DNA of 64,000 bases from positions 32,001-96,000 of the IMG/VR virus record IMGVR_UViG_3300014204_000120; one strand, given 5' to 3'. The notes beneath the pieces were generated by a model. It did not search any database, had not been told where the DNA came from, and was given only the letters and a program-made list of their open reading frames with translations. Source of the stretch: a virus (lineage: Duplodnaviria; Caudoviricetes). Positions within the stretch are counted from its first letter, which is position 1, and each line of letters starts with the position of its first letter. Both the position numbers and the translations under genes were made by a program. Positions 1 to 64,000 of this stretch are shown here, one piece after another.

Positions 1-1172
1 CTGTAACAATTGACGATCCACTTACTTTAGCTAGTTATTTGAATTTGTATGATGGTACAACTGGTGATGCTGGTATATATTTTGCAGGAGATGGTCCCGG
101 CGTGGGTTGGTATCACAGTGCCGCTAGTACATGGACGTATACAACAGGAGTAGGGGATGTTTTATCTATAAGCAATAATGGATTATTTACTAATAAGATA
201 TCAGAGTTTACTGGCGGTAGTGGCATATCGCTTGAACATGCTACAGTCTGTGCCTCTACGTTGCAGGCTACCGGGTTGAGCGTGGGGAGGGCGCTGACGG
301 CAGCAAATTATTTGCTTGACCTTTATAGCGCGTCAGACAATGCGTATCCACATATAACGTCCAATGACAATACAAAGTATGCATTCTTGGCGGTTACGGC
401 AAAAACAAACCGTAGCATTATGATTGGAGCGTATGGGGATGGACATGCGCCAGGAACGCTGTTTGGCGTGTCACTAATTGGTGCTTCATTTGTAATGAGT
501 GATGGCGTTGCGGCAATGGGCCTCGGCACAACATCTGCTGCACCTCTTTATATCGGCACAAACAACACTGCCGCCATCACCATCTCTACCGCGCAGGCCG
601 TCACCTGTGCCAGCACCCTTACCGCCGCAGGGGTTTTCCTCGCTCCAAACGGTTCCAATACCGCTCCTGCGTATTCCTTCTCTGGCGACACCGACACCGG
701 ACTCTATTCTGGTTCCTCAAATGTTTGGCAACTTGTTGCAGGAACCACTATCTGCTTATTATCAAACGGCAGTATCTTGCGCAGCAGCCTCGTCTACAAT
801 ACCACCGTTTCCAGCTCCCGCGATGTTGAGGTCAATAGCACCGGCGATTTGGGATATGTTTCTTCATCCATCAGATTCAAGGGCAATATCAAGGATTTGG
901 ATTCTAAAACCACAGAGCGCATCTATGACCTTCAGCCAAAAACATTTCAGTATAAAAAGCGCGATGATTATGGTAAAATATCAGAGGAACTTGAGGATGT
1001 AACACAGTGGGGTTTCATAGCAGAGGAAGCAGAAAAGGTGTTGCCAGAACTGGTGTATTACGGTTCAAAGGGTGAAGTAGACGGATTCAATTATAAGGGG
1101 CTTATCACCCCACTTATTGCCGAAGTCAAGAAACTAAGAGCAAGGGTGGAAGAGCTGGAAAAGAACAAATAA
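1..1172 (+). CDS. Tail fibre protein (5' partial) with C-terminal intramolecular chaperone (peptidase S74-like) domain
   Basis: Frame is open back to the window edge. G/S/T-rich fibre repeats; C-terminal SSIRFKGNIKDL...WGFIAEE...PELV...NYKGLITPLIAEVKKL followed by a coiled coil. Confidence 0.85.
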   Translation, partial: VTIDDPLTLASYLNLYDGTTGDAGIYFAGDGPGVGWYHSAASTWTYTTGVGDVLSISNNGLFTNKISEFTGGSGISLEHATVCASTLQATGLSVGRALTAANYLLDLYSASDNAYPHITSNDNTKYAFLAVTAKTNRSIMIGAYGDGHAPGTLFGVSLIGASFVMSDGVAAMGLGTTSAAPLYIGTNNTAAITISTAQAVTCASTLTAAGVFLAPNGSNTAPAYSFSGDTDTGLYSGSSNVWQLVAGTTICLLSNGSILRSSLVYNTTVSSSRDVEVNSTGDLGYVSSSIRFKGNIKDLDSKTTERIYDLQPKTFQYKKRDDYGKISEELEDVTQWGFIAEEAEKVLPELVYYGSKGEVDGFNYKGLITPLIAEVKKLRARVEELEKNK

Positions 1173-1237
1173 TCATTAATATGTAAAAACTATATATAAT
1201 AAAGATAAAGACAATCACATTGAACAGGAGAATTTGA

Positions 1238-1774
1238 ATGGAAACAATTAAACTAACAAATGAAAAAGTTATGGGAATTGTAACAATATTAGACGCTTTA
1301 AATGTTTTAGAATTTGATGAAAAGATGTATGCAGATGAAAAAACTTCAAGATCGTATTGGCAAAAATTCGCATACGCCATTTCAAGAAATACCGATGCTT
1401 TTAGTTCATCAATAAAATCAATTAAAAAAGTATTAGATCCATCGAAAGAATATATAGAATATGATAAGAAAAGATTTGAATTAGCCCAAAAATATGCAGA
1501 TTTAGATAAAGACGGTAAACCTATTATTAATGGTAATTCATATGTTGTAAGACAAAACAGAGATAAATTTGATAGAGAAATTGAAATATTAACAAAGGAA
1601 TTTAAAACAGCAATAGATAATCAAAAAAAGTTAAGTGATAATATGCCTCAATTTTTAGAAACTGAAGAAGAAGTAAGTTGTTATAAAATTAAGTCTGAAT
1701 GGGTTCCTTTGACTTTAAACGCACAGCAATTAAGAGCATTGTTACCGTTAATAGATGGAGAATTTAATAAATAA
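1238..1774 (+). CDS. Phage protein, putative tail-fibre-associated chaperone; paralog of 21929..22450
   Basis: KRFELAQKYADLDKDGKPIINGN vs KRKEILMKYASKDEQGNPVINGN; both copies follow a fibre gene. Confidence 0.5.
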   Translation: METIKLTNEKVMGIVTILDALNVLEFDEKMYADEKTSRSYWQKFAYAISRNTDAFSSSIKSIKKVLDPSKEYIEYDKKRFELAQKYADLDKDGKPIINGNSYVVRQNRDKFDREIEILTKEFKTAIDNQKKLSDNMPQFLETEEEVSCYKIKSEWVPLTLNAQQLRALLPLIDGEFNK

Positions 1775-1789
1775 AAAGGAAATTGAACA

Positions 1790-3154
1790 ATGGCAATTGA
1801 AACTTTTGATTTAAGTGCCACAAAAATCAACGTATCATACTGTATAGACGAAGAAACAAAAGAAAGACAACTATATCTTAATGGTCTTCGAGATATACCT
1901 AGATTAAAAGAAATTCAAGAAATAACTAGTGCTTCGTGCGCAATTGTTGCTTTTGGCCCTTCTTTAAATGATACTTGGAATGAAATCTATAAGTTTAAAA
2001 ATATTATAACTGGTTCTGGTTCACATAAGTTTTTATTGGATAAAGGAGTCAACCCGGATAGCTTTGATAACTGGTGGCATATGGAATGTGACCCCAGAGA
2101 TCATAAAATAAAACTTTTAGGTAAGCCCCATCCAAAAATACAATATCTTATAGCTGATACATGTCACCCAAAGTTGTTTGATGTACTTAAAGATTATAAT
2201 GTAAAGATGTGGCACATATACGATTCAAAATTAATACAAACAATGCCAGATTATTATAAAAGAGGAGAAGTTTGTGTAATAGGTGGAAGTAATGTTGGTA
2301 TAAGACAATTAACAATGGCAAGAGTTTTAGGATTTATAAATATACATGTGTTAGGATTAGATTTTAGTTTTCCAGAACCAGAAGAAGGAAAATTACCACA
2401 ACAACACGCGGCGTTTCATCCAAAGTGTAATGCTAATATTGCTAAAATTGTTATTGAAGATAAAACATATTTTACAACACAAGTAATGATTCATTATGCA
2501 AGAGAGTTTTGGCACGAAGTACAATTGTTACCTGATATAAAAGTAGTTTTACATGGTAATGGAATGTTACAACATTGGGCACAGACTAAAGCTCAAGAAC
2601 CAAAACAAAGGGTAAGTATGAAATCTGTTGCCTTGGTTATACCAGAAGTTATAAGTAATGATTATGTTGAATTGAATAGACAATTACATGAAAGTTCTCA
2701 TGAGTATGGTACATTTAGTTTTCAACATGCTAAAACAGTTATCAAACTTAAAGAAAGTTTAAATACATCTTCAGTACTTGATTATGGTTGTGGTAAGGGA
2801 ACATTAGGTCAAAGACTTCCTTTTCCAATATGGGAATATGATCCTGCTATTCCTGGTAAAGATAAGGCACCAAGACCGGCAGATTTAGTTACTTGTTTTG
2901 ATGTATTAGAGCATATTGAACCAGAATATTTAGATAATGTTTTAAAAGATTTAGCAAGATGTGTTTTAAAGATAGGTTATTTTACTATTAATATGGCACC
3001 TTCATCCAAAACTTTAGCTGATGGAAGGAACGCTCATTTGATTCAAAAAGATGAAGCTTGGTGGAAAGAAAAGTTATCTGAATATTTTTTACTTGTTAAT
3101 AATTCTATAATTAAAAAAGGACCACAATTATTTGTAATAGCAGCGCCTAAATAG
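1790..3154 (+). CDS. Maf/DUF115 (MptE-like) domain fused to class I SAM methyltransferase
   Basis: CAIVAFGPSL and LGFINIHVLGLDFS in the N-half; VLDYGCGKG and CFDVLEHI in the C-half. Confidence 0.7.
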   Translation: MAIETFDLSATKINVSYCIDEETKERQLYLNGLRDIPRLKEIQEITSASCAIVAFGPSLNDTWNEIYKFKNIITGSGSHKFLLDKGVNPDSFDNWWHMECDPRDHKIKLLGKPHPKIQYLIADTCHPKLFDVLKDYNVKMWHIYDSKLIQTMPDYYKRGEVCVIGGSNVGIRQLTMARVLGFINIHVLGLDFSFPEPEEGKLPQQHAAFHPKCNANIAKIVIEDKTYFTTQVMIHYAREFWHEVQLLPDIKVVLHGNGMLQHWAQTKAQEPKQRVSMKSVALVIPEVISNDYVELNRQLHESSHEYGTFSFQHAKTVIKLKESLNTSSVLDYGCGKGTLGQRLPFPIWEYDPAIPGKDKAPRPADLVTCFDVLEHIEPEYLDNVLKDLARCVLKIGYFTINMAPSSKTLADGRNAHLIQKDEAWWKEKLSEYFLLVNNSIIKKGPQLFVIAAPK

Positions 3155-3164
3155 GAGGATTGAA

Positions 3165-4118
3165 ATGTTTAAAATTACTGAAAGAATTGATAAGGTTACG
3201 AATGTTGATTCAGATCGATTAAAGGAAGTTCTTCCTGCACCTAAATCAGTTAAAATAGAATTGACTAGTAGGTGTAATTATCGTTGTGCTTTTTGTTCAC
3301 ATCAGACTAAAAAAAGTACATCAGATATGGATTTGAATTTGTTTAAACGTATTACTAAAGAAATGCAAGAAGCTGGTGTAACTGAAATAGGTTTATTTTA
3401 TTTGGGTGAATCATTTACTAATCCAACATTATTAGTTAATGCTATTAAATATCTTAAACAGGATTTGAATTTTCCTTATACTTTTTTAACATCTAATGCT
3501 TCTTTAGCCAATCCAGAACAAGTTGAAGCATGTATGGCGGCTGGATTAGATAGTTTAAAATGGTCTTGTAATACAGCTAATCCAGAACAGTTTAAAAAGG
3601 TAGTACAAGTTTCAGAAAAAATGTTTCATAAGTCACTGAATAATATTAAATCTGCGTATGAGATTAGAAAAGCAAAAGGATATAAAACCGGATTATTTGC
3701 ATCATCTATTCGTTATGATGATGAACAACATGAAACTATGATGCAAATGTTAAATGAAAAAGTTATTCCTTATGTTGATGAACACTATTGGTTACCTTTA
3801 TATACGATGGGTAGTTTATCAACAGTTCGTAGAGAAGCAGATTTAGGTTATAGACCAACTGCTGGTAATCAAGGTAGACAGGATGCTTTAGTCAATCCTC
3901 TTCCTTGTTGGACAGTATTTACCGCAAGTCATGTTATTGCTAATGGTAAAGTATCAGCTTGTTGTTTTGATGCTAATGAAAATTGGATTATGGGCGATTT
4001 AACTAAACAATCATTTATGGATGTTTGGAACTCAGAAGAATATCAAAAGCTTAGAAAAGCTCATATTGCTAAAAATATTAAAGGAACGGTTTGTGAAAAT
4101 TGCGTGGCTTATAAATAA
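3165..4118 (+). CDS. Radical SAM/SPASM protein
   Basis: CNYRCAFC motif; C-terminal PCW...ACCFD...CENC. Confidence 0.9.
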   Translation: MFKITERIDKVTNVDSDRLKEVLPAPKSVKIELTSRCNYRCAFCSHQTKKSTSDMDLNLFKRITKEMQEAGVTEIGLFYLGESFTNPTLLVNAIKYLKQDLNFPYTFLTSNASLANPEQVEACMAAGLDSLKWSCNTANPEQFKKVVQVSEKMFHKSLNNIKSAYEIRKAKGYKTGLFASSIRYDDEQHETMMQMLNEKVIPYVDEHYWLPLYTMGSLSTVRREADLGYRPTAGNQGRQDALVNPLPCWTVFTASHVIANGKVSACCFDANENWIMGDLTKQSFMDVWNSEEYQKLRKAHIAKNIKGTVCENCVAYK

Positions 4119-4128
4119 AAGTAGTAAC

Positions 4129-4136
4129 TATAAATA
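4129..4136 (+). promoter_or_regulatory. T4-type late promoter TATAAATA (second copy at 4110)
   Basis: Exact TATAAATA upstream of the gp25-like gene. Confidence 0.7.
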
Positions 4137-4171
4137 AATGTATAGACTTATATTTATAAGGAATATAATGA

Positions 4172-4552
4172 ATGATCAGGGAACTTTCTGACAATTGGGC
4201 GTATGATATAGCTAAAAATCCTATTTCTAATGGTGAAATTAAAGATGTTGAAGTTATTAACCAATCCATAGAAATGATTTTAGGTATTGCTCCAGGAGAA
4301 AGACTATTTAATACTTCATTTGGATTAGGTCTACAAAATCGTATTTTTAATATAGCTTCTCCAGAAGAAGGTGAATCTATTTTAGACCAAATATCTGAAG
4401 CTATTAAAACTTGGGAAGATAGAATTACGTTGGTGGAAAGTCAAATGCAAATTAAAATAGAACCTGATAATAATATGATAATACTTATAATTCCTTATAT
4501 TATCAAACGCAATAGAATAAAAAGCGTCTTCCAAAAGAAAATCTACGGATAA
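4172..4552 (+). CDS. gp25: Baseplate wedge subunit, gp25-like
   Basis: INQSIEMIL...PGERLFNTSFG...AIKTWEDRI signature; precedes the gp6-like gene. Confidence 0.85.
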   Translation: MIRELSDNWAYDIAKNPISNGEIKDVEVINQSIEMILGIAPGERLFNTSFGLGLQNRIFNIASPEEGESILDQISEAIKTWEDRITLVESQMQIKIEPDNNMIILIIPYIIKRNRIKSVFQKKIYG

Positions 4553-4564
4553 TGAGGTTATAGA

Positions 4565-7183
4565 ATGGCAACTAATTTTTTAAAGTACACATCGTTAACT
4601 TATGACTCAATTCTGCAACAAATAACAGATAAGTTTAATTCAGACTCTAGATTTGCTAACTTTAGACAATCTGCTATCGCTTCTCTTATGGCTGAAATAT
4701 TTGCCGGCGTTGCAGACTTAGTTAACTATAATTTAGAAAGACGAGCCGAGGAAGCCTTTTTAGACACAGCCAAACTTAAAAGTTCGGTTATTCTACTTTC
4801 CCGTATGCTTGGTTATGTAATGCAAAGACCAATTCCTGCTTCGGCTACTTTAAAAATTAAATTGAAAGGTGACTTTAGTTCCATTATTAGTACTACAGAT
4901 AAATTACAAATACCTTTACAATCATCATTTAGTTATGGTGGTTATAAATTTATTTTAAAGAAAACACTAATAATTAATCTTTCATCATACGTAGACGCAA
5001 TGATATTAGACGGCGCTGCTTATGAATCAGACTATATTACTGTAGACCAAAATAATGATGCTATTGATATCATTCAAGGCGAAATTAAAGAAAAAGTAAT
5101 TGAAGGATCTACTAACCCTCTAATTGGATCCACATTCCAAGTCTATAAAATTGATGATACAGAATTTAGTAACATGTATGGCTCTGAAGACTACGATAAT
5201 CCTGTTACTAGAATTTGGATAGGCGATAATAAATCAACAGATAACGAATATACAATTGATAGAAGGTCTCTTATAAACTGGGAAGTCATTGAAGCGTTCT
5301 CAGATCAAGAAAATATTAAAGTCGCCGTAGTTAGATCTGCTATTAATGAAGGTGTAGAATTACTTTTTGGTAACGGTAGATATGCTAGTGATGGTGTGAA
5401 CTATACTACATCCGGTGGTGCTATAACTTCATATGATAATTTATACGTTCAATACTTAGCTACTAAAGGTTTTAAAGCTAATCAATCAGGCGTTGTTGAT
5501 AAAAAAGTAACATATAGTGGTAGAGTTTATACTAATACCGGAAAGGATATCACAAACAAAGTTGATTTTTATTTTGCTACTAATATAGTTGGTGGCGCTG
5601 ATGCTGAAAGTCTAGAATCTATTAAGTATAACTCACCAGGAATCTTTGCGGCATTAGATCGATGCGTAACAAAGGATGATTATGTAAACTATTTAAAATC
5701 ATTAACTTCTCCTATTAGTATTAAAAATGCTATTGCTTTTGGAGAAGCTGAAGAACTAAACTCTGATACAGGTCGTGATGCAGTTATTCGCCTATTTAAT
5801 GTAGTCCTATTCTCAGTCTTAGGTCATTTATACCAAGTTAATACTTCACCATATTACTATTATACTAAAGAAAATGGTTTGGATAATAACGTACTAGACT
5901 CAAACTTTAATATAGACGATATATCTTACTGGAACTATTTTAATGTGTTTGTTAAAGGAGATACAGAAAGCCTAACAGCTAACTCCCAAATAGTAAGACA
6001 ACTAAAAGAATATACAACATCAGCATTCCAATATAAAATCTATGGTCACGAAATAGATGATACTACTGGCGCATACTATAGTACAAACTACGGTGAAAAT
6101 TTAACTTTATACATCAGCTATACTACAGACGATTCATCTTATAATACAAGTCTAAGCGCTGATACTTCTATTACTGTTGACGTTAGAAGTTTGTCATCTA
6201 AATCAAACGATACCGACGCAATGGAAACTCTAGCATCTCTAATCCAAACTCAACTATTATTAGTCACCGATACTCGCGGTTCTAACACAACAGAAAATAC
6301 ACACTATAATCAAACGGCATTCCCTAACGTTACTGTTACATACGATTCAACAGATAAAGACCTGACTATAGCTTTTGGACAGAATACACCATGTTATATT
6401 GACGAATTTACTAGCGCTACAGGTGCTTCTGATTTAGGACTAAGAATACTATCAGGAACTGCAGCCGTTGGACCTGACGCAGTACTTGTATCTCTGACTA
6501 ATAACCTAAGTCAGAATATAATCAGCGTGGTAGATAAGTTGGACACAAGAGCGCAAATCACAACCAGACCAATATATCTATCAAGTATTATTGAAAAAAT
6601 TAAAATTACTGGTGTGGTAAAAATAAACAGCCTTTATGATACAGAAACTGAAAGAACTAATTTTTATGATGCAATATACAAATGGGCAGATACAACAGCA
6701 GATTTTAAAATTAATCTTTATAAAAGTTCTGTCATAGAAATTATTGAACAGTTTACATCTGTTAAATATACAAATATAAATTTTGAGGCGGATTATCCTA
6801 CACCAGTTAGTACATCAGCATTTTATATAACGGGTGCTAATAAATGGGTTAATAATGGATTTAGTAATAATGCTCAAAAATTATATGCTTATAATTTAAT
6901 TGATCAAAAGATTAATGATTTTTTGGTAGACGAATCTTTGATAACGAAAAGATATTTTTTGGTAACTTTTGCTAAAAATTTATATAATGCTTTTAAAAAT
7001 TTGGGCGGAAATTATGCTACGTTTGTTGATACCATTAATTTTAATAATCTAATTTCTGATATTAATAAAGATTATATTTATATAATGAGAACTAATATGT
7101 TAGATGACGATGGTAATATTACTGAATATTCACTTCCAAATCAAATAGTACAGTTAATATGTAATTTAAATATTGAGTATTAA
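4565..7183 (+). CDS. gp6: Baseplate wedge subunit, gp6-like
   Basis: EAFLDTAKLKSSV...LGY, LLFGNG, GGADAESLESIKYNSP...RCVTKDDY. Confidence 0.85.
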   Translation: MATNFLKYTSLTYDSILQQITDKFNSDSRFANFRQSAIASLMAEIFAGVADLVNYNLERRAEEAFLDTAKLKSSVILLSRMLGYVMQRPIPASATLKIKLKGDFSSIISTTDKLQIPLQSSFSYGGYKFILKKTLIINLSSYVDAMILDGAAYESDYITVDQNNDAIDIIQGEIKEKVIEGSTNPLIGSTFQVYKIDDTEFSNMYGSEDYDNPVTRIWIGDNKSTDNEYTIDRRSLINWEVIEAFSDQENIKVAVVRSAINEGVELLFGNGRYASDGVNYTTSGGAITSYDNLYVQYLATKGFKANQSGVVDKKVTYSGRVYTNTGKDITNKVDFYFATNIVGGADAESLESIKYNSPGIFAALDRCVTKDDYVNYLKSLTSPISIKNAIAFGEAEELNSDTGRDAVIRLFNVVLFSVLGHLYQVNTSPYYYYTKENGLDNNVLDSNFNIDDISYWNYFNVFVKGDTESLTANSQIVRQLKEYTTSAFQYKIYGHEIDDTTGAYYSTNYGENLTLYISYTTDDSSYNTSLSADTSITVDVRSLSSKSNDTDAMETLASLIQTQLLLVTDTRGSNTTENTHYNQTAFPNVTVTYDSTDKDLTIAFGQNTPCYIDEFTSATGASDLGLRILSGTAAVGPDAVLVSLTNNLSQNIISVVDKLDTRAQITTRPIYLSSIIEKIKITGVVKINSLYDTETERTNFYDAIYKWADTTADFKINLYKSSVIEIIEQFTSVKYTNINFEADYPTPVSTSAFYITGANKWVNNGFSNNAQKLYAYNLIDQKINDFLVDESLITKRYFLVTFAKNLYNAFKNLGGNYATFVDTINFNNLISDINKDYIYIMRTNMLDDDGNITEYSLPNQIVQLICNLNIEY

Positions 7184-7193
7184 GATATTTTAA

Positions 7194-7294
7194 TATAAAT
7201 AATGGTAGAAAGTTGGGACAGCCACAAATGGTTTTCTAACCCCAATTTAGAATTACCTTCTTTCTACTATTAAAAAACCTTATTGGGAGGTTTT
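7194..7294 (+). promoter_or_regulatory. Late promoter plus structured 5' UTR with RBS-sequestering hairpin
   Basis: TATAAATA at 7194; 7201-7212 pairs with 7260-7271; AAAACCT (7274-7280) pairs with AGGTTTT (7288-7294), covering GGAGG. Confidence 0.6.
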
Positions 7295-8432
7295 GATGTG
7301 TAAAAAATTAACTAAAGAAGAATTTATTGAACGATCAAAAAAAATTCACGGTAATAAATACGATTATAGTTTAGTAGATTATATTAATAATAATACTAAA
7401 GTTAAAATTATTTGTTTAAAATGTAATAAAATATTTGAACAAACACCAAATAATCATTTAAATGGTAAGGGTTGTAAAAAATGTAGAAAAACTAAGCACA
7501 AAATGTCAACAATTGAATTTATTGCAAGAGTAAAAGAGATTTGGGGTGATGTTTATGATTATAATTTGGTAGAATATAATAATTTAAACGATAATATTAA
7601 AATTATATGTAAGATTCATGGAGTGTTTAAACAAAAACCTAAAGATCATCTTAGAGGTTGCGGTTGTAGACAATGTGGTATAGATAAAACTAGAAAATTA
7701 AAAATAATGTCATGGGATGATGTTTTAACAAAGTTTAAAAAAATTTATGGTAATGAATATGATTATAGTGAATCTGTGTATCTTTCAATGAATTATCCGA
7801 TTGCTATAATTTGTAAAAATCATGGAATTTTTTATATGTTGCCTAAATATCATTTACATAATGGTGGATGTCCAAAATGCTCAAGACAAAAAATGATAAT
7901 TACAAAAACCAAAAAAATAGAAAATGTTTTATTAGATTTTCGAAATGTTCATGGTGATAATTATGATTATAGTCAGGTTGAATATATTAATAGTAGAACT
8001 AAAATTAAAATTATATGTAAAAAACACGGGATATTTGAACAAACACCAAACAATCATTTAAGAGGTGAATGTTGTCCTAAATGTAAAATATCATTAGGAG
8101 AAAATAAAATATTAATTTGGTTAAATAAAAATAAAATAAAATTTGAACAGCAGAAAGAATTTGATGGTTGTCAATGTAAATTTAATTTAAAATTTGATTT
8201 TTATTTATCAGATTATAATATCTGTATTGAATATGATGGAGGATTACATTTTAAACCTGTTGAATATTTTGGTGGTGAAGAAGCACACGAAAAAACTAAA
8301 ATGAGAGATCAAATAAAAAATGATTATTGTAAAAATAATAATATTAAACTATTTAGGATACCATATTGGAAATTTAATGATATAAATTATATTTTAAAGA
8401 ATATAATAGAAGAAGCAAAAAACTTTTTTTGA
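7293..8432 (+). CDS. Free-standing homing endonuclease-like protein (tandem Zn-binding repeats plus PD-(D/E)XK/Vsr-like nuclease); likely start 7296
   Basis: Four repeats of HG.xYDYS.V.Y...IIC..HG.F.Q.P..HL.G.GC..C; C-terminal FDFYL...IEYDGGLHF...KLFRIPY. Confidence 0.8.
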   Translation: MMCKKLTKEEFIERSKKIHGNKYDYSLVDYINNNTKVKIICLKCNKIFEQTPNNHLNGKGCKKCRKTKHKMSTIEFIARVKEIWGDVYDYNLVEYNNLNDNIKIICKIHGVFKQKPKDHLRGCGCRQCGIDKTRKLKIMSWDDVLTKFKKIYGNEYDYSESVYLSMNYPIAIICKNHGIFYMLPKYHLHNGGCPKCSRQKMIITKTKKIENVLLDFRNVHGDNYDYSQVEYINSRTKIKIICKKHGIFEQTPNNHLRGECCPKCKISLGENKILIWLNKNKIKFEQQKEFDGCQCKFNLKFDFYLSDYNICIEYDGGLHFKPVEYFGGEEAHEKTKMRDQIKNDYCKNNNIKLFRIPYWKFNDINYILKNIIEEAKNFF

Positions 8433-8945
8433 TTATCTAGTCAGAACTATTTTATGATTATGTGTGATATTTTTGATAGCTCTACCACGTAAATCAAATG
8501 TATAACTAGTATTACTGAAACGGTTTATACGAACATTTTTATGTGATGGGATTATTGAACTAGACTGAAGACCTGAAAATTTTTCCCAGTTATCAAAATT
8601 TTCTGGTAGACTATCGACAATTTCAAGTAAAAAATTAGTTATAATATATCCATCTTTGTTAATCCAGATTTGACTGCTGGTGAAGTCAATAGCAAATGCA
8701 TTACACCAAAGACTATTAGTCAATGTCTGACCACTAATTATAGTTGCATCATTATTTTTAATTAGTGGTTTACTGTGGGGATAGTATTCATACCGGCAAG
8801 GATTTGGGAACGGGCAGACCTGAACTGAGTCATGCCAGTTTACATAACCGAGTTGTTTATCGCCAAAATTCATACACCAAGTCGTATCAGCTGCGAAACT
8901 GATACCAATGAACAGAAGCACGGTTGATACAATTTTCTTGAACAT
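8433..8945 (-). CDS. Secreted protein with signal peptide
   Basis: MFKKIVSTVLLFIGISFA-A signal peptide; RBS GAAAGGA; own consensus promoter; basic C-terminus YTFDLRGR. Confidence 0.7.
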   Translation of the reverse strand: MFKKIVSTVLLFIGISFAADTTWCMNFGDKQLGYVNWHDSVQVCPFPNPCRYEYYPHSKPLIKNNDATIISGQTLTNSLWCNAFAIDFTSSQIWINKDGYIITNFLLEIVDSLPENFDNWEKFSGLQSSSIIPSHKNVRINRFSNTSYTFDLRGRAIKNITHNHKIVLTR

Positions 8946-8986
8946 TGACTAATCCTTTCTTTAGGTTAATTTCCAATCGCAACCAT

Positions 8987-9015
8987 AATATACATCAGTT
9001 CAATGGATTTGTCAA
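8987..9015 (-). promoter_or_regulatory. sigma70-type promoter of the 170-aa gene
   Basis: TTGACA (9015-9010), 17 nt, TATATT (8992-8987). Confidence 0.8.
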
Positions 9016-9041
9016 GGTCAAAAATCAGAAAAAATCAATTG

Positions 9042-9375
9042 CAGTCCGTCCGCGCACGTGTGGAGTTTACCTCAGTTGAATCAAATAAAACTTCAGTCGT
9101 TGCAGTCCGTCCGCGCACGTGTGGAGTTTACTGTTTTATGTCTAGTACCCAAATTGCCAGATACAGTCCGTCCGCGCATGTGTGGAGTTTACGACAATAG
9201 AGCTGATGGTGTGTTGGAAAAAGACAGTCCGTCCGCGCATGTGTGGAGTTTACAAATTAACTTGTCATATTAAAAACAATAAAGGCAGTCCGTCCGCGCA
9301 TGTGTGGAGTTTACCAAAATCATAATAACTATTGAATTGGTCAAACCAGTCCGTCCGCGCATGTGTGGAGTTTAC
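9042..9375. CRISPR. CRISPR array: 6 repeats of 29 nt, 5 spacers of 32 nt
   Basis: CAGTCCGTCCGCGCAYGTGTGGAGTTTAC starts at 9042, 9103, 9164, 9225, 9286, 9347 (period 61); all spacers unique. Confidence 0.97.
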
Positions 9376-9603
9376 ACCAACCAGTTGTGGCGGAGTTTTA
9401 AAAATTCCACTATGTGTTGTATTTAAAGATATTTAAATAAAACGGTGCGGGTTAGTGAGTGGTATAATTAACCAATCAAATTAAGATTTGGTGAAGCTAA
9501 AATTATCCCTCACCTTTTGGCTAAGGACCTTAGCCAAGGCAATTAAATTAATAATTACCTATTCAAATATTTTATTAAAATGTCAAAGAACAATATATCA
9601 TCT
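9376..9603 (-). ncRNA. Putative tracrRNA/omega-like scaffold RNA and array leader
   Basis: No ORF; own promoter; perfect inverted repeat 9517-9537, hairpin 9471-9492, GTGAG/CTCAC long-range pairing, repeat-related segment 9382-9410. Confidence 0.6.
9581..9592 (-). promoter_or_regulatory. boxA-like antitermination element
   Basis: TGTTCTTTGACA, 10/12 identical to E. coli rrn boxA TGCTCTTTAACA, just after the predicted start site. Confidence 0.5.
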
Positions 9604-9609
9604 ATTAAT

Positions 9610-9638
9610 AATATAACATCTTCTTTTTTATAAATCAA
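9610..9638 (-). promoter_or_regulatory. sigma70-type promoter for the scaffold RNA/array
   Basis: TTGATT (9638-9633), 17 nt, TATATT (9615-9610) with extended -10 TG; overlaps the nuclease stop codon. Confidence 0.7.
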
Positions 9639-10917
9639 TGTTTGTTGAATTTGCAATATTAATAGCAGCATTTAAATCAGCGTTAATTTCATTGTTACAG
9701 TGTTTACATATAAACTTATCTTGAGAAAGACGATTATCTTTATCCACATATCCGCATTTAGAGCATGTTTGACTGGTATAAGCCGCTTTGATTGTAACAA
9801 CTTTTACGCCTTCTTTTTCAGCTTTATAAGTTATCATGCTTTGTAGTTGATAATATGGCCAGTGCATGAGAAGCATTGGTTTATTTTTAGAGATACCTGA
9901 TAGATTTTCAATTTTAATAATACCAGCATTGTTTTTGATTGCATAATTAATGATTTGTTTGCTAATGAAGTGATTATAACTGGTATGGAAATTAGATATA
10001 TTATTTCTTAGTCTATTTAGATTTTTCAGTTTCTTTTTTCTACCATGCCCTCCGCCAGCTCTGGCTATGCTTTTTTGTAATGATTTTCTGCGGTTATATA
10101 ATTGTATAGATGTTTTAATGTAATCTTCTTTGTTTCCAATAAAAATAGGATTTTCAGAGTTTTGTAAAGCACAAACGGCAGGATTAACCATACCTAAATC
10201 TACACCAACAACAATGTTTGAATCTAAATTATGTTCTTTAATTTTTTCAGATATAACTAGATTAAAAAATAAATCATTGTCTTTGAGTTGAATAGTAGAT
10301 GCACATGTTTTAATTTGAGAAATGTCATTAATATTTTCGTTTTCAATAATTTTATCAACAGTGTGTTTAATATTGGCAGGATCTTTACCAAATAATATAC
10401 CAAATTTTATAATTTCACCTTTTTTTATGTGCCAATTAAAATAATACTTATCATTTGTTTTTTCTAATTTAATAGATATTTGCGTTACTGGTAATGGCAT
10501 ATTTGCTTTAAATGAAGTTATTGATTTTTTTCCAATTTTAATTTCTCTAAAGTCACTTTTATATTTTTTATATACTGATGTTTTTAGTGTATTGGTTATA
10601 CTGGGTGGTAAATTAGGATACTTAGCTTTGACGTCGTGTTCGAATTGGGCTTCATCTTTAATACCAAAATGTTCAAAGAATTTTTCGCGTATTTTATTAA
10701 CTTCGTCTTTATCTTTTATATCAACATCATGTCGTGCTAATAATCGCTCCATCCATTGTTCATTAAATATAATTCCACCAATTATATAATTAGCAGCTCT
10801 AAACGAGTCATTAAATAATTGATATAATCGTTTCCATTGGGCATCCTTTTCCTCTTTAGAATCAGTTGCAACAAACAGTTTTAGTTTTAATACTCTGGTA
10901 TGCATTCCTTCAGTCAT
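9628..10917 (-). CDS. cas12f: Cas12f/TnpB-family RNA-guided nuclease (C2c10/AsCas12f1-like), about 429 aa, catalytic residues intact
   Basis: RuvC-I VGVDLG, RuvC-II IKIENL, Zn finger CSKC...CKHC, RuvC-III NADLNAA, and the GGHGRKKK motif as in AsCas12f1. ATG at 10917 follows RBS GAAAGGA (track start 10932). Adjacent to the array. Confidence 0.85.
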   Translation of the reverse strand: MTEGMHTRVLKLKLFVATDSKEEKDAQWKRLYQLFNDSFRAANYIIGGIIFNEQWMERLLARHDVDIKDKDEVNKIREKFFEHFGIKDEAQFEHDVKAKYPNLPPSITNTLKTSVYKKYKSDFREIKIGKKSITSFKANMPLPVTQISIKLEKTNDKYYFNWHIKKGEIIKFGILFGKDPANIKHTVDKIIENENINDISQIKTCASTIQLKDNDLFFNLVISEKIKEHNLDSNIVVGVDLGMVNPAVCALQNSENPIFIGNKEDYIKTSIQLYNRRKSLQKSIARAGGGHGRKKKLKNLNRLRNNISNFHTSYNHFISKQIINYAIKNNAGIIKIENLSGISKNKPMLLMHWPYYQLQSMITYKAEKEGVKVVTIKAAYTSQTCSKCGYVDKDNRLSQDKFICKHCNNEINADLNAAINIANSTNIDL

Positions 10918-10946
10918 AATATATCCTTTCAATAAATGTTAATATT

Positions 10947-10965
10947 AATATAACATTTTCTTTTT
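10947..10965 (-). promoter_or_regulatory. Extended -10 promoter of the nuclease gene
   Basis: AAAAGAAAATGTTATATT, same motif as at 9610, 30100 and 37960. Confidence 0.55.
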
Positions 10966-11083
10966 AAGAAGTTGTTTAATATTTCAAAAATATAAATACT
11001 TAGTGAGTTTATTCAAAGATATTTTAAATAATTCTTAGTTTAAGACTTTATAGAATATAATCATATCACATTGTTAAATCCGT

Positions 11084-11091
11084 TATAAATA
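11084..11091 (+). promoter_or_regulatory. T4-type late promoter (second copy at 10991)
   Basis: Exact TATAAATA 27 nt before the ATG, with RBS AGGAG. Confidence 0.75.
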
Positions 11092-11117
11092 CGTATATAG
11101 TTGTATAGGAGAAGTAA

Positions 11118-13493
11118 ATGTCAAAGTATTATGTAAAAATTAGTAATGCGTATGTATCAACAGGATTAGGAAGCACGTTTTCCCCGTTTACGTTTACACA
11201 GTTTGTAGACAGGTTATCATCAACTACGGTTTCTGATGAGTATTATGTTTCTGGAACGAGGATAATCAACACAGATTTATTAATGACAATTAGTGGTGCT
11301 ACATGTGTAATCAGTGCTTGGGGAGAGGATCCATATTACATTGTAGGTAATAGTGCTGATATATATTTTGCTATTGGGTCAAACAGTTTAAACATATATG
11401 ATATGATATTGGGATGCACATTATCAACAACGACTGAAGTTTTATTTGATTCGACTGAGGATGAAGCTAGGTCACAGAATTTAGTTATAGATAATTGTTA
11501 TATAAATTTAACTACGTATAATATTGGTTTTGAGGATTTTAATAGTGTAATAGTACGGAATTCTAATTTAGTTGCAGATAAAATAATAGGTCAGAACATA
11601 GTTAGTATGTCGTTTGTTAATGATATATTTGATGTTAGTGATATAGATTGTACAGAAGATAATGATGTTGATGTATTCACTTTGGATAATTGTGCGTTTA
11701 CAAGTGCTACGGCTGGATTTACAACGGATGATACAGATTGGACTAATGTACAGGAATTATGGGCAAGACCAGATGATATATTTAATGCAAGTGTTTCAGC
11801 AATTTCAGCTGATAGTTTTCATTATTTAAGTGCTGATTTTGGAACAATTACAATAAGTGGAGATACTGATTATACAAACACATGGTATAATGGAAGACGA
11901 GATGGTATAGGAAGTTTATATTTTCCAGCATTAAGTGGTGTAAGTGTTTCAGCATCGTTAGTATCAGCTGCACCAAATACAACCATTAGTTTTGTTTTGA
12001 GTGGTAATAATCCTTTTACAGTTTTTAGTGCAACGAGTGCTACATATTATTTTGATGATGAAAATACGTCCGCGGTAAATACAAATAGTACATTAGCGCA
12101 TATATATTCGGCTACAGATTATTATAATACTAGTGCTGTTATGATTTCTAAAAATAGTTGGTATACAGTTACAACACCAGTCCAAGTTATATTAGTAGGA
12201 GCATTTACAGTTATAATAAAGGTATATGATGCTTTTGGAAATGATAAGACTGGTGGAGTATTAAGACCTTTATCATATGTATCAGTTTCAGCAAGTGCTA
12301 ATGGATATGATGGTATAGATAGTTATGTATGGGATTTTGGAGATGCTACTGGTAGTGTTCCAGTTTCAGGTATAACTAATCCTGATAATACATATTATAT
12401 TGGATTAGGAATGAAGACTATATCTTTAACTGCTCATGCTGTAGAAGAAACATTCTCTGCAACAGCAAATACAACATTAGGAATATCAGCTTTAACAAGT
12501 GCTTATTATGTTAATATAACTTCAGCTTATGATGCTAATACTGGTAATATAGGAACATTAGCTGATCCATATAATTGGGATGAATTTAAAACTAGAGTTG
12601 AATCGTTTGTAAGTGCAGATTATAGTGATACATATTATTTAAGTGGAAGTAGAAAATTAACACAACCTACAACAGGTCAAAATGTATTAGCTATAAATTC
12701 GTTGAAAAATTTAACTATTGACTGTTGGGAGAATTCAGCAACGCATGGAGCTCCTTGGTTGCTTGAAATAGAAGACTGGACAACGACAAATGCTAATTCG
12801 ATATTATCGGCAGTCGGAACAACATTAAAGAATGGTATAATTTATAATAAGAGATATATTTCTCCTGGTTATGGTGGAACATTAAAGATAACTAATGTAT
12901 ATGATATGTTTATAGTTTATCAAGGTACATATGCTGGAATAGAAATAGACCCTTGGAACTTTGTATTATATTGTGGTGGTACATGTGGTGTAGTAATGCC
13001 AAGTGCGGATTCAAATATTATAGGAAGTACTTTATATTTAAGTGGAAATGGATTTACTGATAATTTTGTTGTAGGAGATTATTCAGAAATATATTTACCA
13101 GCGACTCAACAAACAGGATATAATTTAGATTTAATAGATTCTGTTTTTGTTAATTTAGATTTAGAAGATTCTAATTATTTCAGTGCTGCTGATGTATATA
13201 TTAGAAATAGTACTTTTAATAGAGCTTCTAGTGCTATTGAAGCAGATTTTGATATATCAGCTAATGATGATAGTCAGTTTGGTTGGTCTCCACCCGTTAG
13301 TTATCCGTTTACACCAAGTCATAGGTTATATGATAAAAATATAGAGTATGTGATATTAAAGAAGGGAGACTTAGTACCGTTTAGTGATATTGATATGCCG
13401 CCTAATCCGGGCTATGGAGCTTCGGCATATTCTGAATATGATACTGGCTTGTGGGGTTATGCTAGAAATCAATATAATACAAGTGCGAGTTAA
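11118..13493 (+). CDS. Virion (baseplate/fibre-associated) protein with beta-helix-like modules and PKD domains
   Basis: Acidic, S/T-rich; SYVWDFGD PKD motif; two YYV...G.GT..DP(F/Y) modules; late promoter. Confidence 0.65.
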   Translation: MSKYYVKISNAYVSTGLGSTFSPFTFTQFVDRLSSTTVSDEYYVSGTRIINTDLLMTISGATCVISAWGEDPYYIVGNSADIYFAIGSNSLNIYDMILGCTLSTTTEVLFDSTEDEARSQNLVIDNCYINLTTYNIGFEDFNSVIVRNSNLVADKIIGQNIVSMSFVNDIFDVSDIDCTEDNDVDVFTLDNCAFTSATAGFTTDDTDWTNVQELWARPDDIFNASVSAISADSFHYLSADFGTITISGDTDYTNTWYNGRRDGIGSLYFPALSGVSVSASLVSAAPNTTISFVLSGNNPFTVFSATSATYYFDDENTSAVNTNSTLAHIYSATDYYNTSAVMISKNSWYTVTTPVQVILVGAFTVIIKVYDAFGNDKTGGVLRPLSYVSVSASANGYDGIDSYVWDFGDATGSVPVSGITNPDNTYYIGLGMKTISLTAHAVEETFSATANTTLGISALTSAYYVNITSAYDANTGNIGTLADPYNWDEFKTRVESFVSADYSDTYYLSGSRKLTQPTTGQNVLAINSLKNLTIDCWENSATHGAPWLLEIEDWTTTNANSILSAVGTTLKNGIIYNKRYISPGYGGTLKITNVYDMFIVYQGTYAGIEIDPWNFVLYCGGTCGVVMPSADSNIIGSTLYLSGNGFTDNFVVGDYSEIYLPATQQTGYNLDLIDSVFVNLDLEDSNYFSAADVYIRNSTFNRASSAIEADFDISANDDSQFGWSPPVSYPFTPSHRLYDKNIEYVILKKGDLVPFSDIDMPPNPGYGASAYSEYDTGLWGYARNQYNTSAS
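11428..11459 (+). other. Protospacer matching array spacer 9071-9102 (31/32)
   Basis: CAACGACTGAAGTTTTATTTGATTCGACTGAG vs reverse complement of the spacer CAACGACTGAAGTTTTATTTGATTCAACTGAG. Confidence 0.95.
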
Positions 13494-13496
13494 TAT

Positions 13497-14069
13497 ATGA
13501 ATTATTTAATGTTATGGAAAGGTAAAAATCCAACTAATAGATTAGATTATATTAAATCAGTTTTAGATAAAGTTACGGATGAAGATACTATAACAATTGT
13601 ATCAGATAACAAGTTTCTACGTAATAAGAAGATACATTGGAAAAGCATAAATACTGTAGAAGAAGATTTATATAAAGACCATCCTTATTTAAAAAGTATC
13701 ATATTACAGGCAAGTTCGGTTAGATGGTCTGATATATTAAGATTTTATTTACTAGGGCAAATAACTAATACTTTATATGTAGATACTGATATAGAGTTAA
13801 TACAGAGACCGATATTTGATGATTTAGAGCATCCATATTTAATAAAGTATAATCGTAGATATTGGGATTTGAGTATGATGTATAACGGTAATAATACTGG
13901 TTTTTTTAAGGATTTTTTAAAATTGTTAGAGCCAATAATACAAAGAAGACCTGAAAGATTAAATGAATATGTATATTTTTTTACTTATCTAAATAGGTGG
14001 ATAAGTAAGAATAAGGTAAATGAAATAGATTCTAAGATATATAATCATTATGAATTAAGAGGAAAATAA
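13497..14069 (+). CDS. DXD glycosyltransferase (GT32/capsular synthesis-like)
   Basis: WSDILRFYLL...LYVDTDI. Confidence 0.65.
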   Translation: MNYLMLWKGKNPTNRLDYIKSVLDKVTDEDTITIVSDNKFLRNKKIHWKSINTVEEDLYKDHPYLKSIILQASSVRWSDILRFYLLGQITNTLYVDTDIELIQRPIFDDLEHPYLIKYNRRYWDLSMMYNGNNTGFFKDFLKLLEPIIQRRPERLNEYVYFFTYLNRWISKNKVNEIDSKIYNHYELRGK

Positions 14070-16985
14070 ATGGCTGATACTTTTTATGTAGATTTTGATT
14101 TAAGTACGAGTGGAAACATTGGTACTTCTGGTGATCCTTTTAACTGGGATGATATGGTTTATTGTTTGGAAAATAGTATTTCAGCTGATAGTAATTTTTA
14201 TTGTAAAGGTAGTCAAGTTGGTGGGGGTGTTGCAGTAGATAATGCTGGCGGTGAATTAGTAAAGTTATTAGGTTGGGGTGATGAAGTATGGAGATTAAGT
14301 GGCACTAATTGGAGTTTTAATATAGTTGATGCTATTTATTTTGATAATGCTATACTTTATGATGTTGGTATGAATGCTATTGGTAATATTAGTAATTGTT
14401 TTATTTTTAACGGATTATTTATTATTTTATATGATAATAGCAAGAATACTTTTGTTTTAACTAAAACATTATCTGATATCTCTGAATATGATTATGGTTG
14501 TTTAAATGCATGTGTTTATGTAGAGAATAGTGAAACATTAATAGATAATACACATGGAGGTAATAGTGCCGTTGATTGTATTACAAACAGTTTAACTTTT
14601 TCTGGGGCATTTTCAGATCATAGTGATGGTGGTGGAAACATACTAAATGCTGATATGGGATATATACCTCATTTTACTGAAACTAATTTAGAAAAGTTTA
14701 ATTTGGGATGGGGAGAATATGGTGTTGGTTTAACATGGGCAGAACCATTTTCAGGATATTATATTGATTTTAGTGAATCTACAAGCGGTCACGCAGGAAC
14801 AATATTTGATCCTTTTAATTATGATGATTTTATAGATTCACTATCAGGAACTAATAGAACTTATAAAGCTAAAGGTTCATATGAATCACCATCAAATGTT
14901 AGTATATTGATTACTTCAGCTGTTAGTATTAGCGCATGGGATGTATATAATTATGGACCTTGGAGATTAAAATCTACATATGCTGTTATTGATATTAGTA
15001 ATTCAGCATCAGATATAAACGATTGTATTTTAGCAGGAGATTATACTGGTTATATTGCTATTCCAAATTGTAATAATGTATATATTATTGATGCATGGTC
15101 TGTAGAATTGAATGGAAATGAAATGACAAATGTAGTTTTTGGTCCAGAATATATGTTTATATTTGGTAGTATAAGTAATACTAATTTTATATTTAATAAT
15201 TGTCTTTTTGCTTTATCAGGAAGACCTACTGATGGATATGGTCAACTTGTACCTAATAACGGAAGTATAGTAAATAATTCGGCAACATTCAATGATTGTT
15301 ATACAACTGAAGATGAATTATCTGGTTTATGTAGAACTGCAGACGTAACAACTATTGTTGATAATGGAATAAATTATAGTGTTTCAGCTAATAATACACC
15401 AAATCCTCCTAACTGGGAAGATATTAATTTAGCAAACTTTAATGCAATTGCTGAAAATCAAATTGTTTCGTGGGCTACTAATAGAACATTTTATTTTAAT
15501 ATTAATAATGTTTATTCAGCAACTGATGGTTCTGGATTAACAACAGATCCTTGGTCCATAGAACAGTTTCAAGAATTTATGCGTTATACATATGGTGCTA
15601 ATGGAGTAAGCGGTCAAACTTTTGTTAGAGATTATGATACTTTAAAAGTTAAAGGTTCATATGAAGCTCCTTCAGATGTGATATTTTTACCATATTGGTT
15701 AAATGATGAATATCGGTCAAGCGCTGTTACAATAGAAGCATGGGAACCAACTATTAATGGACATTGGAAGGTTAGACCTATAAACGCATTGGATGTATCA
15801 GATTTTAGCATATATGATATTAATCAAGGTAGACCTGTAAGTTTAATCATTAAAGATGGAGTAATTCAAAATTTATATGTTAAAACACATGCCGGCCCTA
15901 TATCATTAAACGACTATGCAACAACATTACCGCCTTATGGATTAGTTGATTATCAATTTAAGAATTGTATATTAAGTGGAGATACTTGGTTTGATAATAC
16001 TATTAATTCTGCTACTTCAGCAAATAATTATGATATGTTTAATGGTTGTACTTTTGTTGATGGAACTTTCTATCTTAAAGACCAAATTTATACAACTTGT
16101 GCCGGATATACTGGTATAATAGAGGATTCAACAGTTTTTGAAAAATTAGAATTTAATGATTGCGTGGCTTTGAATACATTATTTGATTTAACAGATATTT
16201 CTACTTCTGGATTATATATGCCGCCTAAAGATTTAATAACATTTAATTATTGTGAATTTTCTGGAACATCGGCACAGAGCATAGAATATAGTGCGGCATA
16301 TGATGATGTAACATTAAGTGCATGTAATTTTGAAATAACTCCTTCGGTTACTTTTCCATTATATGATGATATAACAGTAAATAATCAAGACTCATTAGAT
16401 TATAGATTATATGGTTTAACAAAAACTAAAGAAACGCGTGAAGATACATGGATAGCGGATGATTATAATGAAGGTTATATGGATTCTTCACGTAAAGCAG
16501 CCGGATCATTTTCATTTGCTCATATTAGTTATTTAGGTCATATTGGTGCATTTTATTTCGGGCCTGTTAGTGAAACGATAAATGTAGGAACTTTAGAAAT
16601 ATCAGCGGTTTTATTACAACCAACAATTTCAACAGTTAATGCAATTTCAGCAACAGTAGTTCCGACACAATTAACAGTAAGATATACTTTATTACAACCA
16701 ACAATATATGCTACACAAGATTTAGAAATTGATTTTGTAGGGGTTCCGGTTTCTGGTCCTGTTCCATTAATAGTTGAATTTACTGCATATATTAATTTTT
16801 CTGCGGAGTTAAAGAATAAATATAAGGTAAAAGAGTATAGATGGTGCTTCAACTACGACTACGATAATAATACTTGTTTAGAAGATTGGGTTATTACTAC
16901 AGCAAATCCAACGACTCATATATATAAAGGCCATGCGGGTCAAAAATTTAGTGTTAAAGCTTGTGTAACACTTGAATTATTATAA
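14070..16985 (+). CDS. Virion protein with three beta-helix-like modules and C-terminal PKD-like domain
   Basis: Three F/YY.D...G.GT..DP(F/W) modules; C-terminal PVSGPVPLIVEF...YRWCF...NPTTHIY. Confidence 0.6.
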   Translation: MADTFYVDFDLSTSGNIGTSGDPFNWDDMVYCLENSISADSNFYCKGSQVGGGVAVDNAGGELVKLLGWGDEVWRLSGTNWSFNIVDAIYFDNAILYDVGMNAIGNISNCFIFNGLFIILYDNSKNTFVLTKTLSDISEYDYGCLNACVYVENSETLIDNTHGGNSAVDCITNSLTFSGAFSDHSDGGGNILNADMGYIPHFTETNLEKFNLGWGEYGVGLTWAEPFSGYYIDFSESTSGHAGTIFDPFNYDDFIDSLSGTNRTYKAKGSYESPSNVSILITSAVSISAWDVYNYGPWRLKSTYAVIDISNSASDINDCILAGDYTGYIAIPNCNNVYIIDAWSVELNGNEMTNVVFGPEYMFIFGSISNTNFIFNNCLFALSGRPTDGYGQLVPNNGSIVNNSATFNDCYTTEDELSGLCRTADVTTIVDNGINYSVSANNTPNPPNWEDINLANFNAIAENQIVSWATNRTFYFNINNVYSATDGSGLTTDPWSIEQFQEFMRYTYGANGVSGQTFVRDYDTLKVKGSYEAPSDVIFLPYWLNDEYRSSAVTIEAWEPTINGHWKVRPINALDVSDFSIYDINQGRPVSLIIKDGVIQNLYVKTHAGPISLNDYATTLPPYGLVDYQFKNCILSGDTWFDNTINSATSANNYDMFNGCTFVDGTFYLKDQIYTTCAGYTGIIEDSTVFEKLEFNDCVALNTLFDLTDISTSGLYMPPKDLITFNYCEFSGTSAQSIEYSAAYDDVTLSACNFEITPSVTFPLYDDITVNNQDSLDYRLYGLTKTKETREDTWIADDYNEGYMDSSRKAAGSFSFAHISYLGHIGAFYFGPVSETINVGTLEISAVLLQPTISTVNAISATVVPTQLTVRYTLLQPTIYATQDLEIDFVGVPVSGPVPLIVEFTAYINFSAELKNKYKVKEYRWCFNYDYDNNTCLEDWVITTANPTTHIYKGHAGQKFSVKACVTLELL

Positions 16986-16995
16986 GGAAAATGTA

Positions 16996-19539
16996 ATGTC
17001 AACTTCTGCAATTTATGTAGACATATCAAATGATTTAGATGCAACGCCTGGAACAGGTACCTCTGCATCACCATTTAATTACGTTCAATGTCAAGACCAT
17101 TATTATGATGTGAGTGGTTTTGATCTACATATAATTTATTATATGAAAGGTTTGCGACAAATAACACAAGACGAAGATTTGACTAATTATGGTTCAACTT
17201 CTGCTAATCCAATTTCAGCATCATTTCTACCTTGGGATATGTCAACGTATGGTCCTTGGATTATAAGTGCTGTTAATGGAACAGGAGAATATGCCACACT
17301 GCCTTATTGGAATTTTGAAATTTATAACGAATATGATGATGGAACTTCACAATTAGTTGTCGATGGTTTAGTTGTCCACGTTTATGATTTTACATTTTGG
17401 ACTGTAAATAATACAGCACCTGAGATGAGTGGATTTCAACACGTTTTAAAAAATTCTTATATTTATGTTAGTCATGCTGGGAAAATTTATCTAGACGAAT
17501 TAGCTATAAATCCAGTTAAAATTCTAGGATGTACTTTTAAAATTAGATATAATAAAACCATGTATATATATCAAACGGCACCTCTTGATTTTGTTGATTG
17601 TTTTTTTGATGAGTTAAGTCAATATGGTTTATATTATTATAGTGTTGATGTATCTGCTGTTAGTTTTAGTGGTTGTTATTTTGTTAATGATTTATCGGCG
17701 ACTGTTGCAACGGATTATCAGCTTTCATCACTTAATTTAGACGATGATTGCGTAACTTCATTTGAATTAAGTCAATCAATATCAGGATTTCAGAATATAA
17801 CAGATACAAATTATACAGATTATGATTATACGAATTATGGTTTATCAGCTATTACTGATACAGATATTATAAATCGTTGGACAACATTAGACTATAACGA
17901 CGGATTTTTTAGTTCATCTAGACAATCCGTAGGAGCTTTTTATTTTCATATGCCACCTTTTAACGTTAATGTATTATATACAGTTTATCCAAAACTAAGT
18001 TTTGTTAATAATGATTTTATATTTTCTGCTAATTTAGAGCCAACTGGTACATTTGATCCAACTTGGACATCAGCATATACTGTGTTATATGGAGATGGTC
18101 AATATTTTACATCAACATCAGCTATAGAAGTAACAAGATCATATGCTAATAGAGGTAACTATGTTTCGATTCATAATTATAAAATAACCAGTGCAACAGG
18201 CGAAACATACTATAATAATACAAGCGCTATTGGTAATATTAAAGTTAATCCTATACCAGAAATAGCTTTTACAGGATATTCATATGTTTTATCAGGTCTT
18301 AGTTTTTATGATGTTAAAGGTGGATATTATATAACTGATACTGTTGTTAGTGCTAATTGGGATTTCGGTGATGGGAGTTTATCTAGTACTACTGATTTAG
18401 ATGCAATATTAATTCATAGTTATAGTGCTGTTGGTAATTATACAGTATCAGTATCGGCATATGATGTTAGTGGTAATGTTGGTGTTGGTAGTGATGTTGT
18501 TGGTATATTAGAAGGGGCTAATTGTGTATCTAAGGAAGATTATATAACTTTATGCGGTCCTGGTTCAAGTTTAGCGCGATATGGTAATAGTAGATTTATT
18601 GATTTAAAAACTTATTTACCTGATTATTTAAAAGATGGTGAAGTAGAAGAATTTATAGAAGTCTTTGAAGACTTTTTAAACGAAATGTATGATGGTCAAG
18701 ATGGATGGATAAATAGTGCTACTTCAGAATTACCCATAACAGAAACGTGGAATTCAAATAGTGCAACTTCAGGAGGTCCAACTAGAGACTTTACATACGA
18801 TATAAGTGGTACTACTGTTGATACTGAAGCTACAGATGCAGAACAAATAATAGTTGATTGGCCTGTAAATAGTATGTCAGCTTCTCCTAAAATATCAATA
18901 TTAGAAAAAGTATATAGATTAACAGAATTGCATGATCCTGATTTAATAGATTTGGAATATATACAATACTTTGCTAAAAACTTAGGATATAACGTAAATG
19001 TATATCGTGATGAATTAGGCATTAGCGGAACGTATGCTTCATCTACATCAGCAAATTCAGCATGTACTGATAATGAAACTAATAGATATATACGATTTGT
19101 AGTACAAAATTTGCCAACGTGGTATAAAATTAAAACAACAAGAAATGCTATAAAAGTTATGCTTTATTCTTTTGGATTAGTTGGAGATATTTTGGAATAC
19201 TATACTTCAAACTATAAATCATATCCCGAAGGTCAATGGAAACTTGACTCTGAAACAGATTTAAGAAATATTCCTGATAACTGGTATCCTACACCGCATT
19301 TTGCTCTTTTAGTAGATTTAGATACAAGTACTGATATATCATTTGATTTATCACGTAGAGATAAAGTTATTAGAGCTATTGAATCCATTAGACCAATTAA
19401 TACTGTTTTTAAAAGATTAGTAGGATATGCTAAAAGAACATTTGAATTAACTACAGCTGCTTGGATTAGAATGACTAGATATACTGATATTAGATCTGAT
19501 GGTTATAGTAATAGCTGGTGGGATGGAACGTGGTATTAA
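16996..19539 (+). CDS. Beta-helix/PKD modules fused to a gp7/P2 gpI-like baseplate wedge domain (track start 16972)
   Basis: ANWDFGDG PKD motif; C-terminal YLPDYL...DPDLIDLEYIQYFAKNLG...WYKIKTTRNAI...IRPINT. Confidence 0.65.
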   Translation: MSTSAIYVDISNDLDATPGTGTSASPFNYVQCQDHYYDVSGFDLHIIYYMKGLRQITQDEDLTNYGSTSANPISASFLPWDMSTYGPWIISAVNGTGEYATLPYWNFEIYNEYDDGTSQLVVDGLVVHVYDFTFWTVNNTAPEMSGFQHVLKNSYIYVSHAGKIYLDELAINPVKILGCTFKIRYNKTMYIYQTAPLDFVDCFFDELSQYGLYYYSVDVSAVSFSGCYFVNDLSATVATDYQLSSLNLDDDCVTSFELSQSISGFQNITDTNYTDYDYTNYGLSAITDTDIINRWTTLDYNDGFFSSSRQSVGAFYFHMPPFNVNVLYTVYPKLSFVNNDFIFSANLEPTGTFDPTWTSAYTVLYGDGQYFTSTSAIEVTRSYANRGNYVSIHNYKITSATGETYYNNTSAIGNIKVNPIPEIAFTGYSYVLSGLSFYDVKGGYYITDTVVSANWDFGDGSLSSTTDLDAILIHSYSAVGNYTVSVSAYDVSGNVGVGSDVVGILEGANCVSKEDYITLCGPGSSLARYGNSRFIDLKTYLPDYLKDGEVEEFIEVFEDFLNEMYDGQDGWINSATSELPITETWNSNSATSGGPTRDFTYDISGTTVDTEATDAEQIIVDWPVNSMSASPKISILEKVYRLTELHDPDLIDLEYIQYFAKNLGYNVNVYRDELGISGTYASSTSANSACTDNETNRYIRFVVQNLPTWYKIKTTRNAIKVMLYSFGLVGDILEYYTSNYKSYPEGQWKLDSETDLRNIPDNWYPTPHFALLVDLDTSTDISFDLSRRDKVIRAIESIRPINTVFKRLVGYAKRTFELTTAAWIRMTRYTDIRSDGYSNSWWDGTWY

Positions 19540-19547
19540 TATAAATA
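19540..19547 (+). promoter_or_regulatory. T4-type late promoter
   Basis: Exact TATAAATA in intergenic position. Confidence 0.75.
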
Positions 19548-19578
19548 TTAATATAATAAGAATTTAAGGAGTTTTATA

Positions 19579-21912
19579 ATGGCTAATGTTATGCTTACAA
19601 GAGCTGGTTTGCAATATGTACTATCAGCACATGATGATGGTGTTTATGTAGATGTTAGATACTTTATACCAGTATATGATGATAGAATAGACCCAACACT
19701 TAGAACTACAGGTGCGCTTTCTTCTATAGCTCAAATTGCGGATGAAACTGCAACTGCACCTTATGGTGAAAAAATATGGAATATATCAGGTTATTCGTTA
19801 TCTGATACGGATGATTATGTTATTTCTGCTGTAGCTTTTACTAGTGATAGATTAGTAGATTCATATCAAAAAGTTCAAGTCAATACGAATTTATATGGTA
19901 TTGTACCATTATCTACACAAATTAGCGGAATGGCTTTTGCTGTATCTGCTGGTTCAATGGCAGGATATTATGATTGGGATGTGACTGGTGGAGGAGTTGT
20001 AACGGGAAATAATGATAGACCTACTAGCGCAGATGATGATTATTTTGTTGTTACTGATTATTATCCAGTATATGATTCTGCTGCTGAAGAAAGATTACGT
20101 GGTGTATTTAAAGCAGAAATTAATAAGAGAATGGGTAAATTTAAGTTTAATAAAATAGCTATGTATGCAGTACAGGTTGATACTGATGGTGTGGTTTTGG
20201 GTAGTTGCTTCTTTGGTGAGGCTTATTTAGATACTCCAGTTGTTAAAACAGAATTAGCAACTGATGGTTTTGATAACTTTATATTTGATATTCAGATAGA
20301 TTTAAGCGGAACTTCTGCTACATGGAATGATGTGTTCTTTTCAAGTTCGGCGGATTATTGGAGTCATAGCCCGGGTGGATTGTATTATTCCGGTCGTATA
20401 GGTGTAGGTAATTTTACGGGTGATGTTAGAGAAATTAGTGCCACTGCACATTTTAAGAAATCAAGAGATGTTAGTGGAACAGTTGATAATGATATACCTA
20501 CATTAAGATTAGATTATGACGCTTCTAGATTTGTATCAATGGATGTTGTAAGTGGCGGTTATTTTGTTTCTGGTACAAATGGTGGAGACTTAGTTATTCA
20601 AGTTTCTGATTGGTCTACTTATTGTGGTGAAACTATTGCAATAAGACCTAAAGTAGCTAGAACTATAGCTTTAGGAACTACAACTTATCCATATGAGAGA
20701 GTAGCATTAAATGATAATAGATTACATGCTATTGATGTAAATAATGGCCAGGTTAAAATAGGCAAACTTAACGGTTATTCAGAATCAGATTATTATGGTA
20801 TTCCATCAATATATTTAAGTGATTTAGCAGTAGAAATTACTGCAACATCAGACGGATCAACTGGTTCTGATATAAACGGTGCGTATATTGGTGGGGATTT
20901 ATTTAGAAAGTATCAAAATCTATTTATTTTCACAACATTTTATTGTAATACTGGAAATGAATATTATGATAGAGATATTGCTATAGTTGCTGGTTTAGAC
21001 GCAAGTGGAACATATAGTGCAGTTGGAACTCCTTCAGCGAAGATTAATCACATGTCTTTAACCAGACAACTTTTAAATAGTCAGAATTTTAGTTCTAATG
21101 TTGCTAGCGCTGCTGAAATTCATTTAGCTGCTAAAGGCGGTATTAAACTACATGGTGTTTTAGAATTAGAAAATATTAGAAATAGTTATGTTACAGATAG
21201 TGTAACTTATACACCTAATAATGCAATGATAATATCTAAGCAAAATAATTTGTTATTAGTAGCAGGATTAAATTCATTAGTAGATTATGATACATTAAAC
21301 ACATATTTTGCAACAAGATCTGAGTATATGAGTTCTTGGTTGACATCTACTAGTCAATTATTATTAATGGGTAAGACTATTTCTACTATTGGTAATATTA
21401 AACCGTGGATTACTAATACTGATGATATTGGGTCTTTATCACTTAAATATAAAGGTTTATATGTTGAAAATGCAAGAGTAACAGCTTTAACAGTAAACAC
21501 TATTGGAGTAACTCAACTAGGAGCTTCTGAAATAACAGCAACAAATTTGACAGCTACAAATCTTGTTACAACAAACGGTTTTAGAATGTTATCAACTGAT
21601 ACACCACTAAAATATTATGTAAAAAACGTAATGTTAGGTACTTTAGTTGCTAATACTAATACTTTAGTGGATACTATAACCGGATTAGGTTCAATGAATA
21701 TTTTTGGATATAATATCACAATTTTAGATGGTGTTAAGTATTTTCCTCCAGGTTATGAAACATCAGATCATCCATTAATATACTCATATTCTACTTTTAT
21801 TAATCAGGCTGTTGGAGGAGAAACAACATATATAAATATAATTCCAAAAGCTACAACTTTTTCTAATTGTCCTTGTTATATTGTTATATTTTATCAAACC
21901 GCTACAGGATAA
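19579..21912 (+). CDS. Tail fibre/baseplate attachment protein
   Basis: N-terminal LTRAG...FKFNKIAMY resembling the P2 gpH collar region; fibre-type motif I.P...DIGS.S.KYK.LYV. Confidence 0.55.
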   Translation: MANVMLTRAGLQYVLSAHDDGVYVDVRYFIPVYDDRIDPTLRTTGALSSIAQIADETATAPYGEKIWNISGYSLSDTDDYVISAVAFTSDRLVDSYQKVQVNTNLYGIVPLSTQISGMAFAVSAGSMAGYYDWDVTGGGVVTGNNDRPTSADDDYFVVTDYYPVYDSAAEERLRGVFKAEINKRMGKFKFNKIAMYAVQVDTDGVVLGSCFFGEAYLDTPVVKTELATDGFDNFIFDIQIDLSGTSATWNDVFFSSSADYWSHSPGGLYYSGRIGVGNFTGDVREISATAHFKKSRDVSGTVDNDIPTLRLDYDASRFVSMDVVSGGYFVSGTNGGDLVIQVSDWSTYCGETIAIRPKVARTIALGTTTYPYERVALNDNRLHAIDVNNGQVKIGKLNGYSESDYYGIPSIYLSDLAVEITATSDGSTGSDINGAYIGGDLFRKYQNLFIFTTFYCNTGNEYYDRDIAIVAGLDASGTYSAVGTPSAKINHMSLTRQLLNSQNFSSNVASAAEIHLAAKGGIKLHGVLELENIRNSYVTDSVTYTPNNAMIISKQNNLLLVAGLNSLVDYDTLNTYFATRSEYMSSWLTSTSQLLLMGKTISTIGNIKPWITNTDDIGSLSLKYKGLYVENARVTALTVNTIGVTQLGASEITATNLTATNLVTTNGFRMLSTDTPLKYYVKNVMLGTLVANTNTLVDTITGLGSMNIFGYNITILDGVKYFPPGYETSDHPLIYSYSTFINQAVGGETTYINIIPKATTFSNCPCYIVIFYQTATG

Positions 21913-21928
21913 AGGAGTTTAAATTGAT

Positions 21929-22450
21929 ATGAAAACAAAGTTGACGCGTGAAAGGATTTTTCAGATTTGGTTTGTTTTAACTAATCTAAAAGTTCCAGAA
22001 AATGAGATGTTGGATAAAAGGTTTGACTATGCTAAAAATAGAACCTTAGATAGTTTAACACCAGAAGTAACTGAGATTGTTAAAGCAAGAAAGTCTGGTA
22101 TTCCTAAATATGATGAGTTTGATATAAAACGAAAAGAAATATTGATGAAGTATGCTAGTAAAGACGAACAAGGTAATCCAGTTATTAATGGTAATCAATT
22201 TTCTATTAATGGTGAAAATTTGGAAGAAGCTAATAAATCATTAAATGAATTAATAGAAACATATAAAGAAGCTTTAGATGAAAGACAAAAAGAGATTGAT
22301 ATTTATAACGAGATTATTAATGAAGAAATAGAAATAGATATTACTCCAGTTTCATTTATTGCATTACCAACGTTTGTTAAAGAAGAGTTTACTAAGGTTA
22401 TTAGACCAATGATTAAAGAAACAGATGAAGAAATTGAGGGATTATTATAA
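21929..22450 (+). CDS. Phage protein, paralog of 1238..1774
   Basis: Shared KYA..D..G.P.INGN motif. Confidence 0.5.
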   Translation: MKTKLTRERIFQIWFVLTNLKVPENEMLDKRFDYAKNRTLDSLTPEVTEIVKARKSGIPKYDEFDIKRKEILMKYASKDEQGNPVINGNQFSINGENLEEANKSLNELIETYKEALDERQKEIDIYNEIINEEIEIDITPVSFIALPTFVKEEFTKVIRPMIKETDEEIEGLL

Positions 22451-22992
22451 TGGCTACTGAGACAATGTTTCCTAATTTGTTTCATAGTAGTAATTGGCAA
22501 GTTAATTTTTCTAACATGCCAGCACTTGAATCAATTAGAGATATGCGACTATATGATAATCTAGTTAAAAGTGTAACATTTCCTGATTATAATATGTCTG
22601 AGATATATTCTGATTTTATGGGATTTAGAGTTCGTCATCCAGAAGCACCTAAGATTAATGTAGATTTATCCCAGATACAAATAAGTTTTAAATTATCAGA
22701 AGATATGAGGAATTATATATACTTATTTGAGTGGATGAAGGCTATGAAGGCTGGAGATGTGACTGATTTTAGTTCAGAAGAAGATTTATTTAGAAAAAAC
22801 ACTATAAAATCAATTTCACTAAATATATTAGACAATCAGAAAAGAACAGTAGCGGTGTGGAGATTTACAGAGGCATTTTTATTAAGTTTAAGTTCATTGG
22901 CTTTAGATAATGGTATAAGTGAAGAAGTTACTTTTACTTGTAATTTTTCATATGAACAAATTTTATATGAGAAGAAGAATGTGCTAACATAA
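22450..22992 (+). CDS. gp3: Tail tube terminator/completion protein, gp3-like
   Basis: VKSVTFP...ISFKLSEDMRNY..LFEWM...ILDN...F.EAF..SLS...F.Y. Confidence 0.7.
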   Translation: MATETMFPNLFHSSNWQVNFSNMPALESIRDMRLYDNLVKSVTFPDYNMSEIYSDFMGFRVRHPEAPKINVDLSQIQISFKLSEDMRNYIYLFEWMKAMKAGDVTDFSSEEDLFRKNTIKSISLNILDNQKRTVAVWRFTEAFLLSLSSLALDNGISEEVTFTCNFSYEQILYEKKNVLT

Positions 22993-23002
22993 TGGAGCAT
23001 CT

Positions 23003-23395
23003 ATGAATATTGAAAAAATTAAGGATAGTTTATTAGAAATTAAGTTATTAGTTGATATGAAGGTAGTAGCAGAAACGCTTTCACGCATAGGGATTGCTAA
23101 TAAGAAGCAGAAAATTTTATATCCTTCGTGTTATGTTATTGAAAACGATTCTAAGTATTATCTAGCACATTTCAAACAGTTATTTTTATTAGCAAGGAAT
23201 AGTGCTTATAATGCAATATGTGACGATGATATATTGAGAAGGAATGCAATAGCTTTTTGTTTAAAGGAGTGGGAATTGATAGATGTACAGGATGAATTGA
23301 TAGTTCCTCATAATAAATACATATATGTGTTACCTTATAGTCAGAAGAATGAATGGAGTATAAAGCATAAATTTAATTTAAGAAGCTTAATTTGA
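23003..23395 (+). CDS. regA: Translational repressor RegA
   Basis: ETLSRIGIAN.K.K.LY.SC...Y.AHFKQLF...RRNAIA..L.EW.LI. Confidence 0.9.
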   Translation: MNIEKIKDSLLEIKLLVDMKVVAETLSRIGIANKKQKILYPSCYVIENDSKYYLAHFKQLFLLARNSAYNAICDDDILRRNAIAFCLKEWELIDVQDELIVPHNKYIYVLPYSQKNEWSIKHKFNLRSLI

Positions 23396-23426
23396 TATTA
23401 AATAATATAAATACTAAGGTGAAATA

Positions 23427-23618
23427 ATGACATATAATAGAGATGAACGGTTAATGTCACGAATAGACGAAAATGATATAGAGGATTTTCAGACATACGA
23501 GATATATTATAAGTTGTTTGAAAGCGAAGATGAACCAAAAGAGTTAGATTTTAATAGTAGGATAAATAGTAGTGATGATTTTTATTGTGACGAAAATGAA
23601 GAAGAAAGAACCTTCTAA
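23427..23618 (+). CDS. Small acidic protein
   Basis: Late promoter at 23406 and RBS AAGGTG. Confidence 0.5.
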   Translation: MTYNRDERLMSRIDENDIEDFQTYEIYYKLFESEDEPKELDFNSRINSSDDFYCDENEEERTF

Positions 23619-23641
23619 ATTAAATAGAGAGGAGTAATATT

Positions 23642-25303
23642 ATGCTAGAATTTGCAACTTATTTGAAAGAGACTTTCAATCAGGATGTATCAAAAGCAGA
23701 AGATATAATTAAAGAGAAGTGGAACAAAGTAAAGGCTATTATGAAAGAAGCTTTTGATGGTCCTTATGCTGACAAACAAACAGCATTAAATCGTATACAA
23801 AACGATTTTATTGATAAGACTATTGCTCCTTCAACTATTGATGTAGATTTTTTAAAAAATAATATGGAATATGTAGTTGAAAAGATTAATGCATTGGATG
23901 AAGGTGATATTAAAATTATCATCAACAACGATACAAATAAAAGCGGTAAAGGCGGAATGGCAGAACCAACAGTTACTACAATACCTTCAGTAACACCAAT
24001 CTATACGACAGATGATGAAACTGATATAGATATGGAAACTGAATCTGCTAAGGCTAAAAAGAAAGGTAAGAAAGGCAAGAAAGCCGAAAAGGAAGAGGAA
24101 GAGGAATTAGAAGAAAAGGCAGAGAAACCAGAAGTTCCTGAAGTAACAGACGAACCAGAAGAAACTCCCGAAGTAACTCCTGATGAAGTGATACCGGATA
24201 CGGAACCAGAAGAAACTCCTGAAGAAAAACCAGAAGAAACTGTAGACGAACCAACAGATATAGAAGCCAAAAAACTAACTATCACTGTTGTAGATAATAA
24301 AGTAACAGTTGATCCAGAAAATGAAGATACTGGTTTAGAACATAAAGATTATGAATTTGAATCACCAACACAGGCACAAAAATTCGCCGACTCACTAAAA
24401 CAATTTTTTGGCGAACAAGGATTTGAACTAACTGATAATTCAGAAGAAACTCCCGAAGAAACACCAGAAGAAAAACCTGAAGGTGAAGAAACACCAGAAG
24501 AAAAACCTGAAGGCGAAGAAACTGAAGACGATGTTATTAGTTGGGAAGATGTAGAAGATGAGGAAGTTCCAGATGAAGAAGACGATGAAGATGTTGGTGA
24601 ATCTATTGATATTAATAAATTAGTAGGTAAATTGGTTCGTGTTGGCGATAAATGGTATAATGTAACAAGTATTGCAGAATCTAAATTAGTTTGTGTTGAT
24701 AAAGATGGTAATGAAAGTAAATTTGGTTTAACAGAAGTTGAAGAAGCTGAAGTTGATAAAGCTGAAGAAAAGAAAGAAGAAGACGAAGAAAAAGCTAAGA
24801 AAGAAAAAGAAGAAAAGGAAAAGAAAGAGAAAGAAGAAGCAGATAAGAAAGAAGCTGAAGAAAAAGAAGAAGCTGCTGAAAAAAAGGAAGATGAAAAAGA
24901 AGAAGTCGAAGAAGCATTATCTATAACTAAATTAGCTCGTAGATTTATGTTTGACGATGATGATACTGTAGACGAATCTGAAACACCTAAAATGCCTTCA
25001 GTAGATAAAGCTTTTACTAAAACAAAAGAACCTTCAGCGGCTTTAACTGCTACTCCTAAAAAGCCTAATGAAAAGTTGGAGAAAACTAATAAACCTGAAA
25101 CTATGTCTAAAAAAGCTCCTTCCGCAGCTTTAACTGCTAAACCTTCTAAACCTAAAGAAAAGGTAGAAACTGTTAAGACTCCTAAGGTAGAAAAGAAAGC
25201 TCCACCTAAAGGTAATTTAACAGCTAAACCAGCTAAACCTAATGAGAAAATTGAAACTGTTAAAGCTCCTTCATTTGACGCAGAATATAATAAAAAGCTT
25301 TAA
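23642..25303 (+). CDS. Highly charged low-complexity protein, possibly prohead core/internal protein
   Basis: MLEFATYLKE leader; E/P/T-rich middle; three K/P-rich C-terminal repeats (LTAKP.KP.EK.E). Confidence 0.55.
   Translation: MLEFATYLKETFNQDVSKAEDIIKEKWNKVKAIMKEAFDGPYADKQTALNRIQNDFIDKTIAPSTIDVDFLKNNMEYVVEKINALDEGDIKIIINNDTNKSGKGGMAEPTVTTIPSVTPIYTTDDETDIDMETESAKAKKKGKKGKKAEKEEEEELEEKAEKPEVPEVTDEPEETPEVTPDEVIPDTEPEETPEEKPEETVDEPTDIEAKKLTITVVDNKVTVDPENEDTGLEHKDYEFESPTQAQKFADSLKQFFGEQGFELTDNSEETPEETPEEKPEGEETPEEKPEGEETEDDVISWEDVEDEEVPDEEDDEDVGESIDINKLVGKLVRVGDKWYNVTSIAESKLVCVDKDGNESKFGLTEVEEAEVDKAEEKKEEDEEKAKKEKEEKEKKEKEEADKKEAEEKEEAAEKKEDEKEEVEEALSITKLARRFMFDDDDTVDESETPKMPSVDKAFTKTKEPSAALTATPKKPNEKLEKTNKPETMSKKAPSAALTAKPSKPKEKVETVKTPKVEKKAPPKGNLTAKPAKPNEKIETVKAPSFDAEYNKKL
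24455..24522 (+). repeat. 30-bp coding tandem repeat (EETPEEKPEG, about 2.3 copies)
   Basis: GAAGAAACACCAGAAGAAAAACCTGAAGG at 24455 and 24485. Confidence 0.9.
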
Positions 25304-25477
25304 ATTAGAGTTGAATACATTTAAAAAAAGTAATCCAAGATGGTTTTGTAAAACGCCTATTGGATAGAGGTTCTGTGTTTGAGCCGTATAAAATCAATTT
25401 GATTTTATTAAAAAATTCTAATTAAATAGAATTTATAACATAACATAAGAAACAGTAATCACTAATGTAGTCAACTT

Positions 25478-25516
25478 AAAAAGTCTATCATTTAATTTTG
25501 ATAGGCTTTTTGTTTT
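25478..25516 (+). terminator. Intrinsic terminator
   Basis: AAAAAGTCTATCA...TGATAGGCTTTTT stem plus T tract, followed directly by late promoter 25517. Confidence 0.65.
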
Positions 25517-25543
25517 TATAAATACTATGTAAGGAATATACTT

Positions 25544-25933
25544 ATGCATTTTAAAGACTTTTATTTATTACAAGAAAAGAAGTTTTTAACAATATCTAAT
25601 CAAAAAATTGAAATAGATATTGAAAACTTAGACTTATATAGTACAAGTCATTCAGATCAACAAATGAATCGACTTGATAATTATAAACGAATGAATATTA
25701 CAGAAGATGAAATTATTAAAGACTTAGAAAAAGCATTACCTAAAATAATGAATGATTATGCTAACGGTGAAATAGAAAATGAAGCTGAATTTTTAGTTAA
25801 GAATAAAGAAACTAAGTTAAACATTATTGGTGCTCTTAAAATGCGTAAAGGCAAGGACTTTATATCTATCATTACAGTTATGAGAAAACCTGGTTATATT
25901 CCTAAAGATGGTACGTATACTTATGAGATATAA
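25544..25933 (+). CDS. Putative internal head protein (RelE/BECR-like fold possible)
   Basis: MHFKDFYLLQE leader; HS..R...IITVMRK pattern. Confidence 0.45.
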   Translation: MHFKDFYLLQEKKFLTISNQKIEIDIENLDLYSTSHSDQQMNRLDNYKRMNITEDEIIKDLEKALPKIMNDYANGEIENEAEFLVKNKETKLNIIGALKMRKGKDFISIITVMRKPGYIPKDGTYTYEI

Positions 25934-25934
25934 T

Positions 25935-26318
25935 ATGAAATTTACTGAATATTATAATTTAAATGAATCTATTGTTATAAAAGCATATCATGGTAGTCGT
26001 GAGAATAAAATTAAAGATTTTAATGTTAGAGATAGTGAAGCACTTAGAGTTTCGGGTATATACTTTTCAAAAAATAAAGAAGAAGCTAAGAAATATACTA
26101 AAATTAAAGGAATACAAGACGAAAATAGAATTACAACAGTAGAAATAACATTTAAAAATCCGGCAGATAGAGAAGTTTTAGATAAGTTAGGTTATCGTTT
26201 AAATGGAATGGAAATGAAAAATAAATTAATTTCAATGGGATATGATGGCGTTATTGATGATTTTATGGATGAAATAGTTGTATTTAATAAAAATCAAATT
26301 AAGGTATTGGATGTATAA
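25935..26318 (+). CDS. ADP-ribosyltransferase-like domain protein with capsid-targeting leader (track start 25908)
   Basis: MKFTEYYNLNE; AYHGS...GIYFS...A.KY...KNP...GYDGV. Confidence 0.55.
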   Translation: MKFTEYYNLNESIVIKAYHGSRENKIKDFNVRDSEALRVSGIYFSKNKEEAKKYTKIKGIQDENRITTVEITFKNPADREVLDKLGYRLNGMEMKNKLISMGYDGVIDDFMDEIVVFNKNQIKVLDV

Positions 26319-26321
26319 ACC

Positions 26322-26948
26322 ATGAAATTTACTGATTATTATGACTTAAATGAACGATTAGGTAGTGAATTTAGAAACTTAATAGTTGTAGATGTTCAGC
26401 CTTTATATGAAGAAAATATTACAAAAAAGTTTTCAATAGAAGATTTTGGTAATTTTCTTACTACTATAAAGAAGAATATATTATATTTCTATAACGGTCC
26501 TGAAACTATTGATAGTGAAGACTCTTCTGAAGCTATAACTGGATGGTTAATTGAAAATAATCCTGATCTAGAAAACTTTGAATGGGATAAAGTAACATGG
26601 CAAGATAAGGGATACGCGTTCTATAGGGGTTGGATGGATTATGGTATAACAGATAATGGAATGAAACAAGCTTTACGTTATATGGCTATTAATAGAAAAC
26701 ATGATTCTAGAGATATACCTGTAGATGTATGGAAAAATGTATTGCCAGCTATTGATTATAAGCATTTAAAAGATATAATAGAAACAGAACCAATATGGGA
26801 ACCAGATATTAGTATAAGTGAACTGAAGGATAATTGGGATGGTTCTTTAATTTGCGGCGGTGGACAAAACGAGTGCCTTAAGGAAATACAATTATTACTT
26901 AATGCATTTAATATTAATTATAAGTTAGTTGATAGTTTTATATATTAA
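26322..26948 (+). CDS. Isochorismatase-like hydrolase fold protein with capsid-targeting leader
   Basis: LIVVDVQP...GGGQNECL. Confidence 0.45.
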   Translation: MKFTDYYDLNERLGSEFRNLIVVDVQPLYEENITKKFSIEDFGNFLTTIKKNILYFYNGPETIDSEDSSEAITGWLIENNPDLENFEWDKVTWQDKGYAFYRGWMDYGITDNGMKQALRYMAINRKHDSRDIPVDVWKNVLPAIDYKHLKDIIETEPIWEPDISISELKDNWDGSLICGGGQNECLKEIQLLLNAFNINYKLVDSFIY

Positions 26949-26986
26949 ATTCAAGTATTATAAATAGTTAATAGGAGAATTCAATA

Positions 26987-27478
26987 ATGTTAGGTTATCA
27001 AAAATATCTTACAGAGATAGGTAAAGTTCAAGGTGTTTTTTTAACAACGCCTGAAGATTTGAATTCAGATTATATTAAAGTTATAGCTGATAGTGAGTTT
27101 GAAAAGGATATATCAGATAAAGATGCAGAAGAAATATTACAAAATGTGTTAAATAATCAAAAAGAATATAAATTACTTACTAAATCAATTGGTAATAATG
27201 TTTATCCTTTATATGATGAAATAATTAGAAAGGAAATTCAAAAGAAATATAATATAAAAAACAATATAAAAAATCAAGTTATGAGGCATTTAAGCGATGT
27301 GTTTAATGCATCTAATTGGCGTGAAGAAGCGGAAAAGGCTATTTATTGGTTTTTAAAGGATAATACCGGAAAGTATCAATATAATTCAGTATATGAACCA
27401 GATAATTCAAAACATAGTATAAGTGATGAAAGTCAATTAGCTAACGATATGTATGATGAAATAGGAACAGATTTTTAA
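26987..27478 (+). CDS. Hypothetical internal head protein
   Basis: Late promoter 26959; MLGYQKYLTE. Confidence 0.5.
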   Translation: MLGYQKYLTEIGKVQGVFLTTPEDLNSDYIKVIADSEFEKDISDKDAEEILQNVLNNQKEYKLLTKSIGNNVYPLYDEIIRKEIQKKYNIKNNIKNQVMRHLSDVFNASNWREEAEKAIYWFLKDNTGKYQYNSVYEPDNSKHSISDESQLANDMYDEIGTDF

Positions 27479-27489
27479 AGGAGAAAAAT

Positions 27490-27744
27490 ATGCCATTTCA
27501 TGAATTTGTAAAAGATGTTCAAAATGATTTTAATCAAGAAGCTATTCAAAATGCAAGTAAAGCTTTAGAATTGTTACAAAAAGCCAGTAGTTATTTAGGT
27601 GATGCAGCTTCAGCATGGGAAAATGCAGGTAATCAAACTGGTGATTTTATTCATTTTAAACAATTAGTAGATGAAATTATAATAACAGATAATGGAGAAG
27701 CCGGTTTAAAACCATTTGTAGCATCGTTTAAACAAGGAAAATAA
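27490..27744 (+). CDS. Small protein, paralog of 27746..27997
   Basis: Shared LLQ.AS..L..A...W and GEAGLK motifs. Confidence 0.55.
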   Translation: MPFHEFVKDVQNDFNQEAIQNASKALELLQKASSYLGDAASAWENAGNQTGDFIHFKQLVDEIIITDNGEAGLKPFVASFKQGK

Positions 27745-27745
27745 T

Positions 27746-27997
27746 ATGTCATTTCATAATTTTATAGTAGAAAAGTCAGAAGCCGGTAATGCTTTTAAAA
27801 TAGCTAAAGAAGCAATGTTATTATTACAAGAAGCTTCAGCTAAATTAGAATCAGCAGATATGGTATGGAAACAATCATTTGATGAATCTAGTATTTTTGA
27901 ACAGTATCAAAAAAGAATAGATGAAATGATATCTTCTAATCATGGTGAAGCAGGACTAAAAGCTGATATAGAAAACTTTTATAAAATGGAGTTCTAA
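27746..27997 (+). CDS. Small protein, paralog of 27490..27744
   Basis: MSFHNFIVE leader; HGEAGLK. Confidence 0.55.
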   Translation: MSFHNFIVEKSEAGNAFKIAKEAMLLLQEASAKLESADMVWKQSFDESSIFEQYQKRIDEMISSNHGEAGLKADIENFYKMEF

Positions 27998-27999
27998 TA

Positions 28000-28344
28000 A
28001 TGAGCTTTCAAGATTATTTAAAAAATATGGAAAACAAAGATAGAATTTTTAAAGTTAAAGATAGTTTTCCTGTATGGATTAATACTGGTGAAGTTAAAAA
28101 ATCAAATTATTATTATGGAAATACACAGATAATTTTGCCAGTTTTTGAAAAATATATAACAATGCCAGATGATGAAATACATATAAAACATGGAACCGGC
28201 TATATAATTAAAGGTGATGATCCTAGAAGTACGTTAATGGCTGTTTCATTAATTGAGCCTAAAAGTCCATTTGAAAAAGAATATAGATCACAATATATTA
28301 TGGATCAATTACCTGATGAAAAATATATTGAAGAAATAAAGTAA
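28000..28344 (+). CDS. Hypothetical protein
   Basis: MSFQDYLKNME leader. Confidence 0.5.
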   Translation: MSFQDYLKNMENKDRIFKVKDSFPVWINTGEVKKSNYYYGNTQIILPVFEKYITMPDDEIHIKHGTGYIIKGDDPRSTLMAVSLIEPKSPFEKEYRSQYIMDQLPDEKYIEEIK

Positions 28345-28361
28345 TTTTAAAGGAGAAAACA

Positions 28362-29309
28362 ATGTCATTTACACAATATTTGAAAGAATCTAGTCCTGGT
28401 CAAATTATGGTAAAGCAAGCAGAAAGTAAAAGAAAACAGATATATAAAAAGTATATGGTACAAGGTAATTCGTTTTCTCCTGTTGGTGAAATAGTTACTG
28501 AAAAAGTATTACCAGCCGGAATATATAGAATTCAAAATAGTATGGAAGGTATATTTTTTGAAATTCATGATGTTAATACTGATGATATTTTGAGATTTGA
28601 AGATAGTAGATATAATAGTATTTTACAAGAAATAGATAATTTTTGGAATTTAAAAGCAGACTTTACAAAATATGGGTTTACACATAAAAGAGGAGTCTTA
28701 CTTTTCGGGGAACCAGGTTCTGGAAAGAGTGCGTTGCTTAAGTTAGCTATGGCAGAAACTGTTGAAAAGAATAATATAGTACTTATTACAAAGGATGCGC
28801 ATACTTTAGTTAGTGGATTACGTGCATTACGTGAAGTTGAAAAAGAACGTAAAGTATTATGTATTATTGAAGATATAGATGAAATAATTAATTATGGTGG
28901 AGAACACGCTATTTTAGAGTTGTTTGATGGAGATTCACAGACAGATAACGTATTATTTTTAGCAACTACAAATTATATTCAAAAATTACCACCAAGAATA
29001 CTTAGAGCTTCACGTTTTGATAGAAAGATTAAAATAGATAATCCACCAACTGAAGGTAGATATGCGTATTTAAAAGCTAAGCTTAAAGAGAATATAGAGG
29101 ATGCTAAGATTCACGAGTTAGCAGAAAAGACAAAAGGATTATCTTTTGCACAATTAAGGGAGTTTGTTATATCTACATTTTGTTTAAAGCATGATGCTGA
29201 TAAGGTTATAGATAGGTTAAAAAATCATTTAGAGTCTAATTTATCAGAAGGCGATGAGTTTAAGAGATTTTTAGGTTCAAAAATGTTAGATGAAGGATTA
29301 AAGTTATAA
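28362..29309 (+). CDS. AAA+ ATPase
   Basis: Walker A GEPGSGKS, Walker B IIEDID, ATTN...SRFDR. Confidence 0.9.
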   Translation: MSFTQYLKESSPGQIMVKQAESKRKQIYKKYMVQGNSFSPVGEIVTEKVLPAGIYRIQNSMEGIFFEIHDVNTDDILRFEDSRYNSILQEIDNFWNLKADFTKYGFTHKRGVLLFGEPGSGKSALLKLAMAETVEKNNIVLITKDAHTLVSGLRALREVEKERKVLCIIEDIDEIINYGGEHAILELFDGDSQTDNVLFLATTNYIQKLPPRILRASRFDRKIKIDNPPTEGRYAYLKAKLKENIEDAKIHELAEKTKGLSFAQLREFVISTFCLKHDADKVIDRLKNHLESNLSEGDEFKRFLGSKMLDEGLKL

Positions 29310-29695
29310 TGAAATTTAATGATTATTATTATCAGGATCCATTAGAGTTTGTATCTATGGTGAACGATATGTTAAAGGAAGACATAGAGTTCACGTCTTC
29401 ATTGGATCCTATTTTTATAGCACGATTATCTAATTACCTTGAAAAACGATTTCCTTCATTTGGTGATTTTAATACAGCTATAGGTCTTGAGTTGCGTAAG
29501 TATATGAGTGGCGATAACAATCAAATTAAGAAGATGCAACGTAAAATTCATAATGTAATAAATAAAGCTAAAGAAAAGTTTTTACATAGCATAGAAGATA
29601 AATGTAATAAAATAAGAGCTGTTCCGACTGATAATATAACTGATACGCCACCAGTTACCATTGAGGAACCTATACAAAATGATCAGCTTTCTTAA
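29309..29695 (+). CDS. Hypothetical protein
   Basis: MKFNDYYYQD leader. Confidence 0.5.
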   Translation: MKFNDYYYQDPLEFVSMVNDMLKEDIEFTSSLDPIFIARLSNYLEKRFPSFGDFNTAIGLELRKYMSGDNNQIKKMQRKIHNVINKAKEKFLHSIEDKCNKIRAVPTDNITDTPPVTIEEPIQNDQLS

Positions 29696-30083
29696 TTACT
29701 ATGAATTAGACAAACCAACAAGAATTGAAATCGATCAAATTAATAATCTAAAGGACGATAAACTTTTCGTGTTAGTTTGTGGAGATAGTAATAAAGCAAC
29801 AGTCAGCGAGAAGTTTATACAACTTTCTGCTATTAATGCAGAAACCAATCAAATAAACGAAGAAATACAATCAGTTTTAAAAGGTAAAGAATCAATAATA
29901 CTAATTGAAAATAATGATATTGAAATAATAAAAGAAAGGTTATTATCCGCAAAAAAGAATTTTTTCACCACGATATACGTTTTAGTTGAAGCTATACAAT
30001 CCAAGCAAGATAATAAGATTATTTTAAATGAATTAATACAAAATAATACTTTAGTAGATTTCTATGTTTATTTGAAACGATAA
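29679..30083 (+). CDS. Hypothetical protein (track start 29661)
   Basis: MISFLNYYE leader. Confidence 0.45.
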   Translation: MISFLNYYELDKPTRIEIDQINNLKDDKLFVLVCGDSNKATVSEKFIQLSAINAETNQINEEIQSVLKGKESIILIENNDIEIIKERLLSAKKNFFTTIYVLVEAIQSKQDNKIILNELIQNNTLVDFYVYLKR

Positions 30084-30086
30084 ATA

Positions 30087-30115
30087 TTGACATTCACTAT
30101 AGAAAATGTTATTTT
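30087..30115 (+). promoter_or_regulatory. sigma70-type promoter of the glycan cluster
   Basis: TTGACA, 17 nt, TATTTT with extended -10 TG. Confidence 0.65.
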
Positions 30116-30137
30116 TGAATTGAAAGGATTTTATATA

Positions 30138-30938
30138 ATGATCAAAATTATAAGTGGTTGGTCAAACATAGGTGGTTCAACAATAGCTTTTATTAATTTA
30201 ACCAATGCTTTAAACGAAGCCGGTTATGAAGCTATGTTTTATGGACCACATCTATGGCACTTAAATCAATGTAAATCTGCACAATATAATCGTGGAAATA
30301 AGTTATCAGTTAATAAAGATGATACTTTAATAATTCATTTTATAAATTCCTTTAATAGTAGACCGCCTGTTAAAGGATTTTTCTTTTCTAGTCACGAGCA
30401 AGATATTTTTCCAATAAAGAACATTAATTATTCTATTTATGATAAGATACATTTCGTTAGTGAACATCAAAAACAGTATCATTTAGTAGAACATCCTTAT
30501 TTTATCATTCCAAATATATTAAATGATTTGAAACCTAATACTAAATCTAATAAGAAAATTGGCGGGATTATAGGTTCAATTGATAGAAATAAAAGGGTCG
30601 ATGAATCTATTAAAAGGGCTTTAGCAGACGGATGTGAACAAGTTTTAATTTATGGTGTTTTATCAGATCCTTGGTGTTGGCAAACTCAGATAGCTCCTTT
30701 AATCGATGGTAATAAAGTTATATATAAAGGAATTGAAGACGATAAACAAAAAATGTATGATTCTGTAACAGACGTTTATCATTCATCTATACTAGAAACG
30801 TGGGGTTATATTAAAGGAGAATGTAAATTAACAGGTACTAATTTTCACGGTAATAATTCAACTAACGGATACTGGGAACTAAGTAAAGACGAAATTGTTA
30901 AAAAATGGATAAAGGAATTAGAATATGATACAAAATAA
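30138..30938 (+). CDS. GT-B (GT4-like) glycosyltransferase (track start 30087)
   Basis: GGSTIAFINL, FVSEHQK, IGSIDRNK, SSILETWG; RBS GAAAGGA before 30138. Confidence 0.7.
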   Translation: MIKIISGWSNIGGSTIAFINLTNALNEAGYEAMFYGPHLWHLNQCKSAQYNRGNKLSVNKDDTLIIHFINSFNSRPPVKGFFFSSHEQDIFPIKNINYSIYDKIHFVSEHQKQYHLVEHPYFIIPNILNDLKPNTKSNKKIGGIIGSIDRNKRVDESIKRALADGCEQVLIYGVLSDPWCWQTQIAPLIDGNKVIYKGIEDDKQKMYDSVTDVYHSSILETWGYIKGECKLTGTNFHGNNSTNGYWELSKDEIVKKWIKELEYDTK

Positions 30939-31689
30939 TTTTAAAATAATTATACCTTCATATAATACTGCGCCGTGGATCCAAAAATGTATATGGTCAT
31001 TGCATAATCAAGCATATACTAATTGGAAATCTGTTATAATAGATGATGCTTCAACTGATAAAACATTAGAATATATTTTAAGTTTTATGAAAGATATTCC
31101 AGAGGCAGACAATTATAAAAGAAAGCAATATAGATTATTACAGAGAAATGTTAATGTTGGTGCTTTAGAAAATATAGTATATGGTATTAACTTAATATGT
31201 GATAATGATGAAGATATAATAGTTTTGTTAGATGGAGATGATTCATTATCTGCGCATGATGTATTAGAATATTTAAATGAAGTTTATCAAAATCAAAATA
31301 TATGGCTGACTTATGGTCAGTATATTCATATGTCTGATAATAAAACTCGTGGTATGAATAAACCTTTAACAATGAGTACTAGAGAATATAGAGATGGTAA
31401 AGAATATTGGTGTACATCTCATTTAAGAACATTTAAATATAAGGTATGGAAACAGTTAAAAGATGTTGATTTAAGAATGTCAAATGGAAAGTATTATCCT
31501 ATGGCGTGGGATTTAGCTATAATGTATCCTTTAGTTGAAATGTGTGGTAATAGAAGAATTCAGTTTATTAATAAGATAATGTATATTTATAATGATACGA
31601 ATCCTATAAGTGATGGTAAAAAAAATCCAATATATCAAATTAGTTTAGCCAGAGAAATTAAAAACAAACCAAAATATCCAGAATTATGA
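30925..31689 (+). CDS. GT2 glycosyltransferase
   Basis: IIIPSYN, IIDDASTD, LLDGDD. Confidence 0.9.
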   Translation: MIQNNFKIIIPSYNTAPWIQKCIWSLHNQAYTNWKSVIIDDASTDKTLEYILSFMKDIPEADNYKRKQYRLLQRNVNVGALENIVYGINLICDNDEDIIVLLDGDDSLSAHDVLEYLNEVYQNQNIWLTYGQYIHMSDNKTRGMNKPLTMSTREYRDGKEYWCTSHLRTFKYKVWKQLKDVDLRMSNGKYYPMAWDLAIMYPLVEMCGNRRIQFINKIMYIYNDTNPISDGKKNPIYQISLAREIKNKPKYPEL

Positions 31690-32756
31690 AAGTAGTAATT
31701 AATCGTACTGGTAAACCATTAAGATTTACTGAGTATAAGAAAGAAATACCGTGGGATGGTAAGCGATATATAGTTCCTGATAATATTGCTGAAAAATATC
31801 GAGGTTATTTAGAAGTTATTGATATTGATAAATCAAATGAAATAGATGGTTTAAAACATGAAATTAGAGAAGCTACTAAAAAATTAGGTATATTAACAGA
31901 CGAAAATAAAAACAAACAACATTTATTTGATAATTTAAAGAAGAATATTGTTGTACCTAAAATAGATTTTTTATATTCGTTTCATTTTAATGAAGATCAA
32001 AATGAAGCTATTAATAGACTTAAACATTCAATTAAGAGCATTATAAAACAAAATGTGAATGTGTGTGTTTGTAATACATCTAAGGATTGTATTTATAAAA
32101 AAATCAAAGGATTAGGTAATATAAAATATCATCATGAACCTTTAGATTTGAAAATGTATTGTAAGCCAACAACTATTAATATTGGGGTTAAACAATTAAT
32201 TAATTCAGATTATTTCTTTTTATCAGATATAGATTTATTTTATCATCCTGAATATGTGAATTGTATGGGTTTGTTTTGGATGAATAGATCTGTACCAGTT
32301 AGAGTAGTTGGATATAATAATAATTTAGGACCTTCTTCATATCCTTTAAATATAGAAGACTGTAAAAAAATATTTTTAAATAGTAAAGATAATTTTCGTA
32401 CTAAGGGAGGAATAGCACCGGGTAACGGATTGATACATAGAAAATCGTTTGATAAAATTTTAGGATTTGATGAAAGATATATAGGATATGGACCAGAAGA
32501 TGCAGACTTTAATTATCGTATTACAAAGATATGTAATTATATATCAGTAGACTTAGAAGAGTTAAATACATACCATTTTTTTCATAAAAACTTAACAGTA
32601 TCAACAATAGAACAAATTAATAATAGTATATTATATACTTATATAAAAGAAATCGACGCTGTAAAAAAATATGATATTATTAAATCAGGACAAATTATAA
32701 TACCTAAAAAATTATTAGCAGTTAATGAAGATACAATAAAGGAAATAATGATATGA
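31686..32756 (+). CDS. GT2/GT7-like glycosyltransferase
   Basis: LSDIDL; GFDERYIGYGPEDADF. Confidence 0.8.
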   Translation: MKVVINRTGKPLRFTEYKKEIPWDGKRYIVPDNIAEKYRGYLEVIDIDKSNEIDGLKHEIREATKKLGILTDENKNKQHLFDNLKKNIVVPKIDFLYSFHFNEDQNEAINRLKHSIKSIIKQNVNVCVCNTSKDCIYKKIKGLGNIKYHHEPLDLKMYCKPTTINIGVKQLINSDYFFLSDIDLFYHPEYVNCMGLFWMNRSVPVRVVGYNNNLGPSSYPLNIEDCKKIFLNSKDNFRTKGGIAPGNGLIHRKSFDKILGFDERYIGYGPEDADFNYRITKICNYISVDLEELNTYHFFHKNLTVSTIEQINNSILYTYIKEIDAVKKYDIIKSGQIIIPKKLLAVNEDTIKEIMI

Positions 32757-33586
32757 AAAAAATTACGTTTATCATATTAAGTTATAATAGACCTTGCCAA
32801 TTAGATGCAGCTATTAGTAGTATGAAAAAGTTTTTTATAAACTGGCAAAATCATAATATAGTTGTGTTGTATAGAAGTACTAATGATAAATTTAAACAAG
32901 GATATGAATTAGTTAAACAGCGTCATAATGATTTAATATATGTAGAAGAAAATAATTTTAGAATTAATATGGATTTTATTTTAAATACATATAAAACAGA
33001 TTACTTAGCAATGATGTGTGACGATGATATTTGGAAAGAATCTTTTAATACTGAAGATCATGACTTTCAGTTTTTTGATTTAAATAAAGATAAAGGTATT
33101 TGTTGTTTTTCTTTACGAATGCATCCTAGAATAAGTAAGTGTTATACTGCTGGAAATATTGATACACATCCACCAAAACAATTCTTACATGAAAATCCTT
33201 ATGTTTGGCAATGGACTAATGAAGAACTTAAAGGAGATTGGAATTATCCTAATTCAGTAGATTGTCATATTTTTGTGTATGATGATATGTATAATTTATT
33301 AATGAGGCGAGATATAGTCAGTGTAAGTCATATTGAAGTTATTATATCTCAGTTAGCTCCTAGAAGTATGAAACCTTTTATGGCTTGTTCAAATAAATCA
33401 GCTATTTTTAATATTCCGTTAAATGCAGTTCAAGAAATATGTAGAAATATCAATATGGGTATAACAATTAATTATTTAAATGAAATGTATTTAGAAGGAT
33501 ATATATTAGATACAGATACATATATTGGGATTGATAATATATCTCCTCATCAAGATCTTCCAATTAGTTTAAAAAGGATAGTATGA
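32753..33586 (+). CDS. GT-A fold glycosyltransferase
   Basis: IILSYNRP.QL, MCDDDI, WNYPNSVD. Confidence 0.7.
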   Translation: MKKITFIILSYNRPCQLDAAISSMKKFFINWQNHNIVVLYRSTNDKFKQGYELVKQRHNDLIYVEENNFRINMDFILNTYKTDYLAMMCDDDIWKESFNTEDHDFQFFDLNKDKGICCFSLRMHPRISKCYTAGNIDTHPPKQFLHENPYVWQWTNEELKGDWNYPNSVDCHIFVYDDMYNLLMRRDIVSVSHIEVIISQLAPRSMKPFMACSNKSAIFNIPLNAVQEICRNINMGITINYLNEMYLEGYILDTDTYIGIDNISPHQDLPISLKRIV

Positions 33587-34317
33587 ATATTGGTATTATT
33601 GGAGCTAATGGATTTGTTGGTAAAGAACTATCAAATGTTTTATCAAAAGATTATGAAGTATATGATATTACAAAAGATAATCAATCATATTTTTATGATA
33701 TGACGTTTGACGTTCTTATTAATGCTAATGGAAATAGTAAAAAATATTGGGCAAATCAAAATCCAATAGAAGATTTTGAATTAAGTACCAAATCTGTATA
33801 TGAATCAATAATAAATTTTAAGTTTAAAAAATATATTTATATATCATCAGTAGATGCTGAATTTAGTAGTACTCCTTATGGATTAAATAAAAGATTATCA
33901 GAAACAATAGTTAAAAATATATCTGATAATAAAAGTTATTTAATATTAAGATGTAGTGTGATTATTGGTAAAGAAATGAAAAAGGGTATACTTTATGATA
34001 TTTTAAATGATAAAGATGTATTTATATCTTCAGATTCTAAGTTACAATTTATTACAAATACAGAAATAGCTAATATTATAAATAAATTATTACAATTAAA
34101 TATATCAAATGAATGTATAGATATAAGCGGTAAATCAAATATAAGTGTTAGTGATATAGGTTTAATGTTAAATAAAAAAATTAATTATAAAGATAAATTA
34201 GAGCTACAATATTATTGTAATTCAACTTATAATTTAGAATTTTATTATAATAATATGAAAACATCAAAAGAATATATTTTGGAGGTTGCTAATGAAAGAA
34301 TGGCAGGATCAGTTTAA
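33583..34317 (+). CDS. NAD-dependent sugar epimerase/dehydratase
   Basis: GANGFVG, ISS, YGLNK. Confidence 0.85.
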   Translation: MNIGIIGANGFVGKELSNVLSKDYEVYDITKDNQSYFYDMTFDVLINANGNSKKYWANQNPIEDFELSTKSVYESIINFKFKKYIYISSVDAEFSSTPYGLNKRLSETIVKNISDNKSYLILRCSVIIGKEMKKGILYDILNDKDVFISSDSKLQFITNTEIANIINKLLQLNISNECIDISGKSNISVSDIGLMLNKKINYKDKLELQYYCNSTYNLEFYYNNMKTSKEYILEVANERMAGSV

Positions 34318-35407
34318 TCCGTTTAATTCAATGAAAGCATTGTATCATAAAGATCACTTAGAAGCTTGCGCTAAAGGTGAATATTTAACTCCTGTATGTG
34401 TAAGTATTGATCCTACTAATAAATGTAACTTCGATTGTATTTTTTGTAATTCGTTTAAAGCTGTTAGTGGTGGTAATGATACTATGTCAGAAGAGCATAT
34501 GGTTAAACTAGCAGATTTTTTAGGAGAATGGGGATCCGATAAACCAGAAGGTCATATTAAAGCGGCGTATATTACTGGTGGCGGTGAGCCTTTAATGAAT
34601 CCTGGTACTATGGCTTTAATAGAACAACTCAAACATAATCAAATACAATCAGCTGTTATTACTAATGGTACTTATTTAACGGATGAAAAAATAGATATAA
34701 TAGTTAAAAATTGTAGATGGATCGGTTTTTCTGTAGATGCTGTAACTAACGAAACATATAATAAAATGAAAGGGTTGCCTAATAATTCTAAAGTATTTGA
34801 TTTAGTTATAAACAATATAAGGAAGATTGTAAAGAGATCTAATGAATTAAATACTGGTTGTGATGTGTGCTTTAAATTTCTTTTACATCCGGTTAATATG
34901 AGTGAAGTTTATGAAGCTGCTTGTTTAGCTAGATCTATTGGTGTAAAAGATTTTCATTTAAGACCTATTAGGTATATAAACTTTGATAAGATAGATGAAA
35001 AAACTATTAATTTTAAGGATAATATAGAGTATATTAATAAACAATTTGATGAAGTACAAACATTAAATACTAATAGTTTTCATGTATATGGTGTTCGTCA
35101 TAAATTTAATCCAGATCTATCTATTAAGAAAAACTTTAGTAAATGTAGAATAATACCAATCGAACCTACTTTTGGTGCTGATGGGAATGTTCATACATGT
35201 TTTGATCATCGTAGTCAAGAAAATATGATATTATGTTCACATTATCCTGATGTAACTGAAATAGCTAAAGTTTGGAATACACAAAAACATAAAGATATAG
35301 TAAATAATATTAACGTTGAACAATGTCCCTCGTGTACGCTGAGTAGTCTGAATGAGGCGATCGAAAAAGTAATACTTAAAGATAATATGTGTATTAATTT
35401 TTTATGA
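34292..35407 (+). CDS. Radical SAM/SPASM protein (track start 34286)
   Basis: CNFDCIFC, GGGEP, ITNG, C-terminal cysteines. Confidence 0.9.
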   Translation: MKEWQDQFNPFNSMKALYHKDHLEACAKGEYLTPVCVSIDPTNKCNFDCIFCNSFKAVSGGNDTMSEEHMVKLADFLGEWGSDKPEGHIKAAYITGGGEPLMNPGTMALIEQLKHNQIQSAVITNGTYLTDEKIDIIVKNCRWIGFSVDAVTNETYNKMKGLPNNSKVFDLVINNIRKIVKRSNELNTGCDVCFKFLLHPVNMSEVYEAACLARSIGVKDFHLRPIRYINFDKIDEKTINFKDNIEYINKQFDEVQTLNTNSFHVYGVRHKFNPDLSIKKNFSKCRIIPIEPTFGADGNVHTCFDHRSQENMILCSHYPDVTEIAKVWNTQKHKDIVNNINVEQCPSCTLSSLNEAIEKVILKDNMCINFL

Positions 35408-35985
35408 GTAATTTTGCTATAGTATCAGATAATTGTTTTGGAACGTTAGTATATAATATACATTTTAATTTACAGTATACATCACCGTTTATTAATATGT
35501 TTATTCATACTCCTCATTATATTAGATTATTAGAAAATTTTTTTGATTATATGAAAGAGGATTTAAAGTTTATTAAATTTGAAGAATCTGAATATGCTAA
35601 TGATCCTTTAAAAGTTTATATTGTTGGTAAATTAAAAGATGTTGAAATATGTTTTCCTCATCCTCATATATATGCTAATGAAGAGGATGTTTATAATAGT
35701 TGGAATCGAAGAAAGGAACGCTTGCCATTAGATGAAAAACAAATATTATTTAAATTAGGAAGTATCTATACATATAATTATGTAAACTATGATAATTTTG
35801 AAGATCTATTAAAAAGATTTTACAATTTGAATTTTACTAATAAGATTTCGTTTACTCGTAAAAAATATGATTATATTAATAATTATGAAATATTACCAGA
35901 ACATTTTTGTAGATGTGACTTAAAAGGTAAAGAGTATTATAAATATTTTAATTTAAATCAATTAATGGGATATGAGATATTATAA
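35404..35985 (+). CDS. DUF1919-like polysaccharide biosynthesis protein
   Basis: IVSDNCFG...SPFINMF...WNRRKER. Confidence 0.7.
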   Translation: MSNFAIVSDNCFGTLVYNIHFNLQYTSPFINMFIHTPHYIRLLENFFDYMKEDLKFIKFEESEYANDPLKVYIVGKLKDVEICFPHPHIYANEEDVYNSWNRRKERLPLDEKQILFKLGSIYTYNYVNYDNFEDLLKRFYNLNFTNKISFTRKKYDYINNYEILPEHFCRCDLKGKEYYKYFNLNQLMGYEIL

Positions 35986-36551
35986 TGAAATCTGATGAAC
36001 TTAATAAAAAAAGATTAGATTTTCCATTAATAGATACAAGTATTGTAGTTAATATAGGTGGATATCATGGAGACTGGGCATATGACTTGTATAATAAGTA
36101 TAAATGTGAAATGTATATATATGAACCAGTAAATTCATTTTATAAAATATTAACTAAAAAATTTAAAAAAGATATTAAAGTTCATATATTTAATTATGGT
36201 TTATTAGATGAAGATAAAGAAATGAATATAGGATTACGAGAAGACGGAACATCAATATATAATACTGTAAACGTTGAAAATGTAAAGTTTAAAAATATTA
36301 GTAATATTATAAATGATTTAAAAAATATAGATTTGATGGAAATTAATGCTGAAGGTTCTGAATATTTAATATTAGATAAGATAATAAAAGATAATTTAAT
36401 TGATAAAGTAAATTATTATTTAATACAATTTCATCATAATGTGGAAAATACTAAAGAAAAAATAGATAATATTAGAAAACATTTAGAAATGACACATACA
36501 TGTTTATGGAATGCAGATTTGGTTTTTGAATGTTGGAAAAGGATTAAATAA
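35985..36551 (+). CDS. FkbM-family methyltransferase
   Basis: IGGYHG, YEPV, INAEGSEY, IQFH. Confidence 0.8.
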   Translation: MKSDELNKKRLDFPLIDTSIVVNIGGYHGDWAYDLYNKYKCEMYIYEPVNSFYKILTKKFKKDIKVHIFNYGLLDEDKEMNIGLREDGTSIYNTVNVENVKFKNISNIINDLKNIDLMEINAEGSEYLILDKIIKDNLIDKVNYYLIQFHHNVENTKEKIDNIRKHLEMTHTCLWNADLVFECWKRIK

Positions 36552-36553
36552 AT

Positions 36554-37393
36554 ATGCTTGAATTGAGATTGATTGATCGAAGTTTTATTAATTGCGGGCC
36601 TAGTTGTGGTACTGGGAATACTGGTAAATCTCCTAAGAAAATTGTCTGGAATACTCAAAAATCAATAGTTAAAGATGATATTGTGGTTTTTACAGACTAT
36701 TGTTTACACGAAGCAGCTCAATATACTAGTTCTAATAAAATAGCTTTGATTTTAGAGCCACCTTCTGTTATACCCCATATCTACCAGTGGATCGAGCAAA
36801 ATCATCAAATGTTCAATACTGTTTTAACATTTGATAAAGAATTATTAGATATTTCAAGTAAATTTGTGTTTAGTCCTAATGCTACTGGGCATTGGTTAAA
36901 AGATAATGATATTAAAATTCATAATAAAAATAAGTTAATATCAATGTTCGCTTCAAACAAAAGAACTACAGACGGGCATCAAATGCGTCATAAGATAGCT
37001 TCTAAGTATAAAGATAGTATAGATGGTTTATTTGGTAGAGGTTCTTATGGGTTTTTAGATGATAAGGCAGATGGATTAAGAGATTATAAGTATCATATAA
37101 CGGTTGAGAATACTAAGAAAGACTATTATTTTAGTGAAAAGCTTATAGATGCATTTTTAACAGGATGTGTGCCAGTTTATTATGGTTGCCCTAGTATTGG
37201 AAATTATTTTGATACTAGAGGTATGTTAATATTCAATACTTTGGAAGAGTTTGATATGATTAAAAAGAATTATATAGATCAAAATTATTATGAAGTTGCT
37301 TTAGAATCCGGTTATATACAGGATAATTTTAATAGAGCTATGAAATATTTGTATCCTGAAGATTATATGTTTGATATATTATTTAAGGAGTAA
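36554..37393 (+). CDS. GT10 (alpha-1,3-fucosyltransferase-like) glycosyltransferase
   Basis: DYKYHITVEN...YFSEKLIDAF..G.VPVYYG. Confidence 0.8.
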   Translation: MLELRLIDRSFINCGPSCGTGNTGKSPKKIVWNTQKSIVKDDIVVFTDYCLHEAAQYTSSNKIALILEPPSVIPHIYQWIEQNHQMFNTVLTFDKELLDISSKFVFSPNATGHWLKDNDIKIHNKNKLISMFASNKRTTDGHQMRHKIASKYKDSIDGLFGRGSYGFLDDKADGLRDYKYHITVENTKKDYYFSEKLIDAFLTGCVPVYYGCPSIGNYFDTRGMLIFNTLEEFDMIKKNYIDQNYYEVALESGYIQDNFNRAMKYLYPEDYMFDILFKE

Positions 37394-37397
37394 TTCT

Positions 37398-37943
37398 ATG
37401 GAAAAAGTATTTATTGATGGCGGGGCGCATTCTGGTGAGACTATTAAAGATTTATTAGATAAACGAAATGATATGTTAGGTAGTACTATTTATTTTTTTG
37501 AACCTAATAGAAGCTATGCAAATATACTATATAAAATTAAAGAATCTAATAAAAACTATAATATTGAAGTTATTATGAAAGCTTTATGGATTAAAAATGA
37601 AATATTAGATTTTTATACAATGACTAATGTTCATTTTGGTGATTTAGGTAATACGTTACTTAAAGAAAATAGATTGGAATTAGATAGAGAACATCCTAAT
37701 AAAGTTGAATGTATTAGTTTAAGTGATTTTATTATTGGGTTAAAAGATAAGTATATTGTTTTAAAATTAGATATTGAAGGTGCAGAATTTAAAGTAGTTC
37801 CTGATTTAATTGAGACTGGAGCTATTACTTTTGTTAAAGAACTATATATTGAATGGCATGATAGATTATATCTTAAAGAGAATTCACAACCATTAAAAGA
37901 TAGATTAACTAAAACTAATATTGTTTTACATTCTTGGGATTAA
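37398..37943 (+). CDS. FkbM-family methyltransferase (track start 37371)
   Basis: FIDGGAHSG, FEPN, LKLDIEGAEF, IEWH. Confidence 0.85.
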   Translation: MEKVFIDGGAHSGETIKDLLDKRNDMLGSTIYFFEPNRSYANILYKIKESNKNYNIEVIMKALWIKNEILDFYTMTNVHFGDLGNTLLKENRLELDREHPNKVECISLSDFIIGLKDKYIVLKLDIEGAEFKVVPDLIETGAITFVKELYIEWHDRLYLKENSQPLKDRLTKTNIVLHSWD

Positions 37944-37994
37944 AAATATTTGTGTAATGTAAAAGAAAATGTTATATTTGAAAGGTGAATTATT

Positions 37995-38726
37995 ATGAAA
38001 ACTTGTGTGTTTATGCGTTGGTATAATGAAAATGTATTTGATGAAATTAAGAAGATTAAAAATGAATCTGGTTATGACGTGTATTTAAGTTTGGACTATA
38101 AATTAGGAAGTATATTAAATATAACTGATATATGTCCAATTCATTACTATAATGAAGATGATTTTAATAAATCTAAAATGTTATCGTGGGCTAAGATTTG
38201 TAATAAACCCGGTTCAATGTTTAGATTTAATCCGGAAGTTTCTTTAATTGATTTTAAGAATAAGATAAATTATGATTATTACTGGTTAATTGAAGGTGAT
38301 GTTAAATTGGCAGGTGATTATAATGAGTTTTTTGAAGAGTATAAAAGTGATAGTCATGATTTACTAGCTTATAATATTATGTGCGATCAAAATATAGACC
38401 AGAAGTATTTAACTAGTGCGGATTATGATTACTTGAAAAATGCAGAACAATTTGATAATACAAATTTGTATCAATATATTAATGTTAGATTTAAATCATT
38501 TATGGTAGTATCTAGATTTTCAAAAAAATTATTGGATGCGTTGGAAGATAGTTTTAAGAAAGGGATATTGGGAACTAATGAAAATATAGTTGCAAATGTT
38601 TGCTATTATAACAATATGACTATGCGTTCATTTAATAATAGTTATTTTAAGGAAGAAAACTACTCCGATACACCAAAAGTATTTAATCCTAATGCTCATT
38701 CATTTTTTCATTCTATTAAACGTTAA
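37995..38726 (+). CDS. Putative glycosyltransferase-like protein
   Basis: YDYYWLIEGDV; cluster context; promoter TTGTGT-17-TATATT at 37950. Confidence 0.4.
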   Translation: MKTCVFMRWYNENVFDEIKKIKNESGYDVYLSLDYKLGSILNITDICPIHYYNEDDFNKSKMLSWAKICNKPGSMFRFNPEVSLIDFKNKINYDYYWLIEGDVKLAGDYNEFFEEYKSDSHDLLAYNIMCDQNIDQKYLTSADYDYLKNAEQFDNTNLYQYINVRFKSFMVVSRFSKKLLDALEDSFKKGILGTNENIVANVCYYNNMTMRSFNNSYFKEENYSDTPKVFNPNAHSFFHSIKR

Positions 38727-39559
38727 TGAAAACAAAAATATTAATTACTGGAGCTAATGGATTTATTGGATGTCATTTAAAAGAATGGTTATCAGTTACT
38801 AGATATAAGATTTATACAATTAGTCGAGATGATGGAGATATATCTGATGAAAAATATGTTAAATCGTTATATTCAATTAAACCTAATATTATAATACACT
38901 TAGCGTTTGATATATCTAGAGAAGATAGTTATGAAGTATATTTAAGACAATTAAATAATAATATCAAATCTATGTTGTTAATAGCTGAATTAGCTAAGAA
39001 GTGTAAAGCTAAATTAATTATTCCTTCAACTGTTTCACTATATGCTAATAACAATAAGAAGTTTATTGAAAGTAATAGTATAGATCCGAGAAATGTTTAT
39101 AGTTTATCTAAGTATGTATGTGAACAAATAACTAAGATATATGATTTAGATTATTTAATATTACGGATTGGAATACTATATGGGAAGAATCAAAGTGGTA
39201 ATATGCTTATACCTAATATAATTAACCATATAAAAGAAAATAAAACTATTGAGATATATGGTGGAGATCAAACTAGAGATTTTTTGTATATAGATGATTT
39301 TTGTGAATTGATTTTTATAAGTATTGTTAAAGATATATCTGGTATATATAATGTTGGTTATGGGAAAAGTTATTCTATTAAACAAGTTATTCAGTTTATT
39401 GAAATGCTTATGGGCAAAAAATGTTTAGTTAAGTATAAAAAAATCAAGGATAATGAAATATTAAACTATAGTATTAATAATAAAATTGCTAAAAAAATAT
39501 TTAATTGGAATCCACAATACTCTTTAATTGAAGGGTTGAAAAAGACAATATGCGATTAA
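38726..39559 (+). CDS. NAD-dependent sugar epimerase/dehydratase
   Basis: ITGANGFIG, YSLSK, QTRDFLYIDD. Confidence 0.9.
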   Translation: MKTKILITGANGFIGCHLKEWLSVTRYKIYTISRDDGDISDEKYVKSLYSIKPNIIIHLAFDISREDSYEVYLRQLNNNIKSMLLIAELAKKCKAKLIIPSTVSLYANNNKKFIESNSIDPRNVYSLSKYVCEQITKIYDLDYLILRIGILYGKNQSGNMLIPNIINHIKENKTIEIYGGDQTRDFLYIDDFCELIFISIVKDISGIYNVGYGKSYSIKQVIQFIEMLMGKKCLVKYKKIKDNEILNYSINNKIAKKIFNWNPQYSLIEGLKKTICD

Positions 39560-40311
39560 ATTTGAATAATATTATTAATCGTCATAAAAATATACCTGCG
39601 TTAGTTATAGCACACGGTCCATCATTAAATGAATATTTACCTATATTAGATCAATTGAAACAAAAAGGTATTATTTTAATTGATTGTAACGAATTTTATG
39701 ATTTTCATAAAGTTAATCCGACATATTGGTGTTTTGCAAGTAGTGTGTTAAGAATAGATAATCAAATTAATTATATTAATAAAACTGATAGTGTTATAGT
39801 TTATGCGAATTCTGTGGATTTTACAAACAAAAATTGGATTGAACAGAATATAAAAACAGATATTATAGCATATGATCAGAGGCATTTTCAATATAAAACG
39901 TGTAATGAGTTAATGCAAAGTTCTTTAAAAAATTATGGAGGTTATAGTTGGAATGGATTATGTTGTAATAATATTGATAGAACAAGACTAACTATTCAAG
40001 AAGAATTACAAAAGATGACAATGTATAGTAAACATTATAAAACTGGAGATTCAATAGCAGTTCATGAATTAGCGTTGGCAGTTTTGTTAGGATGTAATCC
40101 TGTTTATTTTATTGGAATTGATTTAGATTATCGATTAGGATATGCTAATAATATAAAATATAATGTTCCTATGGATGGTTTATCTGAAAATTATGATCGA
40201 ATTGTAGAAGATATGGAAATAATTCGAGATTCTGCTAAAGTAATTGGGATTGAATTAATAAACTTAAATAATTTAAGTTATCTACCATTTAACAAAGGAA
40301 AGATTGAATGA
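39550..40311 (+). CDS. Maf/DUF115-like protein (candidate nonulosonate transferase)
   Basis: ALVIAHGPSL...LGCNPVYFIGID; adjacent to neuA. Confidence 0.65.
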   Translation: MRLNLNNIINRHKNIPALVIAHGPSLNEYLPILDQLKQKGIILIDCNEFYDFHKVNPTYWCFASSVLRIDNQINYINKTDSVIVYANSVDFTNKNWIEQNIKTDIIAYDQRHFQYKTCNELMQSSLKNYGGYSWNGLCCNNIDRTRLTIQEELQKMTMYSKHYKTGDSIAVHELALAVLLGCNPVYFIGIDLDYRLGYANNIKYNVPMDGLSENYDRIVEDMEIIRDSAKVIGIELINLNNLSYLPFNKGKIE

Positions 40312-40991
40312 ACTATTTTATTATTCCTGCTAGAAGTGGTTCAAAAGGAGTTCCTAATAAAAATGTAATATTATTAAATGGAATTCATTTACTTGGATAT
40401 TCTATTAAAACTGCTAGTGCGTCTAGACATACTAATCAGATTATATTATCTACTGATAGTGATGAGTATATTGAGATAGCTAAAATATATGGAAATGTTA
40501 TAAGTATAAAAAGAAATAAATTAACATCTAATGATAAAGCGAAAGATATAGATTATATGCTTCATACTATTTTTCAATTAGAATTAGATGAATTTGATAA
40601 TTTAATTATTTTGCGTCCTACTTCACCAATTCGTAAAATTGAAGTAGTTGATAAAGCAATTGAAATATTTAATACAATAAGTTATGATTTTGATGCATTG
40701 AGATCAATGCATGTATTACCAGAAGCACCAGAAAAAATGTTTAGATTAAATAGCGATAATTCCGTTAAACCATTGTTTGGCGATGACATCGATATAACAA
40801 ATCAACCTAGACAAATGTTTGAAGAATCTTATCATCCAAATGGATATGTTGATATTGTCTCTGTTAGGTCTATTATGCAAACTAAAAAATCTTTTGGAAA
40901 TAAAATATATGGATATATTACTGAAAGAATTTATGAAATTGATACTGTAGAAGATATAGATTTTCTTAATATTAAAATGAAAGGAATATAA
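40308..40991 (+). CDS. neuA: Acylneuraminate cytidylyltransferase (CMP-nonulosonate synthetase)
   Basis: IIPARSGSKGVPNKN, STDS, LRPTSPIR, EIDTVED. Confidence 0.9.
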   Translation: MNYFIIPARSGSKGVPNKNVILLNGIHLLGYSIKTASASRHTNQIILSTDSDEYIEIAKIYGNVISIKRNKLTSNDKAKDIDYMLHTIFQLELDEFDNLIILRPTSPIRKIEVVDKAIEIFNTISYDFDALRSMHVLPEAPEKMFRLNSDNSVKPLFGDDIDITNQPRQMFEESYHPNGYVDIVSVRSIMQTKKSFGNKIYGYITERIYEIDTVEDIDFLNIKMKGI

Positions 40992-40995
40992 TTAA

Positions 40996-42216
40996 ATGAA
41001 AACTAAAGAAATTATTGAAACTATTAGTAATTTAGAACCTAGATCTATGAGAAGTTATTATGATATTGTTTGGAAAAAAACTAATAATGATATTTTATAC
41101 GATACTGATGGAAAAAAGTATATTGATTTTACATCTACTATCTTTGTACAAAATGTAGGACATTCTAATCCAAAAGTTATTAATGCTATTAAAAAAGCGG
41201 CTACAAAACAATTAACTCATACTTATACTTATTATCATGAAGGAAGAGCAAAAATATTACAAAAATTAATTAATATGAGTCAACCATATGGAGAAAAAGC
41301 ATTTCTTTTATCGTCAGGTACTGAGGCAACAGAAGCAGCTGTAAAAATGGCGCGGTGGTATGGTGGAGTTAATAAACCTATAGTTTTATCATTTATAGGA
41401 GCAATGCATGGTAGAACTATGGCAGCTGAATTAATGAAGGGAACAAATACGTATCCTCGTCATAAACATTTTTGGCATTTACCATTTCCAAATGATCAAA
41501 ATAATTTTGAATCTGATTTAAAAGATATTGGAGTTAATACAAAAAAAATTTGTGGAATTATTATAGAAAGTTATCAAGGATGGTCTGCAAGATTATTACC
41601 AAAACAGTATGTTCAGGATTTATGTAATTGGGCAAAAGAAAATGATGTATTGGTATGCTTTGATGAAATTCAAGCAGGATTAGGAAGAACAGGTAAATTA
41701 TTTACATTTCAACATTATGATGTTGATCCTGATTTATTTTGTTTGGGTAAAGGATTAGGTGGTGGACTGCCATTGTCTGCTGTTATTGGCAAATCTAAAA
41801 TATTGAATATACCGGATATAGGAGATATGAGTAGTACACATTCAGCAAATCCTATTTGTTGTGCATCTGGTTTAGCAGTATTAAATGAATTAGATAGAAT
41901 AATCAAATCAAATAAATTTAGACAAAATATTAATTGTTTTGAAACATATATTGAAAATATTAAATGTAGACATAATTTTTCATCGATTTTATTAGAAGTT
42001 AATTATTGTGGAATGGTAGCAGGGTTTGTATTTAAAAATAAAACAATTGCTGATAATGTTTGTGATATTTGTGTTAAGAAAGGATTATTGCCGGTTCATA
42101 CAGGAAGGGAATCAGTAAAGATAGGACCTCCGTTAACTATTACACAAGATCATTTAACTAAAGGTCTTATGATTTTTGATAATGCAATTGCTGATGTTTG
42201 GAGAAATAATATATGA
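40996..42216 (+). CDS. Class III PLP aminotransferase
   Basis: SGTEATE, HGRT, FDEIQAGLGRTG, GKGLGGG. Confidence 0.9.
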   Translation: MKTKEIIETISNLEPRSMRSYYDIVWKKTNNDILYDTDGKKYIDFTSTIFVQNVGHSNPKVINAIKKAATKQLTHTYTYYHEGRAKILQKLINMSQPYGEKAFLLSSGTEATEAAVKMARWYGGVNKPIVLSFIGAMHGRTMAAELMKGTNTYPRHKHFWHLPFPNDQNNFESDLKDIGVNTKKICGIIIESYQGWSARLLPKQYVQDLCNWAKENDVLVCFDEIQAGLGRTGKLFTFQHYDVDPDLFCLGKGLGGGLPLSAVIGKSKILNIPDIGDMSSTHSANPICCASGLAVLNELDRIIKSNKFRQNINCFETYIENIKCRHNFSSILLEVNYCGMVAGFVFKNKTIADNVCDICVKKGLLPVHTGRESVKIGPPLTITQDHLTKGLMIFDNAIADVWRNNI

Positions 42217-42860
42217 ATTATGTTGAAATAACTTATAAAAATCATGATTATACATCTTATCCATATAAGTTAATAGATTATTTATTTAAGAGATATCATT
42301 TAAAAGAAGGTCATAATTTATTAGATATAGGGTGCGGTAGAGGAGAATTTTCAAAAGCTTTTCAAACAAAACAATTGAAAGTTACTTCTATTGATAGAAT
42401 TTATAATGAAGATTATCATAAAGATTTAAATTTTTACAAATTTGATTTAGAGAAGCCAATAAAGATAAAATCGACTTTTGATATTATATTTTGTAAATCT
42501 GTTTTAGAACATATAGTAAATCAAGAAATATTTATGAATTCAATTAAAAATTTAATGAGTAAAAATGGATTAATTATAATGTTAGTTCCTGATTGGGATA
42601 ATCAAAAAAATATTTTTTATGATGATCCTACTCATATACATCCTTATAATCAAAAATCCATGAAGGATTTATTAGAAATATATGGATTTAAAAATGTTCA
42701 ATCCGAAAAGTTTTATCAATTACCGTTAGTTTGGAAATATTATATGTTTAAAATACTATGTAAGTCTATAGGATTAATTTTAAAACCAGAGCATTATTTA
42801 AAAAATAAAACCTTACATTGGGCAGTTGAAAATATGATACTAGCAACTGGGAGAAAGTAA
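42213..42860 (+). CDS. Class I SAM methyltransferase
   Basis: LLDIGCGRG, KSVLEH, DDPTH. Confidence 0.85.
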   Translation: MNYVEITYKNHDYTSYPYKLIDYLFKRYHLKEGHNLLDIGCGRGEFSKAFQTKQLKVTSIDRIYNEDYHKDLNFYKFDLEKPIKIKSTFDIIFCKSVLEHIVNQEIFMNSIKNLMSKNGLIIMLVPDWDNQKNIFYDDPTHIHPYNQKSMKDLLEIYGFKNVQSEKFYQLPLVWKYYMFKILCKSIGLILKPEHYLKNKTLHWAVENMILATGRK

Positions 42861-42862
42861 GT

Positions 42863-43228
42863 ATGAATGTTAGACATTGTGGAATGTTTGTAAAAGATTT
42901 AATAAAATCAGTTAATTTTTATAAACAATTAGGATTTGTTGAATATTATAATAATATTGAAAAATGGAATTATTTTGGAGAATTGAAAATATCGAAACTT
43001 AAATCAGAAAATGGATTTAATATTGAATTAATTGAATCTGATAAAGTAAATGAATTAAACGATAAACATCATATTGCATTAGAAGTTGAAAATGTAGATG
43101 ATATTTATAATAAATTAAAAGATAATTTTAATTTTATTATAACACCAACAATCTCGCCAGATGGATCAGCAAAGGTTGCTTTTTTTAAAGGATATGAAAA
43201 TTATATTGAATTGGTTGAAATATTATGA
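42863..43228 (+). CDS. VOC/glyoxalase family protein
   Basis: RHCGMFVKDL..S..FY..LGF, HHIALEV, IELVE. Confidence 0.85.
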   Translation: MNVRHCGMFVKDLIKSVNFYKQLGFVEYYNNIEKWNYFGELKISKLKSENGFNIELIESDKVNELNDKHHIALEVENVDDIYNKLKDNFNFIITPTISPDGSAKVAFFKGYENYIELVEIL

Positions 43229-44619
43229 ATAATTTAAAAAAAAAGATTCTGCTAATAGTGTATGATAATGGATCGTATATACACAATTTTCCATTAGGTA
43301 CGGCTTATATAGCTGAGTATTTAAAACAACATAAGCATCAAGTAACTATTTATAATCAAGATGTATTTCATTGGGAAGAATCTCATTTAACTAATTATTT
43401 AGATAATAATAAATTTGATTATGTTGGATTAGGGTTTATAGCTGGTTATTATCAATATAAAAAAATTCAATTAATCTCTAAAGCTATTAACGCATCAAAG
43501 AATAGATTAAATTTTAAGTTTATATTAGGGGGCCATGGTCCTTCACCAGAACCTAATTTTTTTTTAAAGAAGTTACAAGCGGATTATATTGTAGTTGGTG
43601 AAGGTGAAGTTCCATTTCTATTTTTAGTTGAAGGGCGAAACCCTAGTGATATAGATAGTTTAGTTGGGTTGGATTTTAATAATAATGATAAACGTGATAA
43701 TGTAATAAAAAATATTGATGATTTACGACCTAATTGGGATTTATTTCCTATTGAGAATTATGTTTTAGTTAGAGAGTTTGGATTTAAAAAAACAGCTAGA
43801 GTTATGTCTATGGTTTCGGGTCGTGGATGTAATTTTAGATGTAATTTTTGCTATCGTCTTGATAAAGGATTAAGAATTAGATCAAATGAAAGTATTATAG
43901 ATGAAATTAAATACTTAAAGAAAACTTATAATATAGATACTATTTCTTTCTTAGATGAACTATTAATGTCATCTGAGAAAAGAGTAATATTATTATGCGA
44001 AGAATTTTTAAAGAATAATTTAAATATACAATGGGAATGTAGCGGTAGATTAAATTATGCTAAAAAAGAAGTATTAAAATTAATGAAAAGAGCCGGATGT
44101 GTATTTATTAACTATGGTATAGAATCTTTAGACGATAATGTTTTAAAAAATATGAATAAGTGTTTAACTGTTGATCAAATTATAAAAGGTGTAGAAGCTA
44201 CTAAGGAATTAGATATTAATCAAGGTCTAAATATAATTTTTGGAAATATTGGAGAAACTAAAGAAATATTAATGAAAGGTGTAGAGTTTATTAAAAAATA
44301 TGGAGATGGATGTCAATTAAGAACTATTAGACCTGTTACTCCTTATCCTGGATCTCCTTTGTATTATAAAGCTATTAATGAAGGATTGCTTAAAGACGTT
44401 GAAGACTTTTATGAGAATAAACATTTAAACTCAGATTTAATGTCAGTTAACTTCACAAATTTATCTGATAATGATTTTTATGAAGCTTTAAAGGAAGCTA
44501 ATATTGAATTGATTAAGTTTTATTATAGTAAAAATAATGACGAACAAAGTGTAATAGATCAATGTAAAAACTTGTATGATAACAAAGATGTTAGCTTTAG
44601 AGGATTTAGACAGATGTAA
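43225..44619 (+). CDS. B12-binding radical SAM protein
   Basis: PLGTAYI, LGGHGPS, GEGE, GRGCNFRCNFC, GIES, PYPGS. Confidence 0.9.
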   Translation: MNNLKKKILLIVYDNGSYIHNFPLGTAYIAEYLKQHKHQVTIYNQDVFHWEESHLTNYLDNNKFDYVGLGFIAGYYQYKKIQLISKAINASKNRLNFKFILGGHGPSPEPNFFLKKLQADYIVVGEGEVPFLFLVEGRNPSDIDSLVGLDFNNNDKRDNVIKNIDDLRPNWDLFPIENYVLVREFGFKKTARVMSMVSGRGCNFRCNFCYRLDKGLRIRSNESIIDEIKYLKKTYNIDTISFLDELLMSSEKRVILLCEEFLKNNLNIQWECSGRLNYAKKEVLKLMKRAGCVFINYGIESLDDNVLKNMNKCLTVDQIIKGVEATKELDINQGLNIIFGNIGETKEILMKGVEFIKKYGDGCQLRTIRPVTPYPGSPLYYKAINEGLLKDVEDFYENKHLNSDLMSVNFTNLSDNDFYEALKEANIELIKFYYSKNNDEQSVIDQCKNLYDNKDVSFRGFRQM

Positions 44620-44633
44620 TAAGGAGTAATATA

Positions 44634-45425
44634 ATGATAGGTTTAACAACAGTTAATATTGAACTAACAAGTAGATGTAATAAGAATTGTTGGATGTGCG
44701 GTAGAAGGAAAATTGATAGAGATTTTCCTGAGATTAGTATGAATTATGGTGATATGGATTTTGAATTATTAGAAAAAATAGCTTTGCAAATTCCAGACGG
44801 TATTATTGTTCAAGCTCATAATAACGGGGAGCCCTTAATGTATCCTCGTCTAGGTGATGCTTTGAAATTACTAAAAGGAAAAATAAGATGTTTAGATACT
44901 AATGGTAAGTTATTATTAGAGAAGTTTGATCAAATAGAAGGTAATTTAGAATCTATAACTATATCTACGTTTCAAGATGATACAGAATGGGAAGAACAGT
45001 ATAACATATTAATTGATTATTTAAAGATAGTAAACCATAAACACTATGTTATTATTAGAGTACTTGGTGAAGTAGGTGAAAAAAGATTACAACTATATAA
45101 AGATACTGGATGTTTGATAGCTTATAGAACTCTTCATTCTCCTATGGGTAGTTTTAATTATAAAAAGAAAACAGTAATACCAGAACACGGTTTTTGTTTA
45201 GAGATGTTAAGTCATCCAGCTATTAATAGATTTGGGGAAGTTTCAACATGTGTTAGATTCGATCCTTATAAAGAATTGGTTATAGGAAACTTAAATAATC
45301 AGACATTTGAGGAAATATGGTATGGTAAAAAAAGAATGGAATTAGTACATAAACATATAAATTGTGAACGAAATAAAATTCCTTTTTGTTCTAAATGTGA
45401 GTTTTATGGAATTCCTAGAGGGTAA
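44634..45425 (+). CDS. Radical SAM/SPASM protein
   Basis: CNKNCWMC, GEPL, TNG, C-terminal CSKC. Confidence 0.85.
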   Translation: MIGLTTVNIELTSRCNKNCWMCGRRKIDRDFPEISMNYGDMDFELLEKIALQIPDGIIVQAHNNGEPLMYPRLGDALKLLKGKIRCLDTNGKLLLEKFDQIEGNLESITISTFQDDTEWEEQYNILIDYLKIVNHKHYVIIRVLGEVGEKRLQLYKDTGCLIAYRTLHSPMGSFNYKKKTVIPEHGFCLEMLSHPAINRFGEVSTCVRFDPYKELVIGNLNNQTFEEIWYGKKRMELVHKHINCERNKIPFCSKCEFYGIPRG

Positions 45426-45432
45426 ATAATAA

Positions 45433-45771
45433 ATGAAATATGTTAAAAAGCTTTGGGGTGAAGAGCATTGGTTAGCTAACGATGATTTTTGTTGTAAAGA
45501 ATTAATACTTAAAGAAGATTATAGATGTAGTTTGCATTATCATAAAAATAAGGATGAATTGTTTTATGTTATTTCTGGAAAAGTATTAATTGAATTAAAT
45601 GATATAAAAGAAATATTAATTGAAGGAGATTGGATTAGAGTTAAGCCATACGATAAACATAGATTTACTGGATTGGTAGATAGCGTTATATTAGAAAGTT
45701 CAACACATCATGAAGATGGAGACTCATATAGAATTGAACCAAGTGGTAAATTTAATAATATGGAGGATTAA
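45433..45771 (+). CDS. Cupin (sugar isomerase-like)
   Basis: KLWGEE, SLHYHKNKDELFYV.SG, HRF. Confidence 0.8.
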   Translation: MKYVKKLWGEEHWLANDDFCCKELILKEDYRCSLHYHKNKDELFYVISGKVLIELNDIKEILIEGDWIRVKPYDKHRFTGLVDSVILESSTHHEDGDSYRIEPSGKFNNMED

Positions 45772-46632
45772 ATGAATACTATTTTAGTTTCAGAGATTGG
45801 AATTAACGCGAACGGTTCTCTTGAGATAGCAAAAAAGTTAATAGATTTAGCTGTGTTAGGCGATTGTAAGTTTGTTAAATTTCAAAAAAGAACAGTTGAA
45901 GCTGTATATACTAAGGCTGAATTAGATAAACCTAGAGAATCTCCATGGGGAACAACTAATAGAGAACAAAAGATGGGATTAGAGTTTGGTAAAAAAGAGT
46001 ATGATGAAATAGATAGATATTGTAAGGAAAAGGGTATAGGATGGTTTGCTTCTCCTTGGGATATAGATTCTGTTGACTTTTTAATGCAATATAATCCTAA
46101 GTATATTAAAGTAGCTTCTGCAATGGTAACTAATGAACCTTTATTAAAGAAAATTAATGAAGCTATTAAAGGAACACAAACTAAAGTAATTATAGCTACC
46201 GGTATGACTACAGAAACTGAGTTGTTTGAAGCTTTATCGATTTTAGGGAATAATAATATAGAGTATATATTAGCGTGTACTTCGAGTTATCCTACACCAG
46301 TAAAAGATATGAATATGGCTAAAATAGCAACATTACAAGCTAAGTTTTTAGGAACATCATATAAAATTGGTTTTTCTAATCACTATTCAGGTTTAAAGTT
46401 TATTTTTATGGCTGCTACGTTAGGAGCTAGAATGATTGAGTATCATATAACTTTAGATAGAACAATGTATGGAAGTGATCAGGCTTCTTCTATTGAACCA
46501 TCAGGAGTATTAGAAATACCTTGTCATATTGAAATGATTGAAAATGCTTGGGGAAATGGAAAATTAGAGTGTATGCCTAGTGAATTACCAATTAAGGAAA
46601 AATTAAGAAAGAAGTCAACTACCGGCGGATAA
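45772..46632 (+). CDS. neuB: N-acetylneuraminate/nonulosonate synthase (no C-terminal SAF domain)
   Basis: EIGINANG, VKFQKR, ASPWD, IKVASA, CTSSYP, GFSNH, IEYHITLDR..GSDQ. Confidence 0.9.
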   Translation: MNTILVSEIGINANGSLEIAKKLIDLAVLGDCKFVKFQKRTVEAVYTKAELDKPRESPWGTTNREQKMGLEFGKKEYDEIDRYCKEKGIGWFASPWDIDSVDFLMQYNPKYIKVASAMVTNEPLLKKINEAIKGTQTKVIIATGMTTETELFEALSILGNNNIEYILACTSSYPTPVKDMNMAKIATLQAKFLGTSYKIGFSNHYSGLKFIFMAATLGARMIEYHITLDRTMYGSDQASSIEPSGVLEIPCHIEMIENAWGNGKLECMPSELPIKEKLRKKSTTGG

Positions 46633-46679
46633 ATCTGTGGGCTTGAATCGTGAGGTTCAACGATTAAAATAGTTGGTTT
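46613..46679 (+). mobile_element. Relic of an IS200/IS605-family (IscB/HEARO omega-RNA-like) 5' end
   Basis: GTCAACTACC-hairpin-GGGCTTG, then TTGAATC-GTGA-GGTTCAA hairpin, closed by TAGTTGGTT pairing with AGTCAACTA. Confidence 0.55.
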
Positions 46680-46697
46680 CATTTCTATATAGAGATC

Positions 46698-47138
46698 ATG
46701 ATAGAACAAAGTTTATATAATCAAATTGTAGAAAATATGCCAATTTGTTGTGTGGATGTTTGTATATTAAGAGAAAACGGCGTATTATTAGTTAAAAGAA
46801 ATACAGAACCTTCCAAAAATGCGTATTGGTTGCCGGGCGGGCGTCTTTATAAAAACGAGTTACTTAAAGATTGTGCTTATAGAAAAGCTAAAGAAGAAAC
46901 AGGAATTGAATGTATAGTAGGTCCAATCGTTCATACAGACGAAACAGTATTTGATACAGGTCCGTCTGGTATTCCTATTCATAGTATCAATGTTTGTTTT
47001 TTATTGATGCCTATAACATTAACTATTAAATTAGATCAATATAGTGATGATTATAAGTGGGTTAAAACAATTCCATTAGATATTCACCCATACGTAGGTA
47101 AATGTCTAGAAAAATGTGGTCTTAATTATTATAAATAA
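46698..47138 (+). CDS. Nudix hydrolase (GDP-mannose mannosyl hydrolase-like)
   Basis: PICCVDV...LLVKR..EP...WLPGGR...RKAKEETG. Confidence 0.8.
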   Translation: MIEQSLYNQIVENMPICCVDVCILRENGVLLVKRNTEPSKNAYWLPGGRLYKNELLKDCAYRKAKEETGIECIVGPIVHTDETVFDTGPSGIPIHSINVCFLLMPITLTIKLDQYSDDYKWVKTIPLDIHPYVGKCLEKCGLNYYK

Positions 47139-47170
47139 TTATAGATCTTAATAATTAAGGAGAAAATAAT

Positions 47171-47509
47171 ATGTCAGTTATTCAGTTTTTAAAAGAAGCA
47201 ATTTCAAGAGAAGAAGCAGAAGATTTAGTTAAAACTGTAGCCATTATGAGTACTGATGGTGAAACAAAAGGAAGATATCTTAATTTAAATAGAGCTAAAC
47301 GTGGTGAAGTTGAATGGGTTGGCGTTGGTAGTGCTGGGATTTTTTTAATGAAAAATAAAATTATAAAAGATATACTACCGACTGTTGCTGATAAAATTGG
47401 TAACTATAAAATTGTTTATAAAGATGATATGCCTAGAGATTACGGAAAATCTTCATTTAGAGACGAACCAGTAAGAACTTTTACACCTAAAGCTACAACT
47501 ATTGATTAA
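47171..47509 (+). CDS. Hypothetical internal head protein
   Basis: Late promoter 47130; MSVIQFLKE. Confidence 0.5.
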   Translation: MSVIQFLKEAISREEAEDLVKTVAIMSTDGETKGRYLNLNRAKRGEVEWVGVGSAGIFLMKNKIIKDILPTVADKIGNYKIVYKDDMPRDYGKSSFRDEPVRTFTPKATTID

Positions 47510-47570
47510 ATAATATAATTCATTTAATATAAATATAATTAGGTAATTAAACCTATTAAAGGTAGGTGTT

Positions 47571-47849
47571 ATGACTAATTTTATTTCGTATTATTTTGGT
47601 GAAGACTATAAAATGCAGTATGACATTGGTAGTTCTTTAAGAAATGAATATGCTAGATATCTAATTTCACAATGGTTTGAAGAAGCTAAACGTAAAAGAG
47701 ACTTTGATTTGGACCCTAAAGACCTACAAAGAATGGTAGAATTGGTTCGTCAAAAACATAAATTAGGTGAAGAAGAAATTGAAAATATAGCAGATGAGTT
47801 AAAACTAATAGCTCAAGATATTATTAAATCAGCCGAACAGGTAGCTTAA
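47571..47849 (+). CDS. Hypothetical protein
   Basis: Late promoter 47528; MTNFISYYFGE. Confidence 0.5.
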   Translation: MTNFISYYFGEDYKMQYDIGSSLRNEYARYLISQWFEEAKRKRDFDLDPKDLQRMVELVRQKHKLGEEEIENIADELKLIAQDIIKSAEQVA

Positions 47850-47850
47850 A

Positions 47851-48711
47851 ATGAGTAAGTTTACTACTTTTTATGAGAAGTTTGCAAAAGGAGTAAAGTC
47901 ACAATATGGCTATTCCGAACTCTATATTAATCCCAACATTGCTGACCGTGATGAAATGGTTGGTACTGATATATTTGCTTCTTTTCGTGGTATCATAGAT
48001 CCTAAAGGAAACTTATATGTGTGGATTGATAAAGCAGCCTTACACGATGAAGTCTTAGAAGATTTAGGACTTTATAACAACTATAAAGCTATTCCAATTT
48101 ATATTTATCCGGATGATAAGTATAATGTTATAATAAGTTATTGGTCTAGACAAACTGCATCAAATGAAGATAAAAAGTCATATAAAGATAGAGTTTTAAA
48201 TAATAAGTATCTTAAAGATTTTTTAAATAAACCTATTAGTATAAAAGAAACTAATCCATTAAAATCAGATAAAGATATATTTACACCACTTTCAAAAGAG
48301 ACCGTTCATGAAAGAATGGCATTTAAGAAAAAAATGCTTGGTGATAAAAATGAAACTAAACTGTTTATAGACCCTACAGATAGAGAAATACAATATTTAC
48401 TACAAATTGATAATAGAGGTATTAGAGGCGGTATAGATCAAAACGGTATTGTTCATGTATGGAAACTTGATACCAATCCTAAGAAAATCCAACAAGAATT
48501 TAAACTTCACTTCATTGCTGATGTTATGTGGGATGCTAATAATAAAGAAGAAGCTAATATTAAATTATTGGATCCATCGTGGAAAGCCAATACTGTTAAT
48601 GAAGATCTTTTAAAGAAAATAGATTATGGAATGGTTAATGCATTTTCATTTTTAAAATCATACAATATTACTGATTATGCTGGTAAAAATATAATTACCC
48701 GTGAGGTCTAA
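47851..48711 (+). CDS. Protein with two copies of a domain shared with 49861 and 57388
   Basis: (Y/F)I(N/D)P...RG.ID..G...VW occurs twice. Confidence 0.55.
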   Translation: MSKFTTFYEKFAKGVKSQYGYSELYINPNIADRDEMVGTDIFASFRGIIDPKGNLYVWIDKAALHDEVLEDLGLYNNYKAIPIYIYPDDKYNVIISYWSRQTASNEDKKSYKDRVLNNKYLKDFLNKPISIKETNPLKSDKDIFTPLSKETVHERMAFKKKMLGDKNETKLFIDPTDREIQYLLQIDNRGIRGGIDQNGIVHVWKLDTNPKKIQQEFKLHFIADVMWDANNKEEANIKLLDPSWKANTVNEDLLKKIDYGMVNAFSFLKSYNITDYAGKNIITREV

Positions 48712-49223
48712 TGGATAAATTTAATAATTATTATTTCAAAGAAGCTGAAGAAAAATCTGAAAAAATAGATGAACTTAAAATATTTATTGATTTGGACGGA
48801 GTCTTAACAAATTTTACTAAAGCTTTGGATGATTTAAAGATTAAAGAAAAAGGAATGACCCAAGATGAATTTTGGGCTGCTATTAAAGATAAAGGTGGTA
48901 TAAGTTTTTGGGAAGATATGGAATGGTTGCCTAATGCTAAAAAACTATGGAACCATGTTAAAAATCATAATCCAACAATATTAACTTCTCCTGCTAGGTC
49001 AACGTATAGTAAAGAAGGTAAAATGTTGTGGATTGCTAGAGAATTAGGTAAAGATGTTCCTTATGTATTTGATAGAGATAAGTTTAAATATGCTACACAA
49101 AACAGTATATTGATAGATAATGAAGATAAAAATATTAAAGACTGGGTTAAGTACGATGGTATTGGAATATTACATAAGTATCCTGAAAAAACTATAGAGG
49201 AACTAAAACGATATGGATTTTAA
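48711..49223 (+). CDS. HAD-family 5'(3')-deoxyribonucleotidase-like protein
   Basis: IFIDLDGVLTNF, ILTSP, GKMLW, ILIDN. Confidence 0.8.
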   Translation: MDKFNNYYFKEAEEKSEKIDELKIFIDLDGVLTNFTKALDDLKIKEKGMTQDEFWAAIKDKGGISFWEDMEWLPNAKKLWNHVKNHNPTILTSPARSTYSKEGKMLWIARELGKDVPYVFDRDKFKYATQNSILIDNEDKNIKDWVKYDGIGILHKYPEKTIEELKRYGF

Positions 49224-49608
49224 TTCATATTATTTTATTGAGGATTCTTGTTCTTATAAGTTAGGTAATTGTGAAGTTTTTGCTATTGCTTTATCAGAAC
49301 TTTTAAATAAACCATTATATGTTGTAAGAGGTTTTTATTGGGATAATAATATAAAAGAAAATGTGTATGAAGATTGTCATGTTGTTGTAAAAGTTAGTAA
49401 TAATAATTATATGGATGTTGATGGAATAAAAAATGAAGAAGAAATTAAATTAAGTTGTATGTTTTTGAACGATATTAAAAAAATTAAGTTAATAAAAATT
49501 ACTAAAGAAGAAGCTAAATTTATATTTTCAACGGAAGGAATTTTAGAAAAAGATATTGAAAAAGCTAAACAAATAATTTTACAAAATAAGAGTAAATATG
49601 GATTTTAA
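49213..49608 (+). CDS. Putative Cys-His-Asp (papain/transglutaminase-like) fold protein
   Basis: GNCEVFAIAL...HVVV...YMDVDG. Confidence 0.45.
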   Translation: MDFNSYYFIEDSCSYKLGNCEVFAIALSELLNKPLYVVRGFYWDNNIKENVYEDCHVVVKVSNNNYMDVDGIKNEEEIKLSCMFLNDIKKIKLIKITKEEAKFIFSTEGILEKDIEKAKQIILQNKSKYGF

Positions 49609-49864
49609 GTTATTTTATTTTTCTAAGCTTATTACTGAAAATGATAGTGATTTAGATAGTGATCTGAAATCACTTTTGTTGAAAGGTCAAGAAATAGCTA
49701 ATAAGTTAAACTTAAAATTTCATGGTTGGCAAGAAGCATTTGAAACATTTACTGGTGCTTTTGTTTTTACTGATAAGAAAACTCGTAGTACTTTTTTTGC
49801 TAAAGATGAAACTGAAGCAGAACAAAACTTAAATAAAATGAGATTAAAATTTAAAATATCATGA
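49598..49864 (+). CDS. Hypothetical protein
   Basis: MDFKLFYFSKLITE leader. Confidence 0.5.
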   Translation: MDFKLFYFSKLITENDSDLDSDLKSLLLKGQEIANKLNLKFHGWQEAFETFTGAFVFTDKKTRSTFFAKDETEAEQNLNKMRLKFKIS

Positions 49865-50292
49865 ACAGATTTAATAATTTTTATTATACAGAATCATTTT
49901 ATAAAGGAAATAACTTTAATACAGATTATTTCAAAGGATATGCTGAAATATATAAAAATCCAACTCATTCAGAATTAAAAGCTATATCTAAAGAATCATA
50001 TGATAAAGGTATACGTTTTGGTATAGACGATAATAATGACGTATATGCTTGGATTGAAGATATATTACACGAAGATATTGAAAGATTTTTAAAAACAGAA
50101 TGGAAACTTAGACTGGAATATACTTTAAATAGAGATACTTTATACTTATCATCCGGAGAAACTGGTAAATATTGGAATGATTATGGTAAACCTAAGGTTA
50201 AATATTTTAAAGAAATTATGCCTTCAATAAATAAAATTGAAATGGTAACTAAACCGTATACAATAGTTTATAATTATGAGGAAGTAAAATGA
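49861..50292 (+). CDS. Hypothetical protein, family of 47851/57388
   Basis: IYKNPT..E...RFGID...VYAW...LH. Confidence 0.55.
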   Translation: MNRFNNFYYTESFYKGNNFNTDYFKGYAEIYKNPTHSELKAISKESYDKGIRFGIDDNNDVYAWIEDILHEDIERFLKTEWKLRLEYTLNRDTLYLSSGETGKYWNDYGKPKVKYFKEIMPSINKIEMVTKPYTIVYNYEEVK

Positions 50293-50876
50293 AGTTTTTA
50301 GAATATTATTTGTTTCAAGAGGATCCAGAAGTTTCTAATACTTCTGATTGGCGTGAAAAATATGTTTATCATAGAACTCCAGTTACTAAACAATGGAAAA
50401 AAGTTAAGGTAAAAAGTTTACCTGCCGATCTTCAGTGGAAATATGCCCCTCCGGATGTTAAAATTCAAAGGAAGAAAGCAGGTCATTATGTTTCAGCACA
50501 GTCTGTAGGAAGCGGTCCTACATTAACAAATAAGCATGTATTTGATTTATATTATTCTGGGAATAGAGAAGGTGGATATAATAATTTTGATAATGGAAAA
50601 TTGGTAGTAGCAACAGATGATTCAGCTAAGGCTATTGAAATTGAGAAGTCTGGTCAAATAGTTGCTGTTGCTCATATGGTTCCTTTAGATGCTTTTAAGA
50701 AGTATTATTCATATGAAGATGAGGATTGGAAGGATTTTTCTAAGGATATGAATGACGAACAAAAGTTTGAAATGATAGATTTTACAGACAATGATGTATA
50801 TTTGGTTGATTTTGCAGCGTATAAAGATCAGATAGAATTTAGTTTATCTGAGGATCCTGATAATGAAGTTCAATGA
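50289..50876 (+). CDS. Hypothetical protein
   Basis: MKFLEYYLFQE leader. Confidence 0.5.
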   Translation: MKFLEYYLFQEDPEVSNTSDWREKYVYHRTPVTKQWKKVKVKSLPADLQWKYAPPDVKIQRKKAGHYVSAQSVGSGPTLTNKHVFDLYYSGNREGGYNNFDNGKLVVATDDSAKAIEIEKSGQIVAVAHMVPLDAFKKYYSYEDEDWKDFSKDMNDEQKFEMIDFTDNDVYLVDFAAYKDQIEFSLSEDPDNEVQ

Positions 50877-51309
50877 TTATTATTTTAAAGAGATAGAAAT
50901 ATATGGTAATAAGAAACCTTTTATTACTAAAGATGAAAGTGGTCAGTTAGAACATTTAGTTGATGAAATAGATTCAGAAGATATTAGAGTTTTAATAGGT
51001 AAAGAAAAGTTAGTTAAGACTTTAGGGAATATTGATCAGACTAGTTCAGAATATGATGGGTGGAGATTTTTATATAGAGATAATGGTAAGATAGTAGGAG
51101 CTGTTCAAGGTGTTATTATGTCTGATGGAACTAATGTATTATCAAATATATATGTTAAAGATGAATATAGAAAACAAGGTATTGGAACTAAATTAGTTAA
51201 TATAGCTAAAGAACATATGAAAAATCTTAAAGCTAGTAATGACTTTACAGAATTAGGTTATAAATTTTTTAACAAATTAGATAATAAGGATAAATATGTC
51301 AATCAATAA
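50863..51309 (+). CDS. GNAT acetyltransferase
   Basis: IYVKDEYRKQGIGTKLV...FTELGYKF. Confidence 0.8.
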   Translation: MKFNDYYFKEIEIYGNKKPFITKDESGQLEHLVDEIDSEDIRVLIGKEKLVKTLGNIDQTSSEYDGWRFLYRDNGKIVGAVQGVIMSDGTNVLSNIYVKDEYRKQGIGTKLVNIAKEHMKNLKASNDFTELGYKFFNKLDNKDKYVNQ

Positions 51310-52000
51310 TTTATTAAAAAATATGTTATATTTGAAAGAATCTGATGTTTCGTTTCATATTAGTCGTAAGGAAGTGCCATCTGAAATATTAATATGGGCT
51401 GATGAAATATTAGGTAAAAAGATTAATTCAAATATTTCTGTTATACAATCAGGTGAAATAGAAGCTAAAATGCCTTGGCACGAAGCTGATAGAGAATATT
51501 ATGCTATGTTTAAATTAATGAATGGTAAAGCTATTAAAACGGAATTTGAATTTACAAGAAGTGGAATGGAAGGTGATGGTAATATTACTGGTAAAGAAAT
51601 TAAAGGTACTACTAAAATACCAACAGGATATATCTTTGCTGTTGCTGGTATATATCCACAAAGATTAAAAATATATACTTCAGAGGATGCTACTAAATTT
51701 TTACCTGATAAAACTGATAACGATATAACAGATACAGAATTATTAACATTGTATTGGGCCAGAAGTCTTATGTCATTTGCTAGACCTAGATTTAAGGAAT
51801 ATGATAATATAGTTAGTTCATTAGTTTCAAAAGGGTTTATGAAAGTTAACGGATCTATAACTAGTAATGGAAAAAATGCTCTTAATACTAATATTGATAA
51901 AATAAGAACTATATTTAAAGATAAAACGTATGCAGATCCTAAATTATATTCTAAGAATTATAATGATTATATGTTTAGTAATTATCCAATAACGTATTAA
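51296..52000 (+). CDS. Hypothetical protein
   Basis: ORF with LYLKE leader. Confidence 0.5.
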   Translation: MSINNLLKNMLYLKESDVSFHISRKEVPSEILIWADEILGKKINSNISVIQSGEIEAKMPWHEADREYYAMFKLMNGKAIKTEFEFTRSGMEGDGNITGKEIKGTTKIPTGYIFAVAGIYPQRLKIYTSEDATKFLPDKTDNDITDTELLTLYWARSLMSFARPRFKEYDNIVSSLVSKGFMKVNGSITSNGKNALNTNIDKIRTIFKDKTYADPKLYSKNYNDYMFSNYPITY

Positions 52001-52009
52001 AGGTTATAT

Positions 52010-52897
52010 ATGAAATTCAGTGAATACTATATGATGAGTGAAGTTTCTGAAATAGCTTTAAATAAAGCTAAGGAAAAATTTATTCAACAAGGTGAAGATA
52101 ATAATGAAGTTGAAACTATAGTTAATAAATTTAATGAATTAGAAAAGAAACATTTAACTAAAGGTATTGATCTGTTTAAAATAAGATTTCAAGAATTAAA
52201 AGACTTTATTACTAATTCTCAAGAATCTAAAACGGTTAAAAAGAAAGAAGTTAAATCATCAGGAGCAGATAAAGTATACGAAGATTCACAATATATATTA
52301 TATAAAATATTAACTAAAGAAGCAGCTTGTTTATATGGAAAAGGAACTAAGTGGTGTATATCTGCTAAAGAAAATAATATGTTTGATGAATATAAAAATA
52401 TATATAGTTTTTATTTTTTAATAGATAAAACTAAAAATGAAAATGATCCTTTATATAAAATAGCATTTTCAGTTGGAAGACCTGATGTTATTGTATATAA
52501 TGCCGAGGATATAGAATTAAATAATTATGTTATTCCTGAAAAAATCAGACCTTTTTTAAAGAAAGATGAATATTATGTTTTAGAAATAAATAGCAAGGAT
52601 AATAAAATAAAATACGTTATTGTATCTTTAAAAGGATTATTAGATATTAAACATTTAATATTTAAAAATTTAAATAAAATGGATTTGTATGTAACCACAA
52701 AAAACAGTTTATCTTTTACTCAAAATATTATTATCATTAAAAATTCATTAAATAATCATGCTAATTTAAAATCAAAAATATATAAAAAGAACGAAATGCA
52801 AACATATTTAGATGAATTAGCCAAAAAAGAAAAAGATATGAAAATTGTTTTTATATATGGTGATGGTGTAGATCCCAAAAAAATTAATACTTTATAA
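52010..52897 (+). CDS. PcfJ-like domain protein
   Basis: AACLYGKGTKWCIS. Confidence 0.5.
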   Translation: MKFSEYYMMSEVSEIALNKAKEKFIQQGEDNNEVETIVNKFNELEKKHLTKGIDLFKIRFQELKDFITNSQESKTVKKKEVKSSGADKVYEDSQYILYKILTKEAACLYGKGTKWCISAKENNMFDEYKNIYSFYFLIDKTKNENDPLYKIAFSVGRPDVIVYNAEDIELNNYVIPEKIRPFLKKDEYYVLEINSKDNKIKYVIVSLKGLLDIKHLIFKNLNKMDLYVTTKNSLSFTQNIIIIKNSLNNHANLKSKIYKKNEMQTYLDELAKKEKDMKIVFIYGDGVDPKKINTL

Positions 52898-52907
52898 GAG
52901 ATAACTT

Positions 52908-54248
52908 ATGAAATTCAGCGAATACTATGTTTTAAATGAACTAACTCAAGTAGCTTTAAATAAAGCTATTACTAAGTTTGTTAAATCCGGTATTGAACAA
53001 ACAGACGCAGAACAAGCAGTTAAAACTTTTAATGATCTAACTAAAAAAAATAAGATTAAAAAAGGCATTGATATATTCTCATTGTCTTTTGACGAACTAC
53101 AACAACATATAACAGATGCAAGCGGTAAAGTCTCACGTAAAGAAAAATCACAACGAATTAAAGATAAAGATACTGAATATGTATACGAAGACGATAAAAT
53201 ACTTATAGTTAGCCCTAAAACTCATGAATCATCTTGTAAGTATGGCTCTGGTACTCAATGGTGTATAACAATGACTAGTCCTTCTTATTGGAATCAATAC
53301 TATCAAAAAGGTATAAAGATGTACTTTATTATACCTAAAAAACATACAAAAGCAAGTAAAGACGACGAAAAAGTAGCAGTTGCAGTTGATATTAATGACA
53401 ATTTTGAAATTTTTAATGCTAACGATCAAACACTTTCTAGAACTTCTTTTGAAAATTGGTTAGAAGAAGATGCTGAATCAGATGTTGAAGAAGTATTACA
53501 ATATTTACAACCATTAGATCGCGGTGAATATTTAGAAAGAACTCAAATAACAGAATCAGAATATGAAGATTTAACTGAAAGATGGCTAGAAGCTTTAGGC
53601 ATTAAAACAAAAGATCCATATTATGATACAGCTAAAAAAGATATATTACAAACATTAAATGATCATTATAATATAGAATTAGCATCAGAGTTAGAAAATG
53701 TTTCTTTATATGATTATGCAAGAGACGATTTAGATAGATTATTTTATGATGTTGATGCATCATTAGAAATGTTAGAAAATCAATATGGTATTGATTCAGA
53801 ATCGGCAAAAAATAAAGTTATATTATTTCCATATGTTTTTTATGGCGATTTACAATATGATGTTAAAAATGAAAATGAACCTTTTGATGATATCTATAGT
53901 GATAGATTTAATTGGGAATTTATAGACAATCTTTCTGTTGAGCAATTATTAGATCGTTTAAAGATAAATTTACATGATAAAGACGGATTAGATGATGGTA
54001 TTGTAAAGAATATTGAATTGTGGTTAACTCTAAAATATAAAAACAAACATAATGAATTTATATCATTTTTTGACGATATAAAAGAATATGCTTTAGAAGA
54101 TCCTAATCATGGTGGTAAAGTTTCTGATACAGTTTTAAATCAATTAAAACAATTATATGATAAAGTCGAAAAGGTCGAATATGGTAAACAAGACCATCCT
54201 AAACTTGATTTACAAGGTATATCATTTAAAGACTATTTAAGAATATAG
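52908..54248 (+). CDS. PcfJ-like domain protein, paralog
   Basis: SSCKYGSGTQWCIT; C-terminal half shared with 54257. Confidence 0.5.
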   Translation: MKFSEYYVLNELTQVALNKAITKFVKSGIEQTDAEQAVKTFNDLTKKNKIKKGIDIFSLSFDELQQHITDASGKVSRKEKSQRIKDKDTEYVYEDDKILIVSPKTHESSCKYGSGTQWCITMTSPSYWNQYYQKGIKMYFIIPKKHTKASKDDEKVAVAVDINDNFEIFNANDQTLSRTSFENWLEEDAESDVEEVLQYLQPLDRGEYLERTQITESEYEDLTERWLEALGIKTKDPYYDTAKKDILQTLNDHYNIELASELENVSLYDYARDDLDRLFYDVDASLEMLENQYGIDSESAKNKVILFPYVFYGDLQYDVKNENEPFDDIYSDRFNWEFIDNLSVEQLLDRLKINLHDKDGLDDGIVKNIELWLTLKYKNKHNEFISFFDDIKEYALEDPNHGGKVSDTVLNQLKQLYDKVEKVEYGKQDHPKLDLQGISFKDYLRI

Positions 54249-54256
54249 GAGATAAC

Positions 54257-55942
54257 ATGTCTTTTTTAGATTTTTATGAACTGAATGAAGTAACTGCAGA
54301 TCAAAAATATGATCTTCAATATAAAAATAAGCTAGATCGTAATCAGTTTAATTTAGCAGTTGAATTGGATCCTACTTCTAAAGGTCAAGAAAAAGTTGGT
54401 AAATATGTAGATTGGATTATTAAAAACCAATTGTTTGATAAAAAACCAGAAGAAATAAAAGACTTACTATCTAAATATGAAAAGTTTAAAAGCAAACTAG
54501 AAATCAATCAACGTGATATTAATAAACTAAAATATGACGATGTTGTTGGAGCTATTGATACTTTAATTCAAAAAGGCGCTTTAGTTTCACAAACAGATAA
54601 AGATAAAGAAAGAAGAAAAAAAGCTGAAAGTGAAGCAGAAATAGCTTATCAAGACGATGATGTAATTGTAATAATACCTAAAACAATGTTTGCATCTCAA
54701 TACTTTGGTGCAGGATCTGATTGGTGTACTGCCAGACAAGACGATAAATCATGTATGTTTGATTCATATGATAGAGATGGTACTTTATATATTATTAAGG
54801 ATAAACACGATAATAAAAAATATCAGTTATTTGTTGATACTGAAAAAAAGCATTATGAATATAGAAACAGTCAAAATAAAAATATAGATCCTTTTCAAAT
54901 ATTTTCAGATTATAGTGATTTTATAGAATGGTTAGAAACTAAAGAATTTCCTAACCAAGGAAAATTAACAGAAGAACAAAGAGATTCAATAGCTCGTGGC
55001 ATATTAAACGGCTTAGATATAGACGATTTAACAGATGAAGAAGAAAAAGATGCACTTGACACAATTAAAACACAATTTTCAGCATATGAAGAAATGTATG
55101 AAGACGAAGGTAATGTAACAGATATGCACGAGGCAATTACAAATATAACAGATGAATGGGATTATTATTTTGAAAAAGTATTAGATTTATTAGAAAGTAA
55201 ATATGGAATAGATTCTTCAGCTAAAGAAAATAAACTAATATTGGTAAGTTATTTAGATAGTTTAAATGATTTATCGTATGATTTAGAAAAAAATAGAGAA
55301 CATTATTCAATAGATAGTTTTGATCCTGAAAATATTCATGAGTTTCAATGGAAGTATTTATCAGATATGGAATTAGACAAAATGATTGATAGTTTAGATA
55401 TAAATTTTGAAGATAATGAAGGTTTAGATAAAGAAACATTAAGCATTATAGAACAATGGCTAACTAGAAAATATAATACCGATCATGAAGCTTTTGTTAG
55501 TTTTATGGATGATTTAAATGATATAATTAATTCTGGTCCTTATAAAACATTTTTATCTAAAGAAATAGAAAAACAATTAAAAGATTTAATAGATAAAGTT
55601 GAAAAGGTAGAATACGGTAAAGAAGGTCATCCCGAATTAGATCTACAAGGTATATCATTTAAAGATTATCTAAGATTAACAATAAATGAAACTAAAAAAG
55701 GAAGCTCTAAAGCTAAAGTAAGAACCAGACCTAATCCTGTATTTGATTCAACTCATTCTAAAGTAAACGATAATAAAGATCACTTTCCTTTAGGTAATGC
55801 TAATCAAGCCAGAAACGCATTAGCTAGAGTAGCACAATATACAAGTAAACCTAAATGGTATAATGGAACTTTAGAAAGTTTAAAGAATGCTGTGAAACGC
55901 GCAGTTCATAAAGAATATCCTTTAATTGAGATAAGTGATTGA
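54257..55942 (+). CDS. PcfJ-like domain protein with extra C-terminal basic domain
   Basis: DPT...GKYVDW, ASQYFGAGSDWCTA; C-terminal HFPL...QARNALARVAQY. Confidence 0.5.
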   Translation: MSFLDFYELNEVTADQKYDLQYKNKLDRNQFNLAVELDPTSKGQEKVGKYVDWIIKNQLFDKKPEEIKDLLSKYEKFKSKLEINQRDINKLKYDDVVGAIDTLIQKGALVSQTDKDKERRKKAESEAEIAYQDDDVIVIIPKTMFASQYFGAGSDWCTARQDDKSCMFDSYDRDGTLYIIKDKHDNKKYQLFVDTEKKHYEYRNSQNKNIDPFQIFSDYSDFIEWLETKEFPNQGKLTEEQRDSIARGILNGLDIDDLTDEEEKDALDTIKTQFSAYEEMYEDEGNVTDMHEAITNITDEWDYYFEKVLDLLESKYGIDSSAKENKLILVSYLDSLNDLSYDLEKNREHYSIDSFDPENIHEFQWKYLSDMELDKMIDSLDINFEDNEGLDKETLSIIEQWLTRKYNTDHEAFVSFMDDLNDIINSGPYKTFLSKEIEKQLKDLIDKVEKVEYGKEGHPELDLQGISFKDYLRLTINETKKGSSKAKVRTRPNPVFDSTHSKVNDNKDHFPLGNANQARNALARVAQYTSKPKWYNGTLESLKNAVKRAVHKEYPLIEISD

Positions 55943-55945
55943 ATT

Positions 55946-57391
55946 ATGAAAAAATCATTTTCAAAATATTACTTTAAAGAAAACGTACTAGATAATTGGG
56001 ATGAAATAAAACAAAAATATCCTAATATCCAAAACGCTATTGAATTAATGGATAAAATAAACAAAGCAGGATTTGAAGCACTAATGGTTGGAGGAGTTGT
56101 TAGAGACTTAGTATTAGGTAATGAACCAAACGACGTAGATATTACAACTGACGCAATACCTGATCAAATTGAAAAAATATTTGGTAAAGTTATAGATATA
56201 GGTCAAAATAAAAAGATGGGTGTCTCCGTTGTACCATATAAAGGTGAAAATTATGAAATTGCTACATATAGAAAAGATCAATTTAATGATTTAAGTAAAG
56301 GTAAAGGCGCTGATACTGTTGAACTAACTACTTCATTTAAAGACGATACTAGTAGAAGAGACTTTAAGATCAACCAACTTGGAATTGATAAGGATGGTAA
56401 TATAATAGATAATTGGGGTGGGTTAAAAGATATAAAAAATAAAGTAATATCTACTGTTGGAGATCCAAATCTTAGATTTAAAGAGGACCAGATCAGAAGT
56501 CTAAGAGCCGTTCGATTTTCTTCTAGATTAGGATTTACTATTAGTCCTGAAACTATTGAAGCAATGAAACAAAATGCACCTGAAATAACTAAGGTAGCTC
56601 CAGAACGTATTACAAAAGAATTAATGAAGATGGCCGAACAAAGTGGACCTGCATTTGCTGAAGCTATTATAACAATGGATAAAGTAGGTTTGTTACAATA
56701 TATATTACCTGAAATATTTAAAATGCATGAATTAGAACATAACAAAGAATTTCATCCAGAAACAGACGATGAAGGTAAACATACAGTATTTGGGCATGTT
56801 ATTCAAGCATTAAGATCACAACCATTAAAAGATAGTATTTTGAATTTATCAGTTTTAATGCACGACGTAGGCAAAATAAATACTCAATCTATTGATGATC
56901 AAGGCTTCATACATTATTTAAGACACGCACAAGAAGCAGATAAACTAATAGATCAAATAGCAGATAGACTTAAGTTTGATAATGAAACTCGCCGTAAAAT
57001 ACAATTTGCAGCTATTAATCATATGAAAGCGCACGAAATATTAGCAATGTCAAATAGTAAGATAGCAGAATTAATGAACAATGATGCTTTTGATATATTG
57101 ATTAAGGTAGCAGAAGCTGATGCTAGAGCAAGAGGTAAACTGTTTGATGATGTAGAATGGCAAAAGATATTATCCAAGATAAACGACATAGCTATTAAAT
57201 TCAAGGATAAAAAGGCTAAAGATGCCGTAAAAAAGGTAGTTAATGGCAATTGGGTTATGGGTTTAAAGGGTATAACAAAGCCAGGTCCTGAAGTTGGAAG
57301 AATTATAAATACTACAGTGGATTGGATTATAGATTCTGGTATTGATATGAATGATACTAAGGCAATAGAGGATTATATTAAAAGCATATGA
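55946..57391 (+). CDS. cca: CCA tRNA nucleotidyltransferase (class II) with HD domain
   Basis: VGGVVRD...DVDIT, EIATYR, RRDFKIN, EDQIRSLRAVRF, ERI..EL, HDVGK. Confidence 0.9.
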   Translation: MKKSFSKYYFKENVLDNWDEIKQKYPNIQNAIELMDKINKAGFEALMVGGVVRDLVLGNEPNDVDITTDAIPDQIEKIFGKVIDIGQNKKMGVSVVPYKGENYEIATYRKDQFNDLSKGKGADTVELTTSFKDDTSRRDFKINQLGIDKDGNIIDNWGGLKDIKNKVISTVGDPNLRFKEDQIRSLRAVRFSSRLGFTISPETIEAMKQNAPEITKVAPERITKELMKMAEQSGPAFAEAIITMDKVGLLQYILPEIFKMHELEHNKEFHPETDDEGKHTVFGHVIQALRSQPLKDSILNLSVLMHDVGKINTQSIDDQGFIHYLRHAQEADKLIDQIADRLKFDNETRRKIQFAAINHMKAHEILAMSNSKIAELMNNDAFDILIKVAEADARARGKLFDDVEWQKILSKINDIAIKFKDKKAKDAVKKVVNGNWVMGLKGITKPGPEVGRIINTTVDWIIDSGIDMNDTKAIEDYIKSI

Positions 57392-57873
57392 TAAACGAAA
57401 AGTATTATTCTACAATGGAAGTAATAACTGGAGCTATGGAAGTCTTTTTGAATCCTACTATAGATGAAATTAAGGAAATATCATTGGCTGGTGAAGATAC
57501 TGATAATGAGTTTAGTTATAATAATCCACCGAGTCGAACACTTAGAGCTTTTATATTAGAAGATGGAAATGTAATAGCTTGGAATGAATATAAATCAGAT
57601 CATAGAGAAATGATTAAAAAGTTAGATTTGGTTAATAAGAAAGTTATACCAATATATATTTACATGAATAAAAATATGAAGTCAGCTGAGAATGTTGAGA
57701 TATCCGTTTGGTCTGGTGCATTATTAGGTTATAACGTTGATGATCCTGATGTTATGAATCAGTTAGAACGTAAAAAAGAAAGTAATCCTTATTTAGTTTC
57801 AATATTACAGGGTAAGGATTATTATGGTGAGTCATATCATAAATATATTGATTGTTATATTTTTAAAGGATAA
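57388..57873 (+). CDS. Hypothetical protein, family of 47851/49861
   Basis: VFLNPT..E...RAFI..DG.V.AW...DH. Confidence 0.55.
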   Translation: MINEKYYSTMEVITGAMEVFLNPTIDEIKEISLAGEDTDNEFSYNNPPSRTLRAFILEDGNVIAWNEYKSDHREMIKKLDLVNKKVIPIYIYMNKNMKSAENVEISVWSGALLGYNVDDPDVMNQLERKKESNPYLVSILQGKDYYGESYHKYIDCYIFKG

Positions 57874-57895
57874 ATACAGTTAAAGGAGTTTTAAA

Positions 57896-58141
57896 ATGAA
57901 AAAAAGTGTAAATTCATTAGTTGAAGCTTATAAAAGTAAGGCTAATTATTTATTGGAGACTGATGAAGAGTTAATGGAAAAGTTTGATGTGGCTCATATG
58001 AGATGCCCACATTGTAAATTAGATTTAGTTAAGCAATCTAATGCTATTGAAGTTCCGTCAGAAAAAGGTAAGACAAAAATAGGATTAGATGTAAGTTCGT
58101 GTCCTAAATGTGGATTTGTTGGTGATATAGACATTCAATAA
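57896..58141 (+). CDS. Small Zn-ribbon protein
   Basis: CPHC...CPKC. Confidence 0.6.
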   Translation: MKKSVNSLVEAYKSKANYLLETDEELMEKFDVAHMRCPHCKLDLVKQSNAIEVPSEKGKTKIGLDVSSCPKCGFVGDIDIQ

Positions 58142-58157
58142 AGGAGATTAATATAAT

Positions 58158-58493
58158 ATGAGTATTTTAACAGAACTGGGTTTATTAATTGAAGCACCAA
58201 AAGATGATGAAGTTGATACTGATGAAATTCTTGATGTACCTGAAGAGCCAGCTGAAGATATTGAAGTTCCTGAAGAAGAACCAGCTGATAAACATGAAGA
58301 AGAGGCTAATGTTGGTGAAGTTGGCGATTTATTAAAACATATAGAATCTTTACAGAACATTGTGCAAGATATAGATTCTAGAGTTGATATACAAAGTGAA
58401 GACGATCCTGCGTTTAGAGCGGAAATATCAATTCGTAAGGCTATTGGTGCATTACAGGATTTGTCAGATAAACTTTATAAGAAAACAAAGTAA
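58158..58493 (+). CDS. Acidic hypothetical protein
   Basis: RBS AAGGAG; acidic N-half, helical C-half. Confidence 0.55.
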   Translation: MSILTELGLLIEAPKDDEVDTDEILDVPEEPAEDIEVPEEEPADKHEEEANVGEVGDLLKHIESLQNIVQDIDSRVDIQSEDDPAFRAEISIRKAIGALQDLSDKLYKKTK

Positions 58494-58505
58494 GGAGATA
58501 CAACC

Positions 58506-59327
58506 ATGTCTTTTCTGAATGTATTAAAAGAAAAACTTCAAGCTCAACAGATTTGGGATGAGTTAAAAGGCAAGTATGAAATGCATTTTAATGTGAATGG
58601 AGTTGATTATGCGTTTATAGCTACTTCTGTTGGTGGCGATGTTAATGATGATACTATATGGTACTTAGAATTTGAAAACACACAAAGTCATAGATTAAGT
58701 AACGGTGATAATGATAAGAACGTTATTAAAGCTATGGTAGAAGCAGTTAAGACATGGGTAGAAGAAACAGGACCTTATTCATTCTTTACGCACGGTTCTA
58801 CTATTGAATCTATGAAAGCTGTTATTGAAGGTATTAAAAAGGCTGTTAAAAAATATAATGTTACTGATGATACTGCTGATAAGAAAGACGAACAAGGTAA
58901 TGTTATTGAAGGTAATCCAATAGGTAAAGTATCATGGAATAAAATGGCGGATGTTGAAGTAACACCATCAGAAGAAAAAGCAGATACTAAAAGTATTGAA
59001 TTTGAAAAAACATTTGAAGAACCTAAAGATCTTAAAACAACTAAAGATTTTACAAAAGGAACTTCTAAAACTGATAAATTAGATAAAGGCGATAAATCTT
59101 ATGAGCTAAAGACCGAATCTGTTGAAGTTGGTAAAACCGTTACAATACCTAAAGATCTTACAACGGATCCAATTAATAAACAAGGTAAGTCTGGTAAAGT
59201 TATTAAAGTTACTGATGATGTTGTAGAAGTTAAATTTGATGATAATAAAGTTGGTAAATATAAATCTGAAATATTTGAAAGTACTGGATCGTGGCAAGAC
59301 TTTAAAAATAAAAGAATAAATTCATAA
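58506..59327 (+). CDS. Modular hypothetical protein with C-terminal SH3/KOW-like domain
   Basis: MSFLNVLKE; VGKTV...GKVIKV...VEVKFDD. Confidence 0.5.
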   Translation: MSFLNVLKEKLQAQQIWDELKGKYEMHFNVNGVDYAFIATSVGGDVNDDTIWYLEFENTQSHRLSNGDNDKNVIKAMVEAVKTWVEETGPYSFFTHGSTIESMKAVIEGIKKAVKKYNVTDDTADKKDEQGNVIEGNPIGKVSWNKMADVEVTPSEEKADTKSIEFEKTFEEPKDLKTTKDFTKGTSKTDKLDKGDKSYELKTESVEVGKTVTIPKDLTTDPINKQGKSGKVIKVTDDVVEVKFDDNKVGKYKSEIFESTGSWQDFKNKRINS

Positions 59328-59337
59328 GGAAACTAAC

Positions 59338-60621
59338 ATGTCTTATAAACAATACTTAAAAAATTTAAAAGAAGCATCTGAACAAATTAATAATCCAGAT
59401 TATAAGTTTTATGTAGTGGCAAATGGTGTAATACATTCTGGTTGGGAATATATTGAAGATGCTAAAGATGATATAAAAGAGTTAGAAGAAAATGGACTTA
59501 AGGCCAGAGTATATCAGCGATTTGGTTTAAAAAAGCTAGGATTAAGTCCTGATAATAATAGTGATTGGGGTAATGCTTATAAGACAAATAAAGTTGAACA
59601 AAATGAAGGTATATTTGATGATAATGATTTTAATGATAGAGAAGAACCAGAAAATGTTGAAACAATTAAATATGAAAAAATTGAACCTATTACAGACGAA
59701 GAGGGAAGTACAGTTCATTGGTTTCATGATGAAGAAGTAGAGTTTACTGATAATATAGAACAAACAATTCAAAGTATTATTGATAATGGATACGAGGATT
59801 TTTTATATAGTGAATTAGGATCTGAAGAAGGAATAATGAGTCCTGATGAAAAGATAGTCTATTGGGGTAGTGATATTCAAGATTATTTAAGAAAACATAA
59901 AGTAAATGAGAATGAGAATGTAACGAAAATAGTAGATCCTGAAACTGTTAATCCTCAAGAAATTAATAAGTTAATAAAGGCACCTTATGTTAATGCTATG
60001 TTATCTACATTAGGTGGAAAGGATAGAGCTTCATTATTAATTAAGTTTTCATTAGATCCAAAAGAAAAATGGGCAAATAATATACTACAAAATTCTAGAT
60101 GGGGTATGTTTCATTTAAATAATAATGGTAGTCTAGAACTATCTCACGGAAAAATTAAATTTAGAAAAACAAAAGTTACAAGTTTAGAAGATGCAATTAA
60201 CAAAATTAATGCAGCTATAGAAAATCAATCTACAACGGAATCATGGCAAGAATTTAAAAATAAGAAACTAAATGAATGGGAAGACGATGAAATAGACGAC
60301 GAATTAAATACTTTGTTAGGAAAAGTTTCAGACGAAGATATAGCTAATGCTCCTTCTGATGATAACGAACCTGAAGAAGTTGAAGAAGACAAAACAACTA
60401 TTACTATTAATGAAATTCTAAATAAATTACAATTACTTGCTAGAAAGAAACCAATTGAATATAATAACATGATGACTGATTGGAGAGATTCGGTTCCACA
60501 TACCGGAAAAGAAGATGTTTTTCTTAAAAGTGATAAATTTCAAGGTTGGCTAAGAGATAGTGGCGAAGCTGATGCTTTTATGAAAGATTTGGCCAATAGA
60601 TGCTCTGGTTTGAAGTTATAA
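59338..60621 (+). CDS. Modular hypothetical (polyprotein-like) internal protein
   Basis: MSYKQYLKNLKE; internal xNE/xTE linkers. Confidence 0.5.
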   Translation: MSYKQYLKNLKEASEQINNPDYKFYVVANGVIHSGWEYIEDAKDDIKELEENGLKARVYQRFGLKKLGLSPDNNSDWGNAYKTNKVEQNEGIFDDNDFNDREEPENVETIKYEKIEPITDEEGSTVHWFHDEEVEFTDNIEQTIQSIIDNGYEDFLYSELGSEEGIMSPDEKIVYWGSDIQDYLRKHKVNENENVTKIVDPETVNPQEINKLIKAPYVNAMLSTLGGKDRASLLIKFSLDPKEKWANNILQNSRWGMFHLNNNGSLELSHGKIKFRKTKVTSLEDAINKINAAIENQSTTESWQEFKNKKLNEWEDDEIDDELNTLLGKVSDEDIANAPSDDNEPEEVEEDKTTITINEILNKLQLLARKKPIEYNNMMTDWRDSVPHTGKEDVFLKSDKFQGWLRDSGEADAFMKDLANRCSGLKL

Positions 60622-60648
60622 CTAAAAAATCAATTACATACCAATATC

Positions 60649-60677
60649 TTGACAATTCTATGATTTGAATGTATATT
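60649..60677 (+). promoter_or_regulatory. sigma70-type promoter
   Basis: TTGACA, 17 nt, TATATT. Confidence 0.8.
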
Positions 60678-60696
60678 ATAGAAGAAAGGGATAATT

Positions 60697-61335
60697 ATGG
60701 TCAATTTTAAAGAATACATTAAAAAACTTGAAACAAATCAATTAGTTGAAACTAGTTTGTCTAGAGTATGGTCTTATATGGAAAAGTATGAGACTGGAAT
60801 TATAACTGCTTTTAGATATGCTGAAGATTGTGGAAATGGAAAGAAATATAGTAGACACGAAAACAAACAACGTAATAGATCTTTATTGGCTAAGTTAAGA
60901 AATATGGGTTATGGAGTAACAGCTGTTCAAGGAACATGGATAAACAATGCTGGGCTAAAAAGTGCTGAAACATCTTACTTTGTTGTAGATATAGAAAATA
61001 TTGGAAAACTTAAAAATAATCTTATTGAGTTAGGTACAGAGTTTGATCAAGATGCAATTTTATGGATTCCTAAAGGTGGAAAGAATGCAGAAATGATTGC
61101 TACTAATCAATGTGAAAATGGATTTCCTGGACCTAATAAAGTTAAGATTTTTAGTGGAGTATACTTTGGAGATAAAGGAACCGTGTTTACTAGAGTTGGG
61201 GATAGACCATTTATATTTAAGGAAGATTTTATAGTTAAAGATATAACAATTCCTCCTCATGGTTTTATGGGAGTATTAGGTTGTAATACTTTTTCAAAAA
61301 TGAAATGGCAGAATATATCAGTAGATAAGGATTAA
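60697..61335 (+). CDS. Conserved phage protein, paralog 1 of 4
   Basis: ETSLSR...GIITAFR...RNRSL...LG.EFDQDAIL. Confidence 0.55.
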   Translation: MVNFKEYIKKLETNQLVETSLSRVWSYMEKYETGIITAFRYAEDCGNGKKYSRHENKQRNRSLLAKLRNMGYGVTAVQGTWINNAGLKSAETSYFVVDIENIGKLKNNLIELGTEFDQDAILWIPKGGKNAEMIATNQCENGFPGPNKVKIFSGVYFGDKGTVFTRVGDRPFIFKEDFIVKDITIPPHGFMGVLGCNTFSKMKWQNISVDKD

Positions 61336-61338
61336 TAT

Positions 61339-61986
61339 ATGAGTGAATTTAAAGAATATATTAAACAACATGAGTTAAATCCACTTGTTGAATCAGGATT
61401 ATCACGAATATATGATATGATGAAACTGCATGATTGCGGTATTATTACAGCTTTTAGAAGTTATGCAGATTGTGGTAAAGGTGCAAAATATTCAATAGCA
61501 GATAATAGAAAAAGAAATAAGTCGTTGTTAGCTAAACTTCAGGATAAAAGATACGGAGTTACTAATGTTCAAGGTGCATGGATTGAGAATATGGGAACAG
61601 ATTTTGAAAAGTCTGGTGCAGAAACATCTTTTTTTGTAGTTGATTTAAATGATAATGGAACTTTAGAAAAGGATTTACAATCTTTAGGAGAAGAATTTGA
61701 ACAAGAAGCTATCTTATGGATTCCTAAAGGTGGTGAGTCTGCAACTTTTATTGGAACTAATCGTTGTCCTAATACAAGAATTAAATACGGTGAAAAACAA
61801 GTTGTAGGTAAAAGATTTTTAGGTAAGAAAAGTGAATTCTTTACATCTATTTCTAATAGACCATTTGTATTTGAAAATATTAAAGATATACATGAACTTG
61901 TATTACCTGAAGGATTTTTTAGTCGTTGGGTCTGTAATTCATGTGCTAAAAAGAAATGGCAGGATATGAAAGTAGAGGAAAATTAA
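61339..61986 (+). CDS. Conserved phage protein, paralog 2 of 4
   Basis: ESGLSR...GIITAFR...LGEEFEQEAIL. Confidence 0.55.
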   Translation: MSEFKEYIKQHELNPLVESGLSRIYDMMKLHDCGIITAFRSYADCGKGAKYSIADNRKRNKSLLAKLQDKRYGVTNVQGAWIENMGTDFEKSGAETSFFVVDLNDNGTLEKDLQSLGEEFEQEAILWIPKGGESATFIGTNRCPNTRIKYGEKQVVGKRFLGKKSEFFTSISNRPFVFENIKDIHELVLPEGFFSRWVCNSCAKKKWQDMKVEEN

Positions 61987-61988
61987 TT

Positions 61989-62699
61989 ATGGACTATAAA
62001 AATTTTATAGATTGTAAAAATTTATATCAATTAGATTATTATGGAGAAACTATAAGAGTTTTTAAAGGGCTAAAGCTTTATGAACAAGGATGTCCAAATT
62101 TAAGTGTTATAAGTGAATCTTCATTAAGTCATATATTAGATTTAATGCAAAAACAGACATTTGCTATAATTTCCGCGCATTTAGCAATGTTTGATCGTAA
62201 AGAAAACATTTTAAGAAATAGAAAATTAAGAGCTATATTTAATAATGCTAAAATGGGAGTTCATTCATTAATAGGGCATTGGAGAGAATGTCAGTTAAAA
62301 GGTACAGATAACAATCCAATTAAATATCAAGATTGTCCTGAAAATAAATTAGTTGATGTGATTGAAAGAAGTTATTTAGTTATTAAACCAAATAATATGA
62401 TTTATGATGATTTTGAAAATCTTATTCGTGACGCTATGACTATCGACGGAGAAGTACAAAACGGAGTAATTATTAAAAATGCAAAAGGCGATTATGTTGT
62501 AATGGATAAACAAGGAGTTAAATTTAAAATTGGAAATAATATTAAACTTAATAAAATAGCTCAAGCATATTCACAACACATTAAAAAACAAAATGTTCCT
62601 TTTATGTTTGAAGGTTTAGAAGTACCAAATGGGTCTATAATGTCATATCAAATATGGAACAATAAAGAACAAAATTTTAGATATGATAAGGTGGATTAA
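61989..62699 (+). CDS. Conserved phage protein, paralog 3 of 4 (track start 61956)
   Basis: ESSLSH...AIISA...EN..RNRKL...G.W.E...E.SY.V. Confidence 0.5.
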   Translation: MDYKNFIDCKNLYQLDYYGETIRVFKGLKLYEQGCPNLSVISESSLSHILDLMQKQTFAIISAHLAMFDRKENILRNRKLRAIFNNAKMGVHSLIGHWRECQLKGTDNNPIKYQDCPENKLVDVIERSYLVIKPNNMIYDDFENLIRDAMTIDGEVQNGVIIKNAKGDYVVMDKQGVKFKIGNNIKLNKIAQAYSQHIKKQNVPFMFEGLEVPNGSIMSYQIWNNKEQNFRYDKVD

Positions 62700-62702
62700 A
62701 TT

Positions 62703-63404
62703 ATGAGTTTTAAACAATATATAAAGAATAAAAATGAGCAACTAATAATAGAGTCTGGGTTTTCTAGATTGGCTCAAATTATTACCGGATTAGTACCAAG
62801 TGTTAAAACTTTTGCTTTTGTAACATGGGAAAATCCAATGAATCAAGAATTAAACAAAAAAGAAAACGAAGATAGAAATAATCGGTTAAAAAGTCAATTA
62901 AGAAGTGGAGCATATGGTTTTATTCAAATACATGGTAAATATGATTATTTAGAAAATCCATATTTTATTTTAAATATAACTGAAAAAAATGCTATTGAAT
63001 TAGGCAAAGAAGGAAAACAAGAATCTGTTATCTTTGGCTTTGGAGAAGTTAAAGATAAATTTAATATTACTTTTAAAATGATATATTGTTTTACCGATCA
63101 AATACTTGTTAGGAGAGTGCGGCGAACTCGTGAAGAAAACAATTATTATTCAGAATATAAAGGTGGAAAATTTCAAATACCATTTTTTGATGATCACTTT
63201 AAAACAGCTAAGTTTGATAAAGGTAAAATAGTTAAAGATTCATATAATATATTTTATCAAAAAGACTTTCCAGAAGAAATTATTAATGAAGTAGAAAAGC
63301 GTGTATCAGATAGATATGATGAAAAATTGATTGGAAAACATCACTGGCTTATGCGCGGTATATCTTTTGAAATGCTTAAAGAATATCTACAAAACAAATC
63401 TTGA
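62703..63404 (+). CDS. Conserved phage protein, paralog 4 of 4
   Basis: ESGFSR...TWENP...EN..RN..L...LG....QESVI. Confidence 0.5.
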   Translation: MSFKQYIKNKNEQLIIESGFSRLAQIITGLVPSVKTFAFVTWENPMNQELNKKENEDRNNRLKSQLRSGAYGFIQIHGKYDYLENPYFILNITEKNAIELGKEGKQESVIFGFGEVKDKFNITFKMIYCFTDQILVRRVRRTREENNYYSEYKGGKFQIPFFDDHFKTAKFDKGKIVKDSYNIFYQKDFPEEIINEVEKRVSDRYDEKLIGKHHWLMRGISFEMLKEYLQNKS

Positions 63405-63429
63405 CAATATTTTTGGAAGATATTATATT
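63401..63429 (+). promoter_or_regulatory. sigma70-type promoter
   Basis: TTGACA, 17 nt, TATATT. Confidence 0.8.
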
Positions 63430-63461
63430 TGTAATACACATCATACAGAAAGGATGTTTAA

Positions 63462-63728
63462 ATGTATTCAGTCTATTCACTTAGAAAGAATGGTTATCGT
63501 GTATGGGTTCAGCACATTCGACCTGTTATAACAATTCAAGATGATAATAATAATTTTCGGGATGAAGTACTTTCTCGTGGTGGAGAAACTAAGGTTGAAG
63601 TTAGAGTTAGGGATACAGACGCTTTGATTGGTGTAGGTACAGCTCGTTGTAGTTTAAAAGATAATTATAATAAGAAATTGGGCGTTCAAATTGCTTTAGG
63701 TAGAGCATTATGTGGTAAACTAAGTTAA
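63462..63728 (+). CDS. Small conserved phage protein
   Basis: RGG.T...A.CS.KDNYNKK.G..IALGRA; RBS GAAAGGA. Confidence 0.6.
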   Translation: MYSVYSLRKNGYRVWVQHIRPVITIQDDNNNFRDEVLSRGGETKVEVRVRDTDALIGVGTARCSLKDNYNKKLGVQIALGRALCGKLS

Positions 63729-63742
63729 AAAGGAGTTATTTG

Positions 63743-64000
63743 ATGTCTTTATCATATGATGAAATGAAGTTGAAGTTAATTCAGGCGTGTGATTCTTATT
63801 ATAATAAATCATTTTCTTTTATAACAGATAAAGAATTTGATGACCTTAAAGATGCGTTTAAAGAACAATATCCAGATGATCCGTTTTTAAAAACCATTGG
63901 TGCTCCTGTTCCTGAAGCTTCTGATTGGTCTAAAGTAAAACATAGTATTCCTATGTGTTCGTGTAATAAGGTTAAAACTGTTGATGAATTTATAGATTGG
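63743..64000 (+). CDS. ligA: NAD-dependent DNA ligase (3' partial)
   Basis: My translation MSLSYDEMK...DSYYN...ITDKEFDDL...IGAP...KVKHSIPMCSCNK matches LigA domain Ia; RBS AAGGAG. Confidence 0.8.
   Translation, partial: MSLSYDEMKLKLIQACDSYYNKSFSFITDKEFDDLKDAFKEQYPDDPFLKTIGAPVPEASDWSKVKHSIPMCSCNKVKTVDEFIDW

Follow-up and report, generated by a model that had tools for sequence, protein, structure and literature searches.

A T4-like phage carries a Cas12f1-type nuclease with a type I-E-like CRISPR array and a spacer matching its sibling phages

The phage DNA described here, a window of 64,000 nt (the whole stretch analysed), carries a compact CRISPR cassette in which a Cas12f1-type nuclease gene, a predicted tracrRNA-type scaffold and a type I-E-like array follow one another on the minus strand. 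We read this cassette as a working variant of subtype V-F1 that would be used against sibling phages, possibly by homing, and whose spacers would be loaded by the adaptation module of a host type I-E system. We give this reading a probability of about 0.72. The carrier is a T4-like phage, with no near relative in INPHARED, and the cassette sits in its structural module. A minimal class 2 system borne by a phage had been proposed in an earlier sequence-only reading, and the present analysis supports that proposal.

The effector gene occupies 9628..10917 (minus) and encodes 429 aa from the ATG at 10917. The open reading frame spans 10932..9628 (minus), and an in-frame TTG upstream, at 10932, would give 434 aa; the ATG is the likelier start, because an AAGGA Shine-Dalgarno sequence precedes it. 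In an alignment with nine relatives, the split RuvC D-E-D triad (D245, E342, D419) and the CxxC..CxxC zinc ribbon (C390, C393, C409, C412) are invariant, which bears out the intact RuvC nuclease of about 429 aa that had been noticed earlier. The protein matches Cas12f1-like_TNB (PF07282) of Pfam at 2.9e-24, along with OrfB_IS605, and passes the cut-off of the NCBIfam general subfamily model guided_TnpB at 1e-54; it scores under the cut-offs of the NCBIfam Cas12f2 and IS200 TnpB models. A phmmer search of the PDB returned CnCas12f1 (8HR5) as the nearest solved structure, at E 3e-55, and also 9nzo, 8j3r and 7wju. The ten best matches (E 3e-55 to 3e-41) are Cas12f-type with one possible exception; 9nzp, in tenth place (3.2e-41), bears the name TnpB in its deposition. 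Below these, the first clearly TnpB-like entries come at E 7.5e-6 and 7e-5. Judged by these matches, the effector is closer to characterised Cas12f1 than to transposon TnpB, and its earlier assignment to the AsCas12f/CnCas12f kind (formerly V-U3/C2c10) agrees with them. The record holds a second TnpB-like gene, 28% identical to the effector, and no further ones.

Tree placement and repeat classification, both proposed by the sequence-only reading, put the effector within the known Cas12f1 (V-F1) family, in a subclade with I-E-like repeats. It groups there with L007, L008/9, L010-13, L014-16, L097, L177, L178 and L179 at an SH-aLRT of 100; L258 and L260 were assigned to the subclade by sequence similarity, outside the tree grouping. 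The branch of the effector is long. Every member with visible flanks has an array, the opposite of homologs never sitting beside one, and the repeats are 28-29 nt, I-E-like and of period 61. Counting the window locus and eight others, nine lineages have hairpin repeats of 28-29 nt with a period of 61-63 and spacers of 32-34 nt, and the remaining Cas12f1 clades have repeats of about 36 nt with a period of 65-66. The linkage of nuclease and array is kept across the whole subclade, in bacterial and phage contexts. Tree and repeats together indicate that a subclade nested in Cas12f1 exchanged its array type. The new TnpB-to-Cas12 recruitment that had been suggested is therefore not sustained, since the protein is nested in this established family, inside the array-swapping subclade.

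Cas1, Cas2 and Cas6e were not found in the 137.8-kb record, nor was Y1 TnpA or a transposon end, in agreement with the earlier remark that no other cas genes or tnpA accompany the effector. CheckV puts the completeness of the record at about 53%, and the missing part of the phage may contain cas genes. The lack of cas1/2/4, which had been presented as special, is not a distinguishing feature, because it is the norm in the greater Cas12f branch (PMC10691335).

The array lies at 9042..9375 (minus), downstream of the effector on the gene strand across a gap of 252 nt, and consists of six 29-nt repeats and five 32-nt spacers. Repeats begin at 9042, 9103, 9164, 9225, 9286 and 9347, so that the 29+32 period reported earlier is confirmed as exactly 61. 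In the sense of the gene strand, the repeat reads GTAAACTCCACAC[A/G]TGCGCGGACGGACTG, and the 137,849-bp record contains it nowhere else. Nearest the leader is the repeat at 9375-9347, and the two at the distal end (9131-9103 and 9070-9042) are one base off from the other four. Four observations set the orientation: synteny with the scaffold across the related loci, an I-E-type 3' tail of 8 nt, the distal position of the variant repeats and the logic of the protospacer. The same four led us to drop transcription of the repeat from the plus strand, where its hairpin pairs via G-U and its end is similar to that of an AsCas12f repeat. On the transcribed strand, the I-E geometry and the 8-nt tail are present, with 4/6 stem pairs and two A-C mismatches. 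The type I-E layout on the gene strand had been recognised from the window itself; the repeats of the subclade relatives are far more canonically I-E-like, and that of L178 equals the E. coli repeat cited in the sequence-only reading at 23/28 positions by hand count.

A structured non-coding region had been noticed between gene and array, and a conserved structured RNA was found there, which amends the description of the system as protein and array only. A covariance model trained on 12 relatives, with the window sequence left out, gave a single match in the 64 kb, at 9433..9541 (minus), with 32.3 bits and E about 5e-12. Stem 1 (9535-9519, minus) carries the loop GGTCCT at 9529-9524, and compensatory changes are seen in 5/6 of its pairs in the consensus of relatives. 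Stem 2 (minus) pairs GGTGAG (9513-9508) with CTCAC(T) (9459-9454), and the anti-repeat segment CCCGCAC lies at 9451-9445 (minus). When the pairing of the stem-1 loop with the repeat tail was counted in a fixed register, cognate pairs matched at 55/60 positions, and 0/100,000 permutations were as good (p<1e-5); inside the I-E clade alone, the count was 38/42 (exact p 0.0008). As an example, L097 combines GGCCCA with TGGGTC, and L260 combines GGCTCA with TGAGTC. This covariation of the loop with the last repeat bases across loci links array and nuclease, as the sequence-only reading had supposed. Additionally, cognate anti-repeat duplexes are stronger than non-cognate ones across loci (exact p 0.016), with a weak duplex of 4-7 bp at the window locus. 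When duplexes of the entire linker with the repeat were tested, they did not surpass shuffles at the window locus or at several classical loci, so that this test lacks power. The linker or leader between scaffold and first repeat, read from the sequence at 9376..9432 (minus), contains a hairpin at about 9382-9421, and the 3' arm of this hairpin reproduces the 5' half of the repeat in degenerate form. The linker ends in TTGGT beside repeat 1, and this junction of TTGGT with a following GT is common to L097, L258 and L260. No Rfam family matched in the region, and a promoter scan found sites no more numerous than in shuffles. By its conservation and its covariation with the repeat, the RNA is identified as a putative tracrRNA-type scaffold that belongs to the system.

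The distal (oldest) spacer, at 9071..9102 (minus), matches the neighbouring gene for a 791-aa structural protein. The protospacer (11428-11459) and its 5' flank (11425-11427) lie inside this gene at 11425..11459 (plus). The match is 31/32 in the phage itself (E 4e-11 in the genome) and, among sibling phages, 31/32 in L266 and 30/32 in L267 and L268. Guide nt 1-25 are perfect in all matched alleles, and guide nt 26 is mismatched against every sampled allele. The 5' flank reads CAA in the carrier and CAG in the three cassette-less sibling contigs; the G-to-A change at 11427 gives Ala104Thr in the 791-aa protein, and the P0124 allele has T104 as well. Window-specific substitutions occupy 37/2376 sites of the gene, and the background probability of such a change at any one site is about 1.6%, which makes the flank difference suggestive, not decisive. 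The difference between carrier and siblings points to a G-containing, I-E-like PAM together with self-immunity; the PAM probably has G at -1, resembling the I-E AAG. Since 1/5 spacers has any match, this PAM estimate draws on one site. The five spacers had no match in IMG/VR, where the repeat and the 791-aa protein also found nothing, and the spacers of related loci had no protospacers among the sequences compared.

Alignment to the siblings shows that the entire cassette, at 9018..11106, is a variable insertion within a hot spot of the phage genome. Its flanks align to L266 at 89-97% over three blocks and to L267/L268 at 86-96%, and the segment from 9018 to about 11083/11106 has no counterpart in any of the three. 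At this site, L266 has a DNA methyltransferase and a 420-aa ORF, and L267/L268 have only a 72-aa zinc-ribbon ORF.

Some of these features would also suit an array that does not serve the nuclease. Viruses are well known to carry arrays that depend on the Cas proteins of their hosts, and a phage mini-array feeding the Cascade of a host type I-E system would need no I-E genes in the phage and would have just the I-E-like geometry of repeats and spacers, and the 8-nt 3' tail, seen here; the Cas12f-like gene would then be an unrelated passenger of TnpB type with its own guide RNA. Against this stand the covariation, from locus to locus, between the repeat and both the loop and the anti-repeat of the tracrRNA, the clade-wide linkage of nuclease and array in bacterial and phage contexts, and the absence of a transposon end or TnpA. 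Recognition of the repeat by Cas6e is moreover doubtful, because of the two A-C mismatches in the I-E hairpin of the transcribed strand. We consider this explanation quite improbable; dual use of the array by Cas12f and a host I-E system is possible.

It is unlikely that the cassette is an inactive remnant undergoing decay, with a spacer match and a flank difference that arose by chance, although such a view would suit the shortness of the array, the lack of targets for four spacers, the weak local anti-repeat and the long tree branch. The reading frame is intact with all catalytic and zinc residues, five of the six repeats agree except for a SNP that the two distal ones have in common, and a model derived from distant relatives scores the scaffold at 32 bits. 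Another sample contains a 96%-identical copy that has the same downstream RNA, and the spacer match reaches E 4e-11 in the genome. The guide could instead regulate the phage's own 791-aa gene by binding without cutting, as its 31/32 match to the coding (non-target) strand of that gene would permit. With the catalytic triad intact, and with the sole carrier-specific difference beside the target placed on the PAM side, which fits sparing the own copy rather than using it, such regulation seems highly improbable.

Under the preferred reading of a V-F1 variant directed at sibling phages, the expressed tracrRNA would contact each repeat twice: the anti-repeat after stem 2 would pair with repeat nt ~14-21, once the 3' arm of an I-E hairpin, and the stem-1 loop would form a pseudoknot with repeat nt 23-28. 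Cas12f, presumably a dimer like its solved relatives, would be guided by the first ~20 spacer nt and would cut DNA beside a 5' PAM, probably with G at -1. Host I-E Cas1-Cas2 would most likely insert new spacers in trans, since the lengths of repeat and spacer, the orientation and the side of the PAM all follow the I-E pattern; spacer acquisition in trans has been attributed to type IV-A3 systems in a paper cited in PMC12669027. The oldest guide would hit the structural gene beside the cassette site in cassette-free siblings, and the carrier copy would be protected by the G-to-A change in its PAM. Siblings targeted and a carrier protected would make the cassette an instrument of competition between related phages. 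A cut near its own insertion site could also copy the cassette into a rival by recombinational repair. In its fullest form, this idea makes the cassette an RNA-guided homing element: a founding spacer would cut ~0.35 kb from the insertion site, repair during co-infection would transfer the cassette with the PAM-immune allele, and host I-E Cas1-Cas2 would add further guides. We offer this homing scheme tentatively, as the less expected use of the cassette.

The cassette shows an established class 2 family, Cas12f1 with tracrRNA, that swapped its native array for a class 1 I-E design and re-tuned its tracrRNA to match, and it offers a natural comparative view of guide-module swapping. It also suggests a route by which effector-only phage systems could stay adaptive, by borrowing the host I-E adaptation module, along the same lines as lately put forward for Cas12r and type IV-A3 plasmid systems. 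Miniature editors would gain target range from a nuclease of 429 aa whose PAM is probably G-containing and not T-rich. The sibling comparison is a rare natural case, in which the target, the PAM-side immunity allele and the presence or absence of the cassette are readable together, and it opens kin exclusion or RNA-guided homing to direct test. If homing were true, CRISPR would act as a programmable homing endonuclease, re-creating the ancestral TnpB lifestyle in a virus.

Compared with the V-F1 Cas12f1 systems (CnCas12f1 8HR5; OsCas12f1 8J12/8J3R; AsCas12f1 7WJU/8DZJ), the cassette has the same kind of RuvC and zinc-ribbon effector of 400-500 aa, a sequence match of E 1e-42 to 3e-55, no adaptation genes, a tracrRNA between gene and array and a pseudoknot, here predicted, of the stem-1 loop with the repeat 3' end. 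It differs in its 29-nt repeats and 32-nt spacers of I-E layout instead of ~36-37-nt repeats and ~30-nt spacers, in a likely PAM with G at -1 instead of a T-rich or C-rich one, and in being carried in the structural module of a T4-like phage. With the type I-E arrays of E. coli and Thermus thermophilus, it shares the 29-nt repeat, the 32-33-nt spacer, the central palindrome and the 8-nt 3' tail (ACGGACTG here, ATAAACCG in E. coli I-E). Unlike in those systems, the hairpin stem of the repeat has decayed on the 5' arm, the retained 3' arm and tail are predicted to pair with the tracrRNA, and genes for Cascade, Cas3, Cas6e and Cas1-Cas2 are not in the record.

The homing of TnpB in IS200/IS605 elements and of T4 homing endonucleases offers a further parallel: the target lies a few hundred bp from the nuclease gene's place in genomes without it, and a difference in the sequence of the site shields the carrier. 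Here, however, a CRISPR spacer from the array sets the target in place of a transposon-encoded guide, there is no Y1 transposase and there are no transposon ends, and homing itself is conjectural.

The closest published analogue is Cas12r-CRISPR of Thermus Lalka phages, reported in a 2026 preprint, which already presented (April 2026) the concept that a type V effector of a phage may use an I-E-like array. Cas12r is a small type V effector in a structural gene cluster, with 29-bp repeats resembling the host I-E repeats, 31-33-nt spacers, no adaptation genes and an ARG PAM overlapping the I-E AAG; its authors suggest that the host I-E system supplies the adaptation module and that Cas12r takes part in conflicts among mobile elements (bioRxiv 10.64898/2026.04.20.719267). 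By description, and not by sequence comparison, the two are set apart: Cas12r has 564 aa and belongs to another, thermophile TnpB branch, whereas the effector here has 429 aa. Cas12r needs no tracrRNA and its array begins 15 bp after the gene, whereas the present array follows a tracrRNA scaffold across 252 nt. Finally, Cas12r targets integrative elements, whereas the oldest spacer of the window matches sibling phages.

The findings are consistent with a functional Cas12f1 system guided by tracrRNA and crRNA, in which the array module would be of type I-E origin or design. The 137,849-bp record is ~53% complete (CheckV), and the genes of the window are closely packed and nearly all on the plus strand, with T4-type baseplate and structural genes among them. 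A minus-strand block at 8433-11117 contains the cas12f ORF (10932..9628), 252 nt of non-coding DNA, the CRISPR array (9375..9042) and a 170-aa ORF. The cas12f gene probably starts at the ATG at 10917 behind AAGGA, giving 429 aa, and the array holds six 29-nt repeats with a period of exactly 61 nt and five 32-nt spacers, which bears out the sequence-only reading of a 429-aa gene and six regular repeats on the same strand. No further copy of the repeat occurs elsewhere in the 137,849 bp scanned. The 170-aa ORF (8433-8945, minus) lies downstream of the array on the same strand and has a hydrophobic N-terminus; since it is kept in cassette-free siblings, it belongs to the backbone rather than to the cassette. 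Its near-consensus promoter-like site, TTGACA-17-TATATT (9015-8987, minus), lies 27 nt past the last repeat.

The cas12f product matches the Cas12f1-like TNB zinc ribbon (2.9e-24) and OrfB_IS605 in Pfam, and the guided_TnpB subfamily in NCBIfam (1e-54). Its best match among solved structures is 8hr5 (E 3e-55), followed by 9nzo/9nzr, 8j3r/8j12/8j1j, 7wju and 8dzj; the set 8hr5, 8j3r/8j12/8j1j, 7wju and 8dzj we take to represent CnCas12f1, OsCas12f1 and AsCas12f1, of the former V-U3/C2c10 group. Clearly TnpB-like structures match at E 7.5e-6 or worse, with the exception of 9nzp, deposited as TnpB (3.2e-41). The RuvC residues D245, E342 and D419 and the four zinc cysteines, which the earlier reading had called intact, are all invariant in an alignment with nine relatives, so the nuclease looks intact. 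A second TnpB-like gene of 418 aa (G000:C1:20672-21928; L264:556-1812) lies ~10 kb before the window start and adjoins a T4 baseplate gene. It matches OrfB_IS605 (4.6e-21) and TNB (3.1e-12), shares just 28% identity with the window Cas12f, aligns poorly in the zinc-ribbon region, and no array was seen beside it.

Viral, genome and metagenome collections were scanned and the contigs of relatives were fetched. Closest to the window protein is one fragment with 96% identity, after which comes a group at 39-42%. Of the relatives with 30-40% identity, many of them on viral contigs, most adjoin classical V-F arrays with ~36-nt repeats and a period of 65-66. The close loci (L014/15, L097, L177, L178, L179, L260, L258, L008 and L010) carry arrays of type I-E design, whose 28-29-nt repeats, such as GTGTTACCCGCACGCGCGGGGATGAACC and GTCGCGTCCACGCGTGCGGGGATGAGTCG, contain a central palindrome and recur with a period of 61-63 between spacers of 32-34 nt. 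Placing the protein in a tree and classifying the repeat had been proposed earlier: a maximum-likelihood tree with 72 proteins puts the window Cas12f on a long branch inside a nine-row clade made up of these I-E-array loci (SH-aLRT 100). The system had been open to doubt if close homologues never sat beside arrays, and arrays adjoin the close loci listed here. The contigs of L007 and L259 stop at most ~135 nt past the gene and are uninformative on array type.

Surroundings are bacterial at L097, L008 and L010, and L177-L179 sit between genes of the RecA family and SbcC/SbcD-like genes, an arrangement like that of T4-like recombination modules. At L178 an identical scaffold, with an array, is present on both sides of cas12f (2720-2990 and 4310-4830), and at L008 and L258 a scaffold, one repeat, one spacer and one degenerate repeat lie upstream of the gene. 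A more distant viral pair with an I-E-like array, L058/L059, stands elsewhere in the tree and is possibly a second, independent capture of an I-E-type array. On these large IMG/VR contigs (154 and 86 kb), a 475-aa TnpB/Cas12f-like gene (L058:3743-5740) precedes a strong TTGACA-17-TATAGT site and a long non-coding region with structure, beyond which stand five canonical I-E-like repeats with a period of 61 (GTCTCCCCCGCGTGTGCGGGGATGGACC).

On the gene strand the window repeat reads GT-AAA-CTCCAC-ACAT-GCGCGG-ACGGACTG, which follows the I-E layout and ends in an 8-nt 3' tail (compare ATGGACG, ATGGGTCG and ATGAACC in relatives), and with its 29-nt repeats and 32-nt spacers the array is I-E-like, as the sequence-only reading had it. 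Transcription of the repeat from the plus strand was favoured first; it would leave the guide with a mismatch in the seed for every genome, and the protospacer flank would not differ. It was dropped in view of the I-E tail, of the gene-scaffold-array order, identical in L097, L177, L178 and L260, and of the two variant repeats at the array's far end, the expected trailer position. The 5' arm of the repeat hairpin has drifted in the window (two A-C mismatches) and would not be needed in a tracrRNA-based design. Between scaffold and repeat 1 lies a hairpin (9382-9421, minus), one arm being a degenerate repeat 5' half and the other its complement; in L177 a full degenerate repeat directly abuts repeat 1, and the TTGGT|GT junction is kept in several members of the clade.

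Every array of the I-E clade has a conserved RNA next to it on the gene strand, as do classical V-F arrays. In this RNA a 6-bp hairpin precedes AAGGGTGAGG...CACTCACYAAC, after which comes a short CGCAC-like segment; RNAalifold gives two stems over 12 relatives, with compensatory changes in 5/6 hairpin pairs. A covariance model trained on these 12, window excluded, has one match in the 64 kb, at 9433-9541 (minus; 32.3 bits, E ~5e-12 by rough calibration). The six-base hairpin loop complements the final bases of its cognate repeat (loop/tail: L098 GTTGCA/TGCAAC, L097 GGCCCA/TGGGTC, L260 GGCTCA/TGAGTC, L177 AGTCCA/TGGAC, L178 GATTCA/TGAACC, window GGTCCT/CGGACT). In a fixed register 55/60 positions pair, equalled by 0/100,000 loop-versus-repeat permutations; within the I-E clade alone the figure is 38/42 (exact p 0.0008), and a looser first test gave p 0.0012. 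We take this contact to be the pseudoknot familiar from solved Cas12f guide RNAs; the putative pseudoknot is now re-tuned to the I-E-type repeat tail. The segment that directly follows stem 2 base-pairs to the former 3' hairpin arm of the repeat (nt ~11-23), with compensatory changes (L178 GCGC/GCGC versus L008 GCAC/GTGC; L010 TTGC/GCAG). Cognate duplexes are stronger than non-cognate ones (exact p 0.016), and in the window the contact is weak (4-7 bp).

The distal and hence oldest spacer (9071-9102) matches the phage's own record at 31/32 positions (11428-11459), inside a 791-aa structural gene that starts 186 nt past cas12f; the other four have no match in the record or IMG/VR. Clustered at 90% identity, the 791-aa protein has four full-length alleles, and contigs were recovered for two, L266 (97% nucleotide identity over the gene) and L267/L268 (91%). 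Both have the two window flanks and lack 9018-~11106. At that site L266 (3353-5469, JAQUND010000024.1) carries an N6/N4 DNA methyltransferase (1.2e-40) together with a 420-aa ORF that matches nothing in Pfam, and the two may form a restriction-modification pair, and L267/L268 only a 72-aa zinc-ribbon ORF; because siblings share the flanks and carry other genes there, the cassette is a variable hot-spot insert. JAQUND010000024.1 is binned as Candidatus Nanoarchaeia, yet is clearly phage DNA.

Guide nt 1-25 (gene-strand sense) are identical to the window and all three siblings, and all of them share the mismatch at nt 26, a TCA/TCG difference that is synonymous. Directly 5' of the protospacer the siblings have G (TCAG|CAACG...) where the carrier has A (TCAA|CAACG...), an Ala104Thr change; window-specific substitutions occupy 37/2376 sites of the gene, a ~1.6% chance for one given site. 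A further allele known from protein alone (P0124, 785/791 identical) also has Thr104. The logic of the predicted guide is that of inter-phage exclusion, in which cassette-free siblings would be targeted and the carrier protected by the PAM-side change. The target lies ~320-345 bp from the cassette edge, as near as a random site in 138 kb would fall with ~0.5% probability, and homing is the native role of TnpB. With a predicted cut a few hundred bp away from where the cassette is inserted, the guide logic also fits a homing endonuclease; we hold homing to be less likely than not as a function for the guide, and exclusion without gene conversion at least as likely.

Eleven window-specific substitutions (versus L266, L267 and the P0124 allele) crowd into 27 nt at 11188-11214, which are codons 24-31 in the gene for the 791-aa protein and lie at 80-105 nt from the edge of the cassette. 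None of the spacers matches this patch, which may reflect escape from another nuclease or be a conversion tract. Immediately upstream of the hot spot, the gene at 7293-8432 (plus) encodes repeated treble-clef zinc-finger modules (DUF4379) and, by eye, a Vsr/PD-(D/E)xK nuclease-like C-terminal part; the siblings' version (e.g. L267:1660-3165, 501 aa) matches DUF723 and weakly DUF2726 (E 0.0077, which misses the Pfam cut-off). The gene looks homing-endonuclease-type, and the region would for that reason be one that collects selfish nucleases.

A published account of a Cas12f1 clade with I-E-like arrays was not found in a literature search of partial journal coverage. A predicted PAM G at -1, read from a single protospacer, would match the AAG-type PAM of I-E. 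Type I and type V systems alike recognise the PAM at the 5' side, on the non-target strand, so spacers inserted by I-E Cas1-Cas2 would be usable unchanged. In-trans acquisition by type IV-A3 systems reportedly relies on a host I-E module. Such acquisition is the subject of a paper cited in PMC12669027, and the greater Cas12f branch is generally without Cas1/2/4 (PMC10691335). For Cas12r of Thermus Lalka phages, a host I-E module has been proposed to load the phage type V array, and the argument from PAM side to spacer usability has already been published there (bioRxiv 10.64898/2026.04.20.719267). Cas12r resembles the present system in its 29-bp repeats and 31-33-nt spacers and has an ARG PAM, but differs in having no tracrRNA and in belonging to a different TnpB branch.

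Follow-up and report, generated by a model that had tools for sequence, protein, structure and literature searches.

A phage-borne Cas12f cassette with CRISPR spacers against the gene beside its own insertion slot: a candidate reprogrammable homing nuclease

Introduction

Type V-F Cas12f nucleases, among them CnCas12f (PDB 8HR5), AsCas12f, OsCas12f and RhCas12f, are compact RuvC effectors derived from TnpB, with a zinc-ribbon TNB domain, an adjacent CRISPR array and a structured helper RNA encoded between gene and array. The cassette described here has the same parts, and by analogy a 5′ PAM and cutting of double-stranded DNA would be expected of it. Unlike the type V-F systems, it is carried by a phage and no cas1 accompanies it in the record (~53% of the genome), its repeats and 61-nt period are type I-E-like, its guides target the carrier's own flanking gene and its PAM appears to be neither T-rich nor C-rich.

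The locus also resembles the free-standing homing endonucleases of T4-type phages (Seg and Mob; PMC10448857). In both, the nuclease sits between conserved genes and relatives exist without it. In the allele that lacks the nuclease, the recognition site, a predicted one for the cassette, is tens to hundreds of nucleotides away from the insertion point; carriers have a different sequence at that site, and a flanking block is inherited along with the gene, or for the cassette appears to be. Phage nucleases have been placed at boundaries of genetic exchange (PMC10448857). The difference lies in recognition, which in the cassette is predicted to depend on exchangeable RNA guides rather than on protein, two variants having two sites.

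The omega-RNA-guided homing of TnpB and IscB transposons (PMC13565253; for a plasmid IS drive, preprint PMC11870625) involves the same protein superfamily and, by analogy, would share with the cassette an RNA-guided break at the element-free allele and restoration of the copy by recombination. Unlike these elements, the cassette has no transposase or transposon ends, takes its guides from array spacers instead of a fixed element flank, and would need phage recombination in a fixed genomic slot to spread. Virus-borne mini-CRISPR arrays (Medvedeva et al. 2019, PMC6858448; landfill survey, PMC10076291) likewise hold spacers against the carrier's close relatives and share its landfill and groundwater habitat; these arrays borrow a host effector, whereas this phage has its own intact cas12f and its targets cluster beside the cassette. 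Fta dCas12f, which works with sigma-E (PDB 9N9C; PMC13472631), belongs to a related Cas12f lineage but is a dead nuclease that activates transcription with a single chimeric guide, in contrast to a cassette with an intact active site and an array.

Results

The window, a 64,000-nt stretch of an IMG/VR record of 137,849 bp (~53% of the genome), comes from a T4-like jumbo phage. Its cassette and the gene to the right are laid out as follows.

9018..11082, 2.07 kb: inserted cassette (array, scaffold, cas12f and the region upstream of cas12f) in a variable slot
9042..9375, minus strand: CRISPR array, six 29-nt repeats (starting at 9042, 9103, 9164, 9225, 9286 and 9347) and five 32-nt spacers, period 61
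9071..9102, minus strand: spacer 1, leader-distal, with the guide sense of 11428-11459
9376..9603, minus strand: tracrRNA- or omega-RNA-like scaffold, with a conserved hairpin (9519-9535) and a long-range stem (9507-9514 with 9451-9462)
9376-9403: hairpin partner, resembling a degenerate repeat
~9399-9416: candidate anti-repeat, complementary to the 5′ part of the minus-sense repeat
9638 to 9610, minus strand: promoter-like site
9628..10917, minus strand: cas12f (P0001, 429 aa), RuvC D-E-D and zinc-ribbon TNB domain present
10989..11016, minus strand: candidate sigma-70-like cas12f promoter, a consensus match only
11084-11091: T4-type late promoter motif, driving P0002
11118..13493, plus strand: target gene P0002, 791 aa, weak PKD-like Ig signals, baseplate/tail-fibre module

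That the cassette is a genuine insertion, as the preliminary description held, is supported by close relatives without it. Homology with the cassette-less contigs L007, L008, L009 and L024 ends at 9017 and restarts at 11083 (L007 and L024) or 11107 (L008 and L009), and one metagenome contig joins 9017 directly to 11115. In relatives the same slot holds a methylase and a 420-aa ORF, or a 72-aa ORF; the 420-aa ORF of this rival cassette has no sequence match in Pfam or PDB. The nuclease gene is placed between conserved genes and missing from close relatives, as free-standing phage homing endonucleases are. No cas1, cas2 or cas4 adaptation genes were found among the ORFs of the cassette, and no Cas1-family match in the 138-kb record.

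P0001 matches Pfam PF07282 (2.9e-24) and PF01385 (8.1e-09) as well as NCBIfam guided_TnpB (1.1e-54). Cas12f chains in PDB were matched at 1e-41 to 4e-55, including CnCas12f (8hr5, 3.8e-55) and AsCas12f- and OsCas12f-type entries, and in the phmmer alignments the RuvC motifs D, E and D align with those of solved Cas12f nucleases. P0001 is apparently an intact, active Cas12f. Fta dCas12f (9N9C) matches with an E value of 3.1e-29 and is the sole solved chain that aligns to the N-terminus; this PAM-reading region gives only a weak match to it (E 0.3).

The scaffold lies between cas12f and the array, which are 250 nt apart. It is conserved, with compensatory changes, in L010, L013, L017, L020 and L023, loci at ~40% protein identity, and its G-U pairs hold on the gene strand only. 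In five loci, inspection by eye showed a segment that could pair with the 5′ part of the repeat. Against Rfam no family reached the gathering score, the array and scaffold region giving chance-level matches only.

From comparison with the homologous loci, we infer that the guides are read from the minus strand. The scaffold, on the gene strand, leads straight into minus-sense repeats in four of these loci (L020/21, L023 and L013 among them), and the degenerate last repeats of L020, L023 and a bacterial array, L035, agree with this reading. In L017 the array is inverted and relocated, and the scaffold still holds a segment complementary to the minus-sense repeat. RNAduplex energies between scaffold and repeat separated neither cognate from non-cognate pairs nor one sense from the other, so the orientation argument rests on locus architecture and not on energies. 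Read from the minus strand, repeat 6 adjoins the scaffold and spacer 1 is most distal. One base separates repeats 1-2 from repeats 3-6, and all resemble type I-E repeats. No host array bearing the phage's own repeat was found in the species genomes searched, and IMG/VR, from which near-identical records may be absent, yielded no relatives by protein patterns or by repeat.

Two protospacers lie in P0002, one for spacer 1 and one for a spacer of the array variant L073. They and their PAM-side flanks are these.

11428..11459, plus strand: protospacer 1, P0002 codons 104-114, mismatch at 11453
11424..11427, plus strand: PAM-side flank of protospacer 1, TCAA in the window and L073, TCAG in L007, L024, L008 and L009
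11117..11148, minus strand: protospacer of the L073 spacer, spanning the P0002 start codon
11149..11152, minus strand: PAM-side flank of protospacer 11117-11148, TACG in carriers, TATG in L007/L024, TAAG in L008/9

The preliminary description had noted that the reverse complement of spacer 1 equals 11428-11459 except at 11453 (31/32), a synonymous difference in the first gene flanking the cassette, and that the other four spacers find no such partner in the window by eye; all of this was borne out. A repeat search returns inverted arms 9070-9102 and 11428-11460 (33 nt, 97% complementary), and a Hamming scan of the 137,849-bp record gives a single match, on the opposite strand at 11428, with one mismatch. 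Apart from one chance base, the match runs from one spacer boundary to the other and no further. Counting five spacers, two strands and the whole record at its own base composition, the chance expectation of a match of at least 31/32 is 4.8e-10. Position 11453 is the wobble base of codon 11451-11453, where the gene has TCG and the spacer TCA; each encodes Ser. From the start of the target it is 345 nt to the cassette's right edge (11083) and 511 nt to the start codon of the nuclease (10917). For spacers 2-5, no match with nine or fewer mismatches exists in the 138-kb record; their 24-nt cores have no exact IMG/VR match, and INPHARED phages gave chance-level matches only.

L073 encodes an identical Cas12f protein and has the same repeat with four different spacers. 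Its distal visible spacer matches 11117-11148 at 32/32, while its spacers 2-4 have no match in the 138-kb record or in the kin loci. The match at 11117-11148 is 32/32 in the window, L073, L007 and L024 and 28/32 in L008/9; that at protospacer 1 is 31/32 in L007 and L024 and 30/32 in L008/9. Both protospacers, 35-65 nt and 345-376 nt from the slot edge, are therefore present in cassette-less genomes. By sequence match, each of the two array variants has at least one guide aimed at P0002, the late tail-type gene next to the slot, within its first 350 nt. Of the nine known spacers, two have their match no more than 400 nt from the slot; the chance of this is ~1e-5 if the two are independent draws. 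The other seven have no identified target, so the module's main role may lie elsewhere. Spacers of L017, L020/21 and L023 have no match in their own short contigs and only chance-level matches in phages, and the homologous arrays yield no independent PAM.

With minus-strand guides, the mismatch at 11453 is at guide position 26. It had been suggested that this mismatch, or else the flank, spares the carrier, and that a relative would hold the perfect-match allele. Position 11453 is G in all six allele sequences examined, and a JGI metagenome scan with N at 11453 returned two cassette-less contigs, both G, and no perfect-match allele of protospacer 1. The position-26 mismatch is common to every relative and is therefore not the self-protection. 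As for protection by hypermodification, no thymidylate-synthase-family (dCMP hydroxymethylase-type) gene was found in the record, about half of the genome.

The proposed comparison of flanks in cassette-less relatives does separate self from kin: carriers have TCAA and TACG where kin have TCAG, TATG and TAAG. The bases that set carriers apart from every cassette-less relative here are at position -1 of protospacer 1 and position -2 of the other. Between the two suggested means of self-protection, the flank read with a minus-strand crRNA fits these carrier-specific bases, and the seed mismatch does not, the homologous loci opposing the plus strand it would need. Across 406 columns, only 11150, 11384, 11427 and one 27-nt patch are carrier-specific. 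Two of the three isolated substitutions fall in PAM-side flanks, and the probability of hitting both 3-nt windows by chance is ~6e-4. The substitution at 11427 replaces Ala by Thr; 11150, a third codon position where the change is silent, has three alleles and may simply be hypervariable. The carriers comprise a single clone, with L003-L006 and L074 identical to the window at 100%, and one recombinant variant, set against four cassette-less contigs of two or three lineages; as the carriers are nearly one clone, the association between carriers and flanks rests on related genomes.

It is plausible that rivals keep a cutting signal at the target that carriers have lost. The permissive flank is tentatively W-G at -2 and -1, a motif read post hoc from five flanks. 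Type I-E systems choose AAG/ATG-type motifs on the same side. The flank of the L073 protospacer in L073 itself retains G at -1, and a bare 5′-G motif, as in a published relative, would therefore not protect L073. The PAM of CnCas12f, the closest solved relative, is described as C-rich; such a PAM is absent from all flanks compared.

The window diverges from L007 by 6.5% from 11083 to 12882 and by ~0-1% beyond, and on the left side L024 keeps 99.6% identity as far as the slot edge. The cassette and ~1.8 kb of flank behave as a single exchanged block, which is compatible with co-conversion, although any modular exchange would look alike. Carriers come from landfill and groundwater. One landfill run contains the cassette-less form (joint 9017 to 11115, depth 36) alongside cassette pieces (depth 2-8), and deletion forms without nuclease and array occur among metagenome contigs.

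Discussion

Judged from sequence comparison, the cassette is probably a reprogrammable homing nuclease against close kin. In its full form, toward which we lean, the model is that of a self-contained phage CRISPR-Cas12f module that would cut kin beside its slot, leave carriers protected by the PAM and spread by recombinational repair. During co-infection, Cas12f would cut the flanking gene of rivals that have no cassette, or a rival cassette, in the slot. These rivals would retain a permissive 5′ flank, and the carrier copy would be spared through flank substitution, with A in place of G at -1 of one protospacer and C in place of T or A at -2 of the other. Recombination with the uncut carrier genome, in a T4-like phage, would then mend the break, excluding the rival allele and copying the cassette along with the protective flank.

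We consider it unlikely, but worth weighing, that the matching spacers are harmless relics. Spacers derived from self or kin would then persist only where the resident target lacks a PAM, and the real targets would be unrelated competitors or host elements. This would agree with the seven of nine spacers that have no known target, and with a spacer 1 that looks old and drifting, having its position-26 mismatch in all sampled alleles and the leader-distal, oldest place under the minus-strand reading. The deletion forms that have lost nuclease and array suggest weak selection in some lineages. Relics leave unexplained, however, why two arrays should each have a spacer that matches the slot-bordering gene within its first 350 nt (~1e-5 for random spacers) and why carrier-specific substitutions should lie on the PAM side of exactly these protospacers. 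Moreover, a relic state in which kin are permissive and self is not would still cut kin if the nuclease is active.

That the crRNAs come from the plus strand seems improbable. Spacer 1 would then have a seed mismatch at position 7 of its self target, flanked by CTTCATC, and this mismatch would protect the carrier. The repeat does form a better hairpin on that strand, G-U pairs becoming A-C on the minus strand, with one compensatory pair in the hairpin relative to L017, and the L017 array is inverted relative to its gene. Yet the same A-C 'defect' is seen in a 20-repeat bacterial array of a Cse1-carrying genome, the promoter scan found no plus-strand promoter-like site upstream of the array, and in four loci the scaffold on the gene strand is directly followed by minus-sense repeats, the degenerate terminal ones lying farthest from it. 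A mismatch common to all cassette-less kin cannot discriminate between alleles, and the L073 spacer matches its own genome at 32/32, with zero mismatches. Under plus-strand crRNAs, the same flanks show no consistent difference between self and kin.

We give hardly any weight to regulation, in which the guides would hold Cas12f at the 5′ end of the adjacent late gene without cutting, for repression or timing, in the manner of nuclease-dead Cas12f or TldR-type regulators: both targets are at the extreme 5′ end of one gene, one over the start codon, and nuclease-dead Cas12f relatives have been published as RNA-guided transcription regulators, but the RuvC D-E-D residues and zinc ribbon are intact, the matches are full-length (25 contiguous plus 6; 32/32) where binding-only guides typically have short seeds, the two guides sit on opposite strands, the derived flank changes in carriers are the opposite of the conservation expected of a self-regulatory site, and the array has turned over completely between variants encoding the same protein.

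Returning to homing, a more tentative extension, which we entertain without favoring, is that the cassette acts as a natural CRISPR-guided gene drive. A Cas12f cassette in a fixed slot would be re-aimed by spacers gained from the flanking gene of rivals, and carriers would fix PAM-side escape substitutions that travel with it. Spacers might be gained through a host type I-E adaptation complex using the I-E-like repeats.

A homing endonuclease is tied to one protein-recognised site, and it decays after saturation or loss of that site. If the site were instead read from an exchangeable spacer, a homing cassette could escape this cycle. If true, it would be a natural counterpart to engineered CRISPR gene drives, would bring together in a single element the homing of TnpB-guided transposons, CRISPR immunity and phage marker exclusion, and would provide a concrete selective reason for miniature Cas12f modules in phages. 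The 429-aa nuclease possibly has an unusual short purine-containing PAM, and the idea could be put to the test directly in vitro, since nature supplies two guide/target pairs, each with predicted permissive and resistant flanks.

No transposase ORF was found within or beside the cassette; among the homologs, the distant L011 is the only one with an adjoining Y1 transposase. One further element lies at the left end of the slot.

8987..9015, minus strand: strong sigma-70-like promoter (11/12 consensus positions), serving the 170-aa gene at 8433-8945

The -35 region of this promoter is the left slot border, and its motif recurs within the slot filler of L008/9.

Results

The cassette sets a CRISPR array beside a gene of the Cas12f/TnpB family, and one of its spacers matches the gene on its right flank:

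9042-9375: CRISPR array, six 29-nt repeats and five 32-nt spacers
9071-9102: spacer 1, reverse complement of 11428-11459 with one mismatch at 11453
9628-10917 (minus strand): ORF of P0001, Cas12f/TnpB family, 429 aa (Pfam PF07282 and PF01385; NCBIfam guided_TnpB, 1e-54)

That spacer 1 matches the phage's own neighbouring gene, as the preliminary description had it, is borne out: the match ends at the spacer borders, its single mismatch is a synonymous Ser codon change, and the chance expectation for such a match is about 5e-10. Spacers 2-5, unmatched by eye in the window, likewise have no match in the full 137,849-bp record, IMG/VR or INPHARED.

A look-up of every contig encoding exactly P0001 yielded, from another sample, a second carrier (L073, 2.4 kb) with an identical Cas12f protein, the same repeat and scaffold, and four entirely different spacers. 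Its most distal visible spacer equals 11117-11148 at 32/32, at the start of the same flanking gene, and is also 32/32 against its own contig and against the cassette-less kin contigs L007 and L024. Two of the nine known spacers thus match less than 400 nt from the slot (about 1e-5 for two independent random draws). Because spacers turn over completely behind an identical protein, the array is being renewed; the repeat type, and only this, suggests the hypothesis that spacers are gained through a host I-E adaptation complex.

The best solved relative of P0001 is 8hr5, which is CnCas12f (3.8e-55), with AsCas12f/OsCas12f-type chains next, and by sequence alignment the RuvC D-E-D motifs and zinc ribbon of P0001 coincide with their counterparts in active nucleases. 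No Cas1 was found in the viral record, whose 137,849 bp (the window being bases 32001-96000) are judged to cover about 53% of the genome. The window has about 28% G+C, and genes near the cassette include T4-type features, a gp25-like baseplate gene and a RegA-type translational regulator. The runs containing the stretch are landfill and groundwater metagenomes.

Comparison with phage relatives places the insert limits at 9018-11082. Homology to the four cassette-less contigs L007, L024, L008 and L009 stops at 9017 and restarts at 11083 or 11107, and two of them hold other genes there:

L007:3390-5409 and L024:498-2517: methylase and 420-aa ORF, same slot as window 9018-11082

The first is an N6/N4 DNA methylase (PF01555, 1e-40); the 420-aa ORF that follows has no Pfam or PDB sequence match. 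Together they may form a restriction-modification pair, which would make this slot filler a rival nuclease cassette. In L008 and L009 the filler is a 72-aa zinc-ribbon ORF. A strong sigma-70-like promoter borders the slot on the left and a late promoter on the right, where the T4-type motif TATAAATA precedes the gene at 11118.

Two further copies of promoter motifs were observed. A second TATAAATA, at 10991-10998 (plus strand), lies at the right end inside the cassette, faces the flanking gene and overlaps the -10 of a candidate cas12f promoter on the opposite strand. In the filler of the 'empty' slot (L008:3757-4131) the left-border promoter motif recurs ahead of the zinc-ribbon ORF; slot contents may therefore swap by recombination between repeated promoter cassettes, a process described for T4-type hyperplastic regions.

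The guides are very probably transcribed from the minus strand, judging from P0001 homologues of about 40% identity compared together with their DNA. In all of them a conserved hairpin and long-range stem, with compensatory changes, lie on the gene strand. At the homologue loci L020/21, L023 and L013, and in the window, this scaffold leads directly into single-sense repeats (minus in the window), which in L020 and L023 end in a degenerate copy. At locus L017 the array is upstream and inverted; the scaffold segment is still complementary to the 5' part of the same-sense repeat. A promoter scan gave a promoter-like site directed at the scaffold on the minus strand; on the plus strand it reported none directed at the array. 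The repeats and their 61-nt period resemble type I-E arrays: an Anaerolineales genome encoding Cse1 has a 20-repeat array with nearly the L023 repeat and the same polarity of degenerate end repeats, and the E. coli I-E repeat, part of whose string is confirmed in the literature, resembles the phage repeat in a by-eye alignment.

Mini-arrays also stand beside the homologues of about 40% identity; their repeats, of 28-29 nt, are type I-E-like and recur about every 61 nt. Adaptation-less Cas12f with I-E-type arrays seems to form an entire clade:

L017:1-230, L020:2128-2400, L023:414-500, L013:6464-6490: homologue mini-arrays, which relative to the gene are upstream, downstream or inverted

If the guides are minus-strand, spacer 1 would be the oldest and scaffold-distal; its guide would have the sense of 11428-11459, with the mismatch at guide position 26 and the PAM side at 11424-11427. 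The flanks on this side differ between self and kin:

11424-11427 (plus strand): spacer 1 target flank, TCAA in the window and L073; TCAG in L007, L024, L008 and L009
11149-11152 (minus strand): L073 spacer target flank, TACG in the window and L073; TATG in L007/L024; TAAG in L008/L009

We call carrier-specific any base common to both carriers and absent from all four cassette-less contigs. In 406 aligned columns (11118-11543) only 11150, 11384, 11427 and a 27-nt patch at 11188-11214 qualify; among the three isolated sites, 11150 falls at position -2 of the L073 spacer target and 11427 at position -1 of the spacer 1 target. Hitting both 3-nt flank windows has a permutation probability of 6e-4, or a few per thousand allowing for strand and side choice, the carriers compared being few and related. 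The substitution at 11427 is non-synonymous (Ala to Thr). Flanks read for the plus strand have no such self/kin pattern, which independently favours minus-strand guides. W-G at -2 and -1 is a candidate permissive motif that fits the five flanks, framed post hoc. The bare 5'-G motif, the minimal motif of a published relative, would be insufficient to protect L073, because its flank is TACG. That the matches are harmless relics lacking a PAM seems unlikely to us.

Two means of self-protection had been proposed. A flank read with a minus-strand crRNA agrees with these differences (TCAA/TACG versus TCAG/TATG/TAAG), whereas the mismatch at 11453 does not serve: G occupies this position in all six alleles compared (the window with its clonal copies, L073, L007, L024, L008 and L009), and a metagenome scan leaving the position free gave no A allele. 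The mismatch is therefore no self/kin discriminator; drift in the distal portion of an old spacer explains it more simply. Since carriers and cassette-less kin have it in common, it also speaks against plus-strand guides with self protected by a seed mismatch. The main argument for that alternative is the better hairpin of the plus-strand repeat, but the same better hairpin occurs in the bacterial (Anaerolineales) array, and we consider it improbable.

The patch at 11188-11214 comprises 11 substitutions changing eight residues of the flanking protein; the window and L073 have it, no cassette-less relative does, and it looks like a micro-conversion tract. In P0008, a 99% identical protein, the codon at 11427 is the Thr codon of carriers but the patch is that of kin.

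The window differs from L007 by 6.5% between the slot and 12882, and by about 0-1% beyond; L024 shares 99.6% identity with the window as far as the slot's left edge, against 94% to the right of the slot; and within 11250-11420 the L073 sequence is a mosaic, part window-like and part L008-like. Given these divergence steps and the mosaic, the cassette behaves as a single exchangeable unit together with about 1.8 kb of flank, in which both target sites lie; the region is rich in recombination.

One landfill run has both cassette fragments (depth 2-8) and a cassette-less form (joint 9017->11115, depth 36). A nuclease-less, near-identical derivative is found in two runs, X7 and X8 (joint 9589->10946 via 15 other letters). 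In X8 the same contig also lacks the array (joint 9017->9445), and nothing but the conserved scaffold core 9445-9589 and the upstream region 10946-11130 remains. Loss of nuclease and array is, by analogy, the kind of decay known from selfish nuclease genes.

Discussion

On comparative evidence we lean, by a modest measure, towards a reading of these sequences in which guided Cas12f cuts co-infecting kin beside the slot, carriers are protected by their flanks and the cassette spreads by repair. Cas12f would be expressed from an early-type promoter, inferred from the promoter scan, and loaded with minus-strand guides. It would cut the late gene next to the slot in any co-infecting rival whose flank is still permissive, and recombination-dependent repair would copy the cassette and its protective flank into the rival; carriers would be immune through their flank substitutions. 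The best match to both guides is in L007/L024-type genomes (32/32, and 25 contiguous PAM-proximal bases), whose slot is occupied by the rival methylase cassette. That the guides instead regulate the flanking late gene is an idea to which we give little credence.

Phage-borne miniature Cas12 systems, viral arrays aimed at kin and RNA-guided homing of TnpB elements have already been described. Our literature search turned up no account of a slot-resident phage homing cassette that uses a CRISPR array as its recognition module.

Variation was also observed to the left of the slot, where 7293-8432 encodes a 379-aa protein made up of four DUF723-type units in tandem, each about 200 nt long and with a Cys-rich end. 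Its homologue in L008 and L009 is 501 aa long; unit number therefore differs among relatives.

What the first reader, a model, noticed from the sequence alone, without database searches (positions are those of the whole stretch)
9376..9638. Independently promoted ~230-nt scaffold RNA with boxA between nuclease and array
Seen on the minus strand, in order: TTGATT-17-TATATT promoter overlapping the stop codon, TGTTCTTTGACA, perfect hairpin TTGGCTAAGG-T-CCTTAGCCAA (9537-9517), GGTGAGGG...ACTCAC pairing, hairpin 9492-9471, and GTGGAATTTTTAAAACTCCGCCAC just before the first repeat. Known: Cas12f needs a long tracrRNA, TnpB omega-RNAs lie at the gene 3' end, and boxA/Nus antitermination protects some bacterial arrays from Rho. 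Inference: a tracr/omega scaffold possibly co-transcribed with the array as a natural single-guide precursor, using host Nus factors.
Basis: partly seen in the sequence, partly recalled or inferred. Interest (0 to 1): 0.72.

Follow-up and report, generated by a model that had tools for sequence, protein, structure and literature searches.

The report
Phage Cas12f tracrRNA scaffold beside its array
The non-coding stretch between a miniature phage-borne Cas12f nuclease gene and its small CRISPR array encodes the nuclease's conserved guide-RNA scaffold (tracrRNA), an expected part of such systems; the proposed boxA element and private promoter are no better than chance.

Summary
Two of them, the hairpin at 9537-9517 and the GGTGAGGG...ACTCAC pairing, form the conserved core of the guide-RNA scaffold of the Cas12f1 (V-U3)/TnpB lineage. 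A covariance model built only from relatives hits the window once, at 9543-9430 on the minus strand (E 1.9e-12). Both helices covary: 95% of cells paired against 35-43% in slid controls. All 190 matches in relatives lie in the nuclease-gene sense, many just 5' of a mini-array.

Downstream of the core lie a two-part anti-repeat and a truncated repeat-like fragment that pairs with it. The loop of the first hairpin matches the 3' end of the repeat (a pseudoknot). Across 17 loci this loop-to-repeat match is specific (0/5000 permutations).

The conserved unit starts about 4 nt before the hairpin, so the functional scaffold is about 140-170 nt, not 230.

- **boxA:** the match has 2 mismatches; 8 such sites occur in the window against 10.5 expected, and it lies outside the conserved unit.
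- **Promoter:** the hexamers are at chance level.
- **Transcription:** no RNA data were available.

One caveat on orientation remains: wobble positions favour the opposite strand. Verdict: a real tracrRNA and a new member of a known kind.

The parts
9628..10932 (-). cas12f1-like nuclease gene (434 aa, P0001), with RuvC D245/E342/D419 and a CxxC...CxxC zinc finger
   Evidence: PADLOC Cas12f 2e-106 and Cas12u3 6e-103. Pfam Cas12f1-like_TNB and OrfB_IS605. Best PDB matches are SpCas12f1 8hr5 at 3e-55 and AsCas12f 8j12 at 1e-43. Invariant columns in alignment A1.
9610..9638 (-). Promoter-like TTGATT-17-TATATT spanning the stop codon; function open
   Evidence: Scores 9 of 12 with a TG extension. 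Such sites are at chance density in this AT-rich DNA (23 found against 18.7 expected). Not conserved in relatives.
9581..9592 (-). boxA-like word TGTTCTTTGACA; judged a chance match
   Evidence: 2 mismatches to the rrn boxA consensus. 8 such sites in the window against 10.5 expected. It lies outside the conserved module.
9430..9543 (-). Conserved scaffold core of the tracrRNA (match to covariance model R1)
   Evidence: 38.8 bits, E 1.9e-12; the only hit in the window and in the 137.8-kb record. Covariation shown.
9517..9537 (-). Hairpin 1. Its loop centre GGUCC (9529-9525) is complementary to the 3' end of the repeat (GGACU), the predicted pseudoknot
   Evidence: Helix 1 has 5 of 6 pairs with changes on both sides. 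The loop-to-repeat-tail match is specific across 17 loci, 0/5000 permutations, and the window's loop pairs best with its own repeat tail.
9454..9514 (-).
   Evidence: cmsearch alignment. The minimum-energy fold recovers it. Compensatory GGCGAG/CTCGCC variants occur in L002, L008, L144 and others.
9445..9450 (-). Anti-repeat part a (CCGCAC), predicted to pair with repeat nt 16-21 (GCGCGG) with one A.C mismatch
   Evidence: Its position is homologous to 8-bp anti-repeats in L003, L167, L171 and L169 that change together with their repeats. It is weak in the window itself.
9416..9443 (-). AU-rich hairpin or U-rich linker between the two anti-repeat parts
   Evidence: Folds. Relatives have a U-rich linker at the same place.
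9402..9414 (-). Anti-repeat part b (CAUAGUGGAAUUU), predicted to pair with the 5' half of the repeat (nt 3-16)
   Evidence: RNAduplex results. It is homologous to the L003 segment that pairs perfectly with the first 10 nt of that locus's repeat.
9387..9399 (-). Truncated repeat-like fragment (AAAACUCCgCcAC) that pairs in cis with anti-repeat part b.
   Evidence: Sequence comparison with the repeat and folds.
9376..9388 (-). Leader-repeat junction motif ACAAcTggTTGGT, directly before repeat 1
   Evidence: The same ACAAnnTnnTTGG(T/A)|GT junction is present in L167, L169 and L171.
9042..9375 (-). CRISPR array: six 29-nt repeats and five 32-nt spacers (period 61)
   Evidence: The two distal repeats carry CACGTG and the four proximal ones carry CACATG.

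Best explanation
The stretch from about 9543 to about 9402 (minus strand) encodes the tracrRNA of a phage-borne Cas12f1 (type V-F1, formerly V-U3) system. It descends from the TnpB omega/reRNA scaffold.

Shown:
- It contains the lineage's conserved core: hairpin 1, a short purine linker, and the GGUGAG/CUCAC stem with a bulged A.
- It lies on the same strand as the nuclease gene and the array, directly 5' of the array, as in relatives.

Inferred:
- crRNAs cut from the array (repeat 5', spacer 3') dock on the scaffold through three contacts. The last nucleotides of the repeat pair with the loop of hairpin 1, forming a pseudoknot. The 3' half of the repeat pairs with anti-repeat part a, right after the CUCACUAAC motif. 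The 5' half of the repeat pairs with anti-repeat part b.
- A Cas12f dimer binds this RNA and cleaves PAM-flanked DNA that matches the 32-nt spacers.

Open:
- No terminator is predicted between gene, scaffold and array. The scaffold may be made by read-through from the nuclease gene, from its own promoter, or both. It may stay joined to the first repeat-spacer unit before processing.
For: 1. The nuclease is a Cas12f1-type protein with intact catalytic and zinc residues.
2. Model R1, built from 43 relatives without the window, hits 9543-9430 on the minus strand at E 1.9e-12. This is the only hit in the window and in the whole record.
3. Covariation: 95.8% of cells paired against 81.5% in shuffles; score 0.435 against 0.155; 0/500 shuffles reach it; slid registers give 35-43%; 8 of 14 pairs change on both sides. 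The 69-sequence alignment that includes the window gives the same picture, although that alignment was fitted to the model.
4. All 190 R1 matches in 168 relatives' loci are in the gene sense, and R1 also hits bacterial genomes such as Clostridioides difficile and Bacteroides. Of 55 distinct scaffolds found by pattern, 23 have an array starting at a median of 41 nt downstream.
5. L003 carries two identical scaffold+leader+array units, one on each side of its gene. Their identity begins 4 nt before hairpin 1.
6. The anti-repeat changes together with the repeat in L003, L167, L169 and L171. Complementarity is specific to the gene-sense repeat in L003 (z -4.8), L171 (z -2.9) and L169 (z -2.4).
7. 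The hairpin-1 loop is complementary to the cognate repeat tail in 17 loci, 0/5000 permutations.
8. Published Cas12f1 guide RNAs have the same plan: stem 1, pseudoknot, stem 2, and a repeat:anti-repeat stem. That core is shared with the TnpB reRNA (PMC12255294). The tracrRNA is encoded between the nuclease gene and the array (PMC7229846).
Against: - In the window itself, repeat:anti-repeat complementarity in the gene sense is weak (-12.4 kcal/mol, z -1.6, 7% of shuffled repeats do as well).
- Every non-Watson-Crick position in the predicted pairings, and in the repeat's own palindrome, is A.C on the minus strand but G.U on the plus strand. The plus/plus combination therefore scores -23.9 kcal/mol (z -4.6).
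- The plus strand of the region folds as well as the minus strand.
- No transcript data exist, so the RNA ends, processing and activity are all inferred.
- The closest relatives with usable flanks are only 36-42% identical in protein, so the anti-repeat parts rest on position and pairing, not on alignment.
Confidence: 0.85

Rival explanations
1. Opposite orientation of the guides. The array is transcribed from the plus strand, convergent with cas12f. The truncated repeat fragment at 9399-9387 on the minus-strand scaffold RNA serves as the anti-repeat for the 3' end of plus-sense repeats.
For: - Plus-sense pairings replace all A.C mismatches with G.U pairs. The plus/plus duplex scores -23.9 kcal/mol (z -4.6) against -12.4 (z -1.6) for minus/minus.
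- The repeat's internal palindrome closes only in the plus sense (sequence).
- The fragment AAACUCC..CCACA is complementary to the plus-sense repeat tail.
- Another first-stage note raised the same conflict.
Against: - The scaffold model hits only the minus strand.
- All 190 relatives' scaffolds are in the gene sense, with arrays just downstream in the same sense.
- The junction motif before repeat 1 is shared with relatives.
- Within the homologous loop, the gene-sense repeat tail gives 5 bp and the opposite tail only 3.
- The two repeats farthest from the scaffold keep the letter found in relatives. That fits a leader on the scaffold side.
- No plus-strand promoter-like site lies before the array.
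Confidence: 0.09
2. One reading: a discrete RNA of about 230 nt, started at the TTGATT-17-TATATT promoter, whose boxA recruits host Nus factors to carry transcription through the array.
For: - The hexamers and the 12-mer exist, in the right order and on the right strand.
- No intrinsic terminator is predicted between them and the array.
Against: - The boxA-like word has 2 mismatches and occurs at chance frequency (8 against 10.5 expected).
- Promoter-like sites are at chance density.
- Both elements lie in the 84-nt AT-rich spacer that has no counterpart in relatives. There the scaffold abuts or overlaps the ORF end, and the duplicated unit in L003 starts at hairpin 1.
- The 96%-identical twin contig is identical over this stretch, so it gives no test.
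Confidence: 0.05
3. The scaffold is the omega RNA of a TnpB transposon remnant and the neighbouring repeats are unrelated to it.
For: - NCBIfam places the protein in the guided TnpB family.
- The same scaffold core is found in array-less relatives that look like IS elements, e.g. L038-L058.
Against: - Six regular repeats with five distinct spacers start 76 nt after the core.
- Anti-repeat and pseudoknot complementarity to those repeats.
- No transposase next to the gene, and one scaffold copy in the record.
- The best profile matches are Cas12f/V-U3.
Confidence: 0.03

Closest known systems
tracrRNA/sgRNA of Cas12f1 (type V-F1, formerly V-U3) nucleases such as SpCas12f1, AsCas12f, OsCas12f, RhCas12f and Al3Cas12f
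   Same: - A miniature nuclease of the same family (PDB matches 3e-55 to 1e-41).
- No adaptation genes in the record.
- The tracrRNA is encoded between the gene and the array (PMC7229846).
- The core of stem, pseudoknot with the repeat tail, and stem, plus a repeat:anti-repeat duplex (PMC12255294).
- Others have already used covariance models to predict such tracrRNAs (PMC13186708).
   Different: - Carried by a large phage (a 137.8-kb record judged 53% complete).
- Protein only about 30-42% identical to characterised or database relatives.
- The scaffold has a roughly 50-nt insertion in stem 2.
- The repeats are 29 nt with 32-nt spacers and resemble type I-E repeats, rather than the 36-37-nt repeats of most characterised Cas12f1 systems.
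- A truncated repeat fragment pairs with the anti-repeat in cis.
- I could not compare it letter by letter with a published tracrRNA.
TnpB omega RNA (reRNA) of IS200/IS605 elements
   Same: - A scaffold encoded at or after the 3' end of the nuclease gene, on the same strand.
- A homologous core, also found in array-less relatives.
- In some relatives the scaffold overlaps the ORF end.
   Different: Here the guide is supplied by a separate repeat-spacer array through an anti-repeat. It is not fused to the scaffold at a transposon end. No transposase or element ends were seen.
boxA/Nus antitermination of CRISPR arrays, known from Salmonella and other bacteria (recalled from my own knowledge, not re-read here)
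   Same: A boxA-like 12-mer sits upstream of an array on the transcribed strand.
   Different: It matches 10 of 12 positions at chance frequency. It is not conserved in relatives and lies upstream of the scaffold, not in a leader directly before the repeats.

Membership tests
Cas12f1 (V-F1/V-U3) tracrRNA-crRNA guide system | Effector is a Cas12f1-type miniature RuvC nuclease with an intact D-E-D triad and zinc finger | tested here: met
   PADLOC Cas12f 2e-106 and Cas12u3 6e-103. PDB Cas12f1 structures at 3e-55 to 1e-41. D245, E342, D419 and four Cys are invariant in A1.
Cas12f1 (V-F1/V-U3) tracrRNA-crRNA guide system | CRISPR array next to the effector gene, and no adaptation genes | tested here: met
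   Six repeats and five spacers at 9375-9042. No Cas1 or Cas2 in the 137.8-kb record, which is only about half the genome.
Cas12f1 (V-F1/V-U3) tracrRNA-crRNA guide system | Conserved structured scaffold homologous to that of relatives, on the gene strand | tested here: met
   R1 hit at 9543-9430, minus strand, E 1.9e-12. Covariation. All 190 matches in relatives are in the gene sense.
Cas12f1 (V-F1/V-U3) tracrRNA-crRNA guide system | Anti-repeat complementary to the repeat | tested here: inconclusive
   Clear in relatives (L003 z -4.8, L171 -2.9, L169 -2.4). In the window it is about 16 bp in two parts but only z -1.6, and it scores better on the opposite strand.
Cas12f1 (V-F1/V-U3) tracrRNA-crRNA guide system | Pseudoknot between the scaffold and the repeat nucleotides next to the guide | tested here: met
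   Loop-to-tail complementarity is specific across 17 loci (0/5000 permutations). In the window GGUCC pairs with GGACU. This is prediction only.
Cas12f1 (V-F1/V-U3) tracrRNA-crRNA guide system | A discrete expressed tracrRNA that is required for DNA cleavage | not testable with these tools
   No RNA run was listed for this DNA. There are no functional data.
TnpB omega RNA (IS200/IS605) | Guide fused directly to the scaffold at the transposon end; element ends and often a TnpA gene | tested here: not met
   An array follows the scaffold. The neighbouring ORFs have no transposase domains.
boxA/Nus antitermination element | A match to the boxA consensus that exceeds chance | tested here: not met
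   2 mismatches; 8 sites in the window against 10.5 +/- 2.9 expected.
boxA/Nus antitermination element | Conserved at the same position in related loci | tested here: not met
   The region 5' of hairpin 1 does not align among relatives. The unit duplicated in L003 starts at hairpin 1.

The most novel reading that the evidence does not exclude
The scaffold, leader and array form one portable guide cassette. It is transcribed as a single precursor whose first unit can fold in cis like a natural single guide. The truncated repeat fragment at 9399-9387 masks the anti-repeat until crRNAs displace it. The array itself is of type I-E make (29-nt repeats, 32-nt spacers, one target flank ending AAG), so it would be filled by a host type I-E Cas1-Cas2. 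In that reading a phage Cas12f and its tracrRNA have adapted to use repeats belonging to the host's unrelated CRISPR type.
Probability: 0.25. Interest if true: 0.65.

Novelty: new member of a known kind. Interest (0 to 1): 0.3.

Why it matters
- **Locus annotation:** the RNA partner of a very small, phage-borne RNA-guided nuclease is placed to within a few nucleotides, so a single-guide RNA could be designed and tested directly.
- **Family-wide result:** this Cas12f/TnpB lineage shares a compact scaffold core. In many phage loci the scaffold and a mini-array move as one unit, sometimes in several copies around the gene.
- **Biology:** that a Cas12f needs a tracrRNA encoded next to its array is already established, so the finding is ordinary in kind.
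- **What would be new:** the less ordinary aspects are the I-E-like array geometry, the cis-masking repeat fragment, and a spacer that matches the phage's own neighbouring gene. These are leads, not results.

Tried and rejected
- A single-protein scan of viral contigs found no relative. The alignment-based scans did.
- BLAST of the locus and of the array against the GenBank phage collection found nothing.
- Exact searches for spacers 1, 2 and 5 in IMG/VR found nothing.
- Rfam gave no family at gathering scores, and only chance-level matches at relaxed thresholds.
- No RNA holder was listed among the public runs.
- Contigs from four DNA runs added no variation inside the scaffold. Uneven cover over the array cannot be interpreted.
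- The 96%-identical twin contig L173 is identical over 9627-9513, so it gives no test of the promoter or boxA.
- MAFFT first aligned the window's GCTTCACCAA to the conserved CACTCACCAA. I rejected this because CCACTCACTAA further 3' keeps all invariant letters and the bulged A, and because cmsearch chose it.
- I first leaned towards plus-strand orientation of the array, on the repeat palindrome and similarity to some relatives' repeat tails. Homology of the scaffold, junction motif and pseudoknot made me drop it as the main reading. It is kept as a rival.
- A full-text search for the scaffold motifs in Cas12f papers did not give a published sequence to compare with.
- L123 and L124 (I-E-like repeats, a more distant Cas12f) have no R1 hit, so the model does not cover all Cas12f subgroups.

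Full report
**Context.** The window is part of a 137,849-bp IMG/VR virus record judged about 53% complete. Nearly all its genes are on the plus strand. A small minus-strand island holds three things:
- a 434-aa gene at 10932-9628;
- a 252-nt gap;
- six 29-nt repeats separated by five 32-nt spacers at 9375-9042.

A 170-aa ORF with a strong promoter-like site of its own follows.

The protein is a Cas12f1-type nuclease. PADLOC gives Cas12f 2e-106 and Cas12u3 (V-U3) 6e-103. Pfam finds the Cas12f1-like TNB and OrfB_IS605 domains. The best solved relatives are SpCas12f1 and AsCas12f. The RuvC acidic residues and the four zinc-finger cysteines are invariant in an alignment with its nearest relatives. 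No Cas1 or Cas2 is encoded in the record.

**Observation.** The promoter-like hexamers are one of 23 such sites in 3 kb, against 18.7 expected. The boxA-like 12-mer has two mismatches to the rrn consensus. Words that close occur 8 times in the window against 10.5 expected. Neither element stands out from this AT-rich DNA.

**Homology of the gap.** The closest proteins are 36-42% identical, apart from a 96% twin on a 1.3-kb contig. I fetched their contigs. Aligning the DNA 5' of their arrays showed a shared unit, in this order:
- a hairpin (GGCU...AGCC in the window);
- a purine linker;
- GGTGAG, a loop, then CACTCACYAAC;
- a short segment complementary to the repeat;
- a U-rich stretch;
- a junction motif, ACAAnnTnnTTGG, just before the first repeat.

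The unit is present whether the array lies downstream of the gene (the window, L002, L169, L003) or upstream of it (L167, L171, L004, and L003 again). L003 has two copies. They are identical from 4 nt before the hairpin through the first repeat and unrelated before that. This sets the 5' edge of the functional unit at about 9541-9543 in the window. The promoter-like site and the boxA-like word lie upstream of that edge.

**Structure test.** A pattern search found the hairpin plus GGTGAG/CTCAC core in many loci. I aligned 43 distinct examples without the window and counted pairs for a two-helix structure:
- 95.8% of cells paired, against 81.5% in shuffles and 35-43% in slid registers;
- covariation score 0.435 against 0.155;
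- 0 of 500 shuffles as high;
- five of six pairs of helix 1 and three of eight of helix 2 change on both sides, for example GGCGAG/CTCGCC.

The covariance model from this alignment (R1) hits the window once, at 9543-9430 on the minus strand (38.8 bits, E 1.9e-12), and once in the whole record. It pairs GGUGAGGG (9514-9507) with CCaCUCACU (9462-9454) across an insertion of about 50 nt. The minimum-energy fold of 9543-9376 gives the same two helices.

In 168 relatives' loci R1 finds 190 sites, every one in the gene sense and often several per locus. It also hits bacterial genomes, including Clostridioides difficile and Bacteroides. Of 55 distinct scaffolds found by pattern, 23 are followed by an array at a median of 41 nt; the window's distance is 76 nt. 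The array-less ones look like TnpB elements. The core is therefore shared between omega RNAs and tracrRNAs, as published for Cas12f1 and TnpB (PMC12255294).

**How the crRNA would dock.**

*In relatives.*
- The segment right after CUCACYAAC pairs with the 3' half of the repeat and changes with it: CUCCGCAC in L167, CUUCGCAU in L171 and CCUUGCGC in L003, each against GYGCGGGG.
- A second segment pairs with the 5' half of the repeat; in L003 that is 10 perfect pairs.
- The complementarity is specific to the gene-sense repeat in L003, L171 and L169.

*In the window.*
- The homologous parts are CCGCAC (9450-9445) and CAUAGUGGAAUUU (9414-9402), separated by an AU hairpin.
- Together they give about 16 pairs with the repeat, but only -12.4 kcal/mol (z -1.6).

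*The hairpin-1 loop.*
- The loop is complementary to the last nucleotides of the cognate repeat in 17 loci with very different repeats: UUUUG with CAAAA, UUUCG with CGAAA, UUCAG with CUGAA, GGCCCA with UGGGUC, GGCUCA with UGAGUC.
- Cognate pairs are about 2.9 kcal/mol better than permuted ones, 0 of 5000 permutations.
- In the window GGUCC faces GGACU.
- This corresponds to the pseudoknot of solved Cas12f1 guide RNAs (PMC12255294).

**Orientation.** This is the one real uncertainty.

For the minus (gene) sense:
- the strand of the model hit;
- the unanimous gene-sense arrangement in relatives;
- the shared junction motif;
- the loop-to-tail pairing;
- the two repeats farthest from the scaffold keep the G found in relatives, while the four nearest share an A, as expected if new units are added at the scaffold side;
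- no plus-strand promoter-like site lies before the array.

Against it:
- all non-Watson-Crick positions in the predicted pairings and in the repeat palindrome are A.C on the minus strand and G.U on the plus strand;
- the plus/plus duplex is much stronger (-23.9 kcal/mol, z -4.6);
- the plus strand folds as well as the minus strand.

I put about 0.85 on the gene sense.

**Transcription.**
- No terminator-like site lies between gene, scaffold and array.
- In several relatives the scaffold abuts or overlaps the ORF end. Read-through from the nuclease gene is therefore at least as plausible as a private promoter.
- No RNA run holds this DNA, so RNA starts, ends and processing are untested.
- A joint precursor with the array is plausible because the two always travel together. 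It is not shown.

**Comparison and novelty.** A tracrRNA between a V-U3/Cas12f1 gene and its array is established (PMC7229846). The stem-pseudoknot-stem core and its kinship with the TnpB reRNA are established too (PMC12255294). Covariance models have already been used to find such tracrRNAs (PMC13186708). Jumbo phages carrying CRISPR systems without adaptation genes are also known (PMC11656645). This is a new, divergent member of a known kind.

Other first-stage notes on this genome raise the I-E-like geometry and the orientation conflict. I reached both independently and tested the second.

**Verdict.** The tracrRNA/omega reading is supported. The 230-nt length, the boxA element and the private promoter are not supported or remain open. 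Interest is modest.

Noticed in passing
window 11428-11459 (+), against spacer 5 at 9102-9071 (-): The spacer farthest from the scaffold matches the phage's own genome at 31 of 32 positions (mismatch at spacer position 26). The site lies inside the 791-aa PKD-like ORF 11118-13493, about 2 kb from the array. The flank 5' of the protospacer reads ...ATTATCAA. This could be self-targeting tolerated for lack of a PAM, a regulatory guide, or a spacer taken from a related phage.
   Followed up: partly
window 9042-9375; relatives L003, L169, L167, L171, L002: The array has type I-E geometry (29-nt repeat, 32-nt spacer, period 61). The relatives' repeats look like I-E repeats (..CCCGC..GCGGGGATGAACC). 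A contig in run X3 carries the spacer-2 protospacer with a 5' flank ending AA+G, the I-E type of flank. This suggests spacers may be supplied by a host I-E Cas1-Cas2. Other first-stage notes raise the same idea.
   Followed up: partly
L003 2709-2977 and 4300-4826; L101, L095, L093, L052, L029 and others: Many phage and metagenome loci carry two to five scaffold-plus-mini-array units around one cas12f gene. In L003 the two units are identical from hairpin 1 to the first repeat. The scaffold and array behave as one duplicable cassette.
   Followed up: partly
L167 1201-2169: One close relative (P0008, 39% identity) lies near a 322-aa Y1 transposase-family gene, with only a two-repeat array just before the nuclease gene. 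It may be an intermediate between a TnpB element and a CRISPR locus.
   Followed up: no
window 8987-9015 (-) and ORF 8945-8433 (-): A near-consensus TTGACA-17-TATATT site sits right after the last repeat, in front of a 170-aa ORF with a signal-peptide-like start and no Pfam family. The sequence after the last repeat, which would be read as a sixth guide, is this promoter.
   Followed up: no
window 7293-8432 (+): A 379-aa ORF built of four roughly 200-nt internal repeats (60-72% identical), with a DUF4379 treble-clef zinc-finger match.
   Followed up: no
window 8900-11000, laid on runs X3-X6: Near-identical DNA occurs in landfill and groundwater metagenomes from several studies. The nuclease gene shows strain variants (for example 15 differences in 190 nt at 10081-10270). 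The one contig covering 9347-10110 is identical to the window.
   Followed up: partly
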